Assembly: GCA_951406725.2 (NCBI GenBank) | Contig: OX597818.1 | Coordinates: 33,418,001-33,482,000 of the forward strand | Source: Octopus vulgaris | Lineage: Eukaryota | Length of the DNA stretch: 64,000 nucleotides | Direction of reading: 5' to 3' | Part shown: piece by piece, positions 1-64,000 of the stretch | How positions within the stretch are numbered: the stretch's first letter is position 1 | Layout: every line of letters starts with the position of its first letter | The notes under the pieces: model-generated | The model's input: the letters and a program-made list of their open reading frames with translations, nothing else | The model's database searches: none | What the model was told of the DNA's origin: nothing | Program-made: the position numbers and the translations under genes

Positions 1-273
1 AGGAGGAAAACATGAGCTACACAAGAACCGACAGGCTTTAGCGAATTCTATGTACATGATATCATGTGCACAGATTCTGTCGATCTGAGACTAAAGTAAA
101 TGATACTGAGAAGGGGGACACTTACAGGGCCGACCTGGAGATTACATAGAAGCGAACTTACTAATCACAGAGAGTATCTACTTCCACATATATGTGCGTT
201 TCTGCGTTACTATATATATATATATATATATATGAGTGTGTGTGTGCACCTTCCTACCTATCTACCTACATAC

Positions 274-810
<537 letters not shown>

Positions 811-1129
811 GACAGACAGACATAGTGCATACATATATACGGTAAGATAGAGGTAGAGGCATAAGATCAGTCTAGAAATCTTTCAAGTGCCGCATCGTTC
901 CACTTACACAACATCTACTGAACTGTAAAGATAGAAATATGTACATTGTGTCCATGCCTACCAGTGAAGGTGTTAATTACAGGTGATTAAACGGACAACT
1001 ACTCCTTAAGAAGTACTCTACGCGTACAGCTGCTTTATGTGAAACAAGAATGTCTGAACCGATTTGGTGAACCAGAATCTTACAAGAGATATAGTTATTA
1101 TGCCATTAGAAAGATATGCATAGCTACAT

Positions 1130-1284
1130 ATTCGTAGGGAAATAAAACTTTCGCACAATATTGCTTCTGAGTGTAAATTTAATTTCACATCTGGTCTACC
1201 TATTACTACAAAAATATTTTCTACATAACCCGAGCATATCCTACGTTATACAAAACACAGAGTTCACTGCACCGTAGATCACGA
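1130..1284 (+). repeat. 155-bp direct repeat, copy 1
   Basis: attcgtagggaaataaaac...gtagatcacga recurs with a few substitutions at 3025-3179. Confidence 0.9.
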
Positions 1285-3024
1285 ATGCCAACCACATTGA
1301 CAAGAATAGCAGTTCTCTCCTGGACCAGTGATAAATACCTCAAATGTTTCCTAGAAGACTATGGCTTTGCTATCCAGGAACAGGTGATATCTACAAAACC
1401 TGATCAACATAAGAGATAAGGATGCCCCTAAATTTCCTAACTTTGATTAAAAGTATCGAATGTGATTACCGATCTGGAAAATATTATTAATACCAACAGT
1501 GTCTATTCAAAAAATCCTTGTAAGATACCATCTTTCTATCAGATGAGACGCTACAATGCCGTACAAGGAAGGCAGCCTTGACTACCATACAAAAACCACA
1601 CCAGAACCAGAACGTATTCACACCTTTAGCAATAACCAGCACTGAGGTAATATTCCAATACCAACTACAATTCGGTATAAGTGCAACAAGCCAAAGATAA
1701 TTCTCTGAAACAGAGAACAAAGTTCGTGCACCGTCTATTCGAATATTGAAGAGCAGGAAATCATCTATAGAAAACTACTTAGACGTTTAAATCAATTATA
1801 CCAATAATATACCTTTTCATGTGTTAGTGTTATGCTAGGTGCACCTGGCTGCGTAGCAACAGATTTGTTATAGAAAGCTGGAATGCTTGGACTTTCCGAA
1901 AATGAACAGAGCAGACTAATTGGCATTTTCAGCTGCAATTGATTAAATAAATAGTGAAAATTTGTAAAATATTCTGTCTGAGGTGTCTGTGTGAAACTAT
2001 GCACAAAATCGTATTATCACAGGAATATATATTCTCGCAAATCTAGACACTAATGAAATGCGCACATTTGCATTCTCTTGTGACAGGTATGCATACTAGT
2101 GCAAGTTTACCTACGCATATATAACACTACACGTATGTACATAACACATGCATACAGACATCAACCAGTTTGATAAACTACAAACCCCAAGATATGCAAA
2201 ACTTCTTACCAATCTGTTAGCGATCGACTTAAGTACTACAAAGGAAAAATAACTTTAACCTGTTCCAAAGAATCATAAATATGTACATATATACAGACAC
2301 ATATTCGCGTTCAGTTTACTATGTATTGTAAAGAACTCAAAATATTTGCATGGTAAATATTCTTCTGTAAACTGGAAAGTGTTAAAATTCAATATTTCAC
2401 ATAATTTTCACATTTGTTATCGAATTTATAACTTCCATTAGTCATTTGGACCTTCTTCCCTGACTTAGAAGCTTTGCAATTTGTCATTCATAAACAGGCT
2501 TTCAATTGTAGCTTCCTTTTGTCTTTTTTTTCTTTTTTTCATATTATATACAATAAAGTTAGTTTCTGGTTTGTTGCTACGATTTTTCTCTTCAATTTTA
2601 GGAGATCTTTAATAATGCGTTCGCCTATTATATAAACATTAGACATTTTATTGATGTAAAACACTTTATGTGGTGTGTATAGATTTCATAAGTAAATGCT
2701 CTGTTATATTTATTGTGTTGTAGATTAATAATATGTACGTTTATTTTCTATGGTTTCATTTATTAGAATACGCGGTTTTGTTTAGGGTTTGTTTTATTCT
2801 ATTTATTTCTAGATCTAATGTATCTTTTGTTGGCGAGAATCTAAATGCTCGTCTCAACAAGTATTTTCCCACTTACTGATCATATGCCTGTGGACATTCA
2901 GCATTTTCGCATAATTACAAATATGCTATGATTTTGATATAAGCAATCATGTGTATTTGTTATTTTCTGTCTTAATATTTACACCTAGAAATAAAGATAC
3001 TGAATTGTTAGTCATTTTATTAGC

Positions 3025-3179
3025 ATTCGTGGGGAAATAAAATTTTCGCACAATATTGCTTCTGAGTCTAAATTTAATTTCACACCTGGTCTACCTATTA
3101 CTACAAAAATATTTTCTACATAACCCGAGAATATCCTACGTTATACAAAACACAGAATTCACTGCACCGTAGATCACGA
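3025..3179 (+). repeat. 155-bp direct repeat, copy 2
   Basis: Near-identical to 1130-1284. Confidence 0.9.
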
Positions 3180-3259
3180 GAAAATCTCCGATATTAAAAC
3201 GTTAGAAAGTAGAGGGTAAGATGAACACCTACATCGAAATCAATATAATCAACATAAAT

Positions 3260-3620
3260 ATCACCTTGATCACCTTGACTGACCAGTCCGTCGGGCGTCC
3301 ATTTGACACCGCTGGTCACAGCACGCTGACCACTCCCCTCCGAATCGCGCCTTTCTCATCCACGTGATCTCAATCGCCCTTCTGAAATCGTAACTCCACT
3401 TTCGTGGACGCCTTCCCTGTGGTCGTTTCCACTCGCGCGGGTAGCAACATAGATATACTTTCAACATATATCCTCTCGTTTACGCCAGATTGCTGTTTAT
3501 TTGAATGTCCTATCCGCAGCAGAACATGTTTATTTATAAAGAAAGGGATACACCCAAGTTCATACATTCTTTTTGTGCGACCATTTGTCATACAAATTTT
3601 ACTCATTGCATTGTAAAAGT
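3260..3620 (-). mobile_element. RTE-clade LINE 3' end remnant
   Basis: Translation YPREWKRPQGRRPRKWSYD...WMRKAR...W matches the RTE C-terminal W.P...R..GRP..RW.D pattern. It ends in a short tandem tail (caaggtgat x2). Confidence 0.7.
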
Positions 3621-4810
3621 TTAGCTGCAGCAGTTTTATATTTCAAAGTTGTAAACTTGTAATAATTTGAAACATTACTAAGTTGCATAATTGTCACTCT
3701 CATATAAATCATTCGTCATATTCCATCACAGATACTTTGAATGCCTTTTCTTGATCCTTTATGTATTAACTATCACCATTTCCTTCGAGATGAAAAGTCA
3801 TGTATATAAATATTTGTATATGTATATATATACACATATCCAAAACTTTTGGGTGGGTTAGTCAACAATGTATTATCTAACCTGTTTACTCCTGCTCAAA
3901 CTTTTACCTGAAGATGGTGGATTTTATGCTATGTTGTCATCTATTCTTAAAACCTACTTTTGTTCTTTTTTTATACTTTCGTGTCTAGAACCAGCCTTAA
4001 CTCAGATTTACGGTTTAAACTGGATTTGGTGATTACATATCTGCAGTAACCCACCAACACTTAATACTTTCATGGTTGTTTTACTTCACCGTGAATCCTA
4101 TGTTATCGTACCTTGTCACTTCAGCTGTCTTAAGTGTGGATTTTCCAAGAGTCTAATGAATTCTGTAAGTAATCAATATCTATCTATCTGTCTATCTACC
4201 TGTCTATTTACTCACACAAACATATTTATATATACATATATGTGTTTATGAATGTATACGTGTATGTGTGTATGTATGCAGGTAGGTAGATACGTACGTA
4301 CGTAGGTAAATAGGAAGGTATGTATGTACCCATGTATGTGTATGTATGCATGTATATATGTATGTATGTATGTATGTATATATGTATGCATGTATGTATG
4401 TAAGTATCTGTGTATATCACAGTTTCAACACTATTGTGTCCATCTATTTTGTTGAATACCTACTCATACAGAGGTTCCTGCTGATATGGTGGCCATTTTC
4501 CCACCCAGCTTCTATAAGAACGGGTCGCAATTTCAGCATCTGAATCAAATGGAATTGCTGTACATTCATAGCACTTATTCCGGTGTCCCTCACTTATTCC
4601 CATGATGAAATTTACACTCTTGCATATACTTAAAATGTATACAGTTCTCATCTTACCGTTAAATTATTGATGTACGGTAAGCGTGTTTCATGAATGTGTC
4701 TATACCTATGCGTATGTATATGGATATATGCAAGAATGTAATATGTATTACCTCTTCCTGATTGGTGTTTTAGTAGTTATTCCATCAACTGTGTAAACGA
4801 AATTTATATA

Positions 4811-5376
4811 TTGTGTTGTCCAGAAAGTTCGTGCCGATTTTTAAAGGAAAGAAAAAGGTCAATAAATACTTGCCATTACATTTTTAATCAACCAAATATG
4901 AACCATTTTGTTGCACAATGTGTCTCCATCTTTCCTTTAACTTGAAAATACCCTCTCCCCAGAATTGAGGCGGTTTGATGGCAAAGAATTCATCAAGATA
5001 TCTTTTTACGTCATCCAAGGAATTAAAATGTTTACCACTAAGGCTATTCTGCAGAGACCTGAATCTGTGGAAATCCGAAGGAGCAATATCTGGTGAATAT
5101 GGAGGGTGGAGTAATACATCCCAGCCGAGCTGCAGCAATTTTTGTCCGGTTCCCAAAGCATCAAGTGCCGAAAATGAAATTTCTTATCTTCCATTTTAAA
5201 GGGTTACAGAATTAACATAGTTTATAGGAAAATAAACCTTCTTCCACGAAAAGATAGCTTAAACTGTGCTCTAAATGGAGGTGTAATCAAATCCTATTTA
5301 AGAGACTCAACCATGTTTGAAAATAAGTTGAAAAGTAAGCTGCTATAAACCGGCGCGAACTTTCCGGACAACCCAA
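4811..5376 (-). mobile_element. Internally deleted mariner (566 bp, non-autonomous)
   Basis: ~30-bp TIRs (ttgtgttgtccagaaagttcgtgccg / cggcgcgaactttccggacaacccaa) with TA on both sides. The N-terminus MEDKKFHFRHLMLWE is joined directly to the C-terminal HPPYSPDIAPSDF...WRHIVQQNGSYLVD. Confidence 0.9.
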
Positions 5377-6315
5377 TAAAAACAGGAATCTTTTCAATTT
5401 CCTTTGCACGCCTATCTACTCTTTAAATTTGAGAATGTTGTTTCCGATTGTTATTGTACCTGCCGCGTGTGAAGGAACATACGATAATTTTTTAGGATTC
5501 CATGTTCAGTAGCACGTGGTCCCGATGTGTTGGTACGCATCCTGTCATCTCAATGATGATGGAATCAGCATCGTGCTACAAAATAGACAAGGGAGTATTT
5601 AACTTAGGTTTTAGATATAGTGTGTTGAAAATTTGCCAAACCTATTTTGTTTGTACAGTAACGACCTGCCATTCGATCAGCCATTGTAAAAGTTGAGAGT
5701 TTGTTCTCTACTACTTTTTATCTCATTTTTTAAAAATAATTACTTCGACTAAATCGCTTTTTCTTTTAATGAAAGAATACAATATTAGGCCGCTTATATT
5801 TGATACACATCATGCACGTATATATGTGCATGTGCGCATATACATATATATAGTACTCTGCGATTGTGTTTGTACAGTATATGAACACGTTCCCGTATGA
5901 ATTTCTGTATGCTTATTTCTTATGAAATACATAATTTTTTTCCCTTTACTAAATATTTTCTTTCTTCACTAAATCTATACTATTACTGCAGCATTCTAGG
6001 CTTTTATCCAAAACTGCGGGAATAAAAGCAATTTGAACAAAGCTATGACCACTTTGAACGTAATAAAAGTAGAAATGGAAAGGAAAATAAGAACATTAAT
6101 AGAACTGGCCATAAATGTATGGATGAAAGGAATAGCATACACTCATACTTACACACATATAATACACATATTCATATTCCTATGTGCATTTATATATCAA
6201 TACACAGACATACACACTAATACAAATATATCAAATATATGTGTCTTTGTACACACACAGATGTGTATATATACCCATACATATATGCATATACACATAT
6301 ATACATGATATGTGC

Positions 6316-6369
<54 letters not shown>

Positions 6370-6680
6370 CATTATATGTAGTATATGTATATTTAAATAT
6401 CTATATTTACATTAAATTCGCACATACACATGCTTATATAGATGCTTTCAGATTTCTCTACTGTACAATACTCTGCTAATTAAAAGTGTAGACGTTTCTG
6501 TGTTATTAAGACGTTCCTTATTCCCAACAACGGTGATTCTAGTTTAATTTCGCTGCTTGAATCCTTGAGCATGAAATATTTCGAATCAATCAGTAATTTT
6601 AAGAGAAAAGTTTTGGATTTTCATTCTATGGTGAAAACTATTTGGAGCGCCTCTTTTCTTCGAGAGCAGAACATTTAGTC

Positions 6681-6770
6681 CAGTGGTTCCCAACCTGAGG
6701 TCTGCAGCCCCCTGGTAGTTCGCAAAGGTAGCACTGGGGGTTCGTGAACTAAATCCAAATGTTCATAACA

Positions 6771-6819
<49 letters not shown>

Positions 6820-6967
6820 AGTGTACATATAGACACAGGATTGCCTGTGTGGTAAGTAGCTTGCTTACCAACCATATGGTTTCGGGTTAAGTCCTACTGC
6901 ATTGCACTTGGGACCGACCAAAGCCTTGGATTTGGTAAACAGAAACTAAAAGAAGCCCATCGTATAT

Positions 6968-7057
<90 letters not shown>

Positions 7058-7285
7058 GTGTGTGTATGCTTGTGTGTCAGTGTTTGTACCCCTAACATTG
7101 ATTGACAACCGATGCTTGTGTGTTTACGTCCCCGTAACTTATAGGTTCGGCAAAACAGACCGATAGAATAAGTACTAGGCTTACAATGAATAAGTCCTGG
7201 GGTTGATTTTCTCGACTAAAGGCGGTGATCCAGCATGGCTGCAGTCAAATGACTAAAACAAGTAAAAGAATAAAAAAATAAAAGA

Positions 7286-7322
<37 letters not shown>

Positions 7323-7387
7323 ATGACAAGCATATTAAAAGGGGTCCGTGTGAAAACTCATTTCAATAAAAGGGCTGGGAACCAGTT
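6681..7387. mobile_element. Probable hAT/Charlie-type MITE split by microsatellites and a SINE
   Basis: Left end cagtggttcccaacct; degenerate complementary right end gggctgggaaccagt at ~7372-7387. No clear 8-bp TSD. Confidence 0.5.
6831..7288 (+). mobile_element. tRNA-derived SINE, family A
   Basis: Head tgtgtggtaagtagcttgcttaccaaccat...; internal (TA)/(TG) tract; tail gcggtg..ccagcatggctgcagtcaaatgact..aaacaagtaaaagaataaaa. Multi-copy in the window. Confidence 0.85.
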
Positions 7388-7941
7388 GGCAACCACTCTG
7401 AAATGTTTAATAACCACTCGTTTAGTATGTTGCTAGGTTTAGTAAAGGTGCGTCGCTCAGTAGTTAAGGTGTGGGAATCATAATCTTAAAATTGTAGTTT
7501 CGATTCCTGGACCGGGTGATGCGTTCTGCTCTTGAGCAAAACACTTTATTTCACGTTGCTTTAGTCCACAAGAATGAATAATCCTGCGACGGACCGGCGT
7601 CACGTCCAGGCTGGGAACATATACATGGATTCTGGGAAACCGGACCAATGAATCTATATGATTTGGGAACTTCACATTACTTCTATGACAAATTTAACGA
7701 TCCCGTTTACCCAATGGATATATTTAGTGTAGTGTTATCTGTTTCCAGGTTTAAGACTATATATCCGATTGTGTTTTCAAAGTTCAATTTCTTGGCTAAT
7801 ATTTTGATAGTAATTGATTTAAAGTATTTACTATCTTTTCTTGAGGATATATGTTGAAATTGATAAGATATCGATTATAAATTTCAGCAACAAAATAGGT
7901 TACTTGAAGTATAAACTTATATTTTTCGTAGTGATGAAGAA

Positions 7942-7971
7942 TACTACTACCGCTGCTGCTACTACTACTAT

Positions 7972-8045
<74 letters not shown>

Positions 8046-8046
8046 T
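7942..8046. repeat. (TAC)n microsatellite
   Basis: Direct reading. Confidence 0.95.
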
Positions 8047-8049
8047 AAT

Positions 8050-8440
8050 TTTACTGTTATATGACACGGATGGCGTACCGGTTTAGTTAAGGATTTATTA
8101 TGCTTCTTACCAGGCCACAACCCAATGTTGAACTTCATCGACGTCACCGAATATGTTGAAGAGCATAAAGAGGAGTTTTGTTCGTTCTTTTGCCACAGCC
8201 CTTTATGCTGTACAGATTTACCTTTACTCGGTATCCAGGACTTTCCATATAATATCTGCCCGATCCTAGTAGAACGGTTTTCTGAATTGCACCCACTCCC
8301 AGATTAAGAACTAGATTTCGAACGTTTGCTCTTAAATTTCTGGTCACTGTTCCCAAAACAGTAATAAAAATCCGCAAGATCGCGATCTTGTCAATTTCTG
8401 TATCCCATTATTTCAGAATTTCATAGATCAAATTCGTAAA
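8050..8440 (-). mobile_element. R4/Dong-like non-LTR element 3' remnant
   Basis: RIFITVLGTVTRNL...IQKTVLLGSGR resembles the C-terminus after the restriction-like endonuclease (IGALG...LQK..LLG). It abuts a trinucleotide tract. Confidence 0.55.
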
Positions 8441-9348
8441 AACTCTATTCTTACTTCTTTATTTTTCTTAACTCGAGTATTAAATGTGCATATCCCCTCG
8501 ATTACGTAACACGTTTTCATGTCAACAATTAGATTATTCAGGTTAATGTGCTCTATTCTCCTTTAGCTTTATACAGTTAAGTTACATAATACTTTCACTT
8601 CATCGTTTTCAAGGACATGTATTCTTCTTTCAACAAAATGTTCATAGCTCTTTTCTGTGCATGCAGATCTGAATCTCTCATAAAAATTCCACTGAAGTTT
8701 TGAAAAAAATTAACTATACCTTAAATTTTGTTCTAATTCTAAGCTGTGGACATTCTGAAGCAAAATGAGCCACAATTTTATCATCAGCGTTGCATATTCC
8801 AGGGATCTGTCTTGTTAAGGATGTGGATAGAAAGCAAAGAAGCTGATGATTTAAGGTTGTAATCACAGCAGGTGCATTTGTTTCAATAACAGTCTGCTTA
8901 CAACTATCTGCACCAAGAAACTCGAAAGTATAGAAACTGAGAACGAGAGACGCCCAGCTACAATGCGCTGATCCTCAAAGTTGTTCCCCTGAAAACATCG
9001 TCTGTAGCAATACTAATTTTATTTCTGGAGTTCGCCGGAACGTCATCTAACCATCCGTGACAGACATCAAAGAATAAGAGGCACACAACCTCGAAGCACC
9101 AAACTGATGGACACTACAAAGAAGGCATTCTCTAAATACAAGAGTGGATTAGTTGTGGCTGTAAAGCACTGGATATAATGTTTTGTGATATACATTTCAA
9201 ATTTCTACGCTGTGGCTTCAATTCATGTCATCACCGTTGCATTTTATCCTTTAGGTGTCGATGAATAAACTATCAGTCAAGTATTGGTGTAGATAGTTCG
9301 CATCTTCTCATTCTCCCTTTTGTATTTCTTTCTCATTTTATTTCTTTA

Positions 9349-9752
9349 TTGCCCACAAAGGGCTAAAACACAGAGGGTACAAACAAGGACAGACAAAGGG
9401 ATTAAGTCGATTACATCGACCCCAGTACGTAACTGGTACATAATTTATCGACTCCGAAAGGATGAAAGGCAAAGTCAACCTAGGCGGAATTTGAACTCAG
9501 AACGTAACGGCAGAAAAATACCTATTTCTTTACTATCCACAAGGGGCGAAACACAGAGGACAAACAAGGACAGACAAACGGATTAGCTCGATTATATCGA
9601 CCCCAGTACATAACTGGTACTTATTTAATCGACCCCGAAAGGATGAAAGGCAAACTCGACCACGGCGGAATTTGAACTCAGAACATAGCAGCAGACGAAA
9701 CACCAGTAACCATTTCACCCGGCGTGCTAACATTTTTACCAGCTCGCCGCCC
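9349..9752 (-). mobile_element. tRNA-derived SINE, family B, with tandem partial duplication
   Basis: Minus strand ggcggcgagctgg...ttctgagttcaaattccgcc (B-box-like)...tcatcctttcggggtcgat. The 3' half is present twice. Other copies lie at ~11833-11963, ~12130-12330, 24025-24233 and ~43300-43473. Confidence 0.85.
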
Positions 9753-10213
9753 TTTTTTTTTTTTTATTGGTATATCTTTCTGGCCAGATCTATAGCCTGT
9801 CGCGGTTTACAACGTTTAGAGGCAGTAGATTAAAGCCGGACATTAGAACCCCACAAGTCTCTCTAAATATTTGGCAAGTTAACTGATCATCTTTACAAAG
9901 ATTTGTGTTGAATTGCTAAGTAGTAGCAATCTCACCGGATTTTGTTATACTCGTAATTACTTATACAATTTCATTGCAAGTGAAAGGGATAGGAAATACA
10001 GTTTATGGAGGAAAAATATTTAGAAAATCAAGGGTTGTCACGTTATTAGTAATTAGAAAATTGTGTTTAATATGAAGCTTTATTCACATTCTTACAAAAA
10101 GAAGAAGAAAACAAGCATATTCACTCGCTACGTACATACGTAGGCAGATACACACACACATAGTCTTGCACAAAAAAAAAACACACAAAGATATTCATGT
10201 GATCGTGTGTGTA

Positions 10214-10244
<31 letters not shown>

Positions 10245-10390
10245 AGAGAGAAACGGACAGTAAGAGAGACAAGGAAATTTTTATGTAATGTATTTATATA
10301 TATCATGTCCATCTCTCTCCCCGCTACATGTTTGTATGCGTTTATTTACTATTATTTACTTTAGTGATTTTGAAACATTTATATACATAC

Positions 10391-10428
<38 letters not shown>

Positions 10429-10454
10429 CTATATATATATATATACATATGTTG

Positions 10455-10496
<42 letters not shown>

Positions 10497-11210
10497 TTGT
10501 ATGTTTTCAATCGCTGAAACTTTCGCTAAATAGTTCAAACAGATTTTCAGCAGTTCAATTACTTGGATGACGATTGGAAGTATCATAGTGTTAGGATTTC
10601 AAGCTGAGATGTGGTGGCCAACGTTTTTTTTTCACAATTGAATCAAGAGTGTCAACAAAGAATCATGCTTTTATTGCAATTGCATTCAAGTGCTTCCACC
10701 AAATATAATATTTACCAAGTTTAGATTATCACGCAATCAAACATTTGTAAAGTTTATGAACTTGTGTTTCGTAGACACACATCGTATATATATATATATA
10801 TATATATACAAGCATTCATGCATATGGGTGTATGTGTGTGGACTTACCTATACATGAATTCGTGTGTGTGTGTCCGCGCTTCTGTGTGAAGTGATAGTAG
10901 ACTTAGAGTTAACAGAAGCTGTTGAGCTGTTTAAGAAGCAAAAACATGCGCGTTGAAGATACATAAAATAAATAGGAAAGAAGAAAAATAACCAAAACGA
11001 AAGAAAAAAAGAAAGAAAAAGAATAGAGAAAGAAATAAAATTTGTAAAGAAAAATGTCAAAGAGAAAGGAAATGAAATAATGCCAGAAAGGATATCAAGA
11101 AGTTTGCTTGCCTATGATGAAGGCGATAATCTATTAAGATAATAAAAATATTGCATTTAATAAGTGTTTTGCATTTTTATACTACTTTCTTTGTACTGAA
11201 GTTGTACATG

Positions 11211-11305
<95 letters not shown>

Positions 11306-11455
11306 TGTGTATGCAAAATATATATTTGTATTATACATACACACACACATATATATACACGTATAAGGATGTATATATATATGTATATGTATATATGTGT
11401 GTATATATTTTCTCATTCTATTTTCTATTTTCTCTCCCTGTTTATTTCTCTGTTC

Positions 11456-11490
11456 CTTTCTGCTGAAGAGCGTAGGCTCGAAATGTAAAA
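11456..11490 (+). ncRNA. Minimal HHR-like motif (A6C core, decayed) in a PLE pseudo-LTR-like repeat (~11405-11582)
   Basis: cttt CTGCTGA a GAGC gtag GCTC GAAA tg TA aaa(t). Stem II is 4 bp; stem III is probably CpG-decayed from acgt. Confidence 0.5.
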
Positions 11491-13734
11491 TATTTTTCTC
11501 ACTTCTCGAGCGTTAAACTAATACATCTGTTTGTTGCTTACACACCCGTCTTCATCTTTTGTTATTTTTGTAAATGCTCACTATATATATATATATATAT
11601 ATATATAGTAAATTAAACAATTTTTTGGGATGGGGAATTAGATGGTTGGATCTTTAGGGATACGTTTGTTACCACTGTCACCATCATTTCTACCAATGTA
11701 CATGCACATCATCTCTTATAATTGACAAATGTATACGACGAAAATAAGTATGAATTGCTAATGCTATATAAATATTGTATTTTACTCAGCAAAATACTGG
11801 TAATAATGTCTTTTCAAAATGTATGAGTACTTCCGCCGAGGTCAGCTTTTTCTGTTATCCTTTCGGGGTCGATAAATTAAGCACCAGTTGCGTACTGGGG
11901 TCGATCTAATCGACTGGTCCCTCCCCACAAAATTTGGGGCCTTGTGCCTAGAGTAGAAAAGAATATCTATGAGTACAATTTGTGGCTAAAGGCATGTAGT
12001 CTTCTTCGTATTTTCGTGTAGATACTAGCAAAATTAAATTCCGATGTGTTTGAAATGAGGAGAGAGAGTGAGAAAGCGTCACTCACATTTTATTGACGAT
12101 AAATACGTTTGTTATATTGATTTCAAATTTTGGCACAAAACCAGAAATTTTGTGTAAGAAGGTTAGTTGAATACATCGACCCCACTACTTGGCTGATACT
12201 TATTTTATCGACCCCAAAATGGTTGAGGGTAAAGTTGACCCCAGTGAAATTTGAACTCAGAATGTACAGAAGGACGAACTACCGTAGATTACTTTGGCCG
12301 GTGTGTAAACGATTCTTCTGCCTTGCCACCTTATGTTCCTGCTATATTGTTTCCATTTTTATAGAATGTTTGCTGAAAAAGTCTTTGGATCTCTTTTTGT
12401 ATTAGATAAAATAAGTAACAGGGAACTTAAAACAACTGCTTTCTTCACAAAATGTTGTGATCATATACAAAATTCAATAATCAATATTTATTCATTCTTT
12501 CGCTCTAATATGAATAATTCTATTTGAAGATTTCATATAAGTAACTGCGTGAAAAAGCAGTGAATTTGTCACAACCGAAATTCAAAACTCACCGAGATGC
12601 ATAATATCTAGTAAAATGAAAGAGGAACTTCTTTAAGGGTTAATCATTAGTCATGTTTGATACATAGAAAGCTCTACTGAGTAGTTACAGTACAGAAATA
12701 TGCAGATTTACTTCTTTCGTTCCATTCATTAAAACACCACAACGTATATTAATTAAGTAAATGACTAGGAATAATGATGATATACAAGCTGAAAATTTAG
12801 ATGACGTTGCTAGCCAAAATGCATACTAAGCAAGAGAGATGACCTTATTTACAAATTGAACAGAAAATATATATGAAGATTTATACAGGTTCCATATCTA
12901 GAAAATATTATTTTTAACAGATATTTCTCATTGTAGAGACTGACAACAAGTGATTTAATTAACGTTTCAAATGCTATGAGCAAACATTGACCGCGACACT
13001 GTCATACGGATGTCGTACTTCTTTAGTCGGCAAGCATACGTCGCCAGAATTATCCTTTACTTCATACAAATGTAAGATGGAATTGTGATTATCTGTATAA
13101 GATGATCCTACACACATTCTTCTCTCTATCAATGTGTGTGTTCTCCTTGGGAGGAGACATTATCGGGCAGCAGAATATGAAGGATATCATTTCACATCTG
13201 TTATTTGAACTCTTTTTTCAAATCTGGAATATACATTAGAAAAGCAATCTGCATATTAACATGTCTGAATTTAAAACCGCAGACATGTTTTTTATTAACT
13301 AGCTAAACATATATATCTAAAGGAAACCAGGTCATGGGATTAATGAAATCTGCGAAAGTATATATTTGTATATATACAGTGCATGTCCACTATATTTTGC
13401 ATTGTCTATATAATCAAAAACGCTCAATCAATTGATGTTATTGATGTTATGGCTACAGTTTAACTGCATTAATTTCTCTGATAAAAATCGCCTTTTCGCC
13501 AGCAATTTGCCACGGAAGATGTGGATGCAGTCAAATACGAGCCGGCTAAAGAGTCATTAAGAATATCTGTTATAATATTTAAACGAACTAGAGCTCTCAC
13601 AATTAAGCACCTTCGTCTAAGGATTTCTATCAGGTCTTGAACGAAGTAGTATCTAAAACTGGTTTGCTTAAAGTCGAATATACCCAATACAGATTGTTTT
13701 TTCTTTTTTATTAAAACAGAAGGTAAGAGTTTGT

Positions 13735-14120
13735 TTCGCGAATACTAGTGGAATACCCCAATAAAAAATAACATCAATTCGGTGCAAACATAATAAATCT
13801 GATATTGTTGTATATGACATGGAACAAAAGTCATGCACTGTTATAGAGGTCAGCTGTCCAACGGATGTGAATGTACAATCAAAGGTCCGGTGAAAAGAAA
13901 CTGTCTATGGCTAGTTAATGCAGAACTCACAGCCTTTGTACTGACTATCAAATTTTCATAGTGGGTGAATTAGGTTATGTACCAATTAATTCGGACAATA
14001 TCAAAGAAACACTTGGTTTCACAGAAAAAAGAGCAAAAGAAACTGACGCGGATTCTCCAAATCCAATCTATTAGTGGCAGAATAAAGATTTGTAAGACGC
14101 TCCAGAAGTTATCCATGTGA
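13735..14120 (+). mobile_element. R4/Dong-like LINE restriction-like endonuclease domain remnant
   Basis: Manual translation gives ...CKHNKSDIVVYDMEQKSCTVIEVSCPTDVNVQSK...Y, a PD-(D/E)xK RLE motif, with stops and frameshifts, ending LQIQSISGRIKICKTLQKLSM*. Confidence 0.75.
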
Positions 14121-14805
14121 GATTCTTATGTGAATAGCTGCACACACTTGGGTGTATGCATCGACAGTACAGCCAAGACACCAGCTCAATCACATATTTA
14201 CAAACACTGGGAACTCTTTTAACTCAAAAAGTCTTATTGCTTTGTTAACAGCCGGCTTGAACTTTCTCAAAAACTTAAATTCAGTTCAAAGAAAAGTCAT
14301 TTATTCATACGTGCGTACATCCATACATGTGTGTGTATTCGTTCGTAGGCACGTTGCGAATGCAGACAGCTTGTCATTATATTTATTCATCGGGGGCAAT
14401 AAAATACATCGCATATTGAAGTCGATTTACTCAACGCATTACAAATATGGATGTTTGGGTGTGAGTCTGTATCAATGGAAACCATCAATATTATTTAGTA
14501 AAATGATATTGTGTTTCGGGCTATTTCTTTAATCATGTACTTCGGTGCCCCTGTTAGAATTAAAATATGTGTAACCTAATAGCAACTGCTCACAAATGCA
14601 CCTTCTTTGCGGTAAATGATCAAAAAGAGAAATGGAGATATTTCGTCTAGTTGCCATTCCATTGGCCACATTGCCCCTGGCATTCTCCTTAAAAAGAAAG
14701 TCAAATTAATTGATGTAATCTTCAATTTGTTGGGTTGGCGCCAGTTAATTTGCTAACTATAATCCAGCCAAGTCTACCTGCATTCATACAGAGCAGTTAT
14801 TGCAC

Positions 14806-14868
<63 letters not shown>

Positions 14869-15741
14869 TATTTATAAATCAAGTGTGAATTTAAATTCGC
14901 CGACATATGTGCATAAATACCATTGTGTGTATGAGCATGTATATTTGCGTGTCTGTATATTTTGTCTCTCCGGCATTCTGGAGATCCCTGGATTTGAATT
15001 ACATTAAGTACATTTGAGTGAGCGAATGTGAGGAAGAAGAAAAGAAGACTGTGAGAGAGAAGGTATTCTCATTGAAACTTCGTCTATTTTACTTTAAATC
15101 TATAAGAAAATCGTTCTTTATTTCGTTCATACTATTTAAGTTTAAGTCATACTTTGATGTTATCAGATATTATCTGACGAATAGGCCGCCAAATATCGGC
15201 ATACGCTTATTGAACACGACAATCTAAGATATTCATACTCTAATATCCAAACTATATATCAGTTATATTGATATCAATATTAATAGCATTAATACATTAA
15301 GAATTATTATTTCTAAATTTTAACAGTTATAATTATTATTTCTAAAATAAATGGTATTCCAGAAATTATGAGGGTATGTTGCAGGCATTATATTTACCCG
15401 ATTATCATATATGGATTTTATTTTGTAAAACACTGAGGGCTGAGAGGGAAAATCAAGATTGCTCCAGCTGGAAAACATTTCATCTCACGCAATTGAGATA
15501 CCTGTAAAATAAGTATGAGTTTTGCAGCTTTGTCAGTCTATATCCCTATACATCTGATGTCTCGTCTATATTTATGCCAATCATTAATAGCTTGAGTAAC
15601 ATGTCATGGTAGAAACAAAGGGCATTCGCTGTAATATGATCCTCCTACATTAATCTGTCCTTATATCAATCACTCGAAGCTCTTGTGGTTTAACCACGGA
15701 GTCCAGTTACAAAATACATGTTCATTAAACATAAAAACGAT

Positions 15742-16040
15742 AAAGGTCGCCCTTTTCAAGCCTAGCCAGGCTCATGGGCCCAGTTTCTGTGGCGTATGTG
15801 TTCCCCCCAGCTGGACGGCACGCCAATCCATCGCAGCGTTACTCAAGAAGCAGAAAGAAAAAGTGAGAGAAAGTCGTGATGAAAGAGTACATCAGGGGTC
15901 GCCACCACCCCCTGCTGGAGCCTAGTGGAGCTTCTAAGTGTATTCGCTCAATAAACACACACAACACCAGCTCTGGGAATCGAAACCGCGATCCTCCGAC
16001 CGCGGGTCCGCTGCCCTAACCACTGGGCCATTGCGCCTCC
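15742..16040 (-). mobile_element. tRNA-derived SINE, family C
   Basis: Head ggaggcgcaatggcccagtggttagggcagcgga...ggtttcgattccc with A and B boxes. Other copies lie at 52351-52656, 63111-63413 and partially at ~24400-24600. Confidence 0.85.
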
Positions 16041-17113
16041 ACTTCATTAAACATGTGCTATATAAAACGGCTAATATATTTATTCGTAACCAATACAGAA
16101 TTGCTACACTAGTGGTTTATATCAGTTAATGCCAAAAAAATAATCTAATAGTACAGATTCCCCAGATAGTTTTCTAGAAAATGAATGATAAAAAGGAAAA
16201 ATACGCGGCTAAATCTGATGTGATTAAGCTGAAGTCAATCATGATGCAAGAATTAAAACGTTATTATTAATTAGAGAATGCTAAAATTCATCTTTGTTTA
16301 AAATTAAGACGAAAACTCTGATGTTTGATATAAGTATGTTACTGGTTCTGTCAATTATATGTATTTTCACCAGAGATTGAGTATTATTGTTATAAAAGTA
16401 TTTATCTTTAAAATATACCGACTACCGTAAAATGAGAGGTAACCTACCAGGAAACCGTATTTCAACAGGCTTTCCATTTAAACTGAAGCATTCGTACATA
16501 ACGTATGCAGTTTGGAAGTACATAACACACTAGACTAGTGTTTATACATTCAAATGAGACGTGAAGATCAGCGAGTGAAAGAAATGTGTCAGATTAAATA
16601 TTGCAAATTTAGTCTCATTTCTTGAAGTTCTAAGTTTAAACCTATTTGATATTTGTTTTTAATTGTATTGTTTTTACCTCCTGTTTTTGTCACATTTTTT
16701 TTCCTTTTTTTTCCTTGTTTTTACCCGACTGCAAAGGAATTTTATTTAATTCTTTCGCAGGAAGGATTAGTTCGACGAGACGTGTTCTGTCCTCACCTTC
16801 GAAACACGCTGGAGTTGAACAAAGGACAGCTGATGAAGGGGATTTTTCCTCGTGTAGTTGTCTTGTACTCTGTTTTTACGTTTTCGTTTCTCGTTGAGTC
16901 CTACGTATATTTGTGGTGTCCTGTACACACGTATATATATTTATATATGCATGTATATATACATGTAGATGTAGGTACGTACATATATGTTTGTATGTAT
17001 GCATATATTTTATTTATTACACTATTGTATGACTGAGCGTCTTCGCGTCGATTTGATTCGATTCGATTCGTTTGGTTTCGTTTCGTTTCTACTTCTTCTC
17101 TAAGCTGGTTTTT

Positions 17114-17172
<59 letters not shown>

Positions 17173-17182
17173 TGTATGTACG

Positions 17183-17219
<37 letters not shown>

Positions 17220-17509
17220 CCGTTATTTAAAATAACGATGATATCAAGTGGTCAACATGGGAAAAAACCTTATAGAGAATAATTAGTGTTAAAATTATAA
17301 TTAAGAGTATGTAAGAGTTACGACCATGCTAGAGATAGCAGTCAAAACCTGACTCTAAAACTACATCGTGATTTCATTTAGCACAAGGTGAAAACAAATT
17401 GACAAATAAGCTACCAAAAGTTACATCCAGTATGAATACATGATGTGGTTTCAGTGTCAAGTTTTTACAGCTATCTCTAGCATGGTGGTATCTCTTAGAT
17501 ACTCTTAAA

Positions 17510-17609
<100 letters not shown>

Positions 17610-17823
17610 GTGTGTATATATATGTATATATATGAACGCAGTGGTTGCACTAACAAGTAATGTCTGTAGTCTCCTCAAAATATCTGTCCCGTTCGAATAG
17701 ATTTTACAGCGAAATTATTTTTACCCCAAGAGGACATCTCCTCTAGTTGGTTAACGATACAAAGCTGCATCCGATATATTGCGAGCAGGGGAGCGAACCC
17801 CTACCACCTTCTAGCGACGGGGC

Positions 17824-17871
17824 CAGCAAACCAGCCTTGTTTCGGGCTATTGCTGCCTCTCTTCAGTACTG
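17824..17871 (-). ncRNA. Type I HHR (canonical C3:G8 core)
   Basis: cagta CTGAAGA ga ggc agcaata gcc c GAAA caag g ctgg TT tgctg. Stems I and II pair; stem III has one mismatch. Confidence 0.6.
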
Positions 17872-18126
17872 ACGCCTCGTCTGCTAGAAACGGCTTCTGC
17901 TTCGCACTGAAAGTACATTGGCGCGAAAACAGGGACACTACTTCTGTCATTCGGACTTTTGCTTCTAAATATTCGAGAAGTTGATCGTATTTTCACTTCC
18001 ATAGAAGTTAATCACTATGAGGAGCTAAATCAACCTGTTCCTCTCTAAATACAACAGCAAAAGTATTATCTCTGATAATAAATTTGCAGTTTTAAACATG
18101 AATTTCATTCGTTTCTTCACACATAC

Positions 18127-18182
<56 letters not shown>

Positions 18183-18408
18183 ATGTACATGTATACACAC
18201 ACATATATATATATGCATGCATATCTTTAAATTACTGTCCTTTCTCATCCCTGAGATTGTCATTTTCTTTTCAATTTCCATTTTAATTTCCTTTTCTTAC
18301 CATTTCTTACTATTCATATGGCTCTTATCCCTCATTCGCCCATTTTTGTTTAGTTTCTACTTCAGCGGAACAAACATGTGTATATACAACTAACACATAT
18401 ATCCATCG

Positions 18409-18442
<34 letters not shown>

Positions 18443-20713
18443 CATACATATATTACATTCATTCCATATTTCTCTCCTCCAAAATCTATTTCCGTTATCT
18501 TCCAATATCTCTGATAATAAGTTTGCAGTTTTAAACATGAATTTCTACATGGAAATTTCTCACATAGAACATTTTCTAAATGTATAATACTATGTGCACA
18601 ATTTCTTCTCTTCAATCCATATATAAACAAGCACTTGTACTATTCTTTTGTTCCATTTACAACTCTTAAAATATATTTCTAAAGACGTTTTTTAACTGAA
18701 TCATAATAGATTCGTTTCACTCAAGTTTTATTTATTTCCTTTACTCCGTTCCTATTTGTCCATCCTTCTTTCCTTCCTCTGTACTTTCCTGTTTTATTTA
18801 ATAATCTATTATTCTCCCTCTATCACTTGCTGCCTTTATACTAATTTCCATAGACAACTTTAACCAATTAAATATATATATATATCGCCAGCAGCAGATA
18901 TTTTACTTAGGTCTAAGAAAGTATTACTTTCCTGTAATTTCCACGCTTCGGTGCATCTAGCTTTACACATTAATAAGCATGCTCATTTTCCAATTTTCGA
19001 TATTTTCATTGTATTACTTTCAAAATATAATCTATTCATTTCAGAAAATTGTGTAAGACGAATTAAGATATTTAAAACACAATAATTAATATAAGAAACT
19101 AACAAGCAAATTTTGGTCTAGTTATATTCCAAATCTTTAACATCATTACAAAACAATAATTGTAGAAAAAGAAAAATTGATTTGGCACATGTAGAAAATA
19201 TATGCAACTAAAATGCATCAATGTAAACAAATATTAAAGGGTTCATTAACAAATGAAAAAAATGACTCACACAACTAACATAAACCCCGCTTTTTAGGGA
19301 AGTTGGGACCCGATGCTGTAGCGTCTACGTTGTCGCAATGGCTTGCTAAAACACTACGCGAATCTGCCTCCGCTTATCAGATAATGAAAGTGTAGATAGA
19401 TATATGTGTCTGAAAAATATAACCCATGTGAGCATACATGGAGGAGGGTATTTGATCATAGGATCCACTTTATTAAGATTGACCCGATGCTAAGCAATAC
19501 CTGCAGCAAGCAACTCACTGTTTATATTTCATAAACGCCATAGTTTGCTGGAGAAAGACATTGAATAAGATATACCAGTTCTGGTCGCTGTATATGCAAG
19601 TGGGATACAATAACGCTATTGAAATTTATTTAAGCCATCTATATAAAATTGTGATTGCAATGTAAGTAGTTGAATTCTGAAACAGTGATTACAAAACTCT
19701 ACAACGTCAACCAAGTTGAGTTATATCGCGATAATGAATGGCACTCCGTGTAAACGCTTGATCAGTTAGAAACATTAGATAAAGATGTCCTAGACTGCAT
19801 ACACCTGAAAAGAATACCTGTGGTCATTCAGAAATGGCTTGAGAACGATCAGCACAAACAGGCTGAGCAATAAACCTCTGTCTACAGATATAAAATATCT
19901 CATAAAAATTAAGTACCGACATCCAAATATAGAACCCTTTAACAGTTTTCTTATATTTTCAGTGCATGCTACGACATTAGCATCGAGCAATGGTTATCAT
20001 AAATTCTATAATCTGTTTATTGATATGACTCCATTAATTCCCTACTTCTACATCTTCAATTATGTGATGGATATATTAATCTGATTAATTTGTTATCTCT
20101 GTGGCAGACTGACAAAGCCATTGACATTGGATTGTTTCCAAAACTATTTTCTTTAGAGAGCCATCAAATCCTAGGGAATATAATGCAGTTAATATCCTGT
20201 TATTGGCGAAGAAAGGTTGTTAATTAATTCGATATCGTTCTTTCTATTCATTACACCGTATAAATATACGGAATAATAATTAGATTTATTTATTTTGGGT
20301 GTTTTATTATCTCTTTTGCAATATTACAATTCTTATGTTATCATGGAGTTGTGTTAAAGGTGTCCACAGAGTAGCTATCTCATGCTGTTTGGACAACAAT
20401 CTATTATATGATATTTCATTACGGAAGCTATTTGTGAGAATGCTTGAACTATAATTGACTAACAAACCAGGATGCACTCTTTTTCAGGAGATGTGAACTT
20501 CAGCCCCTGTTCGTTAGTAGTTTGATTTGTTCATCTTTCAACCAGGTACAGGTGTCTTGATATTATCTACAAACCTAGACGTTCGTAGATGGTATTAAAT
20601 TATGTAACTTTACATAACGAGTGTGTTTTGTGGACGCCCCCAGACGATGAAGTAGACTAGCCCAATACGCAGATATAGAGGGAGAAGTCTAGACATAACA
20701 GCGGAGACAAGGC

Positions 20714-20833
20714 TTTTGTAGCACACACAGCCACTGTGTAGTATTGTGACGTAACAGGGGCGACGAGTATTTCGTAGCTCACACAGCCACTGTGTAGTAT
20801 TGCGATATAGCAGAGTGCTTGAGTATACTTCGT
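20714..20833 (+). repeat. ~55-bp minisatellite, two copies
   Basis: gtagc.cacacagccactgtgtagtattg.ga...gagtat repeated. Confidence 0.8.
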
Positions 20834-20939
20834 ATTTCTCTTTTACAAAATCGAGAAATGAATGTGCCAGTCAAATTTTGAGGTTAATAAATCCAGTTAA
20901 ACTCTCCTTAAAATATGTTGTTTTCTGACTATAATAGAA

Positions 20940-22166
20940 ATCAATCAACATCAATTTAAACCAGTGGTCTAGCATATTTTAAGAAATCCGAAGAATTAAA
21001 AATTACATTACAATTAATAAGAGGAATGACCACTAAAGTGGATTCCTAATATGCTAAAGATAGACGTCAAATCGCCTTACCACGAAGAGTGTGTTCTCAA
21101 GAAAAATCTCAACAAAAACGCCAGAATGTAAAAATAATCAAAACAAATGAAAATATACAAGATAAAACGATTACCTACGTATCACCACTTCGTTATTAAC
21201 ACTTGGAAAATGCAAAATGCAAATATCTGTAACTCTTCAGCATAGTCTGTCATATTACAAAACATATTTCACAGGACTATACACACAAACGTTCACCCGA
21301 AAGAAAACTCATGTACAGTTCTGCAAAATATATTTGCGGGTATCTTTCAAATGTCTTCATTTTGGCGCGATGAGGCCGGAAATAACCTTGCAGATAATAA
21401 ATTACCGCAGTTAATTTACCGGTTGGAGAATATTGCTATTTTAAATTAAATAATGAGGCTAAAAATTGATATCAATCAACATCAATTTACATTAGTGACC
21501 TAGCATATTTTTTTTTAAATCCGAAGATTTAAAAATGATATCACAATTAATAAAAGGAATGACCACTAAAGTGGATTCCTATTACATTCTGGCGTTTTTG
21601 CTGAGATTTTCCATGAGAACACACACTTCGCGATTTGACGTCTATCTTTAGCATATTAGGAATCCACTTTAGTGGTCATTCCTCTTATTAATTGTAATAT
21701 AATTTTTAAATCTTCGGATTTAAAAAAAAATATGCTAGACCACTGGTTTAAAATGACGTTAATTGATTGATATCAATTTCTACCCTCAATTATTTAATTT
21801 AAAATAGCAATGTTCTCTAATTGGTAAATTAACTGCGGTAATTTATTATCTGCAGAGTTATTTCCGGCCTCAGCGCGCCAACATGGAGACATTTGAAAGA
21901 TAACCCCAAATACATTTTGCAGAAATGTACATGAGTTTTCTTTCGGGTGAACGTTTCTCTGTATAGTTCTGCGAAATATTTTGAAATGCGACAGAATACA
22001 CTGAGGAGTTACATTTTGCATTATGCATGTGTTAATAACGAAATCATGATACGTAAGTAATCATTTTATTTTGTATAATTTAATTTGTCTTGATTATTTT
22101 TACATTCTGGTGCTTTTGCTGCGGATTTTCTTGAGAACACACTCTTCGAGGTAAGGTGATTTGACA
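20940..22166. mobile_element. ~530-bp unit in partial tandem plus inverted arrangement (PLE pseudo-LTR-like)
   Basis: The unit at 20940-21470 restarts at ~21470-21580, and the reverse complement of ~1.1 units follows at 21581-22166. Confidence 0.8.
21997..22055 (+). ncRNA. Type I HHR with long stem II
   Basis: taca CTGAGGA gtta...taac GAAA tcatga TA cgta, with palindromic stem III ATCATGAT. A decayed mirror copy lies at ~21176-21244 (-). Confidence 0.55.
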
Positions 22167-22307
22167 GCGACCATGCTGGAGCACCACTTTAATATATATA
22201 TATATACTGATTTTGGTAGTGGTGTATAGATATTGCATATTAAGGAGGCAGTCATACGAAAGCGCTAATAAAGAATTATCCAAAATTCTGACTACCTCCT
22301 TCCTTTA

Positions 22308-22363
<56 letters not shown>

Positions 22364-22532
22364 TAATAGTTATCTCCATACTTATATGGCAGTCTTATGA
22401 ATATAAGACTAAAGCTGTCGCTGATTAGCTCCAAGAGGCCACCACCTCAAGCTAGCTATTTGACACGCGACCTGCGTCCATTATAAACCTTCGAACAGGG
22501 GAGGTCAGCCGCTTCATCCTGCTAGTCAGACA

Positions 22533-22575
22533 GCTGTAGACATGTTTCAGGGTATTTGCCCTTTATCAATGCAGC
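22533..22575 (-). ncRNA. Minimal HHR, U3:A8 variant (monomer 1)
   Basis: gctgca TTGATAA aggg caaata ccct GAAA catg TC tacagc, with one stem I mismatch. Confidence 0.75.
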
Positions 22576-22897
22576 GTAGTCAGATCCAGCAGGTATCGCT
22601 ACTGACTGTCCCTGTTCGAAGAATCTATTTACCTAGTTTCAGTGGAATACATCTACTTGTTTTCAATAATAGAAATATTAAAATTACTAAGTCTCTCTAA
22701 AGAAGATTACGGCAGCGTTAGTGGAAATTAATAGTTATCGCCATACTTATATGGCAGTCTTATAAATATAAGACTAAAGCTGTCGCTGATTAGCTCCAAG
22801 AGGCCACCGCCTCAAGCTAGCTATTTGACACACAACCTGCGTCCATTATAAACTTTCGAACAGGGGAGGTCAGCCGCTTCATCCTGCCAGTCAGACA

Positions 22898-22940
22898 GCT
22901 GCAGACATGTTTCAGGGTATTTGCCCTTTATCAATGCAGT
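22898..22940 (-). ncRNA. Minimal HHR, U3:A8 variant (monomer 2)
   Basis: ctgca TTGATAA aggg caaata ccct GAAA catg TC tgcag, exactly 365 bp from the first copy. Confidence 0.8.
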
Positions 22941-23132
22941 TTAGTCAGACCCAGCAGGTGTCGCTACTGACTGTCCTGTTCGAAGAATCTATTTACCTAG
23001 TTTCAGTGGAATACATCCACTTGTTTTCAATAATAGAAATATTAAAATTACTAAGTCTCTCTAAAGGAGATTACGGCAGCGTTAATGGAAATTAATAGTC
23101 AGTCAGTTGCGACACCTGCTGGGTCTGACTAC

Positions 23133-23175
23133 GCTGCATTGATAAAGGGCAAATACCCTGAAACATGTCTGCAGC
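23133..23175 (+). ncRNA. Minimal HHR, U3:A8 variant (inverted copy)
   Basis: gctgca TTGATAA aggg caaata ccct GAAA catg TC tgcagc: 6-bp stem I, 4-bp stem II, palindromic stem III ACATGT, GUC triplet. Confidence 0.8.
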
Positions 23176-24024
23176 TGTCTGACTGGCAGGATGAAGCGGC
23201 TGGCCTCCCCTGTTCGAAGGTTTATAATGGACGCAGGTTGTGTGTCAAATAGCTAGCTTGAGGCGGTGGCCTCTTGGAGCTAATCAGCGATAGCTTTAGT
23301 CTTATATTTATAAGACTGCCATATAAGTATGGCGATAACTATTAATTTCCAGTAACGCTGCCGTAATCTCCTTTAGAGAGACTTTGTAATTTTAATATTT
23401 CTATTATATATATATATATATAAATATGCGTGTGTGTGTGTGGGGGGTGTATGTATGTATAAATGCAGTGGATTACAGGAACAATAGCGAGGATCTGTTT
23501 ACATGCTATGCATTCTCTTCGCTCGAGTTTAAATTAAATCATAGCAAAATAGCTACAAACAACAAGAAAAGCTACAATGCGGCTTTTCTTCATTTAAATA
23601 TACCTCATTATTGCGTATAGAAATCAACTATAGAACATACATTTAAATGCATACAAGTAAATGATATTGTCTATTGTCAATCTGAAATGTATAATTGTAT
23701 TGAATAATTAATAATTTCTCTGAAAATTACACAAAATGCTTCGGATATTATGCATAAATGTGACTGACCTTCTTATGACATTCTCTTTCATTTGTATACC
23801 GACAGAATAGACGTGAATCAGTCTCTGTATCTGCCATCGTATATGTTTATCTTATTTGTTAATTTTATGCGTTTAATCTCCATTTTTAGCTCTGATCAAG
23901 CAGATTAATGTCACACAAAAGGATTTCGAGCACGTCCATAAAGTTTCTTGCTGTACCTAATCCATTGTGTTAAGTTATATATATATATATGTGCGTGCGT
24001 GTGTGTGTGTGTGTGTGTGTGCAT

Positions 24025-24233
24025 TTACTACCCACAAAGGGCTAAACAAGGACAAACAAACGGATTAAGTCGATTACATCGACGCCAGTGCGTAACTGGT
24101 ACTTAATTTATCGACCCCGAAAGAATGAAAGGCAAAGTCGACCTCGGCGGAATTTGAACTCAGAACGTAACGGCAGACGAAATACGGCTAAGCATTTCGC
24201 CCGACGTGCTAACGTTTCTGCCAGCTCGCCGCC
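24025..24233 (-). mobile_element. SINE family B
   Basis: Well-preserved copy of the 9349-9752 family. Confidence 0.85.
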
Positions 24234-24656
24234 CTTCTGCCAAAATAAAAAATGGAGCAACAACGTAACAGGCGACAACAAAACATTCGGACAGTTAGAC
24301 AATACAAAAATGGATAGGTAAAAACAAGGACGGGTCATTCGGTGCTTTCAATCATCAGTCGAGAACCAGATAGTCTTTGTTGTATATATATAAACCCTGC
24401 GTTGCGACTGTTATTGAGCGAAAACACCTAAAAGCTCCACGATCCCTGCTGTACTCTTTCTGTCACTCTTTCTTCTGTTGCCCTGCTAGCTTAGCCAGTG
24501 AGCTGGCGTCATTAGAAGGCCAAAACAATCCGAAGCGCATTGTGACCAGCGATATGTAGCAACATATGATAGCCTGGTTGGTCACGGTGATCAGGGTGAT
24601 ATATAAGTTTGTATGTACCAGTATAATCATACATACATGCATACATACAGAAACAT

Positions 24657-24734
<78 letters not shown>

Positions 24735-25990
24735 GTGCGTGCGTGTATGCTAAATTATATTTTATATTAGTCGAGTCGGTCTCTTGCTATTCTGAGTTTT
24801 ACGAGTCGGTGCACTCAACCACAACAGACTGACACGAGGAAAATAAAATATCTTTAATCTGTATTATTGTATCACGTACTCTTTCTCTCGACTGTCAATA
24901 CTACAAGGTTATAAATATGTGTGTGAGGGGGGGATACTTATCTATGTAAATGTATTAATACTCTTCATGGATGTCTTCTTATTATCTGGTGTAAGTAGTT
25001 CATCTCTGTGTATTAATTGACAAATTACGATGCGTAGGAATGTGTTTTATACGTCTGATTCGTTTCATTGCGTGCGTTTGTGCGTTTAAAGAATCTTTGT
25101 CGTGAAGCAATATTGATAAATCACCAATTCAATCCCGCTGACACTCGCACGCAAACACCCTCTCACACACACACATACACACTCCCAGATTCATATAAGC
25201 TCAATTATATATTTGTACACATAGATGTTCAGATATATGTACGAGCGTATATATGTATATGTATGTATGTTTGCGCTCGTGTGTTTGTGTGTGTGTGTGT
25301 GAGTGCATGTATGTGTGTGTGTGTGAAAAATAAACATGTATAACGTGATGTCAGTCAATTGTCAGAAATGTCATTGGATTGTGTGCTTATACTCACGATA
25401 CGATGTTATTGCATGACAAGGATGCGCGGAATCTTACAATCGGTGTGCTAGATTTCCGTGTGCATGTAAGCTTTCTGACTTCAAAATCAATCAAAAACGT
25501 TTACAAAAGAATCAACCTACAATGTATGGTAGAACATTGATCAAAGAAAGCCGACTCAATACTGTAAATTCGCACGGGAATTTCCCGGGGAAATACCATA
25601 CAATTTGTATTTCTTGTATTCTCCCTTTGATTCTTCTCTACATGAAACCGTTTAGCAGTTTATTCATCCATATATTTATCGTATTCTTGACTATCGTATA
25701 CTCTCTATCATACACTAAGCACATACTATCATTCTCTCTTCTTCATTCTGACTTTCTATAAATTGATGCATATATATATATATATATATACACGCACATA
25801 CCTAAACGCGCATGCACACAAAGAGCAATAGCCAAATATGGAAGTGCGGTATGTGGTTTGTGTGGTACATTGGGTAAGTGTTTCTTAGATTTTGCCTAGA
25901 GTCGACCAAGGTTGTCCGAGTAAATTTGGTGGATAGAAACTGTGGAAGTTCGTCGTATGCATACATACATACATACATACATACATACAT

Positions 25991-26064
<74 letters not shown>

Positions 26065-26255
26065 CAGTTATTAGAGAAGATACATTAAATTCGGGTCAAC
26101 GACCTTATATAACACCACGCTTCCTTACATTTCATTATATATAAACATTACCATGGCCTTCAACATGTAAAGAGGATACATTTATAAAAGTACAGAAGGT
26201 AATATATATACATATATATATGTGTGTGTGTGTGTGTGTGAGGACACTGAGAATA

Positions 26256-27549
26256 CGAGGGACGTTCAATAAGTAATGCCTCTGACCCACTTGCAATTGT
26301 TTGATCTAGCTGAGATTTTGCATGTGCAATCATTTATATCTCTATAGAGTAAGTGGCAAATTACAGCTCTGAATTAAATGTGGTTTCTGATTTACAGGTG
26401 TTTGAACCGAGTCAAGTATGAAATGGAGCCTGTTGAGTGTCGAGCAGTGATCCGGTTTTTGTATTTGAAAGGACGCACACCACAGGGAGACTTTTGATGA
26501 AATGAAAGTAACTTATGGTGTTGATGCCCCATCATATGACCTTGTAAAACGCTGGCATCGTGAATTCAAACATGGTCGGAACTCTGTGAAAACAGCTCCC
26601 AGATCTGGTCGCCCCCTTCTGCCATTGATGAGGCATCTGTCCGTCAAGTTGAGGCTGCCATTTTGGAAGATCGACGCATAATTATTCGCCAAATAGCCCA
26701 TGAGGTCAAGATTAGTACCGGGTCTGTGGAAACTATCATTCATGACCATTTGCATATGCAAAAGGTGTCTGCCAGATGGATTCCCAGGTTGCTCACACCT
26801 TTCCAGAAGCAAGAACGCGTCGAGTGCTCGAGAGTGAATTTGGAGATGTGCCAAGAAGATGAGTCAAAATTTTTCAAAAGACTGATTACACAGGATGAAA
26901 CCTGGGTCCATCACGATGATCCAGAGACCAAAGCCCAGTCAATGCAGTGGAAGCACCGTGACTCACCCCCTCCAAAGAAGGCAAGGGTGCAGCCCTCCGC
27001 TGGCAAGGTCATGCTCACAGTCTTCTGGAACCAGGACGGAGTAGTGATGACAGATTTCCTGGCAAAAGGGTACCACAATTGCAGGAGCCTATTATGCTTC
27101 ACTTTTCAGGAAATTAAGAGAAGTTATCAAAATCAAGAGGCGGGGCAAGATCCGCAAAGGCATCCTCCTCCTGCAGGACAACGCTCCGGTCCACAACTCG
27201 CTTGTCGCCAGATCAGAAGCACAGGCGTATGGCTATGAACTCCTCCCCATCCCCCCAACCCCATGACCTTGCACCCTCTGATTTTCACCTCTTCCCAATC
27301 ATGAAGTTGTTTTTGAAAGGAAAGCGTTTCCCAGATGATGCAGCCTTGATTATCTGAAATCACGTTGAGGTTGGAGGACCAAGCTGGGTTCTTCTACAAA
27401 AACGGTCTCCAGAGCCGCATCAAACGATGGGAGAAATGCGTACCTCTGGGTGGTTCTTATGTAGAAAAAGCCTAATAACTGTGCCAAGTTTCGTTGCTCT
27501 ACTGCTATGGGAAGTGGGTCAGGGGCATTACTTATTGAACGCCCCGTTG
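26256..27549 (+). mobile_element. Near full-length mariner transposon (~1.3 kb)
   Basis: Left TIR cgagggacgttcaataagtaatgcctctgacccactt follows TA. Right TIR is aagtgggtcaggggcattacttattgaacgcccc. Confidence 0.92.
26423..27475 (+). pseudogene. Frameshifted mariner DD34D transposase
   Basis: MEPVECRAVIRFLYLKG start; WIPRLL; ITQDETW; LLLQDNAPVH; DLAPSDF motifs across several frames. Confidence 0.9.
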
Positions 27550-28081
27550 TGCTACCCCGTTGTGCTTTTCTTTTTTTTCTACGGATTCCGACCTTGTCCC
27601 CAGCGGAGATTCTGAATATGCAAAAAAAATTACTTTTAGACTTTTTTATACACCCCTTCCTTAAGTTTTCAATATTTTTCCCAAAATTTTACGATTATGT
27701 TTGATGGTGATATACGGGTGCACAAGCGCACAAAACGGAGAAATTGAAACAAATATGGACGACTTGTATCCGACTACACCTCCACCCCATTGGAGAGCAG
27801 TTCACAAACAGTTTGTTTTTAAAAATATAGAATATAGAGAAAGGTCAATCAGGAAAAGGATTTATAGAAATCTACTAAAAAATGTGATCAAAATGAATTA
27901 CTAAAACGTGTCAAGCGACTAAAAAACTAAAAAATATGAATCGACTTTTAAAAGATTTTGATAGAGAGATACGGAAAAATATTCAGGAGTAATTATATAT
28001 TCAGTGTTACTATTGGTGGTATAATGAGAGTTTTAACTCTTATTTCTAGCAGGCAGGCACATTCGTGTGCCGTTATAATTG

Positions 28082-28141
<60 letters not shown>

Positions 28142-28395
28142 ACATGTGTGTGAGTGTATGTGTGCTTGTATTTAAAGAAACGCAACCAGTAGTGGAAGCG
28201 TATCAACATTAGCTTAATCCGGCCACCGTCCTCAGTGTGGAGAGATAGGTATCTAACATTCTACCCTTAGATTTCTCTGCGTTGTGATTTGAAATATTAG
28301 ATATCTATCTTTCCAAGCTGAAGGCGGACACTGGATTTACCTGATTTTTATAAGCCTGCTCGCATATCTTTGTATTTTTCGAACTGCATCTGCCA

Positions 28396-28433
<38 letters not shown>

Positions 28434-28437
<4 letters not shown>

Positions 28438-28580
28438 TTCGGAATGGTCATATTGCCAGTTTAGCCAATAAAAACACACGCACTATATATTTGGTGTTAT
28501 TTTGCTTCAGTGATATTTATTTTTTACATTAATCTTAATCTTTATTGGCTAAACTGGCAATATGACCATTCCGAAATATA
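28434..28580. repeat. Inverted repeat, ~39-bp arms
   Basis: tttcggaatggtcatattgccagtttagccaataaa and its reverse complement at 28541-28580, next to (TA)n. Confidence 0.9.
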
Positions 28581-28656
28581 ACAATATCTGTTTCAACACA
28601 CGACTTCACATAAAAAATCTTGCACAACAAATATTTAAACGTATATATATATACTT

Positions 28657-28729
<73 letters not shown>

Positions 28730-29819
28730 CATGGTGAGGTCACTCTTAGTGCTAATGTGTGATCTAGCACAATCTGTCGCATAGTCGTCGGTGACTTAAC
28801 CGCTAGCCCTAATAAGCCTGTGCTCGGTATGGACGTAAAACCAAATGAGGATCATGATCTCACCTTAGGCAACGGAAAATTTTAAGGTGGAATTAAGACA
28901 CTCATTGTCTTTGTTTAGTTATCTTCGTATATATATGAATGTATCTTTGTGTCTTTATATTTCCCACCACCACCGTCGCTACCACCACCACCACCGTCGC
29001 TACCACCACCACCACCACCAATACGCGACTGGTTTTGGTCTATTTACGACCTCGTAAGTTAACGGTTTATTAAGAAAGCTGAATTCTCATGAACACAAGT
29101 ATACATCTGATGTGGTTAAAGCTTCAAATCCCCATTTCTAGCACAGTTTCCAGTGCATAACTTTTACAATATGGTCGTGTCTCTATTTCTTATATTCTTC
29201 CTGCGCCAAATTGAGGCATTCTGCCACAATATATGCCACTATTATTACTATTACTATTGCATTTACATCATCGTCGTCGTCAACATCGCTCCCTCCATAG
29301 AACAGAGCTAAAACTTATCGATTCTACATTGATGAATACTGATATTGCTACTTTAAAAACAACTGGAACAGTGGAAAATAAAATCTACAAAAGCCTCAAG
29401 TGATCGGATGTTCTTGTGGCTGCCCTATATAGTTTATGAACGACATTTAATTAGCGAAAAGCTGGTATCAGATTCTATTAGTGGAGATACACAAATATTT
29501 GTGTTTGGTAAAAGAATTCAAATTTATAAGTGCAAACACGATACATTTTCAAATACATATTTAGACCGGAGCTAAGAGTGTACTTTAAATTCGAAATGTA
29601 ATATGCTAAATTGATCAGTAAGAAAATATTGTAATTAACCTAATTTGTATTAATCATGGAAAAGGAATATGACCGATTCAGAGAATATTTATTTTCTTTG
29701 AAAGACATCTTATTGGTTTCTGATTTATACATCACTTTAGTTGGAACGAGATGGCAAAATCACGAGTGATGTACTTCATAATTTTACAATGACCTTAATA
29801 ACAGAATAAGATAAAAATG

Positions 29820-30083
29820 ATTGCATCGTGGAAGGTTTTTATAAGCCATTTAAGAAACACACAAAACAGTTAGATTCACTTCAACATTTAAGTTTAATTT
29901 GTCAAAATATTTTCGTCGCTTTGAGACCGCGACCTGTCCACTGACAAAGAAGTTTTGTCAGTGAACAGGTCGCGGTCTTAAAGCGACGAAAATATTTTGA
30001 CAAATTAAATTTTAAAATGTTGAAGTGAATCTAACGGTTTTTGTGTTTCTTAAATGGCTTATAAACACCTTCCACGCTGCAAT
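29820..30083. repeat. Near-perfect fold-back, ~130-bp arms, 5-nt loop
   Basis: 29820-29948 is the reverse complement of 29954-30083 with a few mismatches. Confidence 0.92.
29954..30004 (+). ncRNA. Minimal HHR, G3:C8 swapped variant
   Basis: tttgtca GTGAACA g gtcgc ggtcttaaa gcgac GAAA atat TT tgacaaa: 7-bp stem I, 5-bp stem II, palindromic AATATT. The mirror copy at 29898-29948 (-) has core GTGGACA. Confidence 0.7.
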
Positions 30084-30360
30084 TGTTTTCGTTCCAGCAC
30101 ACGATCTCAGATCAAGTCACTCGCTATGCTAGTACATCTTCGTAAAAATAAAAATGAAAATAAGGAAATATAAAGGTTAAAATTAGATTTATGGCGAGTA
30201 CTAAAAATATACTAAAACAAAACCATGTCTCTGTCTCTTAATGAAGCTGTAAATGTTGGCATGTCGTGCTTCATAAGATATTGTATAAACAAGTCTCTGC
30301 AACTGTGGTATAAGATTATTTCGGAGCATAAAATCCAGTAACGAATGTTTAAACAAACTA

Positions 30361-30725
30361 CAAAAAGAAGTTCGGGCCATGCATGTTTATTATTTTCCTA
30401 AACAGTATGCCAATCTTGATTTGAAAAGAATGGAAGAAAGTACACTTAGTGTTATTGAAATTGCTTTTAATAAAGGTTATAAGTATATTTCTATGAAGAT
30501 TTTGTCGAAATGTAAAAATAATTGTAATACGTGATTTAGAAAAAGAAGACCAAATAATGGCCAGTTTTATTGTTGATAAAGCATATATTACATTTGCTGG
30601 GGAGGTTTTTTGAAAAGATTAAGGGGGTTACGATGGGTGATAGTTGTAGCCCTTTGTTATCAAATGAATACTCGTGTTTATATGAATTCAATTTCCCTAA
30701 TAATCTGTACCGATACCTTACTGGG
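30361..30725 (+). pseudogene. Penelope-like element reverse transcriptase remnant
   Basis: DKAYITFAGEVF / EKIKGVTMGDSCSPLLSNEY...LYRYL corresponds to the PLE RT motif F.G..Y.Q..G..MG...SP..A.LY...RY.DD; frameshifted. Confidence 0.7.
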
Positions 30726-31235
30726 TCACAATCGTGCCCTGAGGTCGGACTAGACACGATTGTGAAGCCGTTCATCCAAATCGTCCCGTTCTCATGCAAA
30801 GTGTTAAACAATTAAGACCCTTTCTCCCAGCCTTAGTTAACGGTAACATGTGATTCATCCATATTAATCGTATGAACAGCGTTTGATGTCCCAGATATAT
30901 ATATATATATATATGATATCTTTGTAAGTCTTTGTGAAAAATTACTTAAAACAGTCTTTAGGTATTAAAAGGATTTTTAAAAAATTATTTTTTTTTAAGT
31001 TATAAAAGATCTTATCAGGGTGTCACAAACCTCTTTTGAAAGTGTGGGAGCACTTTCGATTAACCTCTGAGCACGTCTGTTTGAAAAGGTTAATTGAAAG
31101 CGCTCAGGCACTAGGAAAAACCTCTTTTGGAAGAGGATAGTAATATCCTAATAAAAGATTTCATATTTATATACACACGCACACACACACAAACACACAC
31201 ACATATGTATATAAACATACACGTATACATATATA

Positions 31236-31266
<31 letters not shown>

Positions 31267-31351
31267 TATTTTTACTTTTATTCTCTTATATCCCATTCCA
31301 TCCTTTCCTTAAATGACTCTATTATTTCCCTATATTTAACTCTCTCACATC

Positions 31352-31399
31352 GTCTCTGATGAAGGGATATCCTTAATATCCCAGAAACAGCTGTAAGAC
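31352..31399 (+). ncRNA. Minimal type I HHR, canonical core
   Basis: gtct CTGATGA a gggatat cctta atatccc a GAAA cagctg TA agac: palindromic stem III ACAGCTGT, GUA triplet. Confidence 0.8.
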
Positions 31400-31609
31400 T
31401 AACTTTCCCTTTATAAATTCCACACAGCCTTGGCTCTGTTCTCTCATTTTATTTAACATATACATGCTCATACAAGACCCGCATTAAACTTGTCATTTGT
31501 GTTATTATCGAATCGAGAGATAAATTACGGTCCTTACATAGCCTTATTTACCACCTTGGGTCTTCTGGATACCAATATTTCTCTATCATATATATTTTTA
31601 TTTTTTTAT

Positions 31610-32013
31610 TTTTATTTTACTTGTTTCAGTCGTTTGACTGCGGCCATGCTGGAGCACCGCCTTTAATCGAGCAGATCGACCCCGGGACTTATTCTTTTGT
31701 AAGCCCAGTACTTATTCTATCGGTCTCTTATGCCGAACCGCTAAGTGACGGGAACATAAACACACCAGCATCGGTTGTCAAGCAATGCTAGGAGGACAAA
31801 CACAGACACAAACACACACACGCATATATATATATATATACATATATACGACGGGCTTCTTTCAGTTAAGTCTACCAAATCCACTCACAAGGCTTTGGTC
31901 GGCCCGAGGCTATAGTAGAAGATACTTGCCCAAAGTGCCACGCAGTGGGACTGAACCCGGAACCATGTTGGTTGGTAAACAAGCTACCTATCCACACAGC
32001 CACTCCTGCGCCT
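31610..32013 (-). mobile_element. SINE family A, full length
   Basis: Minus strand ggcgcaggagtggctgtgtgg...ggttccgggttcagtccc...tail gactgaaacaagtaaaa. Confidence 0.88.
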
Positions 32014-32018
32014 ATATA

Positions 32019-32048
<30 letters not shown>

Positions 32049-32050
<2 letters not shown>

Positions 32051-32563
32051 CTTATAATTAAGGGCTAAAGAAGGTTATTCTAAAGCCAATACACTGATTT
32101 ATCCACTTATAATCCACTTGTTACAGGAAAATTGAACTGAAAGCGGGCAACTGACCTTTAGAAAATTTAAATTTCGTTATCTCTATCTTGAATCAATTTC
32201 GTAATTAATCCTATAAAGGAAACATTCTTCGTCAGTAGAGTTTACGAGGGAATATAAATAAAATACTCACATGCGATTATGGAAAAAGCAGAAGCTAAAA
32301 ACATAACTACATTTAAGTACATCATTTATATCTAAAAATAAAAATTCCTTGGTCAGTCTCAGAACGACGTGTTGACCTTTCGCCGCTACATATTGTAATG
32401 GTTACCGGTCCCCTTGTAACAAGCAGTGAGTTTACTACTAACAATATACGATGAAGTCCCTTTCTCTACAGAAAAAGGATTCCACCTGTAACAAGTGGAT
32501 TATAAGTGGGTAAATCAGTGTATTGGCTTTAGAATAACCTTCTTTAGCCCTTAATTATAAGAT
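32049..32563. repeat. Inverted repeat (79-bp arms) enclosing a decayed HHR at 32181-32240 (-)
   Basis: Arms at 32049-32127 and 32485-32563. Inner motif ctcta CTGACGA ... GAAA ttgattcaa GA tagag has lost U16.1. Confidence 0.8.
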
Positions 32564-32609
<46 letters not shown>

Positions 32610-32676
32610 TGATAAAACGGTAAGATAACAAAAGAAAGAAAGAGACCTCATGTTATGTAAATAGAGGAAATTCATC

Positions 32677-32882
32677 TATACGATAATATGTTACATTACT
32701 CGATAGTCAAGATAAAACTCTGAGTTTCAGATGCCGAAGTGGAAATCCACAACACCATCTCTTCGGTTATCTGGCTATTTTTTTTTTCATAGCGTTTGAG
32801 ATGGTGTTGTGGATTTCCACTTCGGCATCTGAAACTCAGAGTTTTATCTTGACTATCGAGTAATGTAACATATTATCGTATA
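32677..32882. repeat. Inverted repeat, ~85-bp arms
   Basis: Arms at 32677-32761 and 32798-32882, ending in microsatellite. Confidence 0.9.
32711..32771 (-). ncRNA. Type I HHR, U4C variant
   Basis: gataa CCGAAGA gatg..gtgga ttt ccac..catc t GAAA ctc a gag TT ttatc. Confidence 0.65.
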
Positions 32883-32889
32883 TATATAT

Positions 32890-32991
<102 letters not shown>

Positions 32992-33299
32992 GTATATGTT
33001 TGTATTTATGCATGTACATAAAATACGTATATGTACGAATATATATAAATATAGTCATGTATGTATGCGGGTGCTAGTAGTAGTGCGTTGTCCGTCAGCA
33101 TAGCACTTCTTTGAATGCTCCTCCAGTTTAGTCAGCCTAGTGGCAGTACCACCCGCTTTGCATCCGACAGTTAATTCATAGAATACGCGTGGGGTTCAAA
33201 ATTGGGATCGGCGGGCATGTGTCCATGTTATCGCAGAACTACATGAGTGCATAAATCTTTAATAAAAAATGTGGCACCAGGTGATAAGTTGATTAGCAA

Positions 33300-33457
33300 C
33301 CTATGGATGCGTTACGGGGACGTAAACACACCAACACAGATTGTCAAGCGGCGGCGGTTGGAGAACAAACACAAAGACTCTCACAAATACACTTACACAC
33401 ACGCACACACCCTCGCACACATACACATAGACATACATATATATGTATATGTGTGTA

Positions 33458-33488
<31 letters not shown>

Positions 33489-33656
33489 GTACCTTGGGCC
33501 TCTCTCTGTTCCCGTCTACCAAATGCACTGACAAGGGTTTGATCAGCCCGAGGCCTAAAGCAGAAGACACTTGAATAAAGTGCCATACAGTTGGTATGAA
33601 TCTTGAAACATATGGTTGCGAAGCAAGTTTCTTACTACACAAACACGCCTGCGCCT
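33300..33656 (-). mobile_element. SINE family A, diverged
   Basis: Similar to 31610-32013. Confidence 0.75.
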
Positions 33657-35937
33657 ATATATATATATGTGTGTGTGTGTGTATGTATGTATATATGTAT
33701 ATCTCTACATAGTGAGAGAGGACGTGCAGAAATTTTAGTCATTTAGGATGTATTTGTAGAAAGGTAATGGTATAAATAATCATTTGTCGTCATATATATC
33801 TTTCTATGTGTGTGTTTGTGAGTATGCTTTTCTATATGAGTCTGTATTTGTGATTGCCAGAATCCGAGATGTATGTGTGTGTATAACTATAAAATTTAGA
33901 AAACCAATTTGATCACATCTTATTTAAACATTGAACATTCATCTATACACAGACACACACTCACACAGAGAGAGAGGCACACATATGATGATACACATGT
34001 TAATTTCATCATGCAGTCATCAAGCATGTAGTGACTTGGATACACACACAGACGCGCAAACATTAAAACGCACTCTCAAACACAAATAGAGAAACACACA
34101 CAAACATGTAGACATACAAAATACTTGTAAACGCCATCTTAATTTTCTGTTAATAAAGATAAGGGAAACAAAAATTGCTCCCTACATGCAATTTTGCGCT
34201 CAATTTTCATATAAATAATCACAAATACTCAATTAATCATTGCACTTTTATATAGAAAGCAAACATCTCATAAATATACATATTCTCATTTGAATAAATA
34301 TATGTAATATATCATCATAAAATTTCTCCTTATTCAGATGCACATTAAATATTTAATGGAGTTAAATATGCCCTAGAACGAGAGGATGGAGAAGGTGCTA
34401 GTGTGAAAAAGAACTAAGTACCAGTTGCTGATGGAGGATGGGTATATACGATGGGTATGTGTAGTTATGAGTTGTTTAACGGTGGGGCTTTGCAGTCGAG
34501 GAAATGTAGATTGTATACTTGGTATGGTCTATGGAACCCTCAGTGTTACAGAAAGTCACAGAAGAGCCACCAGGAAATACATAGACGATGCTAAGAAAGA
34601 ATCTAGATGCCTTTCACTGGAAAGCGATGAGGGTGAGATCAGTAGATGTGTATTTGTCGAGCAACCTCCCTCGAATCGTCTGTATGACGGTCGGTGTATG
34701 CTGTAAGAACCGAAGCACCTAGTGACCACAGGATGCGTCACTCACAATGTGCCCAAATAAGATATCCTATATGTTGATGTCCCCCAACGTAATTATAGCA
34801 TACCACGTATACATACATCTACATACGATCCAGAACATTCATTCTTGTCAGCTTAGGAATGGAATTATTAAGTTACAACCTCGGTCCGAAGATTCGGACT
34901 GGTTCTAGAATATTATTTTATCTCTCATTTCTTTCTGGCTCTCCCTACACACTTTGTCACACTTTAATGACGGTGATGACATATATATATATATATATAA
35001 GAGTGGGAGTGTGTGTGTGTGAGAGAGAGAGAGAGTGGGAGAGTGTGGGAGAGAAAGAGAGGGATGAATTACATATATAGAGGAATTACAAAAGGAAATG
35101 CGCAAGATTCCATTATGTAAGTATCTGGAAATATACAGCGACGGAAAACACAACAATTTCCCTTTTACAAATGTGCACGGGACGATCCGAAATACTGAAA
35201 AGCAATGGAACTACATTTCATCAAAAAATTCTCTCTAAAATTGAATATTTGAAAGAAAAGAGGAGACAGTACATTTTATATTCTAAGTATAAATCAAAGT
35301 GGAGAAAAAGAAAGAAGGAAAAAGAAGGAACGAGGAAACAGAAAAAAAATACAAAGAAAAAGGAACAAAAGGAAAAAGAAAGAAGATACGAAGGGTAACA
35401 AAGAGAGAAAGGAAGCAAAAAGGTTCAGTGATGACCACACCACACTTCTTTTTATTTTTTTTTTCTTGAGGCGGTCACCATCCTTAAACCCACTTCAATA
35501 CAATTGTAAATGGCTAAATGAATAAATGAATGGTGAATAGAAACGGACATCCCCTTTCCTCTCCTGTTTTTCTCCCCTCCCTTTGCCTATTTGTCTATCT
35601 ATCTGTCTGTCTCACTATCTCTCTATCTATTTATCTATCAACCTATCTACCTACCTACCTATCTATCTATCTATCTATCTATCTATTTTTAAAAAATCAA
35701 AAACAATGTGCTCCTCTTCTAAGCAACCCCACCCAAAGAAAAAAAAATTGTTTTATATCAATGAACAAGCTGTTTATTCATTCAAAAAATTATATTTGAC
35801 AAGTTCGAGAAACGAACGAAAGCGCTATAATGAATAAATAACAATTTTTTTTTTCAAAATTCTGGTGACCTGTGTCTCTCTCTCTCTCTCTCACTCTTTC
35901 TGTCTCTCTCACTCTTTCTCTCTCTCTCACTCTTTCT

Positions 35938-36003
<66 letters not shown>

Positions 36004-36009
36004 ATATAT

Positions 36010-36746
36010 AACTCAGTTGGAGTGTCCACATCAACAATAAGGTCGATATAGCTCATAGAACGTGTTCCGGGTTCTTAAGAACCTTCCGGCCCAGTGAAAA
36101 AGATGTCATATTTCCACTTTTCTCCTCCTTTGTACGGCCACACCTTAAATACTGCTGCCCCTTGCGGTCTTCCCATACAAAATATCTCGAAAATTGAATC
36201 ATCCCAGAGGACACTCACTAATCGAATTAAGGACATGACTGATCTCGATTACTGGGATCGCCTTAAAGCCTTGAAGCTCTACTCTCTCTCGCCCCGCCGC
36301 GAGCGGTGCATCATTTGCACGATGTGGAGAATATACCGCCAGCATTGCCCAAACGACCTGAAAATTAGTTTCAAGGTTCACCCAATGCTTGGACCACGGG
36401 CCATAGTCCCCTGTCCAATTCAGGATCATAACAGATAGGTACACTGCGATACAATTTCTTTCTCTCAACAGGCTCTGCTCTGTTTAACATTGTCGCAAAA
36501 CTGATCAAAGAGGAAAATGATCCCATCACCTTTAAACGGAGTCTGGAAAATTTCTTCCAGGAGTACGAGATAAGCCACCCAACCCTGGATACAACTCACT
36601 CAACAAGAACTCACTAATTTAATGGACCATGATACCACAAATCTTAACTTTAAATGATTTAGATAGTCCTATCAGGTGGTGTTATTAAGTTAGACATGGC
36701 GAGGACCACACTTTGGTCGAAACATATCTAAGTTTTATCTAAGTTT
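36010..36746 (+). mobile_element. CR1/Jockey-group LINE 3' fragment
   Basis: KIESSQRTLTNRIKDMTDLDYWDRLKALKLYSL..RRER is a typical post-RT motif. The 3' UTR (cctatcaggtggtg...ttggtcgaaacatatctaag) is shared with 54803-55560. Confidence 0.75.
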
Positions 36747-36766
36747 ATATATATGTATGTATATAT

Positions 36767-37078
36767 GAGCAACAAAGACGTATGTGTGAATTCATTACGG
36801 CCGTTTTGAGCGAATTCTTTAATTTATCAATGAAAGCACTGCATCATCGCAAAGACTTTTTGGCAGTTTAGCAACAGAATCATGATATTGATTCATTGTA
36901 GATATTTGCTCTCCATTCTTGATATGAATATGTCTAAATATCTAACTTGTCCTTTATGCATGAGATCTATGCGGTCATCTGATGAAAACGACTTTGTAAT
37001 GACGCAATGCTTTCATTGATCAATTAAAGGAGTCGCTCGAAACGGCCGTAATGAACTGACACGCATTTTTGTTACTCA
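36767..37078. repeat. Diverged inverted repeat with HHR-like remnants
   Basis: Arms at ~36767-36857 and ~36990-37078 carry ttca TTGAT(A/C)A...ctc GAAA cggccg TA atgaa. Confidence 0.7.
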
Positions 37079-37362
37079 TTTATATTTTACTCGGCTACTC
37101 TGGAATCTATACCTCGGAGGTATTTGGAAAGTATCTTTATATAAAGCACATGTCTGAACAAACAAGAGCGGATTCATTCACTAAGTTGAGCCCTGTCATC
37201 TGCTTACATTGCATGAATATAGGGTGTAAAACCTGTATGTAGAGTTTGATACTCAATAATGTTTGAGTGTGCAAATAATTTCGTCCTAACAAGGTGCCTC
37301 AATTTAAATACCTAATTCAACTAGATCGAAATCACACTTTATGTATGTATATATATATATAT

Positions 37363-37428
<66 letters not shown>

Positions 37429-37537
37429 TGTGCGTGCATATATATATGTGTGTGTGTGTATTTGTAATATTTGTATATATATATATATATTATATATATA
37501 TATATATATTTGTAATAGGTGATACCATTGTAAGTTT

Positions 37538-37628
37538 TCTCCTGATGAAAAGATCATTGCCTTTGCATTTCCTTAATGGATCTTACATTGACGAAGTGAG
37601 GCAACATCCTTTGAAACGATCGCAGAGA
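37538..37628 (+). ncRNA. HHR with ~60-nt stem II; cleavage-site U mutated
   Basis: tctc CTGATGA aaagat..ttgcct...aggcaa catc cttt GAAA cgatcg CA gaga. Confidence 0.55.
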
Positions 37629-37816
37629 TGCAATTGAACTGACTTTTTTCTGATTATCACTTAGTCCTTTATTTTTTATATTTATGTTTCTATATTTTAT
37701 TTTCGTTTCACTGCCTTAAATTTATAGTCGCTCTTATTGTACATTAATTTAATTCATATATTTTTCTTCATTCGATTTCACTCGCATTACCCTTTGAAGT
37801 TTTGTCACCTTTTATT

Positions 37817-37876
<60 letters not shown>

Positions 37877-38144
37877 TATATTTTATACTATTGGGTTTTA
37901 CAATTCGGTGCCCTGATGTTTTAATATATATATATATATTTGATTTATAATAATGTGGGAATGTTATAAAGTTGTTTTAATCAATTAGAGCGTTTATTCA
38001 TTATACCTTTCAATTTATTTATCCTTTCGCTTGAGTGTCATCTGAGCACTTCCATCTGCAGTCCTATGTTTATCCTTCGGTTTAATAAAATTACTTTACG
38101 GTTTCACGAAGTTTAAAATTATCCTCATGTATTTGTAATATTTG

Positions 38145-38178
<34 letters not shown>

Positions 38179-39159
38179 GCATACATATATACATTTATAT
38201 ATGCGCGTGTTTTTGCATATATTGGTGTATGAGCATATACATATATATGTGTGCCTGTATGTGTGTGTGTGTGTTGTGTGTATGTGTGGTGTGCGTGTGT
38301 GTCTGTCCGTCTGTGCGTGTATGAGGTGGGGTGTTCAATTTTCAGGCTATACCAGTCGTGAGGTTGAGAATCGTTGCGGCATGAAACACATCATTCCTAC
38401 TGTGTCTCACTTCTTCCTTCCTTCCTTTTTTCTGTCTTTCTTCCTTCCTTTAAGTTTTTTTTTTATATATTGATATATTTCGACGAAAGAGAATATTATT
38501 GATTACCCTACCAAACGCATGAGTCCAAGTCAGTTCAAAGCGTCCTTGCATCACGTTGATGGATGCATTCATTTCAGAGTGATCCTGTCCTCTCCGGCCT
38601 CAGATAACGGAAAACATGAACGCTTTCAACTGAAAAACGCTGGACATTATGTTTGCATTTATACACATTACTGGTTAGCGATTCTGCTCCGTTCCTTTTT
38701 GAAGGTGAGCCACCGATTACTGCAAACAGTCATAGTACAATGATGTGTATGCAATAACACTTGTCAATTCGTAGCATTCGTCTTTCCGTTATCTGCTGCT
38801 GAAGAAGAGATAAACACTCCGAAAGGCATGCATCCATCTGTCCAGTAAGACAACCCTTCGATCTTGTGTTTTACACCTATTTTTCGACAACCCGAAATTT
38901 TCTCCATGGTACAATACAGTGAATGACTTTCTTCCGAGTTCGAATTTGAACCAAGCACATTTAAACTAGTAACAAGTATGTAGCTAGAGATATATGTGTA
39001 TGTGTGTACTTGTGTGTGTGATTGTGTGTAAGTAGGGTATGGTTATATTTGGTGATCTTTTACCAGTTAAAAGCAAGTACTATTCCTTTGATATTCACTT
39101 TAGTTTTATTATTATTTGTAGCTTATTAGTCTGTGAAAGTTATTTCGTCACACATTCTA

Positions 39160-39330
39160 TGACACCTGTTCCTTCTGCTATCCAGCACAACTGTGGATTA
39201 TGCAACAGAATGTGCAAGTCTTCGACCAAGCTCAAGAGTCATACAAGGGCCTCACATTGCATCATCGATGATTCATTTCAATGATTCTTTCTAACAATGA
39301 CTTTGTTCGTATACAAGAAAGCAGCCGCTA
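39160..39330 (+). mobile_element. Probable RTE LINE extreme 3' end with C2H2-type zinc finger
   Basis: CGLCNRMCKSSTKLKSHTRASH resembles the terminal C..C.R.C.S...L.SH.R finger of some RTE ORFs. Confidence 0.45.
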
Positions 39331-39333
39331 TTT

Positions 39334-39533
39334 ATACAGGGTAGGTCAAAATCATTTAATTCCAAGATTTATTTATTTTTAACAAGTCAATGAATTTAAT
39401 ACAAGCATATAAAAATGAAGCCTCATGAAAATTGTTCCAACTAAAGTCTTTGTTGAACGACATATGTTTCCATTCGAGTCAATCCAGAATTAAGGATAGT
39501 CTCTCTGTCGTGTGAATTTTGGCTAACTATGTA
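39334..39533 (-). mobile_element. Degenerate Tc1/mariner-type MITE
   Basis: tacagggtaggtcaaaatc / gaattttggctaactatgta form imperfect TIRs with TA ends. Confidence 0.4.
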
Positions 39534-39548
39534 TATATATATATATAT

Positions 39549-39715
39549 AAGGCACAGGAGTGGCTGTGTGGAAGGTAGCTTGCATACCAACCACATGGTT
39601 TCGTGTTCAAGTCCCACTGCGTGGCACCTTGAGCAAGTGCTTCTACTATAGACCCGGGTCGACCAAATCCCTGTGAGTGGATATGGTAGACGGAAACTGA
39701 AAGAAGCTCGTCGTA

Positions 39716-39767
<52 letters not shown>

Positions 39768-39934
39768 TACGACGAGCTTCTTTCAGTTTCCGTCTACCAT
39801 ATCCACTCACAGGGATTTGGTCGACTCGGGTCTATAGTAGAAGCACTTGCTCAAGGTGCCACGCAGTGGGACTTGAACACGAAACCATGTGGTTGGTATG
39901 CAAGCTAACTTCCACACAGCCACTCTTGTGCCTT
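39549..39934. mobile_element. Two SINE family A 5' halves as a palindrome around (TA)n
   Basis: 39549-39716 and its almost exact reverse complement at 39767-39934. Confidence 0.92.
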
Positions 39935-39994
39935 ATATATATATATATATACATATATAGATAAGAAAGTTGGTTTGTGAAAGCACGTGGTTGA

Positions 39995-40526
39995 ATATAT
40001 AGAAAATAGTAAAAAGTCAAAAACTACAGAAGGCTTAAGGTTAAAAAATATATATATTTGCGTCCAATATGTCTGAAGAATATTTAATTTTTTTTTTCCT
40101 TACAATGACATAGTTTAGAAGAAAGACCGGTTTCGCGTTTAGCTTTTCAAATTTCTTGCGACGTTATGTTTATGTTGAATAGAGTTATCGTTATGTTCAT
40201 GTTTGCTCAAGGTGCCACGCAGTGGGAAGGCACAGGAGTGGCTGTGTGGAAGGTAGCTTGCATACCAACCACATGGTTTCGTGTTCAAGTCCCACTGCGT
40301 GGCACCTTGAGCAAACATAAACATAAACATAACGATAACTCTATTCAACATAAACATAACGTCGCAAGAAATTTGAAAAGCTAAACGCGAAACCGGTCTT
40401 TCTTCTAAACTATGTCATTGTAAGGAAAAATTTTTTTAATATTCTTCAGACATATTGACGCAAATATATATATTTTTTAACCTTTAAGCCATCTGTAGTT
40501 TTTCACTTTTTACTATTTTCTATATA
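39995..40526. repeat. Fold-back, ~235-bp arms, with a SINE fragment at the centre
   Basis: Arms at 39995-40227 and 40290-40526. Confidence 0.9.
40366..40404 (+). ncRNA. Very minimal HHR, U3:A8 variant with one extra U
   Basis: aagaaa t TTGAAAA gc taaac gc GAAA ccgg TC tttctt. A mirror copy lies at 40119-40157 (-). Confidence 0.55.
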
Positions 40527-40774
40527 TATATATATCTGTCTTTCATATATATACAAGCATAATCAGGAACTTACCGAACTCGTCTCAACTTCGTTGAATT
40601 CCGAATTCCTCCAACGTTCATATGTCTGTACTTATGTATGTATATATGTATGCACGTATGTATGTACGAACTTTGTGTGCGTGTATATACGTATGTCTGT
40701 ATGTATGAAACTGTGTGTGCTTGCATCTATCTATCTACCTATTTATCTATCTATCTATATATTTATATATATAT

Positions 40775-40840
<66 letters not shown>

Positions 40841-41270
40841 ATGTATATATATATCCATGTATGTAATGATTATACGTCTATGTTCTTGTGTGTGTTTGTG
40901 TGTGTCGTTGCTTATTTGCTCTATGACCTAAACGGAATATCTAAGCAGACACGTTCGTTCCTTGTTTTTGCTTACTATTCTTTCTATATATTTTATTAGT
41001 CTGTGTACTTGTATGGATTTCTTAGACGTATCCACATACAGAATGTCAGTATTAATTTCCCAGAATATGTGTTCACAAATAAAAGTCATACATTTGGCGA
41101 ATGAAGCGATGCCCACCATATTTTCCTTCAGTTCTGTCTTGTTTGTACTTGTATCAGTTTATGATGATGATGGAGAGGAGGAGGATGTTTATGCTAGTAA
41201 TAATAGTATTAGTAGTTGTTGTTATTGTTATCGTTGTTGTTGTTGTAACAAGAAGATTAATATTATTACA

Positions 41271-41330
<60 letters not shown>

Positions 41331-41331
<1 letters not shown>

Positions 41332-42011
41332 GTGCCCTGATACAGTACCAGGCAGTGGCTCTCATGGCTTCTGATCTTAACTGATTGGAAGTGTTATCAT
41401 GTACTTTGTTTGTCTTGGTATAAAAAATGGGCTACAGCAAATATTCTGCTCAATACCACAGATTATTGAGTGAAAGAGCAGTGCATGCCATCAAACTGAC
41501 ACTGGGATAAAATATATGAAGCCCAGTATACTCATCATGACTACCCGTCTGATAAGAGTACACCAGGCACATGCATCACAACCATATGTGCGGGACATGG
41601 TGATCTCATATCAAGATAAACAGCACATGACGTTGCAGGTGGGGCCCAGATAGAATTTTCTTCAGTTTGAGTAATCCATCCCGCTCAAAAGGTCCCTGAA
41701 TAAGGGTTGTTTAAGTATGTTGAACGAAACACTCACATTTCCAAAGGTGAATTATTCAAACCCCAAAGAATCCCCCTCAATACATGGCTATGATGCTCCC
41801 CCACTACTTCTGCTCGTGATCAGAGATGCACATATCGTCAGCCACTAAGGGCCATGCTCAACTGCTTGAGGTCAAACAACTGACAAGCAAATCTGTGCTA
41901 TTGAGTAGAATATTTGCTGTAGCCCATCTTTTATACCAAGACAAAACAATGTACATGATAACACTTCCAATCAGTTAAGATCAGAATCCATGAGAGCCAC
42001 ACTCTGGTACT
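41331..42011. mobile_element. ~550-bp non-coding interspersed repeat in (TAA)n with an inverted terminal duplication
   Basis: 41342-41465 is the reverse complement of ~41890-42011. Further pieces lie at 42567-42675 and 43600-43952, each beside (TAA/ATT)n. Confidence 0.75.
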
Positions 42012-42022
42012 ATTATTATTAC

Positions 42023-42077
<55 letters not shown>

Positions 42078-42144
42078 TTTCTTCTTCTTTCAAATTTGCT
42101 TCCATTTCTTGCCGGGTGTCTTCCCGACTCCTAGGGCAAAGAAA

Positions 42145-42195
<51 letters not shown>

Positions 42196-42197
<2 letters not shown>

Positions 42198-42436
42198 GAA
42201 AACTCACAGCTTATTTTGCTGGTTATGAGGGAAAGTGTTAGCTGTCCACAGCCAGCAGACTAAGGTGACAATTCTCGTCTGGTCATGCTTCAAGAACCCT
42301 GTGAAGAATTCCAAGCAACGATGATTTTTGTAGGTATTCTCCCTTCACACTTGCACCGATCTTTTTCAGCCATGTTAGTAGTTGAGTGCTGATACTACCA
42401 AGTGCTCCAATTACTATTGGTATCATGTCTACTCTC

Positions 42437-42437
<1 letters not shown>
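42196..42437 (-). mobile_element. R4/Dong-like element 3' end inserted in (TAA)n
   Basis: Minus strand MIPIVIGALGSISTQLLTWLKKIGASVKGEYLQKSSLLGILHRVLEA*, followed by a short UTR and (TAA)n. Confidence 0.75.
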
Positions 42438-42511
<74 letters not shown>

Positions 42512-42707
42512 CATTATTATCATCATTATTATTATTATTATTATTTTTATCATCACTATCATCATTAATGAGTGAGAGAGCCGTGCATGCCATCAAAGTA
42601 ACACTGGGGTAAAATATACGAAGCCCAATATACCCATCATGAATTTTCCGTCTGATAAGTGTACACCAGGCACGTATTATTACTATCAACATCATCATCA
42701 TCATCAT

Positions 42708-42740
<33 letters not shown>

Positions 42741-43512
42741 TATCATCATCATCATCACGATCTTCATTATCATCGCCTTTGGCTAAGAAGAGAAATTATC
42801 ATCACAATTAATATTATCGTTATTATTATTATTATTATTATTATAATTATTATAATTATTATTATTATTATTATTATTTTTTTTTATTATCATTATTATT
42901 ATTAATATCATTATTATTATTATTATTATTTGTATCATTATTATATGTTCTACACGAAAGCAAAACCATAAGGATTACTATTCGTTTTCTTGCCATGTAA
43001 AAAAATCACTCGGCACACCGTCTCCAAGGAAATGTTGGCACCGCTCAGGAATGTAAAAGAAATGTATTGTACATTATATTTTGCAATTCATAAGGAATAC
43101 CCGTAAATTGAATTCCAGTATTATATATACAACGAGCTCTTCTTGTCACTCATTATTATGTTGTAAATTAGAATTATAGGGTGAGGGACAAACAGAAATG
43201 ACAACAAAATCAAAGGCAATAATCATAATAATAAATTCTTTCATTAGCCACAAGGGCTCACATAATCATAATAATAATAATATTTTTCTAAGGTAGGAAA
43301 GGTCCTGAAATTTACATCCACCCCATCAATTGACTGTCATTTATCTTATTGCCCCCCAACTGAAGGATGAAAGGTAAAGTCGACTTCAGCGGAATATGAA
43401 GTCAGAACATGAGAACGCACGAATTGTCGCTAAGCTTTTCGTCTTGCATGCTAACGATTCAGCCAGCTCGCCACATTACTACAACAGCAAAAACAACAAA
43501 ACAACTATAATG

Positions 43513-43589
<77 letters not shown>

Positions 43590-46172
43590 GATAATAATAA
43601 ATGCCCTGATGCAGTACGAGACAGTGGCTCTCCTGGCTTCTGATCTTAAATGATTGGAAGTGTTATCATGTACATTGTTTTGTCTTGGTATAAAAGATGG
43701 GCTACAGCAAATATTCTGCTCAATACCACAGATTTGCTTGTCACTTGTTTGACCTTAACCAATTGACCATGTCCCTTAGTGGCTGACGATATGTGCATCT
43801 CTGACCACAAGCAGAAGTAGCGGGGAGCATCATAGCCGAGTGTTGAAAGGAATTCTTGGAGGTTTGGATAATTCACCTTTGAAAACATGGGTGTTTCGTT
43901 TAACATCCTTAAACAATACTTATTCTGGGACCTTTTGAGCGGGATGGGCTCGTGCATATAGGTACATAGCTAGACATGTTCATATAAATGATAAACTTAC
44001 GAAAGTTCTACTGAATTTTTGTTCCAGTGATGGATTGGATCTGTAGTCTTCTAATTAGTTTTAGCTTTCTCCTTTCTGGTTTTGAGAAGCCTAATTTTGC
44101 AGGATTGGTATTTAGGCAGTATATAGCATATCCCAGGGCTCCTGAACTTGTAATCTGGATAGGTAACTGCAGGTGTGTTAACATCCCCTTGGTAGCTAAT
44201 TTCGACAAGGGTGCACAGTTTCTTTTGTATGTATGTATGTATATATGTATGTATGTATGTATCTATGTATCTATATATGTATGTGTGTGTGTATGTGTAT
44301 ATGTAAATATGTATATAGGTATGTATATGCACCATACTAATCGTAGGGAGGACATAAACGACATGGAAATGTACATGAAACCCAGTTACAACTACAGCCG
44401 GCTATTACCGGTAAAGATTTTAGTTGCCAATTCTGTACAAGACTTGTAGATCTTTAGCTGGGCTAAAGAGTCAAATTCGATCACAGCACCAATAACAGTT
44501 AAGCCTCGTGTAATGGCCATACTCGATAACGAGGGGGCAGCCATCATGTATGTATGTATATGCACAAATGGATTTCGCAGAGTTTTCGTCTACTAGTTTC
44601 TGTCACAATGCATAAGACACATGCCAAATGTTCTATATACCGGGAATGAACCTAAGTTTATGTGCTTGCGAATTGAGCTCCTTAAACAAACAGGCATATT
44701 CGCACTTAATATACAAGCATATAGACAGATTGATACATACATACACACATGTATACACACATACACACATATACACACACACATATATATTCTCTTAAAA
44801 ACTTACTCTCTCCGCCTCTCTCTCTCCTCTATTTCTGTCTATCTTGTCGCTAACTTTTCAATAGTTATCTAATTCGTTTAATTTCGTGTTACACTTTGCA
44901 CCAGGAAGTAAAACGTTGTGATTGCCTCATGCACATTCAGAGATACTCAAAATTGCTTGCAGAAACACTGCCCACCCAATATGTGTATCCGTGTGTATGT
45001 ACGTGTACATACATGCATAGGTAATTATTTAAAATCAACCTTATAGTACAAATAAATACGAATATACGATTTTGTTTATGTTTCCAAGCGTCCGTGCATC
45101 TACAAGGCGGATTTATTTATGACCCACACACAGAAACCTCAAACTTGCGCATGGAGGTCAGCTGCAATGTGAACCTTTCCATGCACTTGAGATTCTACTA
45201 AAGATGAACGCAACATTTGTTTACCACATTAATAATACGTTTCGCTTTTAATTGGTTGTGGTTTTACGATGAGGTAAGGGCATTTCTATGTTTGGTAATA
45301 ACACGTTTTATACCCGATCACAATGAAACTAATGTCCAGTTTATTTGAGAAAAACATTTCTAGCTTAAGCGTGGAACGAATGAAATTTTTACGAAGTTGT
45401 AAAGTTTTATTAAGTTTTGCCTCACAAGTTCCTCATCGCTTTTGAGGTTATCAATTTAATCTAATATATAACGAACCAATTCCAGATTATTGCATTGACC
45501 TTTACTCTTAGTTTTCATCCATGCTTATGAGATTCAATGAAGAGAGAAAGAGTGACAGAGACAGAGAGAGAAGATGAGGAGATAGATGAAACAAGATGCA
45601 GAGACATACATCAAGAACGAAAGACAGAGAAGAAGAAAAAGAGCCGAAAAAGAATAAGGAGAAATCTTCTATAATCGTTATTATCATATAAAAACTTCAT
45701 CGAGGAAAGAAAATGTCGACCAGCTAAGATGCGTTTATCTGTATTTTACTGGAGGGTATGTTATAACACAGGGTGTTGTATTGATAAATATTGCGCCATG
45801 ATAAAATCGAATTTCCAATAACCATTTCTTCCTATCTAATTCAAAATTCCTGACACCCACACTCACTGTCTCCTTCCCACTCTCTCACTCAGTGCATACA
45901 TACATGCAAGCACACAAAATCAGGCGAAAACACGCCCAAAGACATACACATATACATTTTGTGTATATGTGTGTGTGTATTGATTTATAAATACGTATGA
46001 TTTGTGTGGATCACTGTGCTCTAAGTGTCAGTATGTTCTAGATTTGTGTCAAAATACACCAGAGATTCAGAAAAGTATGTACCAATCGTAAAATTCTGTA
46101 TTTGAAAAACTCTCACTAAACCTTGAAAACTTAGAATAGTAGAAGACAGACAGACAGACAGAAAAACAGATG

Positions 46173-46238
<66 letters not shown>

Positions 46239-46283
46239 CGTAAGGCTTCAATTAGTACAGTTCCAAACACTCTGTATGCACGT

Positions 46284-46571
46284 GTAGGGCACGGCCTACG
46301 AACTCATAACAGACGAACCGTAGACAGGGACATTCATTGCGAGCTAGCTAGCGAGATGGGCCGCAGAGAAGGGACTTGCGGTAATTGGTAAAGGTGACTG
46401 GATGATTAACGTACGGCACAGCCCATGAACTGATAGCAGACGAACTGTAGACAGGGATCTTCACTGCGGAGGTCATATTTCCGGTTAGGCGGTAAAGAAG
46501 ACTGGGGGCTTATTGTAGGGCACTGCCCATGAACTCATAGCGTACACATTGTACACAGGGACCTTCACACG
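46284..46571 (+). repeat. Three degenerate ~58-bp repeats in a diverged tandem array
   Basis: Units at 46284, 46411 and 46515 (gtagggcac.gccc/tatgaactcatagc...gtagacaggga). Confidence 0.75.
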
Positions 46572-46633
46572 TACATTTGTCCATAATATTCGCATACGGA
46601 GATGCATGCTAATATAGCAGTCAAATATATATG

Positions 46634-46670
<37 letters not shown>

Positions 46671-47074
46671 GCACGAGCGTTAGCGTGTATGAAAAGTTTT
46701 GTACCATGTTTTGTTTTTTTGAGGCTCAAGACTTTTCATACACCCTTCGTGTGCGTATATATGTATACGTATACATACATACAAACATTTATGCACACAC
46801 AATATACCTGTAAATTATTGGGGCTCCGGGATATGTGACACACTGCCTATATACTAATCTTCAGAAATTAGGCTTCTCAAAACCAGAAAGTTGATTCGAA
46901 GAATATAGATCCCGGTCATCACTGAAACCAGAAAATCAGTAAAACTTCCCAGTATTTTATCATTTAAGTATATATGATCATCTTTAGATATGCAACTATA
47001 TGCATGAGGATAAATACATAAAACAAAGCATGCAAATTTGCACATATACATACATACATACATACATACATACA

Positions 47075-47105
<31 letters not shown>

Positions 47106-47486
47106 TTGCATACATACAGAGATTTAAAGAGAAACAGTCCGGCATTTAAATCCGTACTCGTATGTGTGTACATATGTACATATGTATGCCTTTATGTATG
47201 TATGTATGTATGTATGTATGTATGTATGTATGTATGTATGTATGCATGCACGTATACGTGACTGTGATTTCGTCTGTGTGTGACTTCTATTTACGTACAT
47301 TAGATGAATACGAATTAACGTACATAAGTCATATTTTATTTAAAGAACATACATATGCAAAGCGTTCCCTTCATGTGTATCCCATAATCGTCTCTCACAT
47401 TTTCTCCCTTTCTCCTCCTTTCCCAGTGTCATATTTCTCTCTCAATGTGTCAGTCTTTCTTTCGCTATCTCTTTCTATCTCTCTCA

Positions 47487-47554
<68 letters not shown>

Positions 47555-47790
47555 CTATCTCTCACACACTACATGAATGAATGTATGTTTGTATATATGT
47601 ATTTGTGTATATATATATATGTATATATATATATATTTATATATAAACATGCATGTATGTATCTATCTTTGTATATACGTACGTATTTATGTATGCATGT
47701 ATGTATATACACACACGGACGCACACACAGGCACGCACGCATACACACATATATCCATTTACATACATATATATATATGTATGTATCTTC

Positions 47791-47826
<36 letters not shown>

Positions 47827-47829
47827 AGC

Positions 47830-47890
<61 letters not shown>

Positions 47891-49867
47891 GTATACGTAT
47901 CTCTAAAGAAATCGATTTGTGTTCTGTTCGATAGGGCATGATAATATAAAGAAAGATTATATTTTGTGCGGACTAGAGTTACAATTACACACACACACAC
48001 ACTCACTCACACAGACACACACACTCACTAACACACATACACACCCAAACAGACACTCATACATATAACCTTATAGACACACGTATGGTTACGCTGAAAC
48101 GCATAAAGGAACAAAACCCACACACACATATTACTACACATGCACATACACACATCCAATGCAAGCTTGCTGATAAATAAACAAAACAAGTGGCAATTCT
48201 TAACTTCATACCGTGACCTCGTTCGTTGAACCGAAGACACATTAATTTCCTGTTTTATTCTCTTTCAGCGCTATCGACAGAATATATAAAGTCGTTGGTT
48301 GGGTTATTCAATATTTTCCAAGAATATCAACACAAATCTGGCAATGATTGTTTGGAACCTATCTCGATTAGAAACAACATATAGATGAGTGTAGTAATAA
48401 CATGAAATTGCCATTGTGTCTATTGTGTTTGCAAGGGTGGGGGAACAGTACTGCTATTTTAAGACATATCTACTTTAAGCTCCTTGAAAGTAAATATTTT
48501 CTCACTGTTAGGACGGACAAGTTTTCGAAAGACGTTAGGAAGTTTTCAGAGTTCAGTTGATTGCTATATATTATGAAGGAAAATACTTGCTGTTATAATA
48601 TAACAAAACGTAAAGCAATAAGGAAATTTGTTCGTGATCGCGCTACATGCTAGATATAGAACTGTAAACCCCTCATCTATAACACCCATTATCTTCCAGA
48701 ACAAAAGGGTACAGCAGAAAACATAATTATGCTTGAATTATATATAAAGACGTTGCGTTCAGGTTTTGGAAGGAATATGAACATAGGTGGGAAATTAAAA
48801 TACAAGACAAAAAAATATGCTCCAAAAGCAACAATAGCAACAACAACAACCATAGCAGCAACATCAATAACAACAAAGCCGCAAAATGCGTACTTGCAAC
48901 TATTTAAGCGCCAACGGCTAATCAATGTTCTAGAATTAGCAGTTAAATTTCTGTCTCTAATCAAATAATACTGTCTTCATAAATAACAGAGACATTCACT
49001 CATAATCTAGATATACGAAGTTTTGAGAGAACAGAAATATCAAACACCAGACTTGGAAGTTTTATGCCGCTGCATAATAATGGTTTCATATATACATACA
49101 TACATACATACATACATACATACATACATACATACAAATTGTGTACGATTCCATTGTTCGTTGCATTATTTCATTCTTTCCTTCTTTCTTTCAGTCCTTT
49201 CACACTTCGTTCATTCTACTCTTCGTTCTTTCGTTGCCCCTCTCTCATATCTCCTGGCCTTCTATTCATACTCACTTTCCCTCTTTCACTTCACTTCACT
49301 GTATCTCTTTCATTTTCTCTCGCCCCTCCTTAATTCTTCTATCCCTCTGCCTCTGCCTCTCTCACTCTTCTCTCCCCACGTGACCGGTGTTCGGCAAGGC
49401 CTGACCTTTCTTGGTTGGACTACTCTCCGTGCAATATCTATATTCCTTCTTGTGCTCATTAAATCCTATGTCCCTGCCGCAAGGCTTTACTTCCACACAC
49501 GCCAGCTAAATTCAATTCGTCCTTAGTCGAAAGGCACCTGTTGTTATGTCCTGTTATTTATATTTGTGTAACATTTCTGTTTTTTTTCCATCGTTGTTTC
49601 GTATACATTCGCTGATATCTTCCAAGGAATGTAATGCTCTTAGCTTATTTTTCCTTGGGGCTGGCCAGATTGGAGCAATCTCGAGTATAACCAGCTGAAA
49701 TTGCAAAGATAATCTGGAACTCGACTGAGGATAGAAACCTCCAAATGATCCGTTCTAGTTTTCCCTGTATCGTCTGTCTGGATATTTTGTTTTCCTTTTT
49801 TTGTTTCACCTAATTGTCTGGATGATTTGCATTCTTGTCCCATTTTTGTATTATATATATATATACA

Positions 49868-49921
<54 letters not shown>

Positions 49922-49939
49922 CAAAACCATATATATATA

Positions 49940-50009
<70 letters not shown>

Positions 50010-50065
50010 TATAAAATTGATTCAAGAAAGTTTGGATTTATTACTAATATTTATTATTATTATTA

Positions 50066-50164
<99 letters not shown>

Positions 50165-50630
50165 GGAGAATGAAGAATTTGAACATTCAAACGTTATGTT
50201 TAATTACAGTTGGTTTATTCATAATAATTGTCCGATGCTTAATTCGATCGCATTTATTGCATATTGTTGCATTCTTATATGCAGCGATTTATGCATTATT
50301 AGTACGATCTATTCAGGGTGTATAAATATGACATTGTTGGAAGAGGAATTTTCCTCCGTTTTTAGTAGTAAACCATGACGTTCATCGATGAGCTATTTTC
50401 CACAACTGATTGTTTGGGTAAAATTCAGCAGCACCGTCAGCAGTGTTTATTGAAGTTCGCGAATTTCTTTGGTCTGTTGGGAAATGGTTATTTATAGAAT
50501 GCTTTTATTTTGAATGATTCTACATTCTTTATAGTCACATGGTCGTTTCATGCATTTCAGAGTTGGTTATACTTTTTGATTTTTTTGGTGAAAGCTATTA
50601 ATAGTAATTGTGGATAATTACTAGACAGTA

Positions 50631-51037
50631 GGCGCAGGAGTGGCTGTGTGGTAAGTAGCTTGCTAACCAACCACATGGTTCCGGGTTCAGTCCTACTGCG
50701 TGGCACCTTGGGCAAGTGTCTTCTGCTATAGCCCCGGGCCGACCAATGCCTTGTGAGTGGATTTGGTAGACGGAAACTGAAAGAAGCCTCTCGTATATAT
50801 ATATATGTGTGTGTGTTTGTGTGTCTGCGTTTGTCCCCCCTAGCGTTGATTGACAACCTATGCTGGTGTGTTTACGTCCCCGTCACTTAGCGGTTCGGCA
50901 AAAGAGACCGATAGAATAAGTACTGGGCTTACAAAGAATAAGTCCTGGGGTCGATTTGCTCGACTAAAGGCGGTGCTCCAGCATGGCCGCAATCAAATGA
51001 CTGAAACAAGTAAGAGAGTAAAAGAGTACAGAGAGAG
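50631..51037 (+). mobile_element. SINE family A, full length
   Basis: Intact head and tail; tagaca on both flanks may be a TSD remnant. Confidence 0.9.
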
Positions 51038-52350
51038 TAGACATAGGCACAACGTGACTAATAAAAAGTAGTCAGTATAATAAAGACGCATATAAAGAAT
51101 ATAAGGACAGAATTCAATTTACAAGATTATATAAAATACGATCTATAAACATTAAAATAAGTTAGAAAATTTTTTACTTACATTTGACTTGTAAAAGAAG
51201 AGAGAATGTAAACCAGAATTGTTTCTATGCGTTACTAACAGTTGCTAGTTGATAAGTTTTCTATGTTATAGATATAATGGTATTTCTATATTATACTTAT
51301 TTTATTTATTGTTTTATAAATATTATATAAATATGACCCAGCTAGGAAAAGAAGGAGAGGAGGAGGAGAGGAGGAGGAGGAGGAGGAGGAGAGGAGGAGG
51401 AGGAACATATGTACAACATTCCAGCTGCAGATTTCAAGAAATCATAAAGGAATTGAACCAGCAATAGTGGAATCTGATATACCGTGACGAAGTCCATATT
51501 CTTTGATCGGAGGTGATGTGATGCTATGAAAAACTGCTAATAAGAGTTGAGAAACGGAGTTCTTGAAGGAGTTGAGTGAGAGGACAAATGGCAAGGTTGG
51601 ATCGTCTGGCCTACGAAGTCACTCAGCGCAGTACTGTTCTGTATTGCTGAGCTCTGAGCATATCACTAAAGGCTGTTGTTGCGTTTGGAAGAGGTTCAGT
51701 TACTGATTACATGCAAGTGTCTCTCCCTATCTCTTTTCTTAAACATATACACACTAGAAATTCATAGAAATACGTAGAATAGAAATGATATTGCAAATTA
51801 AAGGGGTTAAAGTATAGTATTACAAAAGCATTACTTTTCTTCGACCCTTTTAATTCATATTATTTCTTTTCCACATAAAAAATATATACATTTGTTTTTT
51901 GCATTTCATCTCTTTAATATATTTTAAATATTTACCCGTCTAACATGCTTGCCCCTACATTTAATTCTCTACACGCTTAGTGTATTCTATACAGCAAGTA
52001 TCTGATTCTTATCTATGAACTATATACACACGCACACATTCACACAAACATAAACATAAACATGACGGGCTTCTTTCAGTTTCCCTCAACCAAATCCACT
52101 CACAAGACTTTGGTCGACTGGAGGCTATAATAGAAGAAACTTGCCCAAGATCCCATGCAGTGGGACTGAATCCAGAACTATGAGGTCGGGAAGCATGCTT
52201 CTTACCACACAGCCACTCCTATATCTATACAGATCACACATACATCTATATACAGACACACAGAAGCGTACACGCTCACACATGCATATACAAACACACA
52301 AACTTCTGTGAGTGTCTGTGTGTGTTGGGGCGTATATATACATATGTCAC

Positions 52351-52656
52351 ACGTGATCACGTGACCGACCAGGCTATCATATGTTGCTACACATCGCTGG
52401 TCACAATGCTCTTCGCATTGCTTTAGCCTTCAAATGACGCCACCCCGCTGGCTAAGCGAACAGGCCAACAGAAGAAAGAGTGAGAGAAAGTTGTGGTGAA
52501 AGAGTACAGCAGGGATCGCCACCACCCCCTGCCGGAGACTCGTGGAGCTATAGGTGTTTTCGCTCAATAAACACTCAGAACGCCCAATCTGGGAATCGAA
52601 ACCGCGATCCTACGACCGTGAGTCCGCTGCCCTAACCACTGGGCCATTGCGTCTCC
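52351..52656 (-). mobile_element. SINE family C
   Basis: Same head as 15742-16040. Confidence 0.88.
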
Positions 52657-53354
52657 ATATACATATGTAGGGCGTGCAAATAGATTTTTGAGTCAACTAA
52701 AATTGTACACAAAGGTAAAACAGCAGTGTTAATGGAAGTTTATCTCAAACGAAGAAAAGTAGAGAATTCCTAGAAATGTACACAAGTGCACACACACACA
52801 TACATATATACATATATACATACATACACACATACATACATATATACATAAAATTACCTTATGTACGTGTGTGAGTGTGTGCGCGCATGTGGGTATGCGT
52901 GCGTGTTTGTTCATATATTTATCTAGGCTTATGGCTAATAGTATAGACATAGCTTTAAAGATTCTTACAGAAAGACATATATCACTAAATCCAGGCAGGC
53001 GAATGCAGAGATAGACAAAGATATATACGTATATATGTATGTATGTACGTATGTATGTATGTATGTTGTGTATGTATATCTATGCCCGTTTTTGTGTGTG
53101 CATTAAATATAAATGTATACACACTCACGTTTATACATACACACATATATGCACACATATGTTTACCTATATACACAGAAACATACACATGTATGTATGT
53201 ATATACGTTTTTGTGTGTTTGCCTTTGTGTCTGTCTCTTTTGATATAATTTAGTATCATTTCGTTTAATCAGTGAACACGAATTAGTAAAGGACCACCCA
53301 TACAGCAAGTCTGTAGTTTCAAAGGAAAGGAAACGAACAGGAACAACTCTGCAT

Positions 53355-54210
53355 CAACATCATCATCCTCACGACGACGACCACCACCACCACCGCCATC
53401 ATCATCATCATCATCGTCATCATCATCACCCTCATTCTCAACTCTATCAGCCATACTTTTGTATCCATCATATTCATCGATTTCATTGTCGTTGTTATTA
53501 TCACTGATATTCCCGCCGTCCCATTTTACCACAACTCTCTATTAGCAAGTTTCCACACCATCAGCAGCAGCAACCGCAGCATCATTAGAAACCGTTATGT
53601 TATTTTTTATCATTTCCATCTTGATCGTCTTCATCATCACCATACCCATCCTCATCATCATTATCTTCATCACCCTCATCATCTTCAGCCTCATCATCAC
53701 CATCATCATCATCATCATCATCATCAACATCCTCATCATCATATTATCATCATCTTTATAATCATCATTATCATCCTCATCATCATCATCATCACACCAT
53801 CCTGGCTGCCATTGTCCGATTCCTCGTCATCTTCATCAGTTTTATCACTACTCATACCCGCCTCCCAACTACGTCCCACCTTACTATCCCACACCATCGT
53901 CATCATCAGCATCACATCATCATGGCTGCCATTGTCCACATCCTTGTCCCACATTACTATCCCCACCATCGTCATCATCTGAATCAACATTACGTTAATC
54001 ATCGTTGTTGTGCGAACATATATATATATATATATATTAATGTCATCATGAACCTAATCAACATAAATGAAGACATCATTCACATTTTTGCATCTACCAA
54101 TGATGACAAAACCAAAAATTAGTACCATCATCATCATTGTCACCGTCGTCGTCGTCGCCGCCGCCGTCGTCGTCGCCGCTGCCGTCGTCAGGATCATCAT
54201 CATGATTATG
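53355..54210. repeat. Degenerate (CAT)n/(CGT)n low-complexity region
   Basis: Direct reading; explains the poly-M/D/H ORFs. Confidence 0.85.
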
Positions 54211-54521
54211 ATCAACATATCATTATTATTTCTACTACCAACAATCAAACAGCCTCACTATAATTACCATCAATGTCACCATCTTCATTATCATCTGTAT
54301 GTCTATATATCTATTTTCTATCAATGATCTATCAATGTATGTGTGCGTGCGTGTGTGTGCGTGTATGTATGAATGTTTGTATATTATGTATATATATATA
54401 TATTTATCTATTTAGGTATCTATCTATTTATCTCTCTCTCTAAATATATATATCCAAATATACACATATATGTATCCATATGTGCATATATATGTGTGTG
54501 TTTGTAAGTGTGTGTATGTGT

Positions 54522-54578
<57 letters not shown>

Positions 54579-54676
54579 TAGTGAAAAATTACAAAAACAA
54601 ACAGAAGACGAAGACGGGTGTGTAAACAACAAACAGAGGTATTAGTTTAACGCTCGGGAAGTGAGAACGTCTTTTA
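54579..54676 (-). mobile_element. Fragment of the 11405-11582 pseudo-LTR-like family
   Basis: Reverse complement taaaagacgttctcacttcccgagcgttaaactaatacctctgtttgttgtttacacacccgtcttc matches 11486-11582. Confidence 0.8.
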
Positions 54677-54766
54677 TACACACACACGCACAAACACACG
54701 CACACACCCACACACACATGCTCACACACACACACACACACATACCTATATATGCATATATACATA

Positions 54767-54800
<34 letters not shown>

Positions 54801-54802
54801 AG

Positions 54803-55560
54803 CTCAGATATGTTCCGACCAAAAATTCGTCCAGGCCAAGTCTAACATATAGCACCACCTGATAGGATTAGCTAAATCCATTTTAAGTCAAGTTTTGGGG
54901 TATTATGGTCCATTCGAGTAGGGTGTTCTTGTTGAGTGAGTTGTATTCAGGTATAAATGGATTACCTGGTATTACTTGAAGAAATTTGTTCAGATTCCGT
55001 CTAGAGGTAATGGGATCCTTTTCTTCTTTGATCTGTTCCGAGACAATGTAAAATGTGTTGTGATCCTGAACTGGGTCGGGCACGTATGGCCCGTGTTCCT
55101 AACCTTGGATGAATTTTGAAGCTAATGTTGAAGTCGTTTCAGCAATGCTGGTGGTATATTCTCAACATCGTGCAAATAATGTATCGTTCATAGTGGCGCT
55201 GGAGTTTCAATGCTTTAATGCTGTCCCAGTAATCGAGAACAATCATGCCCTTAATTATTTTAGTGAGTGCCCTCTGGGGTGATTCAATTTTCGAGATCAT
55301 TTGTTGTGTATAGGGAGAATCATGGGGCAGTAGTATTCAAAGTGTGGCCGTACGAAGGAGGTGAAATGTGGAAAGATGAAACATTGTTCTCTGGTCCGGA
55401 AGCTTCTTAGGATCCAGGAGTTCATCCTACGAGCTTTATCGACCTTATTGTTGATGTGGACACTCCGAGTGAGGTTGTTATCAACAATTACTCCTGGATC
55501 TCTGATATTATAAGATGATGTAAAATATTCCGCTCAAGAGGAAGGGTTCCCCAGAGAGTA
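54803..55560 (-). mobile_element. CR1/Jockey-group LINE 3' fragment (same family as 36010-36746)
   Basis: Shared segments such as cactccgagtgag/gagtgtccacatcaacaataaggtcgata, the DYWD motif and the 3' UTR. Confidence 0.75.
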
Positions 55561-55573
55561 TGGCTATTTTAGC

Positions 55574-55606
<33 letters not shown>

Positions 55607-56229
55607 TCCTGCGCCTGACAGCCACTCCTGCGCCAGACAGCCACACCTGCGCCTGTGCTTGTATATGTGGGCCTACGTGTGTGTGTGTGCGTGTGTTTGT
55701 GCGCGTGTGTGTGCGCGCGTGTGTGTGTGTGTATGATCATCACATTCACATGATCAAGAATTTGAGACAGAACAAGACGCGAAATTTCCAATGTGATGTA
55801 TTTGTCTAAATTTTTCTATATGCCATCTTCCGGGCTTGTTATTTCCAGACAATTGTTGTTGGTTTTGTTGTTGTATTTGTTGTTGTTGCTGTCTCTGTTT
55901 GCGATACAGACGCTGTTTATTTGTTTTATTACATAGGAAACATATTTGCTTTGCTTTCCTTAATGTTCCATCTTATTTTTTGTTTGCTTTATTTTCTCTT
56001 TGTTGTTCACTTGTACACAACCACACGCATACACACACGCACGCACACACACATATACACAAACACACACACATACACAGACACACACATTCATATATAT
56101 ATATATATAATATATAATTGTTCGTTTATTTATGGTGGCTAGACTTATTCCGTTCTTGAAAAATCTAACGGAAATAGGAGCTACCACACCTCAGGCTGCT
56201 GCTCTTTGTGCTGCTATACCTTCTGATGC

Positions 56230-56247
56230 TGCTACTACTATTACTAT

Positions 56248-56294
<47 letters not shown>

Positions 56295-56372
56295 TTACTT
56301 CGACGACGACGACGACGACAACGACGACGACGACGACGACAACGACGACGACGACTACAAATAATAATAATA

Positions 56373-56403
<31 letters not shown>

Positions 56404-56420
56404 TGATAATAATAATAATG

Positions 56421-56457
<37 letters not shown>

Positions 56458-56471
56458 TAATAATAATAATG

Positions 56472-56532
<61 letters not shown>

Positions 56533-56560
56533 TGATGATGATGATGATGATAATAATAAT
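56230..56560. repeat. Compound (TAC)(GAC)(TAA)(GAT) trinucleotide array
   Basis: Direct reading. Confidence 0.95.
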
Positions 56561-56877
56561 GGTTTCAAATAGTTGTTGCTGAGTTTTCTGTATTATACGT
56601 ATTTTACCGATTATTATATGAATGTTATATAAATATGATCCAACAATGACAAGCAGAAGAAGAAGAAGAAGAAGTCCAGAGAGGTGTCTGTACAGCTCCA
56701 GAGGCACCTTAAAATAATGGACGGTAACATTCAGATTTCCCCACAGTGGCTCCTAAGTGAAAACCCAATGAATTATGAAGTGCCTTCCTCCACCTTACTC
56801 TTTCCACACACATACGCACAAACGTACATATACACTGAAATGTGTATGTATGTTTATACATATATATATATATAGAC

Positions 56878-56941
<64 letters not shown>

Positions 56942-56963
56942 TGCTAGATACGTACATACACAG

Positions 56964-57019
<56 letters not shown>

Positions 57020-57020
57020 C

Positions 57021-57155
57021 ATATACTGTTGTGTCTGGGGAGAGTCATTTATTTGGTGCCTTAGAATGTAACACACTCACCGGTAAAATTTCCACTTATT
57101 TCATATTTTTATTCCCCGAAAAAGAAAATGACTCTCCCCAGACACAACAGAATAT
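57021..57155. repeat. Inverted repeat, 30-bp arms
   Basis: atactgttgtgtctggggagagtcattt / aaatgactctccccagacacaacagaat. Confidence 0.88.
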
Positions 57156-57217
57156 ATTTCAACACACGAACTCATATAAAGAATCTTGCAAACCAAATCC
57201 CAAAACAAAATACACAT

Positions 57218-57266
<49 letters not shown>

Positions 57267-57354
57267 CATATACATATACACACATATTTATATGTTTATA
57301 TAAATATATATATATACATACATATATGTATATATAAATACGCAAACGGATATT

Positions 57355-57398
<44 letters not shown>

Positions 57399-57599
57399 AA
57401 TGTATATGTAAATATATACACACACACATAGATACACACATACATACATACACACATACATACATACATACATACATACATACATACATACATACATCCC
57501 TACCTATATATTCCGACAGAGAGAGGCATTCATACACATATGGGAAGGGAAATATTGAATTAGCGTAAAATATTAATTGCACTGTAATAGAATTAAAAA

Positions 57600-59420
57600 T
57601 TTAATTTTAGAACTTCAAGAGGATACAATCTTGCAAACATTCCAAAGATATATATTGAAAGGGAGACGGAAAAAATACAACTATTATATCTTCTGCAATA
57701 TCAAGAAGAAATTCACCGAGGAATATTGCTGAATATATCTAAAAATGCATAGTAGGATCCTGTAGAAAAACGTTACACACGCCCAGTCATAAAAGGGAGA
57801 AAGGAAGGCGGAGTGAAATAGATAAAAGAAGAGACGTAAAATGAAAATTGGTTAACAAAATAATATAAGATATCGTGTGTATCTAGAGAATGATATCAAC
57901 AGCAGAGTTATGAATTTCAAACCATGAAGATAAAAGACAAGTAAAAAAAGCGTCTACAGTACTTGTGATGCGTTGAGTAAAAAAAAGCAATTCAATAACA
58001 AATACTGCAGAAGATTTCGTATCAGTTATGATAATAACAAGAAAATATCAAGTGGAGATGATGTTATCAACGACACAGACGGCAATGTTCTTCATGTAGG
58101 GAACGATATATATGGAATATAGTAAGAATAACGGTATAAATTACACAAAAAATATGCAAGTTTTAATCAGATAGAAATTTATCAAAATTATCAGTCCAAA
58201 TTATATTACAAAAGGGAACTTCTAATAGTAATCTCTGAAGTTTACAAAGCAACTACGAAATATCTTTAAAAATACGTATATGAAACAGATAACACAGCAT
58301 TAAACTTTGAAAAAAAAAAGAAGTGAAATATATCTAAAACTGTTACATTCTATGTGCAAAAAATATGAAAATATGGACAACTCAAAATCTCTATACTGAA
58401 TCAATTTTCATTCACTTTCTTTATATAATGACACAATGCTATGTAAACACAACGGAGAAACGGTACCGATAAATCATAATGGTAAAACCTATCTGAGATC
58501 ATTACTGATAGAATTCAAATCAAATATGGAACTGAAATAAGAGAGAAATTATCGGATTTAGAACGAGATTTGTTATTGTTAGTTTTTAAAAAAAGTTTTC
58601 TTAAAATAAGAGAGTGCAATTAAGAATTATCAATTGTGTTTCAATGACTCTCAAAAAGCATCTGACAAAATTATGAAATCAAATTATGGAAATTGATAAC
58701 AGAAAAGACATTCCTTCAACATGTAATAGAAATTTTAAAATCATTTTGTTCCCAAAAATGTGCAACTGATGAAACTGAGGTGAACTTTACAGTGTGGTTT
58801 GAATTAGAGGTGCAGGTGCATGACAAATATCCCTCCTTTGCCTTTCTCTATTCGGTATCTCTTTAACAATAAAGATGACGGTACCTCTAGTGTCTCTTAA
58901 ATGTGTAGTTAAAATCGGTTGAATACTCGTTGTTAATCTCAGATACACCGATGCTTCTCTCCTTATTGTTGGTAGCTTAGAAGAAGTGACGGTTATAAAG
59001 TAGAAAGTGAAAGAAAATGTAAGGAATAAGATTTATTACATTTGATAAAAGTGAATCAATGATTAGCTCAGGAACCTACGGCGAAGCTAATCCAACAAAG
59101 CACAAGAGCCAAACAACCCAAGATATGATGGGTTTTTGCTATCTTCGAGATATTAGAAATCGATGCGATAACAAAAAGAAATTAAGTGCACAGTCTGCAT
59201 TTATCGTTTTAAATCGCAGTTGAAAATGTAAATCAATAAGTCCAAAGGCCAAGTAGAAAATGCTGCACAGTTTGATATTTTCAATAATATAGAAATATCA
59301 AAGTGTGCAGTAATTTCAGTTGAATGATGGGCTCTTAAAAACGTTCATAGAAAAAAAAAAAAAAGCTTCTAAGCTTGGTGTTAAGCAAAATTGTTAAAAA
59401 TTAAGTGAAGAATTAAGTGA
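57600..59420 (+). mobile_element. Highly decayed RTE-like LINE RT region
   Basis: Residual motifs F.DSQKASDK (~58640; F.D..KAFD) and VNLRYTDA (~58932; NLRYADD); A-rich sense strand; many stops. Confidence 0.55.
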
Positions 59421-59443
59421 CAAACTACAAATCACTGCACATG

Positions 59444-59476
<33 letters not shown>

Positions 59477-61546
59477 CTGCGTGTGTATAATAAATAATTT
59501 GGACAAATAAGTATAGGTTGACTAGTGTGTGAGTGCGTGTGTGTGTATATATATCTCATTCCCCGGCATAAAAGTCGAGTAATATATAGTGTAAACATGC
59601 TATGTAAACATTCAAACAACGCCAATATCTTTCCATATGCTACTGAATATCACATGGAATTTTTGGTGCTATAAAGCCTCATATTTTGCTGAAAATTTTG
59701 ATCTGAAAAATTTGCCTTGCAAGCTGGAAAACACGGTACACACATACATGCATGGAAGACATCACACGCGTGATCCGCAGCAGCTCAAAATGTACTCTCA
59801 ATGTACAACTTCCCAGTGCGATACGATGTTGTTACTAAAATAATATTATAATAATAATAATAATGAAATTATTGTATACAGCGCTCAGGTGCACCACAAC
59901 CTGTCAAAAGTGCGTATAAAGCATAAGCAGTAATGTACAAATGTCTGGAATGTGAACAGTGTATGAGTCAGATACATGCTTGCGTGTGTGTGGAGGGGAG
60001 AAAATCAGGTGTAGTGTTAGCAAATCTCAGGAAGCATGGAAGTTTTGAAGGATGCAGTGCTCCGAAAGACTGTCCTTTTATAAATATAGAGATTCTCACC
60101 TCTTATAAAATGCATGATAAAGCATCAACACGAAGAATATTGGTGGAACATTTCCATCATACCTCCTACCAAGTGTCAACATAACAGGCTGTATATTGTC
60201 ATAGAGGTCGGCAGCTCTTAATATGTGAACATCTCTTCGAAAAACAAGGAAAAGAGGACAACTACGGGCAACATCTCCCGAAATCTTCAGCTTCTGTACC
60301 AAGATTATAAATTTCCATTTATATCAATACTAATTCGTAGATCTGGTTTTGTGAGTAAATGCCTGACTCTCCAAAAGAAATGATATCAACCAGCTAACAC
60401 GCACATTACAAACACAATCTCTAAATGGAACAGTAAAAATATGCATTTCTCCAGTTCAAAATATGATATTGATTTTCTTATCTAGATTCCAATGATAGGG
60501 CTTTAGTATCTTTAGTAGAAACAAGGTCCTTCCTTTCAGGAATATTTCAAATAACTAAAAATAGAAGAAAACATAGCTAGTAGCAAATCATTCCACTTGG
60601 AAGATTTATTGCCACTTCAAGATTCCAGATATATTACATAGCCAATCCACAAACTAATTCTACATATACTATGCCATAATTTATACCAGAAGCATGAAAT
60701 GAAAACACAAGAAGCTGTCAAAATTTATAGAAACGGTTTGCAAATGATCTCTCCTCGCTTTAAGAATTTAACACAGCTTCAATTAACTCGACATGATAGT
60801 GAAGAATTAAAAAGTAAAACCTTCCGTATAAACCTAAATATAACAAAAATTAAACACTAACTCATGAATTGCTACCATTCATATACTGGCATTTGTACAC
60901 TCGCACAAACACATCTTCACTATCATAAACTGAGTGATTCTCTACCATATATGGTTATCTATACACCACCTAGATCTAAATTATTTCTAAAATATGTATA
61001 GTCATATCGTAAGCGCTACATATCTCTAAGCATAGCTGCTAATTATCTCCATTTTCCTTGGCCATTCATTCAATTCTATCGCTAGAGATATTTCCGTATA
61101 TTTCTTCTTTTCTTCCAATTACTTAATACATATATCAGCTTCAAAGTCTAACATGCTTTTCGTTCGTGAAGATAAACAACCCTTTTCAAATTTCTGTAAA
61201 TATTACTGGAACACTGTTTATTGAAAAATATATATTCATTCATTTTGTCTCCATATTTATATATTATAATTACATTTGTCATATTCTCAATACACTTCGT
61301 TTCAAATAAATATTTCTTTATTTCTTTACATGTCAATAGTAGGAAAACCTTTCTGTTCAGTCAAAATATTAGCTAAACCCCGTATTTATTTGCGGTTACA
61401 TTTGTTTAATTCTTAAAGAACTACTCACAGATGTATGATTGCAACCTGTGTTGGATGTTTACGTGTTGAAAGACAGAACAATCTTCCTGAAAATATTCAC
61501 GGTCTAAAAATAAGTATGATAGTGTGTATCACGAAACCTTCGTGAG

Positions 61547-61663
<117 letters not shown>

Positions 61664-62374
61664 TTTGTACCCACGTATTACTGTTTCGACGAATATAAAC
61701 TTTGTGTTTTAAATAATATACTTATGCAGAATTACTAAGATTATCTACAAACAAAATTGTTTCTTTCCCGAGCACTCCCGCATATTATTGCTGCCTTAGT
61801 ATAAAATCACAAATACTTCGTCAACGACAATAATCCACGAAACTTTATATAAAGTTCCTGTTTCTCATTATACGTGCACACAGCACTCTAGCTGACTAGG
61901 CAGCAACTACGACAAAGATCATGGGATCAATGGATCTACAGAAAACGTAGCAGGAGTAGAAAGAAGAGTATTTTATATCAGTTTGTGTATGTAAGATTCT
62001 CTTTAGATGTTATGTTCGTTCACAACTCAATCTTAATTACTATTCATATATTAAAAGAATGGTTGAAAGAAAAAGCATTGTATACTGGTATATGGTAAGT
62101 CAATAAACCCAACGTCCTTGTCTGGATAATAATTACGTATTTGCAAAGATAGTTACAATATGGCTAAAAATGCATTTCTTTTTTGTGTTTTTTTTTACTT
62201 ACGTTGACCTGAAAGTGTCGACTGTTGATCAAATCTTGGCGGCCAGTTTTAGTTTAAAGTAATAAAGTATTCTGATCAAAGAAGCAAAAATACGTATAAA
62301 TTAAATGAATCTAAACTCATTATACACAAATTACATATTTTAAACATAGTGTTGTAGAGTTGTACAAAATATGT

Positions 62375-62408
<34 letters not shown>

Positions 62409-62409
62409 C

Positions 62410-62448
<39 letters not shown>

Positions 62449-63110
62449 TACAATGAGTGAGAGGGAGAGCCTAACGGCAATTTAAATCGAACTTCTATCT
62501 GCTTTGTCGATCTGAAATGAATGATTTACTTACATAGGAAATAAAGCATACGGCATGACAGCTGAATATTCGTTTTAACAGAGAGAATTAAATTTAATGA
62601 ATGTAAAATCATTAAATGTAAGATTAACAACAATATCAGAGACATCCGTAGATAAGGAGAATAGTATTAACATAATACAGAGTATATAAGTCAGAATTAT
62701 TTGCTCTGAAGTGTCAACTACAATATAAGTTTGATTATCACTAAGTTTTCGTATATTAAATTGTAAATACTTTACATATTTGCAATCGGTCGGCGAATAA
62801 AATTCAACACACACAAAGCACAAACACATACACACACAAACAATATACATAAAATATACATGCATACATGTATACGCACACGAACAGTCACGTATGTGTG
62901 TGCGTATGTGTACATGTATTTATCTTAATTCACCGCGAAAATTTCGTAAAATTAATCAGTAAAATGTCATAAATTTAAACGTATCGAATTGTTATCAATC
63001 AAATATATTCCCAAGCAATATTGAAAAGTATGGTTCCATTTAAGCATTTGCACGCGTCAATAAAAGTTTCTGGACATATTTATGTGTATGTATATATGTA
63101 TATACATATG

Positions 63111-63413
63111 TGGAGGCAGTTTCGATTCCCAGACCGGGCGTTGTGAGTGTTTATTGAGCAAAAACACTTAAAGATCCACGAAGATCTGGCAGGGGGTTGT
63201 GGCGAACCCTGCTGTATTCTTTCACCACGAATTTCTCTCACTCTTTCTTCCTGTTTCTGTTGTATCTGTATTTCACAGTGGTCAGTCTTGTAACGCTGCA
63301 CCTCTCCGAGAACTACGTATCTGTGGAATGCTCAGCACGTCAATTTCAAGAGCAGGCTGTTCTGTTGATTGGATTAACTGGAACCCTCGTCGTCGTAACT
63401 GACGGAGAACCGT
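63111..63413 (+). mobile_element. SINE family C with internal head deletion
   Basis: tggaggca joined to gtttcgattcccagaccgggcgttgtgagtgtttattgagc... Confidence 0.8.
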
Positions 63414-63436
63414 AATATATATATAATTATATATAT

Positions 63437-64000
63437 ATAACATAAGGGACTAAAGCCATCTGAATATGGCTAGGGACAGGGCAGGGTGGTGGGGGTGTTA
63501 CTGTTGCATTTAGCCCCAGGCGAACATCGACGTCACCAGAAAGGCTAGACACCGTCACGGTGTCCTTATCCTGCAAAGGGAGGTAATTCCCCGATGAAGC
63601 GGAAACCACACACGGATCATGGTTTCAAGGTGTATTGCCTATCGTCGGCGTGTGGTAGGCTTCCGCTTCCTCGACGAATTCTCACTCTGCAGGATATTCA
63701 TATATAGATTTTCAAGCAAAATACATTTGCTGATTTCGAAAATCTGTTCGAAAGCAATAATAATTCTCTAAAAGAGATATAGACAGTAACTGCTCGATAA
63801 CATAAGGGACTAAAGCCATCTGAATATGGCTAGGGACAGGGCAGGGTGGTGGGGGTGTTACTGTTGCATTTAGCCCCAGGCGAACATCGACGTCACCAGA
63901 AAGGCTAGACACCGTCACGGTGTCCTTATCCTGCAAAGGGAGGTAATTCCCCGATGAAGCGGAAACCACACACGGACCATGGTTTCAAGGTGTATTGCCT
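63437..64000. mobile_element. 360-bp head-to-tail repeat (retrozyme/pseudo-LTR-like), runs off the window
   Basis: cataagggac at 63441 and 63801; the copies are almost identical over ~200 bp; starts after (TA)n. Confidence 0.9.
63605..63656 (-). ncRNA. Minimal HHR, U4C variant
   Basis: cacacg CCGACGA t agg caataca cct t GAAA ccatg(a) TC cgtgtg. The second copy (63965-64000, truncated) has the perfect palindrome ACCATGGT and a GUC triplet. Confidence 0.75.

What the first reader, a model, noticed from the sequence alone, without database searches (positions are those of the whole stretch)
22361..23407. 365-nt HHR-delimited tandem monomer (retrozyme-like) with a U3:A8 core
Seen: two head-to-tail 365-bp units plus an inverted third copy between (TA)n tracts, with no ORF. 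Each carries gctgca-UUGAUAA-stem II-GAAA-CAUG-UC-ugcagc. Established: C3 and G8 form a tertiary Watson-Crick pair in hammerheads, so U3+A8 is a compensatory double change rather than decay. Also established: metazoan retrozymes and PLE pseudo-LTRs are tandem ~150-400-nt units with minimal type I HHRs whose palindromic stem III lets two copies fold as a dimer. Inference: minus-strand transcripts would be cut at 22904/22903 and 22539/22538, releasing a 365-nt RNA that could circularise and be re-inserted by a PLE RT. Standard CUGANGA searches would miss this family.
Basis: partly seen in the sequence, partly recalled or inferred. Interest (0 to 1): 0.85.

Follow-up and report, generated by a model that had tools for sequence, protein, structure and literature searches.

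The report
Hammerhead retrozyme with Penelope-type insertion scars
This is one ageing copy of a protein-free jumping repeat present in hundreds of copies; it carries a predicted self-cutting RNA with a known base-pair swap, and its insertion scars suggest that a borrowed Penelope-type enzyme likely copies it from a small RNA, probably a circle.

Summary
Observation confirmed, with corrections. The element is a 741-nt minus-strand arm (2.03 units of 365 nt) joined to a 308-nt inverted arm, between (TA)n tracts, with no ORF. It has three U3:A8 hammerhead cores; only the inverted one has a perfect stem I.

It belongs to a dispersed family (423 exact cores genome-wide, several subfamilies). Ribozyme selection is supported:
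- A 62%-identical sister family carries C3:G8.
- Stems I and II covary.
- Stem III switches among three palindromes (ACAUGU, ACUAGU, ACGCGU), which fits dimeric folding.

Copies show Penelope-like scars: two fixed 3' ends 61 nt apart, variable 5' ends and (TA)n targets. Of 61 two-armed insertions, 58 have one end of each kind. No sampled arm starts at the cut site, and repeats within one insertion share rare alleles. This favours repeated copying of one unit, likely circular.

Not shown: cleavage, circles, expression, partner enzyme. U3:A8 cores, animal retrozymes and their link to Penelope-like elements (PLEs) are already published. Earlier notes of this scan describe the same or similar families in this and other genomes. 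Verdict: new member of a known kind, with informative scars.

The parts
22308..22360 (.). (TA)n tract, left part of the insertion target
   Evidence: TRF period 2, 26.5 copies
22361..22538 (-). 3'-terminal partial unit (unit positions 1-~179); ends at the family's 'short' fixed end (~177), an inferred reverse-transcription start site
22533..22575 (-). hammerhead 2 (U3=22569, A8=22564, C17=22539; predicted cut 22539/22538); stem I broken by G2A
   Evidence: sequence
22539..22903 (-). complete 365-nt cut-to-cut monomer; long branched rod fold, z -5.3
22898..22940 (-). hammerhead 1 (U3=22934, A8=22929, C17=22904; predicted cut 22904/22903); stem I of 5 bp
22904..23099 (-). 5'-truncated unit (positions 169-365)
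23100..23407 (+). inverted arm (positions 296-365 then 1-238); ends at the 'long' fixed end (~238)
23133..23175 (+). hammerhead 3, intact (U3=23139, A8=23144, C17=23169; predicted cut 23169/23170)
23347..23407 (+). 61-nt stretch between the short and long ends, equivalent to the PLE 'tail'
   Evidence: end distribution; tail concept from PMC11167929 and PMC8557442
23408..23422 (.). (TA)n tract, right part of the insertion target
   Evidence: sequence

Best explanation
This is a decaying copy of a dispersed, protein-free 365-nt repeat with a type I hammerhead motif, likely a retrozyme whose predicted self-cutting RNA is copied, probably as a circle, by a borrowed Penelope-like reverse transcriptase/endonuclease. 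Steps: (1) a tandem copy is transcribed (inferred). (2) Two hammerheads pair through the palindromic stem III and cut out one unit (selection on the dimer fold is shown comparatively; cutting is inferred). (3) The unit is ligated into a circle (inferred). (4) A PLE protein nicks both strands of an AT-rich or (TA)n site and starts cDNA synthesis at two internal sites of the RNA, unit positions ~177 and ~238, one per target strand (fixed ends and the one-of-each rule are shown; the enzyme is inferred). (5) Each cDNA runs through the ribozyme junction and can exceed one unit before it is truncated (shown in the copies). (6) The two 5' ends are joined, giving a tandem arm plus an inverted arm as in this window (structure shown, joining step inferred).
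For: Family: 129 matches from the 40 scored of 2630 candidates; 423 exact cores against 0 control. Ends: 171 of 199 arms in 127 loci end at 165-186 or 225-247. Of 45 inverted pairs with both ends classifiable, 42 are short+long (P=4e-10; 16 further pairs had an unclassified end). A second sample gave 16 of 16 (6 unclassified). The sister family gave 4 of 4 (3 unclassified). A young intact 899-aa PLE in the genome also has two fixed ends in (TA)n and short+long inverted pairs. (TA)4 lies beside 53 of 65 ends in the youngest subfamily; older subfamilies often show 8-14 bp target duplications. Ribozyme selection: 0 of 35 hammerhead columns versus 48 of 330 other columns differ between subfamily majorities (P=0.008; partly biased by how loci were picked). 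The sister family is 61.7% identical (E 1.5e-13; alignment score 249 versus shuffle maximum 129) and has C3:G8 in 24 of 26 cores read by eye. Ten of 17 pairs, including 3:8, change on both sides. Of the first 100 of 147 non-A stem III variants, 93 are palindromic (78 ACUAGU, 15 ACGCGU). Template: 0 of 99, 0 of the first 100 of 489, and 0 of 100 arms start exactly at the cut. Segments within one insertion share 30% of their non-majority alleles versus 3.3% between insertions. No recurrent pass-specific differences were found beyond gap-placement artefacts and scattered sites.
Against: There are no cleavage, circle or read-end data; the available runs are contigs of guessed RNA status. No autonomous partner with sequence similarity was found, and the 899-aa PLE has different end spacing (+70/+227) and no similarity to the unit. 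Pair 10.1:11.1 is A:U or G:U rather than the usual G:C, and is mostly unpaired in the sister family, which may lower activity. In vitro, a PLE used uncleaved RNA and hammerhead mutants did not affect insertion (PMC11167929). Only 1 of 9 Xenopus retrozyme dimers cleaved in vitro (bioRxiv 10.64898/2026.07.22.740005). Shared alleles could partly reflect gene conversion or homogenised donor arrays. Two arms start only 4 nt upstream of the cut, and one is ambiguous (L266); one sister-family arm starts at position 1 (L217).
Confidence: 0.62

Rival explanations
1. Same PLE-borrowing element, but the template is a linear uncleaved multimer transcribed from homogenised tandem arrays, or a cleaved monomer copied with end-to-end template jumps; no covalent circle is needed and the ribozyme acts at another step.
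For: Every arm crosses the cut site without a peak of 5' ends there. Uncleaved RNA was the dominant substrate in vitro and no RNA-seq ends were seen at the cut (PMC11167929). An earlier unchecked note reports 12-unit arrays of 360-nt units in this genome (e1-8663738). Li et al. 2026 discuss array growth by unequal crossover.
Against: Many different private alleles are each shared by two or three segments of one insertion while neighbouring sites differ (for example L004, L024, L028). No recurrent pass-specific differences were seen. With 5' truncation of about 0.5-1% per base, purely linear copying would shrink arrays each generation. Among arms mapped here the longest were about 2.6 units (2.9 in the sister family).
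Confidence: 0.27
2. The copies are 5'-truncated pseudo-LTR debris of an autonomous PLE that was not sampled, rather than an independently replicating unit.
For: The scars are those of PLE insertions (PMC8557442), and retrozymes are homologous to pLTRs in Xenopus (bioRxiv 10.64898/2026.07.22.740005).
Against: The unit is closed on itself: long arms continue into another pass of the unit, never into an ORF. No shared non-unit sequence lies upstream of the cores, apart from common host repeats and the guest element. The 355-365 nt closed unit persists across subfamilies about 15-20% apart and in a sister family about 38% divergent.
Confidence: 0.07
3. A satellite-like or LINE-mobilised repeat whose hammerhead is a decayed relic, with U3 and A8 as unrelated mutations.
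For: No activity data. U3 and A8 do not covary inside the family. The window's two tandem cores carry stem I mutations.
Against: C3:G8 versus U3:A8 between homologous families, compensatory stems and three alternative palindromes. Copies are dispersed, with two internal fixed ends and no poly(A) tail.
Confidence: 0.04

Closest known systems
Animal non-LTR retrozymes (Cervera & de la Pena 2020, PMC7229834, results parts 2-3 of 6 read: coral 220-245 bp, mussel 350-390 bp, axolotl 330/350 bp; Li, Clavereau & Pollet 2026, bioRxiv 10.64898/2026.07.22.740005, parts 1-3 of 5 read, supplements closed)
   Same: ORF-less unit of about 360 nt, one type I hammerhead per unit, tandem passes, GC below 50%, highly self-paired fold, palindromic weak stem III, target duplications longer than 4 bp in older copies.
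   Different: U3:A8 core. Mostly 1-3 passes in dispersed 5'-truncated and inverted insertions rather than long arrays. Two fixed internal ends. Circular RNA is shown for the published families but not here.
Canonical EN+ Penelope-like elements and their pLTR hammerheads (Cervera & de la Pena 2014, PMC4209133, parts 1-2 of 4 read; Craig et al. 2021, PMC8557442, passages; Frangieh et al. 2024, PMC11167929, parts 1-2 of 4 read)
   Same: Partial tandem plus inverted 5'-truncated copy, 'tail' at one end only, two internal RT start sites downstream of the hammerhead, AT-rich or (TA)n targets. U3-A8 cores already reported in Schistosoma Cercyon elements (~1,300 hits).
   Different: No RT/GIY-YIG ORF; tail of 61 nt rather than 30-40 nt. 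Frangieh et al. saw no difference in start site between strands in vitro, whereas two-armed insertions here pair one short and one long end in 58 of 61 cases.
Natural U3:A8 hammerheads (Perreault et al. 2011, PMC3088659, passages)
   Same: Same compensatory swap of the C3-G8 tertiary pair; such variants are reported as active in vitro.
   Different: Here the swap can be traced between two homologous high-copy sister families in one genome.

Membership tests
Type I hammerhead ribozyme | Core positions 3-9, 12-14 and NUH cut site, with a Watson-Crick pair between 3 and 8 | tested here: met
   UUGAUAA...GAAA...UC; U3:A8 in 98 of the first 100 of 216 and 99 of the first 100 of 423; C3:G8 in the sister family
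Type I hammerhead ribozyme | Stems I and II supported by covariation | tested here: met
   4 of 6 stem I and 2 of 4 stem II pairs change on both sides in 20 hand-picked distinct sequences; essentially a few lineage-level events. Pair 10.1:11.1 is not the usual G:C.
Type I hammerhead ribozyme | Stem III formed in cis, or by a palindrome in a dimer | tested here: met
   A 2-nt loop cannot fold in cis; self-duplex -4.6 to -7.5 kcal/mol; three palindromic variants
Type I hammerhead ribozyme | Self-cleavage after H17 | not testable with these tools
   Needs an in vitro assay or raw RNA ends
Animal non-LTR retrozyme | ORF-less 150-450 bp tandem unit with one type I hammerhead each; no LTR/PBS/PPT | tested here: met
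   PBS and PPT were not searched for separately
Animal non-LTR retrozyme | Multi-copy and mobile, with target duplications longer than 4 bp when present | tested here: met
   8-14 bp duplications flagged in 15 of 52 older-subfamily elements by a crude exact-match scan
Animal non-LTR retrozyme | Highly self-paired monomer | tested here: met
   z -5.3. The antisense strand folds equally well, and covariation outside the ribozyme region is weak.
Animal non-LTR retrozyme | Accumulates as circular RNA | not testable with these tools
   Only contigs of runs with guessed RNA status; a circle junction is identical to the genomic tandem junction
Autonomous EN+ Penelope-like element | ORF encoding RT plus GIY-YIG endonuclease | tested here: not met
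   No ORF; no PLE protein remnant anywhere in the window by tblastn with three PLE queries
PLE-mobilised non-autonomous element | Partial tandem, inverted 5'-truncated arm, tail at one end, AT-rich target | tested here: met
PLE-mobilised non-autonomous element | Sequence homology to the pLTR of an autonomous PLE in the same genome | tested here: inconclusive
   None to the two PLE families fetched; other PLE families in the genome were not surveyed

The most novel reading that the evidence does not exclude
These copies are a genomic record of rolling-circle reverse transcription of a ribozyme-made RNA circle by a dimeric Penelope-type enzyme. Its two subunits would prime the two target strands at two different fixed sites of the same RNA. 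The circle lineage has replicated on its own long enough to swap its 3:8 pair and its dimerisation palindrome repeatedly and to acquire its own site-preferring guest retroelement.
Probability: 0.4. Interest if true: 0.7.

Novelty: new member of a known kind. Interest (0 to 1): 0.45.

Why it matters
How animal retrozymes are re-inserted, and why Penelope-like elements make tandem/inverted structures with a one-sided tail, are open questions in the papers read here. This family offers a short ORF-free substrate with two sharply defined start sites and a strong short+long pairing rule, so the circle and two-strand-priming models can be tested directly in the existing in vitro PLE assay. The switching among three stem III palindromes is natural evidence that such hammerheads are selected to work as dimers. 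The class of element and the U3:A8 core are already known, and this scan has noted the same kind several times.

Tried and rejected
Rfam scan: no hammerhead at E<=10; the MIR862 hit is only the inverted-repeat hairpin.

Autonomous partner not found. Same-strand core pairs 1.2, 3.9 and 8.7 kb apart, plus one pair 12 kb apart, turned out to be interrupted, duplicated or separate copies. A young 899-aa PLE (Nematis-like label recalled; no Pfam hit) and a Neptune-like family (label recalled) have no similarity to the unit. One Pfam accession I asked for is not in the library.

Depletion of 5' ends around the cut was suggested but rejected: the 3'-anchored sample has 5 ends within 4-10 nt upstream. 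That sample mixes loci from several selections.

Pass-specific variants at positions 48-55, 143/144 and 292/294 were rejected as gap-placement artefacts. The printed core tally is mis-registered for rows with a longer loop II and includes one junk row, so I recounted by eye. The first subfamily split by identity was crude and misplaced some loci; it was redone.

Whole-unit covariation is weak: variable columns are not depleted in paired positions (P=0.52) and the RNAalifold covariation term is -0.05.

Expression: no RNA holder listed; contigs of guessed-RNA runs hold pieces of the family but show neither ends nor strand.

Lunse et al. (dimeric PLE hammerheads) is not held in the library; I saw only its citation. 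Sequence look-up in earlier findings returned nothing.

Full report
Observation. The region 22361-23407 is one insertion between (TA)n tracts. I number the 365-nt unit from the base after the predicted cut. The minus strand then reads [169-365][1-365][1-179], and an inverted plus-strand arm reads [296-365][1-238]. Three cores read UUGAUAA-AGGG(caaaua)CCCU-GAAA-CAUG-UC, with C17 at 22904, 22539 and 23169 (and the sequence). Only the third has a perfect stem I. The copy differs from its subfamily's column majorities at 21 of 1049 positions, about 2%, which is typical of that subfamily. There is no ORF, and Rfam misses the ribozyme. The unit folds far better than shuffles (z -5.3), but so does its antisense strand.

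Family. The genome G000 is 2.8 Gb in 227 contigs; an octopus-like origin is my recollection from its repeats and appears in earlier notes, not a call result. It holds hundreds of copies: 2630 first-look candidates, and 216 and 423 exact core matches against 0 for the controls. Diagnostic columns in 127 loci separate five groups, A, B1, B2, C1 and C2, with within-group divergence of 2.0-6.3%. Further variants appeared. Contigs from runs of two other coded organisms also hold the family, one showing the ACGCGU variant with an all-G:C stem II.

Is the ribozyme under selection? Inside the family U3:A8 is fixed: 98 of the first 100 of 216 (one A3, one G8) and 99 of the first 100 of 423 (one C3, no C3:G8). 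A search for canonical cores with the same stem III gave 1283 hits against 40 control and exposed a sister family with a 355-nt unit. It is 61.7% identical to this unit (E 1.5e-13; score 249 versus shuffle maximum 129). Its cores are C3:G8 in 24 of 26 read by eye; 8 of those rows were pre-selected for that core, and 17 of the other 18 are C3:G8. In a hand-picked alignment of both families, 10 of 17 pairs change on both sides, including 3:8 and four stem I pairs. These reflect a few lineage events, not independent observations.

The outer stem I pair is U:A in groups C1 and C2, G.A in B2 and G:C in A and B1. Between subfamily majorities, 0 of 35 hammerhead columns differ against 48 of 330 elsewhere (P=0.008), though many loci were chosen by a core pattern. 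Stem III is the clearest sign. Its 2-nt 'loop' cannot close in one molecule. Yet among the first 100 of 147 copies whose first loop base is not A, 78 read ACUAGU and 15 ACGCGU; 3 are wobble-compatible and only 4 are non-complementary. The sister family has both ACAUGU and ACUAGU (12 and 12). This is what a hammerhead working as a dimer predicts (PMC4209133, PMC7229834). Against strong activity: pair 10.1:11.1 is A:U or G:U, and only 1 of 9 Xenopus retrozyme dimers cleaved in vitro (bioRxiv 10.64898/2026.07.22.740005).

How it inserts. Of 199 arms, 90 end at 165-186 and 81 at 225-247, with modes at 177 and 238; 5' ends are scattered. In two-armed insertions with both ends classifiable, 42 of 45 have one short and one long end (P=4e-10), and so do 16 of 16 in a second sample and 4 of 4 in the sister family. 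Pairs with an unclassified end (16, 6 and 3) were left out. Young copies sit in (TA)n (53 of 65 ends), and older ones often have 8-14 bp duplications. These are PLE hallmarks: partial tandem, inverted 5'-truncated copy, and a tail at one end only (PMC8557442). The tail is the stretch between two internal RT start sites (PMC11167929). An intact, young 899-aa PLE family in G000 shows the same kind of scar, with two ends at +70 and +227 from its own predicted cut. It proves that such machinery is present, but it shares no sequence with the unit, so the partner is unidentified.

What is the template? No arm starts exactly at the cut. This holds for 0 of 99 young arms and 0 of the first 100 of 489 older arms anchored just downstream (read by eye; these patterns skip copies with mismatches in the anchor), and for 0 of 100 arms anchored near the 3' end, where all 43 that reached the cut crossed it by at least 4 nt. 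One of those (L266) is ambiguous, and one sister-family arm does start at position 1. A cleaved linear monomer copied once is therefore not the usual template. Segments of one insertion share 30% of their non-majority alleles against 3.3% between insertions in the youngest group, including alleles private to that insertion and present in all of its segments. No differences recur between first and second passes across insertions, apart from alignment artefacts and scattered sites. The simplest reading is one unit-length template copied more than once and from both target strands, that is, a circle. A linear multimer from homogenised arrays, template jumping or gene conversion are not excluded, and in vitro a PLE preferred uncleaved RNA (PMC11167929). 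Sequencing runs could not decide the matter.

Comparison with what is known. It works like, and meets every testable criterion of, an animal non-LTR retrozyme; circular RNA and cleavage could not be tested. It is not an autonomous PLE. U3:A8 was described in 2011 (PMC3088659) and in Schistosoma PLE hammerheads (PMC4209133), and the retrozyme-PLE link in a 2026 preprint. I did not find the short+long pairing rule or the palindrome switching in the seven paper searches made. However, Lunse et al. and most subscription papers were not available, and I read no supplements, which may show such variants. Unchecked notes of this scan describe the same or similar families in this and other genomes; I formed my reading before seeing them, and they are not independent support.

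Verdict: a real feature and a new member of a known kind, whose scars make a proposed mechanism testable. Interest 0.45.

Noticed in passing
L110:2910-6445 and L123:100-2040; genome-wide pattern: A second element with gag-like ORF remnants (weak zinc-knuckle hit, E 0.049) has its 3' end abutting the unit's AGCGACAC motif (positions ~299-311) in 14 of 22 matches; 3 more share another target. L110 shows a roughly 10-bp duplication. It looks like a site-preferring retroelement that targets this retrozyme; no RT was seen in the stretches fetched.
   Followed up: partly
L186:3005-4048 and L214-L238: Sister retrozyme family: 355-nt unit, C3:G8 core, ends at ~173 and ~228, 2827 first-look candidates.
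   Followed up: yes
L170 (G000:C1:119513500-119523400): Young intact PLE family: 899-aa open frame, 3624-bp period, many copies 97-99% identical, tandem arrays, predicted C3:G8 hammerhead with a long stem II and ACACGUGU palindrome, and two fixed ends about 155 nt apart. A good candidate for an active enzyme source.
   Followed up: partly
G000; L189-L201: Several other C3:G8 hammerhead families share the ACAUGU palindrome (1283 hits versus 40 control), including a very heterogeneous short-stem group.
   Followed up: partly
unit positions -10 to -22 and -30 to -42 upstream of the cut: 5' truncations cluster in these two stretches (13 and 14 of 99 arms, none at -23 to -29, by eye). One search shows a similar gap. 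Unexplained; possibly RT stalling at ribozyme helices.
   Followed up: partly
window 20933-22165: Nested long inverted repeats (arms of 102-194 nt at 87-94%) immediately left of the element; probably a separate foldback or MITE-like insertion.
   Followed up: no
window 20692-20813: Short tandem of a 56-nt unit, 2.2 copies.
   Followed up: no
G000:C29:29565431-29687134: Five near-identical family copies, several spaced about 8.9 kb apart; part of a larger tandem duplication with no PLE ORF in L173/L174.
   Followed up: partly

What the first reader, a model, noticed from the sequence alone, without database searches (positions are those of the whole stretch)
63437..64000. Second tandem family: 360-nt monomer, U4C hammerhead, long rod-like fold
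Seen: exact 360-bp period. The minus-strand HHR has core CCGACGA and palindromic ACCATGGT, and sits at the tip of nested complementary segments (gaagcggaa/ttccgcttc; atcctgcaaag/ctctgcaggat). Predicted cuts at 63975/63974 and 63615/63614 give a 360-nt product. Inference: a highly structured, circRNA-forming retrozyme-like unit, recently amplified because the copies are nearly identical.
Basis: partly seen in the sequence, partly recalled or inferred. Interest (0 to 1): 0.78.

Follow-up and report, generated by a model that had tools for sequence, protein, structure and literature searches.

The report
High-copy retrozyme with variant hammerhead core
A 360-base non-coding unit, repeated head to tail beside a TA run in an animal-like genome, carries a hammerhead self-cutting-RNA motif with one normally fixed letter changed, and is likely a small parasitic retroelement (a retrozyme, a known kind) that a Penelope-type enzyme probably copies to new sites; its self-cutting and RNA circles are predicted, not shown.

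Summary
The 360-bp period is real: 203 of 204 aligned bases match, and 1.57 units are visible before the window ends. The minus strand holds a type I hammerhead with core CCGACGA (U4C), a U-U pair at the base of helix II and a cut predicted at 63615/63614. Two corrections: the only complete motif has the palindrome broken (ACCATGAT; ACCATGGT is the family form in all four runs laid), and only about 130 of 360 nt form a rod. The unit is not a local accident: three runs assemble it as one closed 390-letter contig, and a DNA-like run holds it at very high depth. C4 is the family-wide form. A second family in the window (22360-23407) is 54% identical and colinear. Both families end at (TA)n 178-179 nt downstream of the cut site, after the same hairpin, and the second shows the inverted copy and 59-nt tail typical of Penelope-like insertion. 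Verdict: a non-LTR retrozyme, probably mobilised by a Penelope enzyme that primes inside the unit. Cleavage, transcription and circles are untested, and the variant core may cut poorly. Known kind, modest new variant.

The parts
63437..63796 (-). Complete 360-nt monomer (RNA sense is the minus strand); its RNA-sense 3' end abuts the TA run with 3-4 shared letters
   Evidence: whole-unit 390-letter contigs in runs X1, X6, X15
63797..64000 (-). Second, partial copy, cut by the window end; 203 of 204 identical to copy 1
63605..63660 (-). Type I hammerhead: closing helix, loop 1 (UAC opposite U), helix I 63654-63649 with 63614-63609, core CCGACGA 63648-63642 (U4C), U-U plus 3-bp helix II with 7-nt loop, GAAA, helix III ACCATGAT (palindrome broken in this copy), H17 at 63615; cut predicted at 63615/63614
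63976..63983 (-). Intact palindrome ACCATGGT of copy 2 (family form); could pair with a second copy as an 8-bp helix III; cut predicted at 63975/63974
   Evidence: duplex -11.2 kcal/mol; -7.7 with the copy-1 form; row 63617
63567..63696 (-). Predicted rod of about 42 bp that carries the ribozyme at its tip
63454..63471 (-). Hairpin (GCCAT stem, 6-nt loop) shared with family 1, 15-18 nt before the insertion end; candidate signal for the reverse transcriptase (inferred)
   Evidence: mean pairing probability 0.94
63765..63777 (-). Small hairpin (TCTCT-TTT-AGAGA) similar to one in family 1, where it lies within the 59-nt tail
63414..63440 (.). TA-rich run at the insertion end, likely the target site
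22360..23407 (.). Homologous family 1: two direct 365-nt units on the minus strand (22360-23099) joined head to head to an inverted truncated copy (23100-23407) that ends 59 nt further (tail); TA runs on both sides; hammerhead core TTGATAA (U3-A8), palindrome ACATGT

Best explanation
The 360-nt tandem unit carries a type I hammerhead motif and ends in a TA run, and is likely a non-LTR retrozyme: its multimeric transcript would be cut, probably slowly and as a dimer, into 360-nt monomers that a host ligase would likely close into circles, and a Penelope-type enzyme would likely copy it into new TA sites starting inside the unit. Shown: the period, the motif, the predicted fold, the abundance, and an insertion end 175-178 nt downstream of the cut site rather than at it. 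Inferred steps: (1) read-through or internal transcription of the array; (2) two copies pair through ACCATGGT to form helix III and cleave after C17, at a reduced rate because of C4 and the U-U pair; (3) RtcB-type ligation, as shown for mussel and axolotl retrozymes; (4) the Penelope reverse transcriptase-endonuclease nicks TA-rich DNA, binds the branched half of the RNA near the shared hairpin, primes there and copies more than one unit, which gives head-to-tail arrays. I put 0.85 on a non-autonomous, Penelope-mobilised element and about 0.6 on the whole route including cleavage and circles.
For: Motif beyond chance: 0 of 5000 unit shuffles, 1 of 60 window shuffles. Hammerhead helices are kept between the two families: 57 of 60 cells paired, 8 of 15 pairs changed on both sides, 5 of 6 in helix I. 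The families are colinear, 194 of 360 identical, score 136 against 70 and 84 in two shuffle sets, 0 of 500 each. The RNA-sense 3' ends lie 178 nt (63437) and 179 nt (22360) after the cut, at TA runs; family 1 has an inverted truncated copy ending 59 nt further. This matches the PLE layout in PMC8557442 section 6 and the two internal priming sites on AT-rich targets in PMC11167929. 20 of 24 listed runs, 10 studies and 4 organism codes hold at least half of the sampled words. X1, X6 and X15 each give one 390-letter contig (360+30) that wraps round the unit. X5 gives summed depth 1.6e5-1.2e6 over bins inside the unit, against 45-61 for six single contigs with neighbouring flanks and 11 in the leftmost bin (the tool warns this is no copy number). 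Size and GC fit the definition in PMC7229834: 170-400 nt, under 50% GC, mussel 350-390 bp; axolotl HHR_Amex2 also has U-U at the base of helix II and cleaves better as a dimer. U4C and U10.1-U11.1 are each reported as tolerated in PMC3088659.
Against: No cleavage, transcript or circle was observed. U4C 'considerably decreases activity in vitro' (PMC3088659), and here it is combined with U-U. The catalytic fold lies 7-9 kcal/mol above the predicted minimum, with helix II probability 0.05-0.07 and helix III 0 in the monomer circle (the model ignores core and loop-loop energy). The one complete copy has a broken palindrome. In a purified PLE, ribozyme mutants still inserted and uncut RNA was the main template; 8 of 9 Xenopus dimers did not cleave in vitro. 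Variants within the family do not favour the fold: of 12 substitutions 3 are unpaired, 4 keep a pair, 5 break one. Covariation rests on two independent families and a structure I drew from them. Rfam finds no hammerhead. The right end and the autonomous partner were not seen, and the inverted copy and tail come from family 1 only.
Confidence: 0.6

Rival explanations
1. A Penelope-mobilised non-autonomous unit whose hammerhead is weak or dormant: uncut multimeric transcripts, not circles, are the template for internally primed copying, and C4 hitch-hiked in a successful master copy.
For: U4C plus U-U plus a sequestered core in the predicted fold. Insertion ends are far from the cut site. PAc ribozyme mutants insert normally. 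8 of 9 Xenopus dimers were inactive. A young family is uniform almost everywhere, so lack of variation at position 4 does not prove selection.
Against: All other core letters, loop 1 and the helices are intact and covary with family 1 across 46% divergence, which a long-dead motif would not keep. The rod presents the motif at its tip. The palindrome is intact in the family form.
Confidence: 0.28
2. The repeats are the terminal repeats (pLTRs) of an autonomous Penelope-like element whose reading frame lies beyond the window end.
For: The window stops inside copy 2; no genome is held. PLE ends carry hammerheads, tandem and inverted copies and tails, and retrozymes match pLTRs in Xenopus.
Against: Three runs assemble the unit as an unbranched closed 360 cycle. 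Family 1 is complete between two TA runs without a coding part. All six frames of the circle have stops; the longest, 90 aa, hits only three unrelated repetitive proteins. The hammerhead has a 6-bp helix I and short helix II, unlike minimal PLE motifs.
Confidence: 0.08
3. A local duplication or DNA-level satellite; the hammerhead likeness and fold are incidental.
For: Only 1.57 units are visible, and strong folding is common in this window: 8 of 26 controls at z of -4 or lower.
Against: Very high depth and whole-unit contigs in other studies and organism codes; motif beyond chance; a homologous family with the same ends and compensatory changes.
Confidence: 0.04

Closest known systems
Metazoan non-LTR retrozymes (Cervera and de la Pena 2020, PMC7229834; parts 1-4 of 6 of the text read, supplement unreadable)
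   Same: Tandem non-coding monomer of 360 nt, under 50% GC, one type I hammerhead per unit, self-paired fold; mussel units are 350-390 bp; axolotl HHR_Amex2 (350 bp) has the same U-U at the base of helix II.
   Different: Core has C at position 4 as the family form; expression, cleavage and circles were shown for coral, mussel and axolotl and are untested here; the core is paired away in the predicted minimum fold, as noted for some mussel circles only.
Penelope-like elements and their pLTR hammerheads (PMC4209133 parts 1-2 read; PMC8557442 passages and section 6; PMC11167929 parts 1-2)
   Same: TA-rich target, tandem plus inverted truncated copies and a tail (seen in family 1), 3' end downstream of the ribozyme cut, palindromic helix III, U3-A8 core variant in family 1.
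   Different: No RT-endonuclease frame; hammerhead is of canonical rather than minimal proportions; end lies 175-179 nt after the cut against about 85-92 nt in PAc (cut at +26, priming at +111-118); tail 59 nt against 30-40.
Vertebrate retrozymes as non-autonomous PLE derivatives (Li, Clavereau and Pollet, bioRxiv 10.64898/2026.07.22.740005; parts 1-3 of 5 read)
   Same: Tandem hammerhead units linked to PLEs; families of similar length.
   Different: That link rests on co-occurrence and pLTR similarity, mainly in Xenopus; here it rests on insertion-end anatomy in two families of an invertebrate-like genome, and no parent PLE was identified.
Natural hammerhead core variants U4C and U10.1-U11.1 (Perreault et al. 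2011, PMC3088659; passages and section 8)
   Same: Both changes are recorded as compatible with some activity.
   Different: U4C is cited there for a viroid variant; here both changes sit together in an abundant genomic family.

Membership tests
Metazoan non-LTR retrozyme | Head-to-tail monomers of about 150-450 bp, GC under 50% | tested here: met
   360-bp period, 46% GC; closed 390-letter contigs in 3 of 4 runs
Metazoan non-LTR retrozyme | Type I hammerhead in each unit | tested here: met
   Complete in copy 1 with variant core; 3' half present in copy 2; covered by whole-unit contigs. No Rfam match
Metazoan non-LTR retrozyme | No protein coding | tested here: met
   Stops in all six frames of the circle; 90-aa frame has no Pfam family and only spurious hits
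Metazoan non-LTR retrozyme | Multiple genomic copies | tested here: met
   Summed depth 1.6e5-1.2e6 in DNA-like run X5 against 45-61 for single flank-bearing contigs; number and dispersal not counted, no genome held
Metazoan non-LTR retrozyme | Stable self-paired monomer fold | tested here: inconclusive
   z -5.8, 0 of 150 shuffles, but 6 of 26 local controls are stronger and only the 130-nt rod carries the signal
Metazoan non-LTR retrozyme | Self-cleavage to monomers | not testable with these tools
   Needs a transcription assay; U4C and U-U predict reduced activity
Metazoan non-LTR retrozyme | Expressed as linear and circular RNA | not testable with these tools
   Only contigs could be laid; a closed contig does not separate an RNA circle from a DNA array
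Canonical hammerhead core | C3 U4 G5 A6 N7 G8 A9, G12 A13 A14, A15.1-U16.1, H17, G10.1-C11.1 | tested here: not met
   C at position 4 and U-U at 10.1-11.1; the rest conforms. No variant at position 4 reached 3% in any of 4 runs, while N7 varies C/U
Autonomous Penelope-like element | RT plus GIY-YIG reading frame between pLTRs | tested here: inconclusive
   None in the unit, nor in 140 of 287 candidate frames of the window scanned; sequence beyond 64000 not available
Penelope-type mobilisation | 3' end at an AT-rich target, internal to the template; inverted copy; tail | tested here: met
   3' end at TA in both families; inverted copy and 59-nt tail seen in family 1 only; far end of this element is outside the window
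Plant LTR retrozyme | Type III hammerhead in LTRs with PBS and PPT | tested here: not met
   Motif is type I in a tandem unit; PBS and PPT were not searched for

The most novel reading that the evidence does not exclude
An abundant animal retrozyme family runs on a non-canonical, attenuated hammerhead (C4 plus U-U) that standard descriptors and Rfam miss, and two 54%-identical families reveal a conserved priming address: a hairpin at the pole of the circle opposite the ribozyme, 175-179 nt from the cut, where a Penelope enzyme starts rolling-circle copying into TA runs. That would give animal retrozymes the cis-signal that a 2020 review says they lack.
Probability: 0.35. Interest if true: 0.62.

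Novelty: new variant of a known kind. Interest (0 to 1): 0.42.

Why it matters
The class is known, so the element itself is no surprise. Two details are useful. First, how animal retrozymes are primed and by which enzyme is open: PMC7761336 (passages) says their repeats show no conserved motif pointing to a partner. Here two diverged families end at the same distance from the cut, after the same hairpin, with Penelope-type ends, which names a site and a signal to test. Second, a family-wide C4 core means that searches built on CUGANGA undercount such elements, and it offers a natural test of whether an attenuated ribozyme is favoured or simply dispensable.

Tried and rejected
Extending the window: no genome is held, so monomer number and the far end are unknown. 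Exact-pattern scans for relatives found nothing: metagenome contigs twice, viral contigs once. Rfam: 0 matches at gathering score in the window; only miRNA-like and other chance matches by E-value. Sequencing runs: no RNA holder listed; X1 and X6 are only guessed to be RNA. 4 of 24 listed runs were laid. The joint tables were empty, the TA run was skipped by the tool and 182 loose ends were not shown, so other insertion flanks were not seen. Depth differences along the unit in X5 were not used, since contig depth cannot rank parts. X15 (organism C) laid only the unit and had no cover over the neighbouring repeat; this could be trace DNA, filtering or another host, and was not resolved. The 90-aa open frame: 3 hits among 1.84 billion proteins, all repetitive and unrelated. 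Pfam on 140 of 287 frames: one transposase fragment and three sub-threshold hits, no RT. The bacterial promoter scan gave chance-level counts and does not suit this organism; no tRNA genes. The whole-genome repeat finder was swamped by microsatellites. One constrained fold (helix III open) failed numerically and was ignored. Folding z-score was rejected as stand-alone evidence. Earlier-findings look-ups by sequence, by place and by one word set returned nothing. Literature: searches listed no paper describing this family or a U4C retrozyme. The supplement of PMC7229834 could not be read and the 2017 paper on dimeric PLE hammerhead variants is not held; either may already list such cores. PMC6962438 passages report 235 Hammerhead_1 matches in giant squid without describing repeats.

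Full report
Setting. The window is AT-rich (GC 0.29-0.41), full of microsatellites and of interspersed and inverted repeats. The only Pfam match above cut-off in 140 of 287 candidate frames is a transposase fragment at 26564-27235. It looks like animal non-coding DNA. The short interspersed repeats remind me of octopus SINEs; that label is recalled and comes from no call. No genome is held.

Observation. Positions 63437-63640 match 63797-64000 at offset 360 with one mismatch, at 63617, so 1.57 units are visible. On the minus strand a descriptor scan finds one complete hammerhead in the element: helix I of 6 bp, CCGACGA from 63648, a U-U pair and 3 bp of helix II around a 7-nt loop, GAAA, and C17 at 63615. 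The same descriptor hit 1 of 60 shuffled windows and 0 of 5000 shuffled units. Rfam does not recognise the motif.

Fold. As a circle the unit folds at -116.8 kcal/mol against -83.7 (sd 5.7), 0 of 150 shuffles as good; the opposite strand also scores z -4.35. About 42 bp form a rod that carries the ribozyme; the rest is branched. The 130-nt rod scores z -8.3, the other 230 nt z -2.3, and 6 of 26 control stretches of the window beat -5.8, so the score is weak evidence by itself. The catalytic fold is 7.1 (copy 1) or 8.8 kcal/mol (permuted circle with the intact palindrome) above the minimum, with helix III absent in the monomer. Two intact palindromes pair at -11.2 kcal/mol, a mixed pair at -7.7. 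This fits the dimer model in PMC4209133, though the energy model omits core and loop-loop contacts.

Copies elsewhere. 20 of 24 listed runs, from 10 studies and 4 organism codes, hold at least half of the 46 sampled words. I laid 4 runs on 63260-63800. X1, X6 and X15 (three studies, organisms A, B, C) each give one 390-letter contig over the unit; X15 shows it in two pieces overlapping by 30 letters, which is how a closed 360 cycle assembles (my reading). They differ from the window at 2, 5 and 8 places. A closed cycle comes from a tandem array or from a circle alike, and the RNA label of X1 and X6 is a guess. X5, DNA-like, gives summed depth 1.6e5-1.2e6 in the bins inside the unit, against 45-61 for six listed contigs of the neighbouring repeat; the tool warns this is no copy number, so I take it only as 'very abundant'. 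All four runs have C at 63617, so the intact palindrome is the family form and copy 1 carries a private change or an error. Position 7 varies (C or U; 59% U in X5). No row appears for position 4 at the 3% threshold although all four runs cover it, so C4 is the family form. This does not show selection: only 12 places in the unit vary. Of 12 substitutions other than 63617, 3 are unpaired, 4 keep a pair and 5 break one.

The first family. At 22360-23407 lie two direct 365-nt units on the minus strand (96% alike), then an inverted truncated copy, between two TA runs. It has a hammerhead with core TTGATAA, the U3-A8 covariant described in PMC4209133 and PMC3088659. The two families are colinear, 194 of 360 identical, far above shuffles (0 of 500, twice) and rotations. 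Their hammerheads align letter for letter: 57 of 60 cells pair and 8 of 15 pairs change on both sides. This rests on two independent sequences and a structure drawn from them, but 5 double changes in 6 helix I pairs are hard to get by drift. Both have UAC opposite U in loop 1 and a CAA-led loop 2; by recall this resembles canonical loop-loop hammerheads, which I did not test.

Insertion ends. The RNA-sense 3' end of our element is at 63437-63440, 175-178 nt after the cut. In family 1 it is at 22360, 179 nt after the cut at 22539 (read and by period). The inverted copy passes the equivalent point at 23348 and stops 59 nt further, at 23407. Both families end 15-18 nt after the same GCCAT hairpin. 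PMC8557442 describes tandem and inverted copies, 30-40 bp tails and TA targets as PLE features. PMC11167929 shows that a purified PLE nicks AT-rich DNA on both strands and primes at two internal sites downstream of its hammerhead, which explains the tail. The ends therefore point to Penelope-type internal priming rather than priming at the ribozyme-cut end.

Mechanism. Most likely: transcription of the array, dimer-assisted and probably slow cleavage, RtcB-type ligation as shown for mussel and axolotl, then Penelope-driven copying of more than one unit into TA runs. The layout, motif and ends are shown; transcription, cleavage, ligation and the enzyme are inferred. The main rival keeps the Penelope step but uses uncut multimers: U4C lowers activity in vitro, PAc inserts without cleavage, and 8 of 9 Xenopus dimers did not cut. 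A pLTR of an unseen autonomous element is less likely: the cycle is closed in three runs, family 1 is complete without coding, and the longest frame has only spurious hits.

Comparison and novelty. It works like, and by sequence features belongs to, the metazoan non-LTR retrozymes of PMC7229834; the biochemical criteria could not be tested. U-U at the base of helix II is known from axolotl HHR_Amex2 and U4C from a viroid variant. Searches listed no paper on this family or on a U4C retrozyme; a supplement and one key paper could not be read and may bear on that. Earlier unchecked notes of this scan describe a sea-squirt retrozyme and a TA-targeting Penelope-type tandem unit; they are leads, not support. 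Verdict: new variant of a known kind, interest 0.42.

Noticed in passing
window 22360-23407: Homologous 365-nt hammerhead family (core TTGATAA, palindrome ACATGT), a complete insertion with two direct units, an inverted copy and a 59-nt tail between TA runs; Rfam misses its hammerhead too.
   Followed up: yes
window 31345-31405, + strand: Lone minimal-type hammerhead: CTGATGA at 31356, extra A, 7-bp helix II, palindromic ACAGCTGT, 4-bp helix I, about 75 nt after a TA run; proportions match PLE pLTR motifs, possibly a truncated PLE end. Such hits arose in 7 of 60 shuffled windows.
   Followed up: partly
window 63116-63411: Interspersed repeat directly left of the TA run, with copies at 15846-15989 and 52467-52605 and very high depth over 63335-63411; SINE-like by recall.
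   Followed up: no
window 26564-27235, + strand: Transposase_1 (PF01359) fragment, E 1.4e-13, with a 34-bp inverted pair at 26259-26292 and 27512-27545; likely a mariner-type element.
   Followed up: no
window 20933-22165, 29814-30089, 39528-39955, 39995-40527: Several long near-perfect inverted-repeat (foldback or MITE-like) elements; they probably account for some of the strongly folding controls.
   Followed up: no
window 9339-9754: 181-nt tandem pair belonging to an interspersed repeat with copies near 11831, 12165, 24033 and 43312; no hammerhead hit.
   Followed up: no
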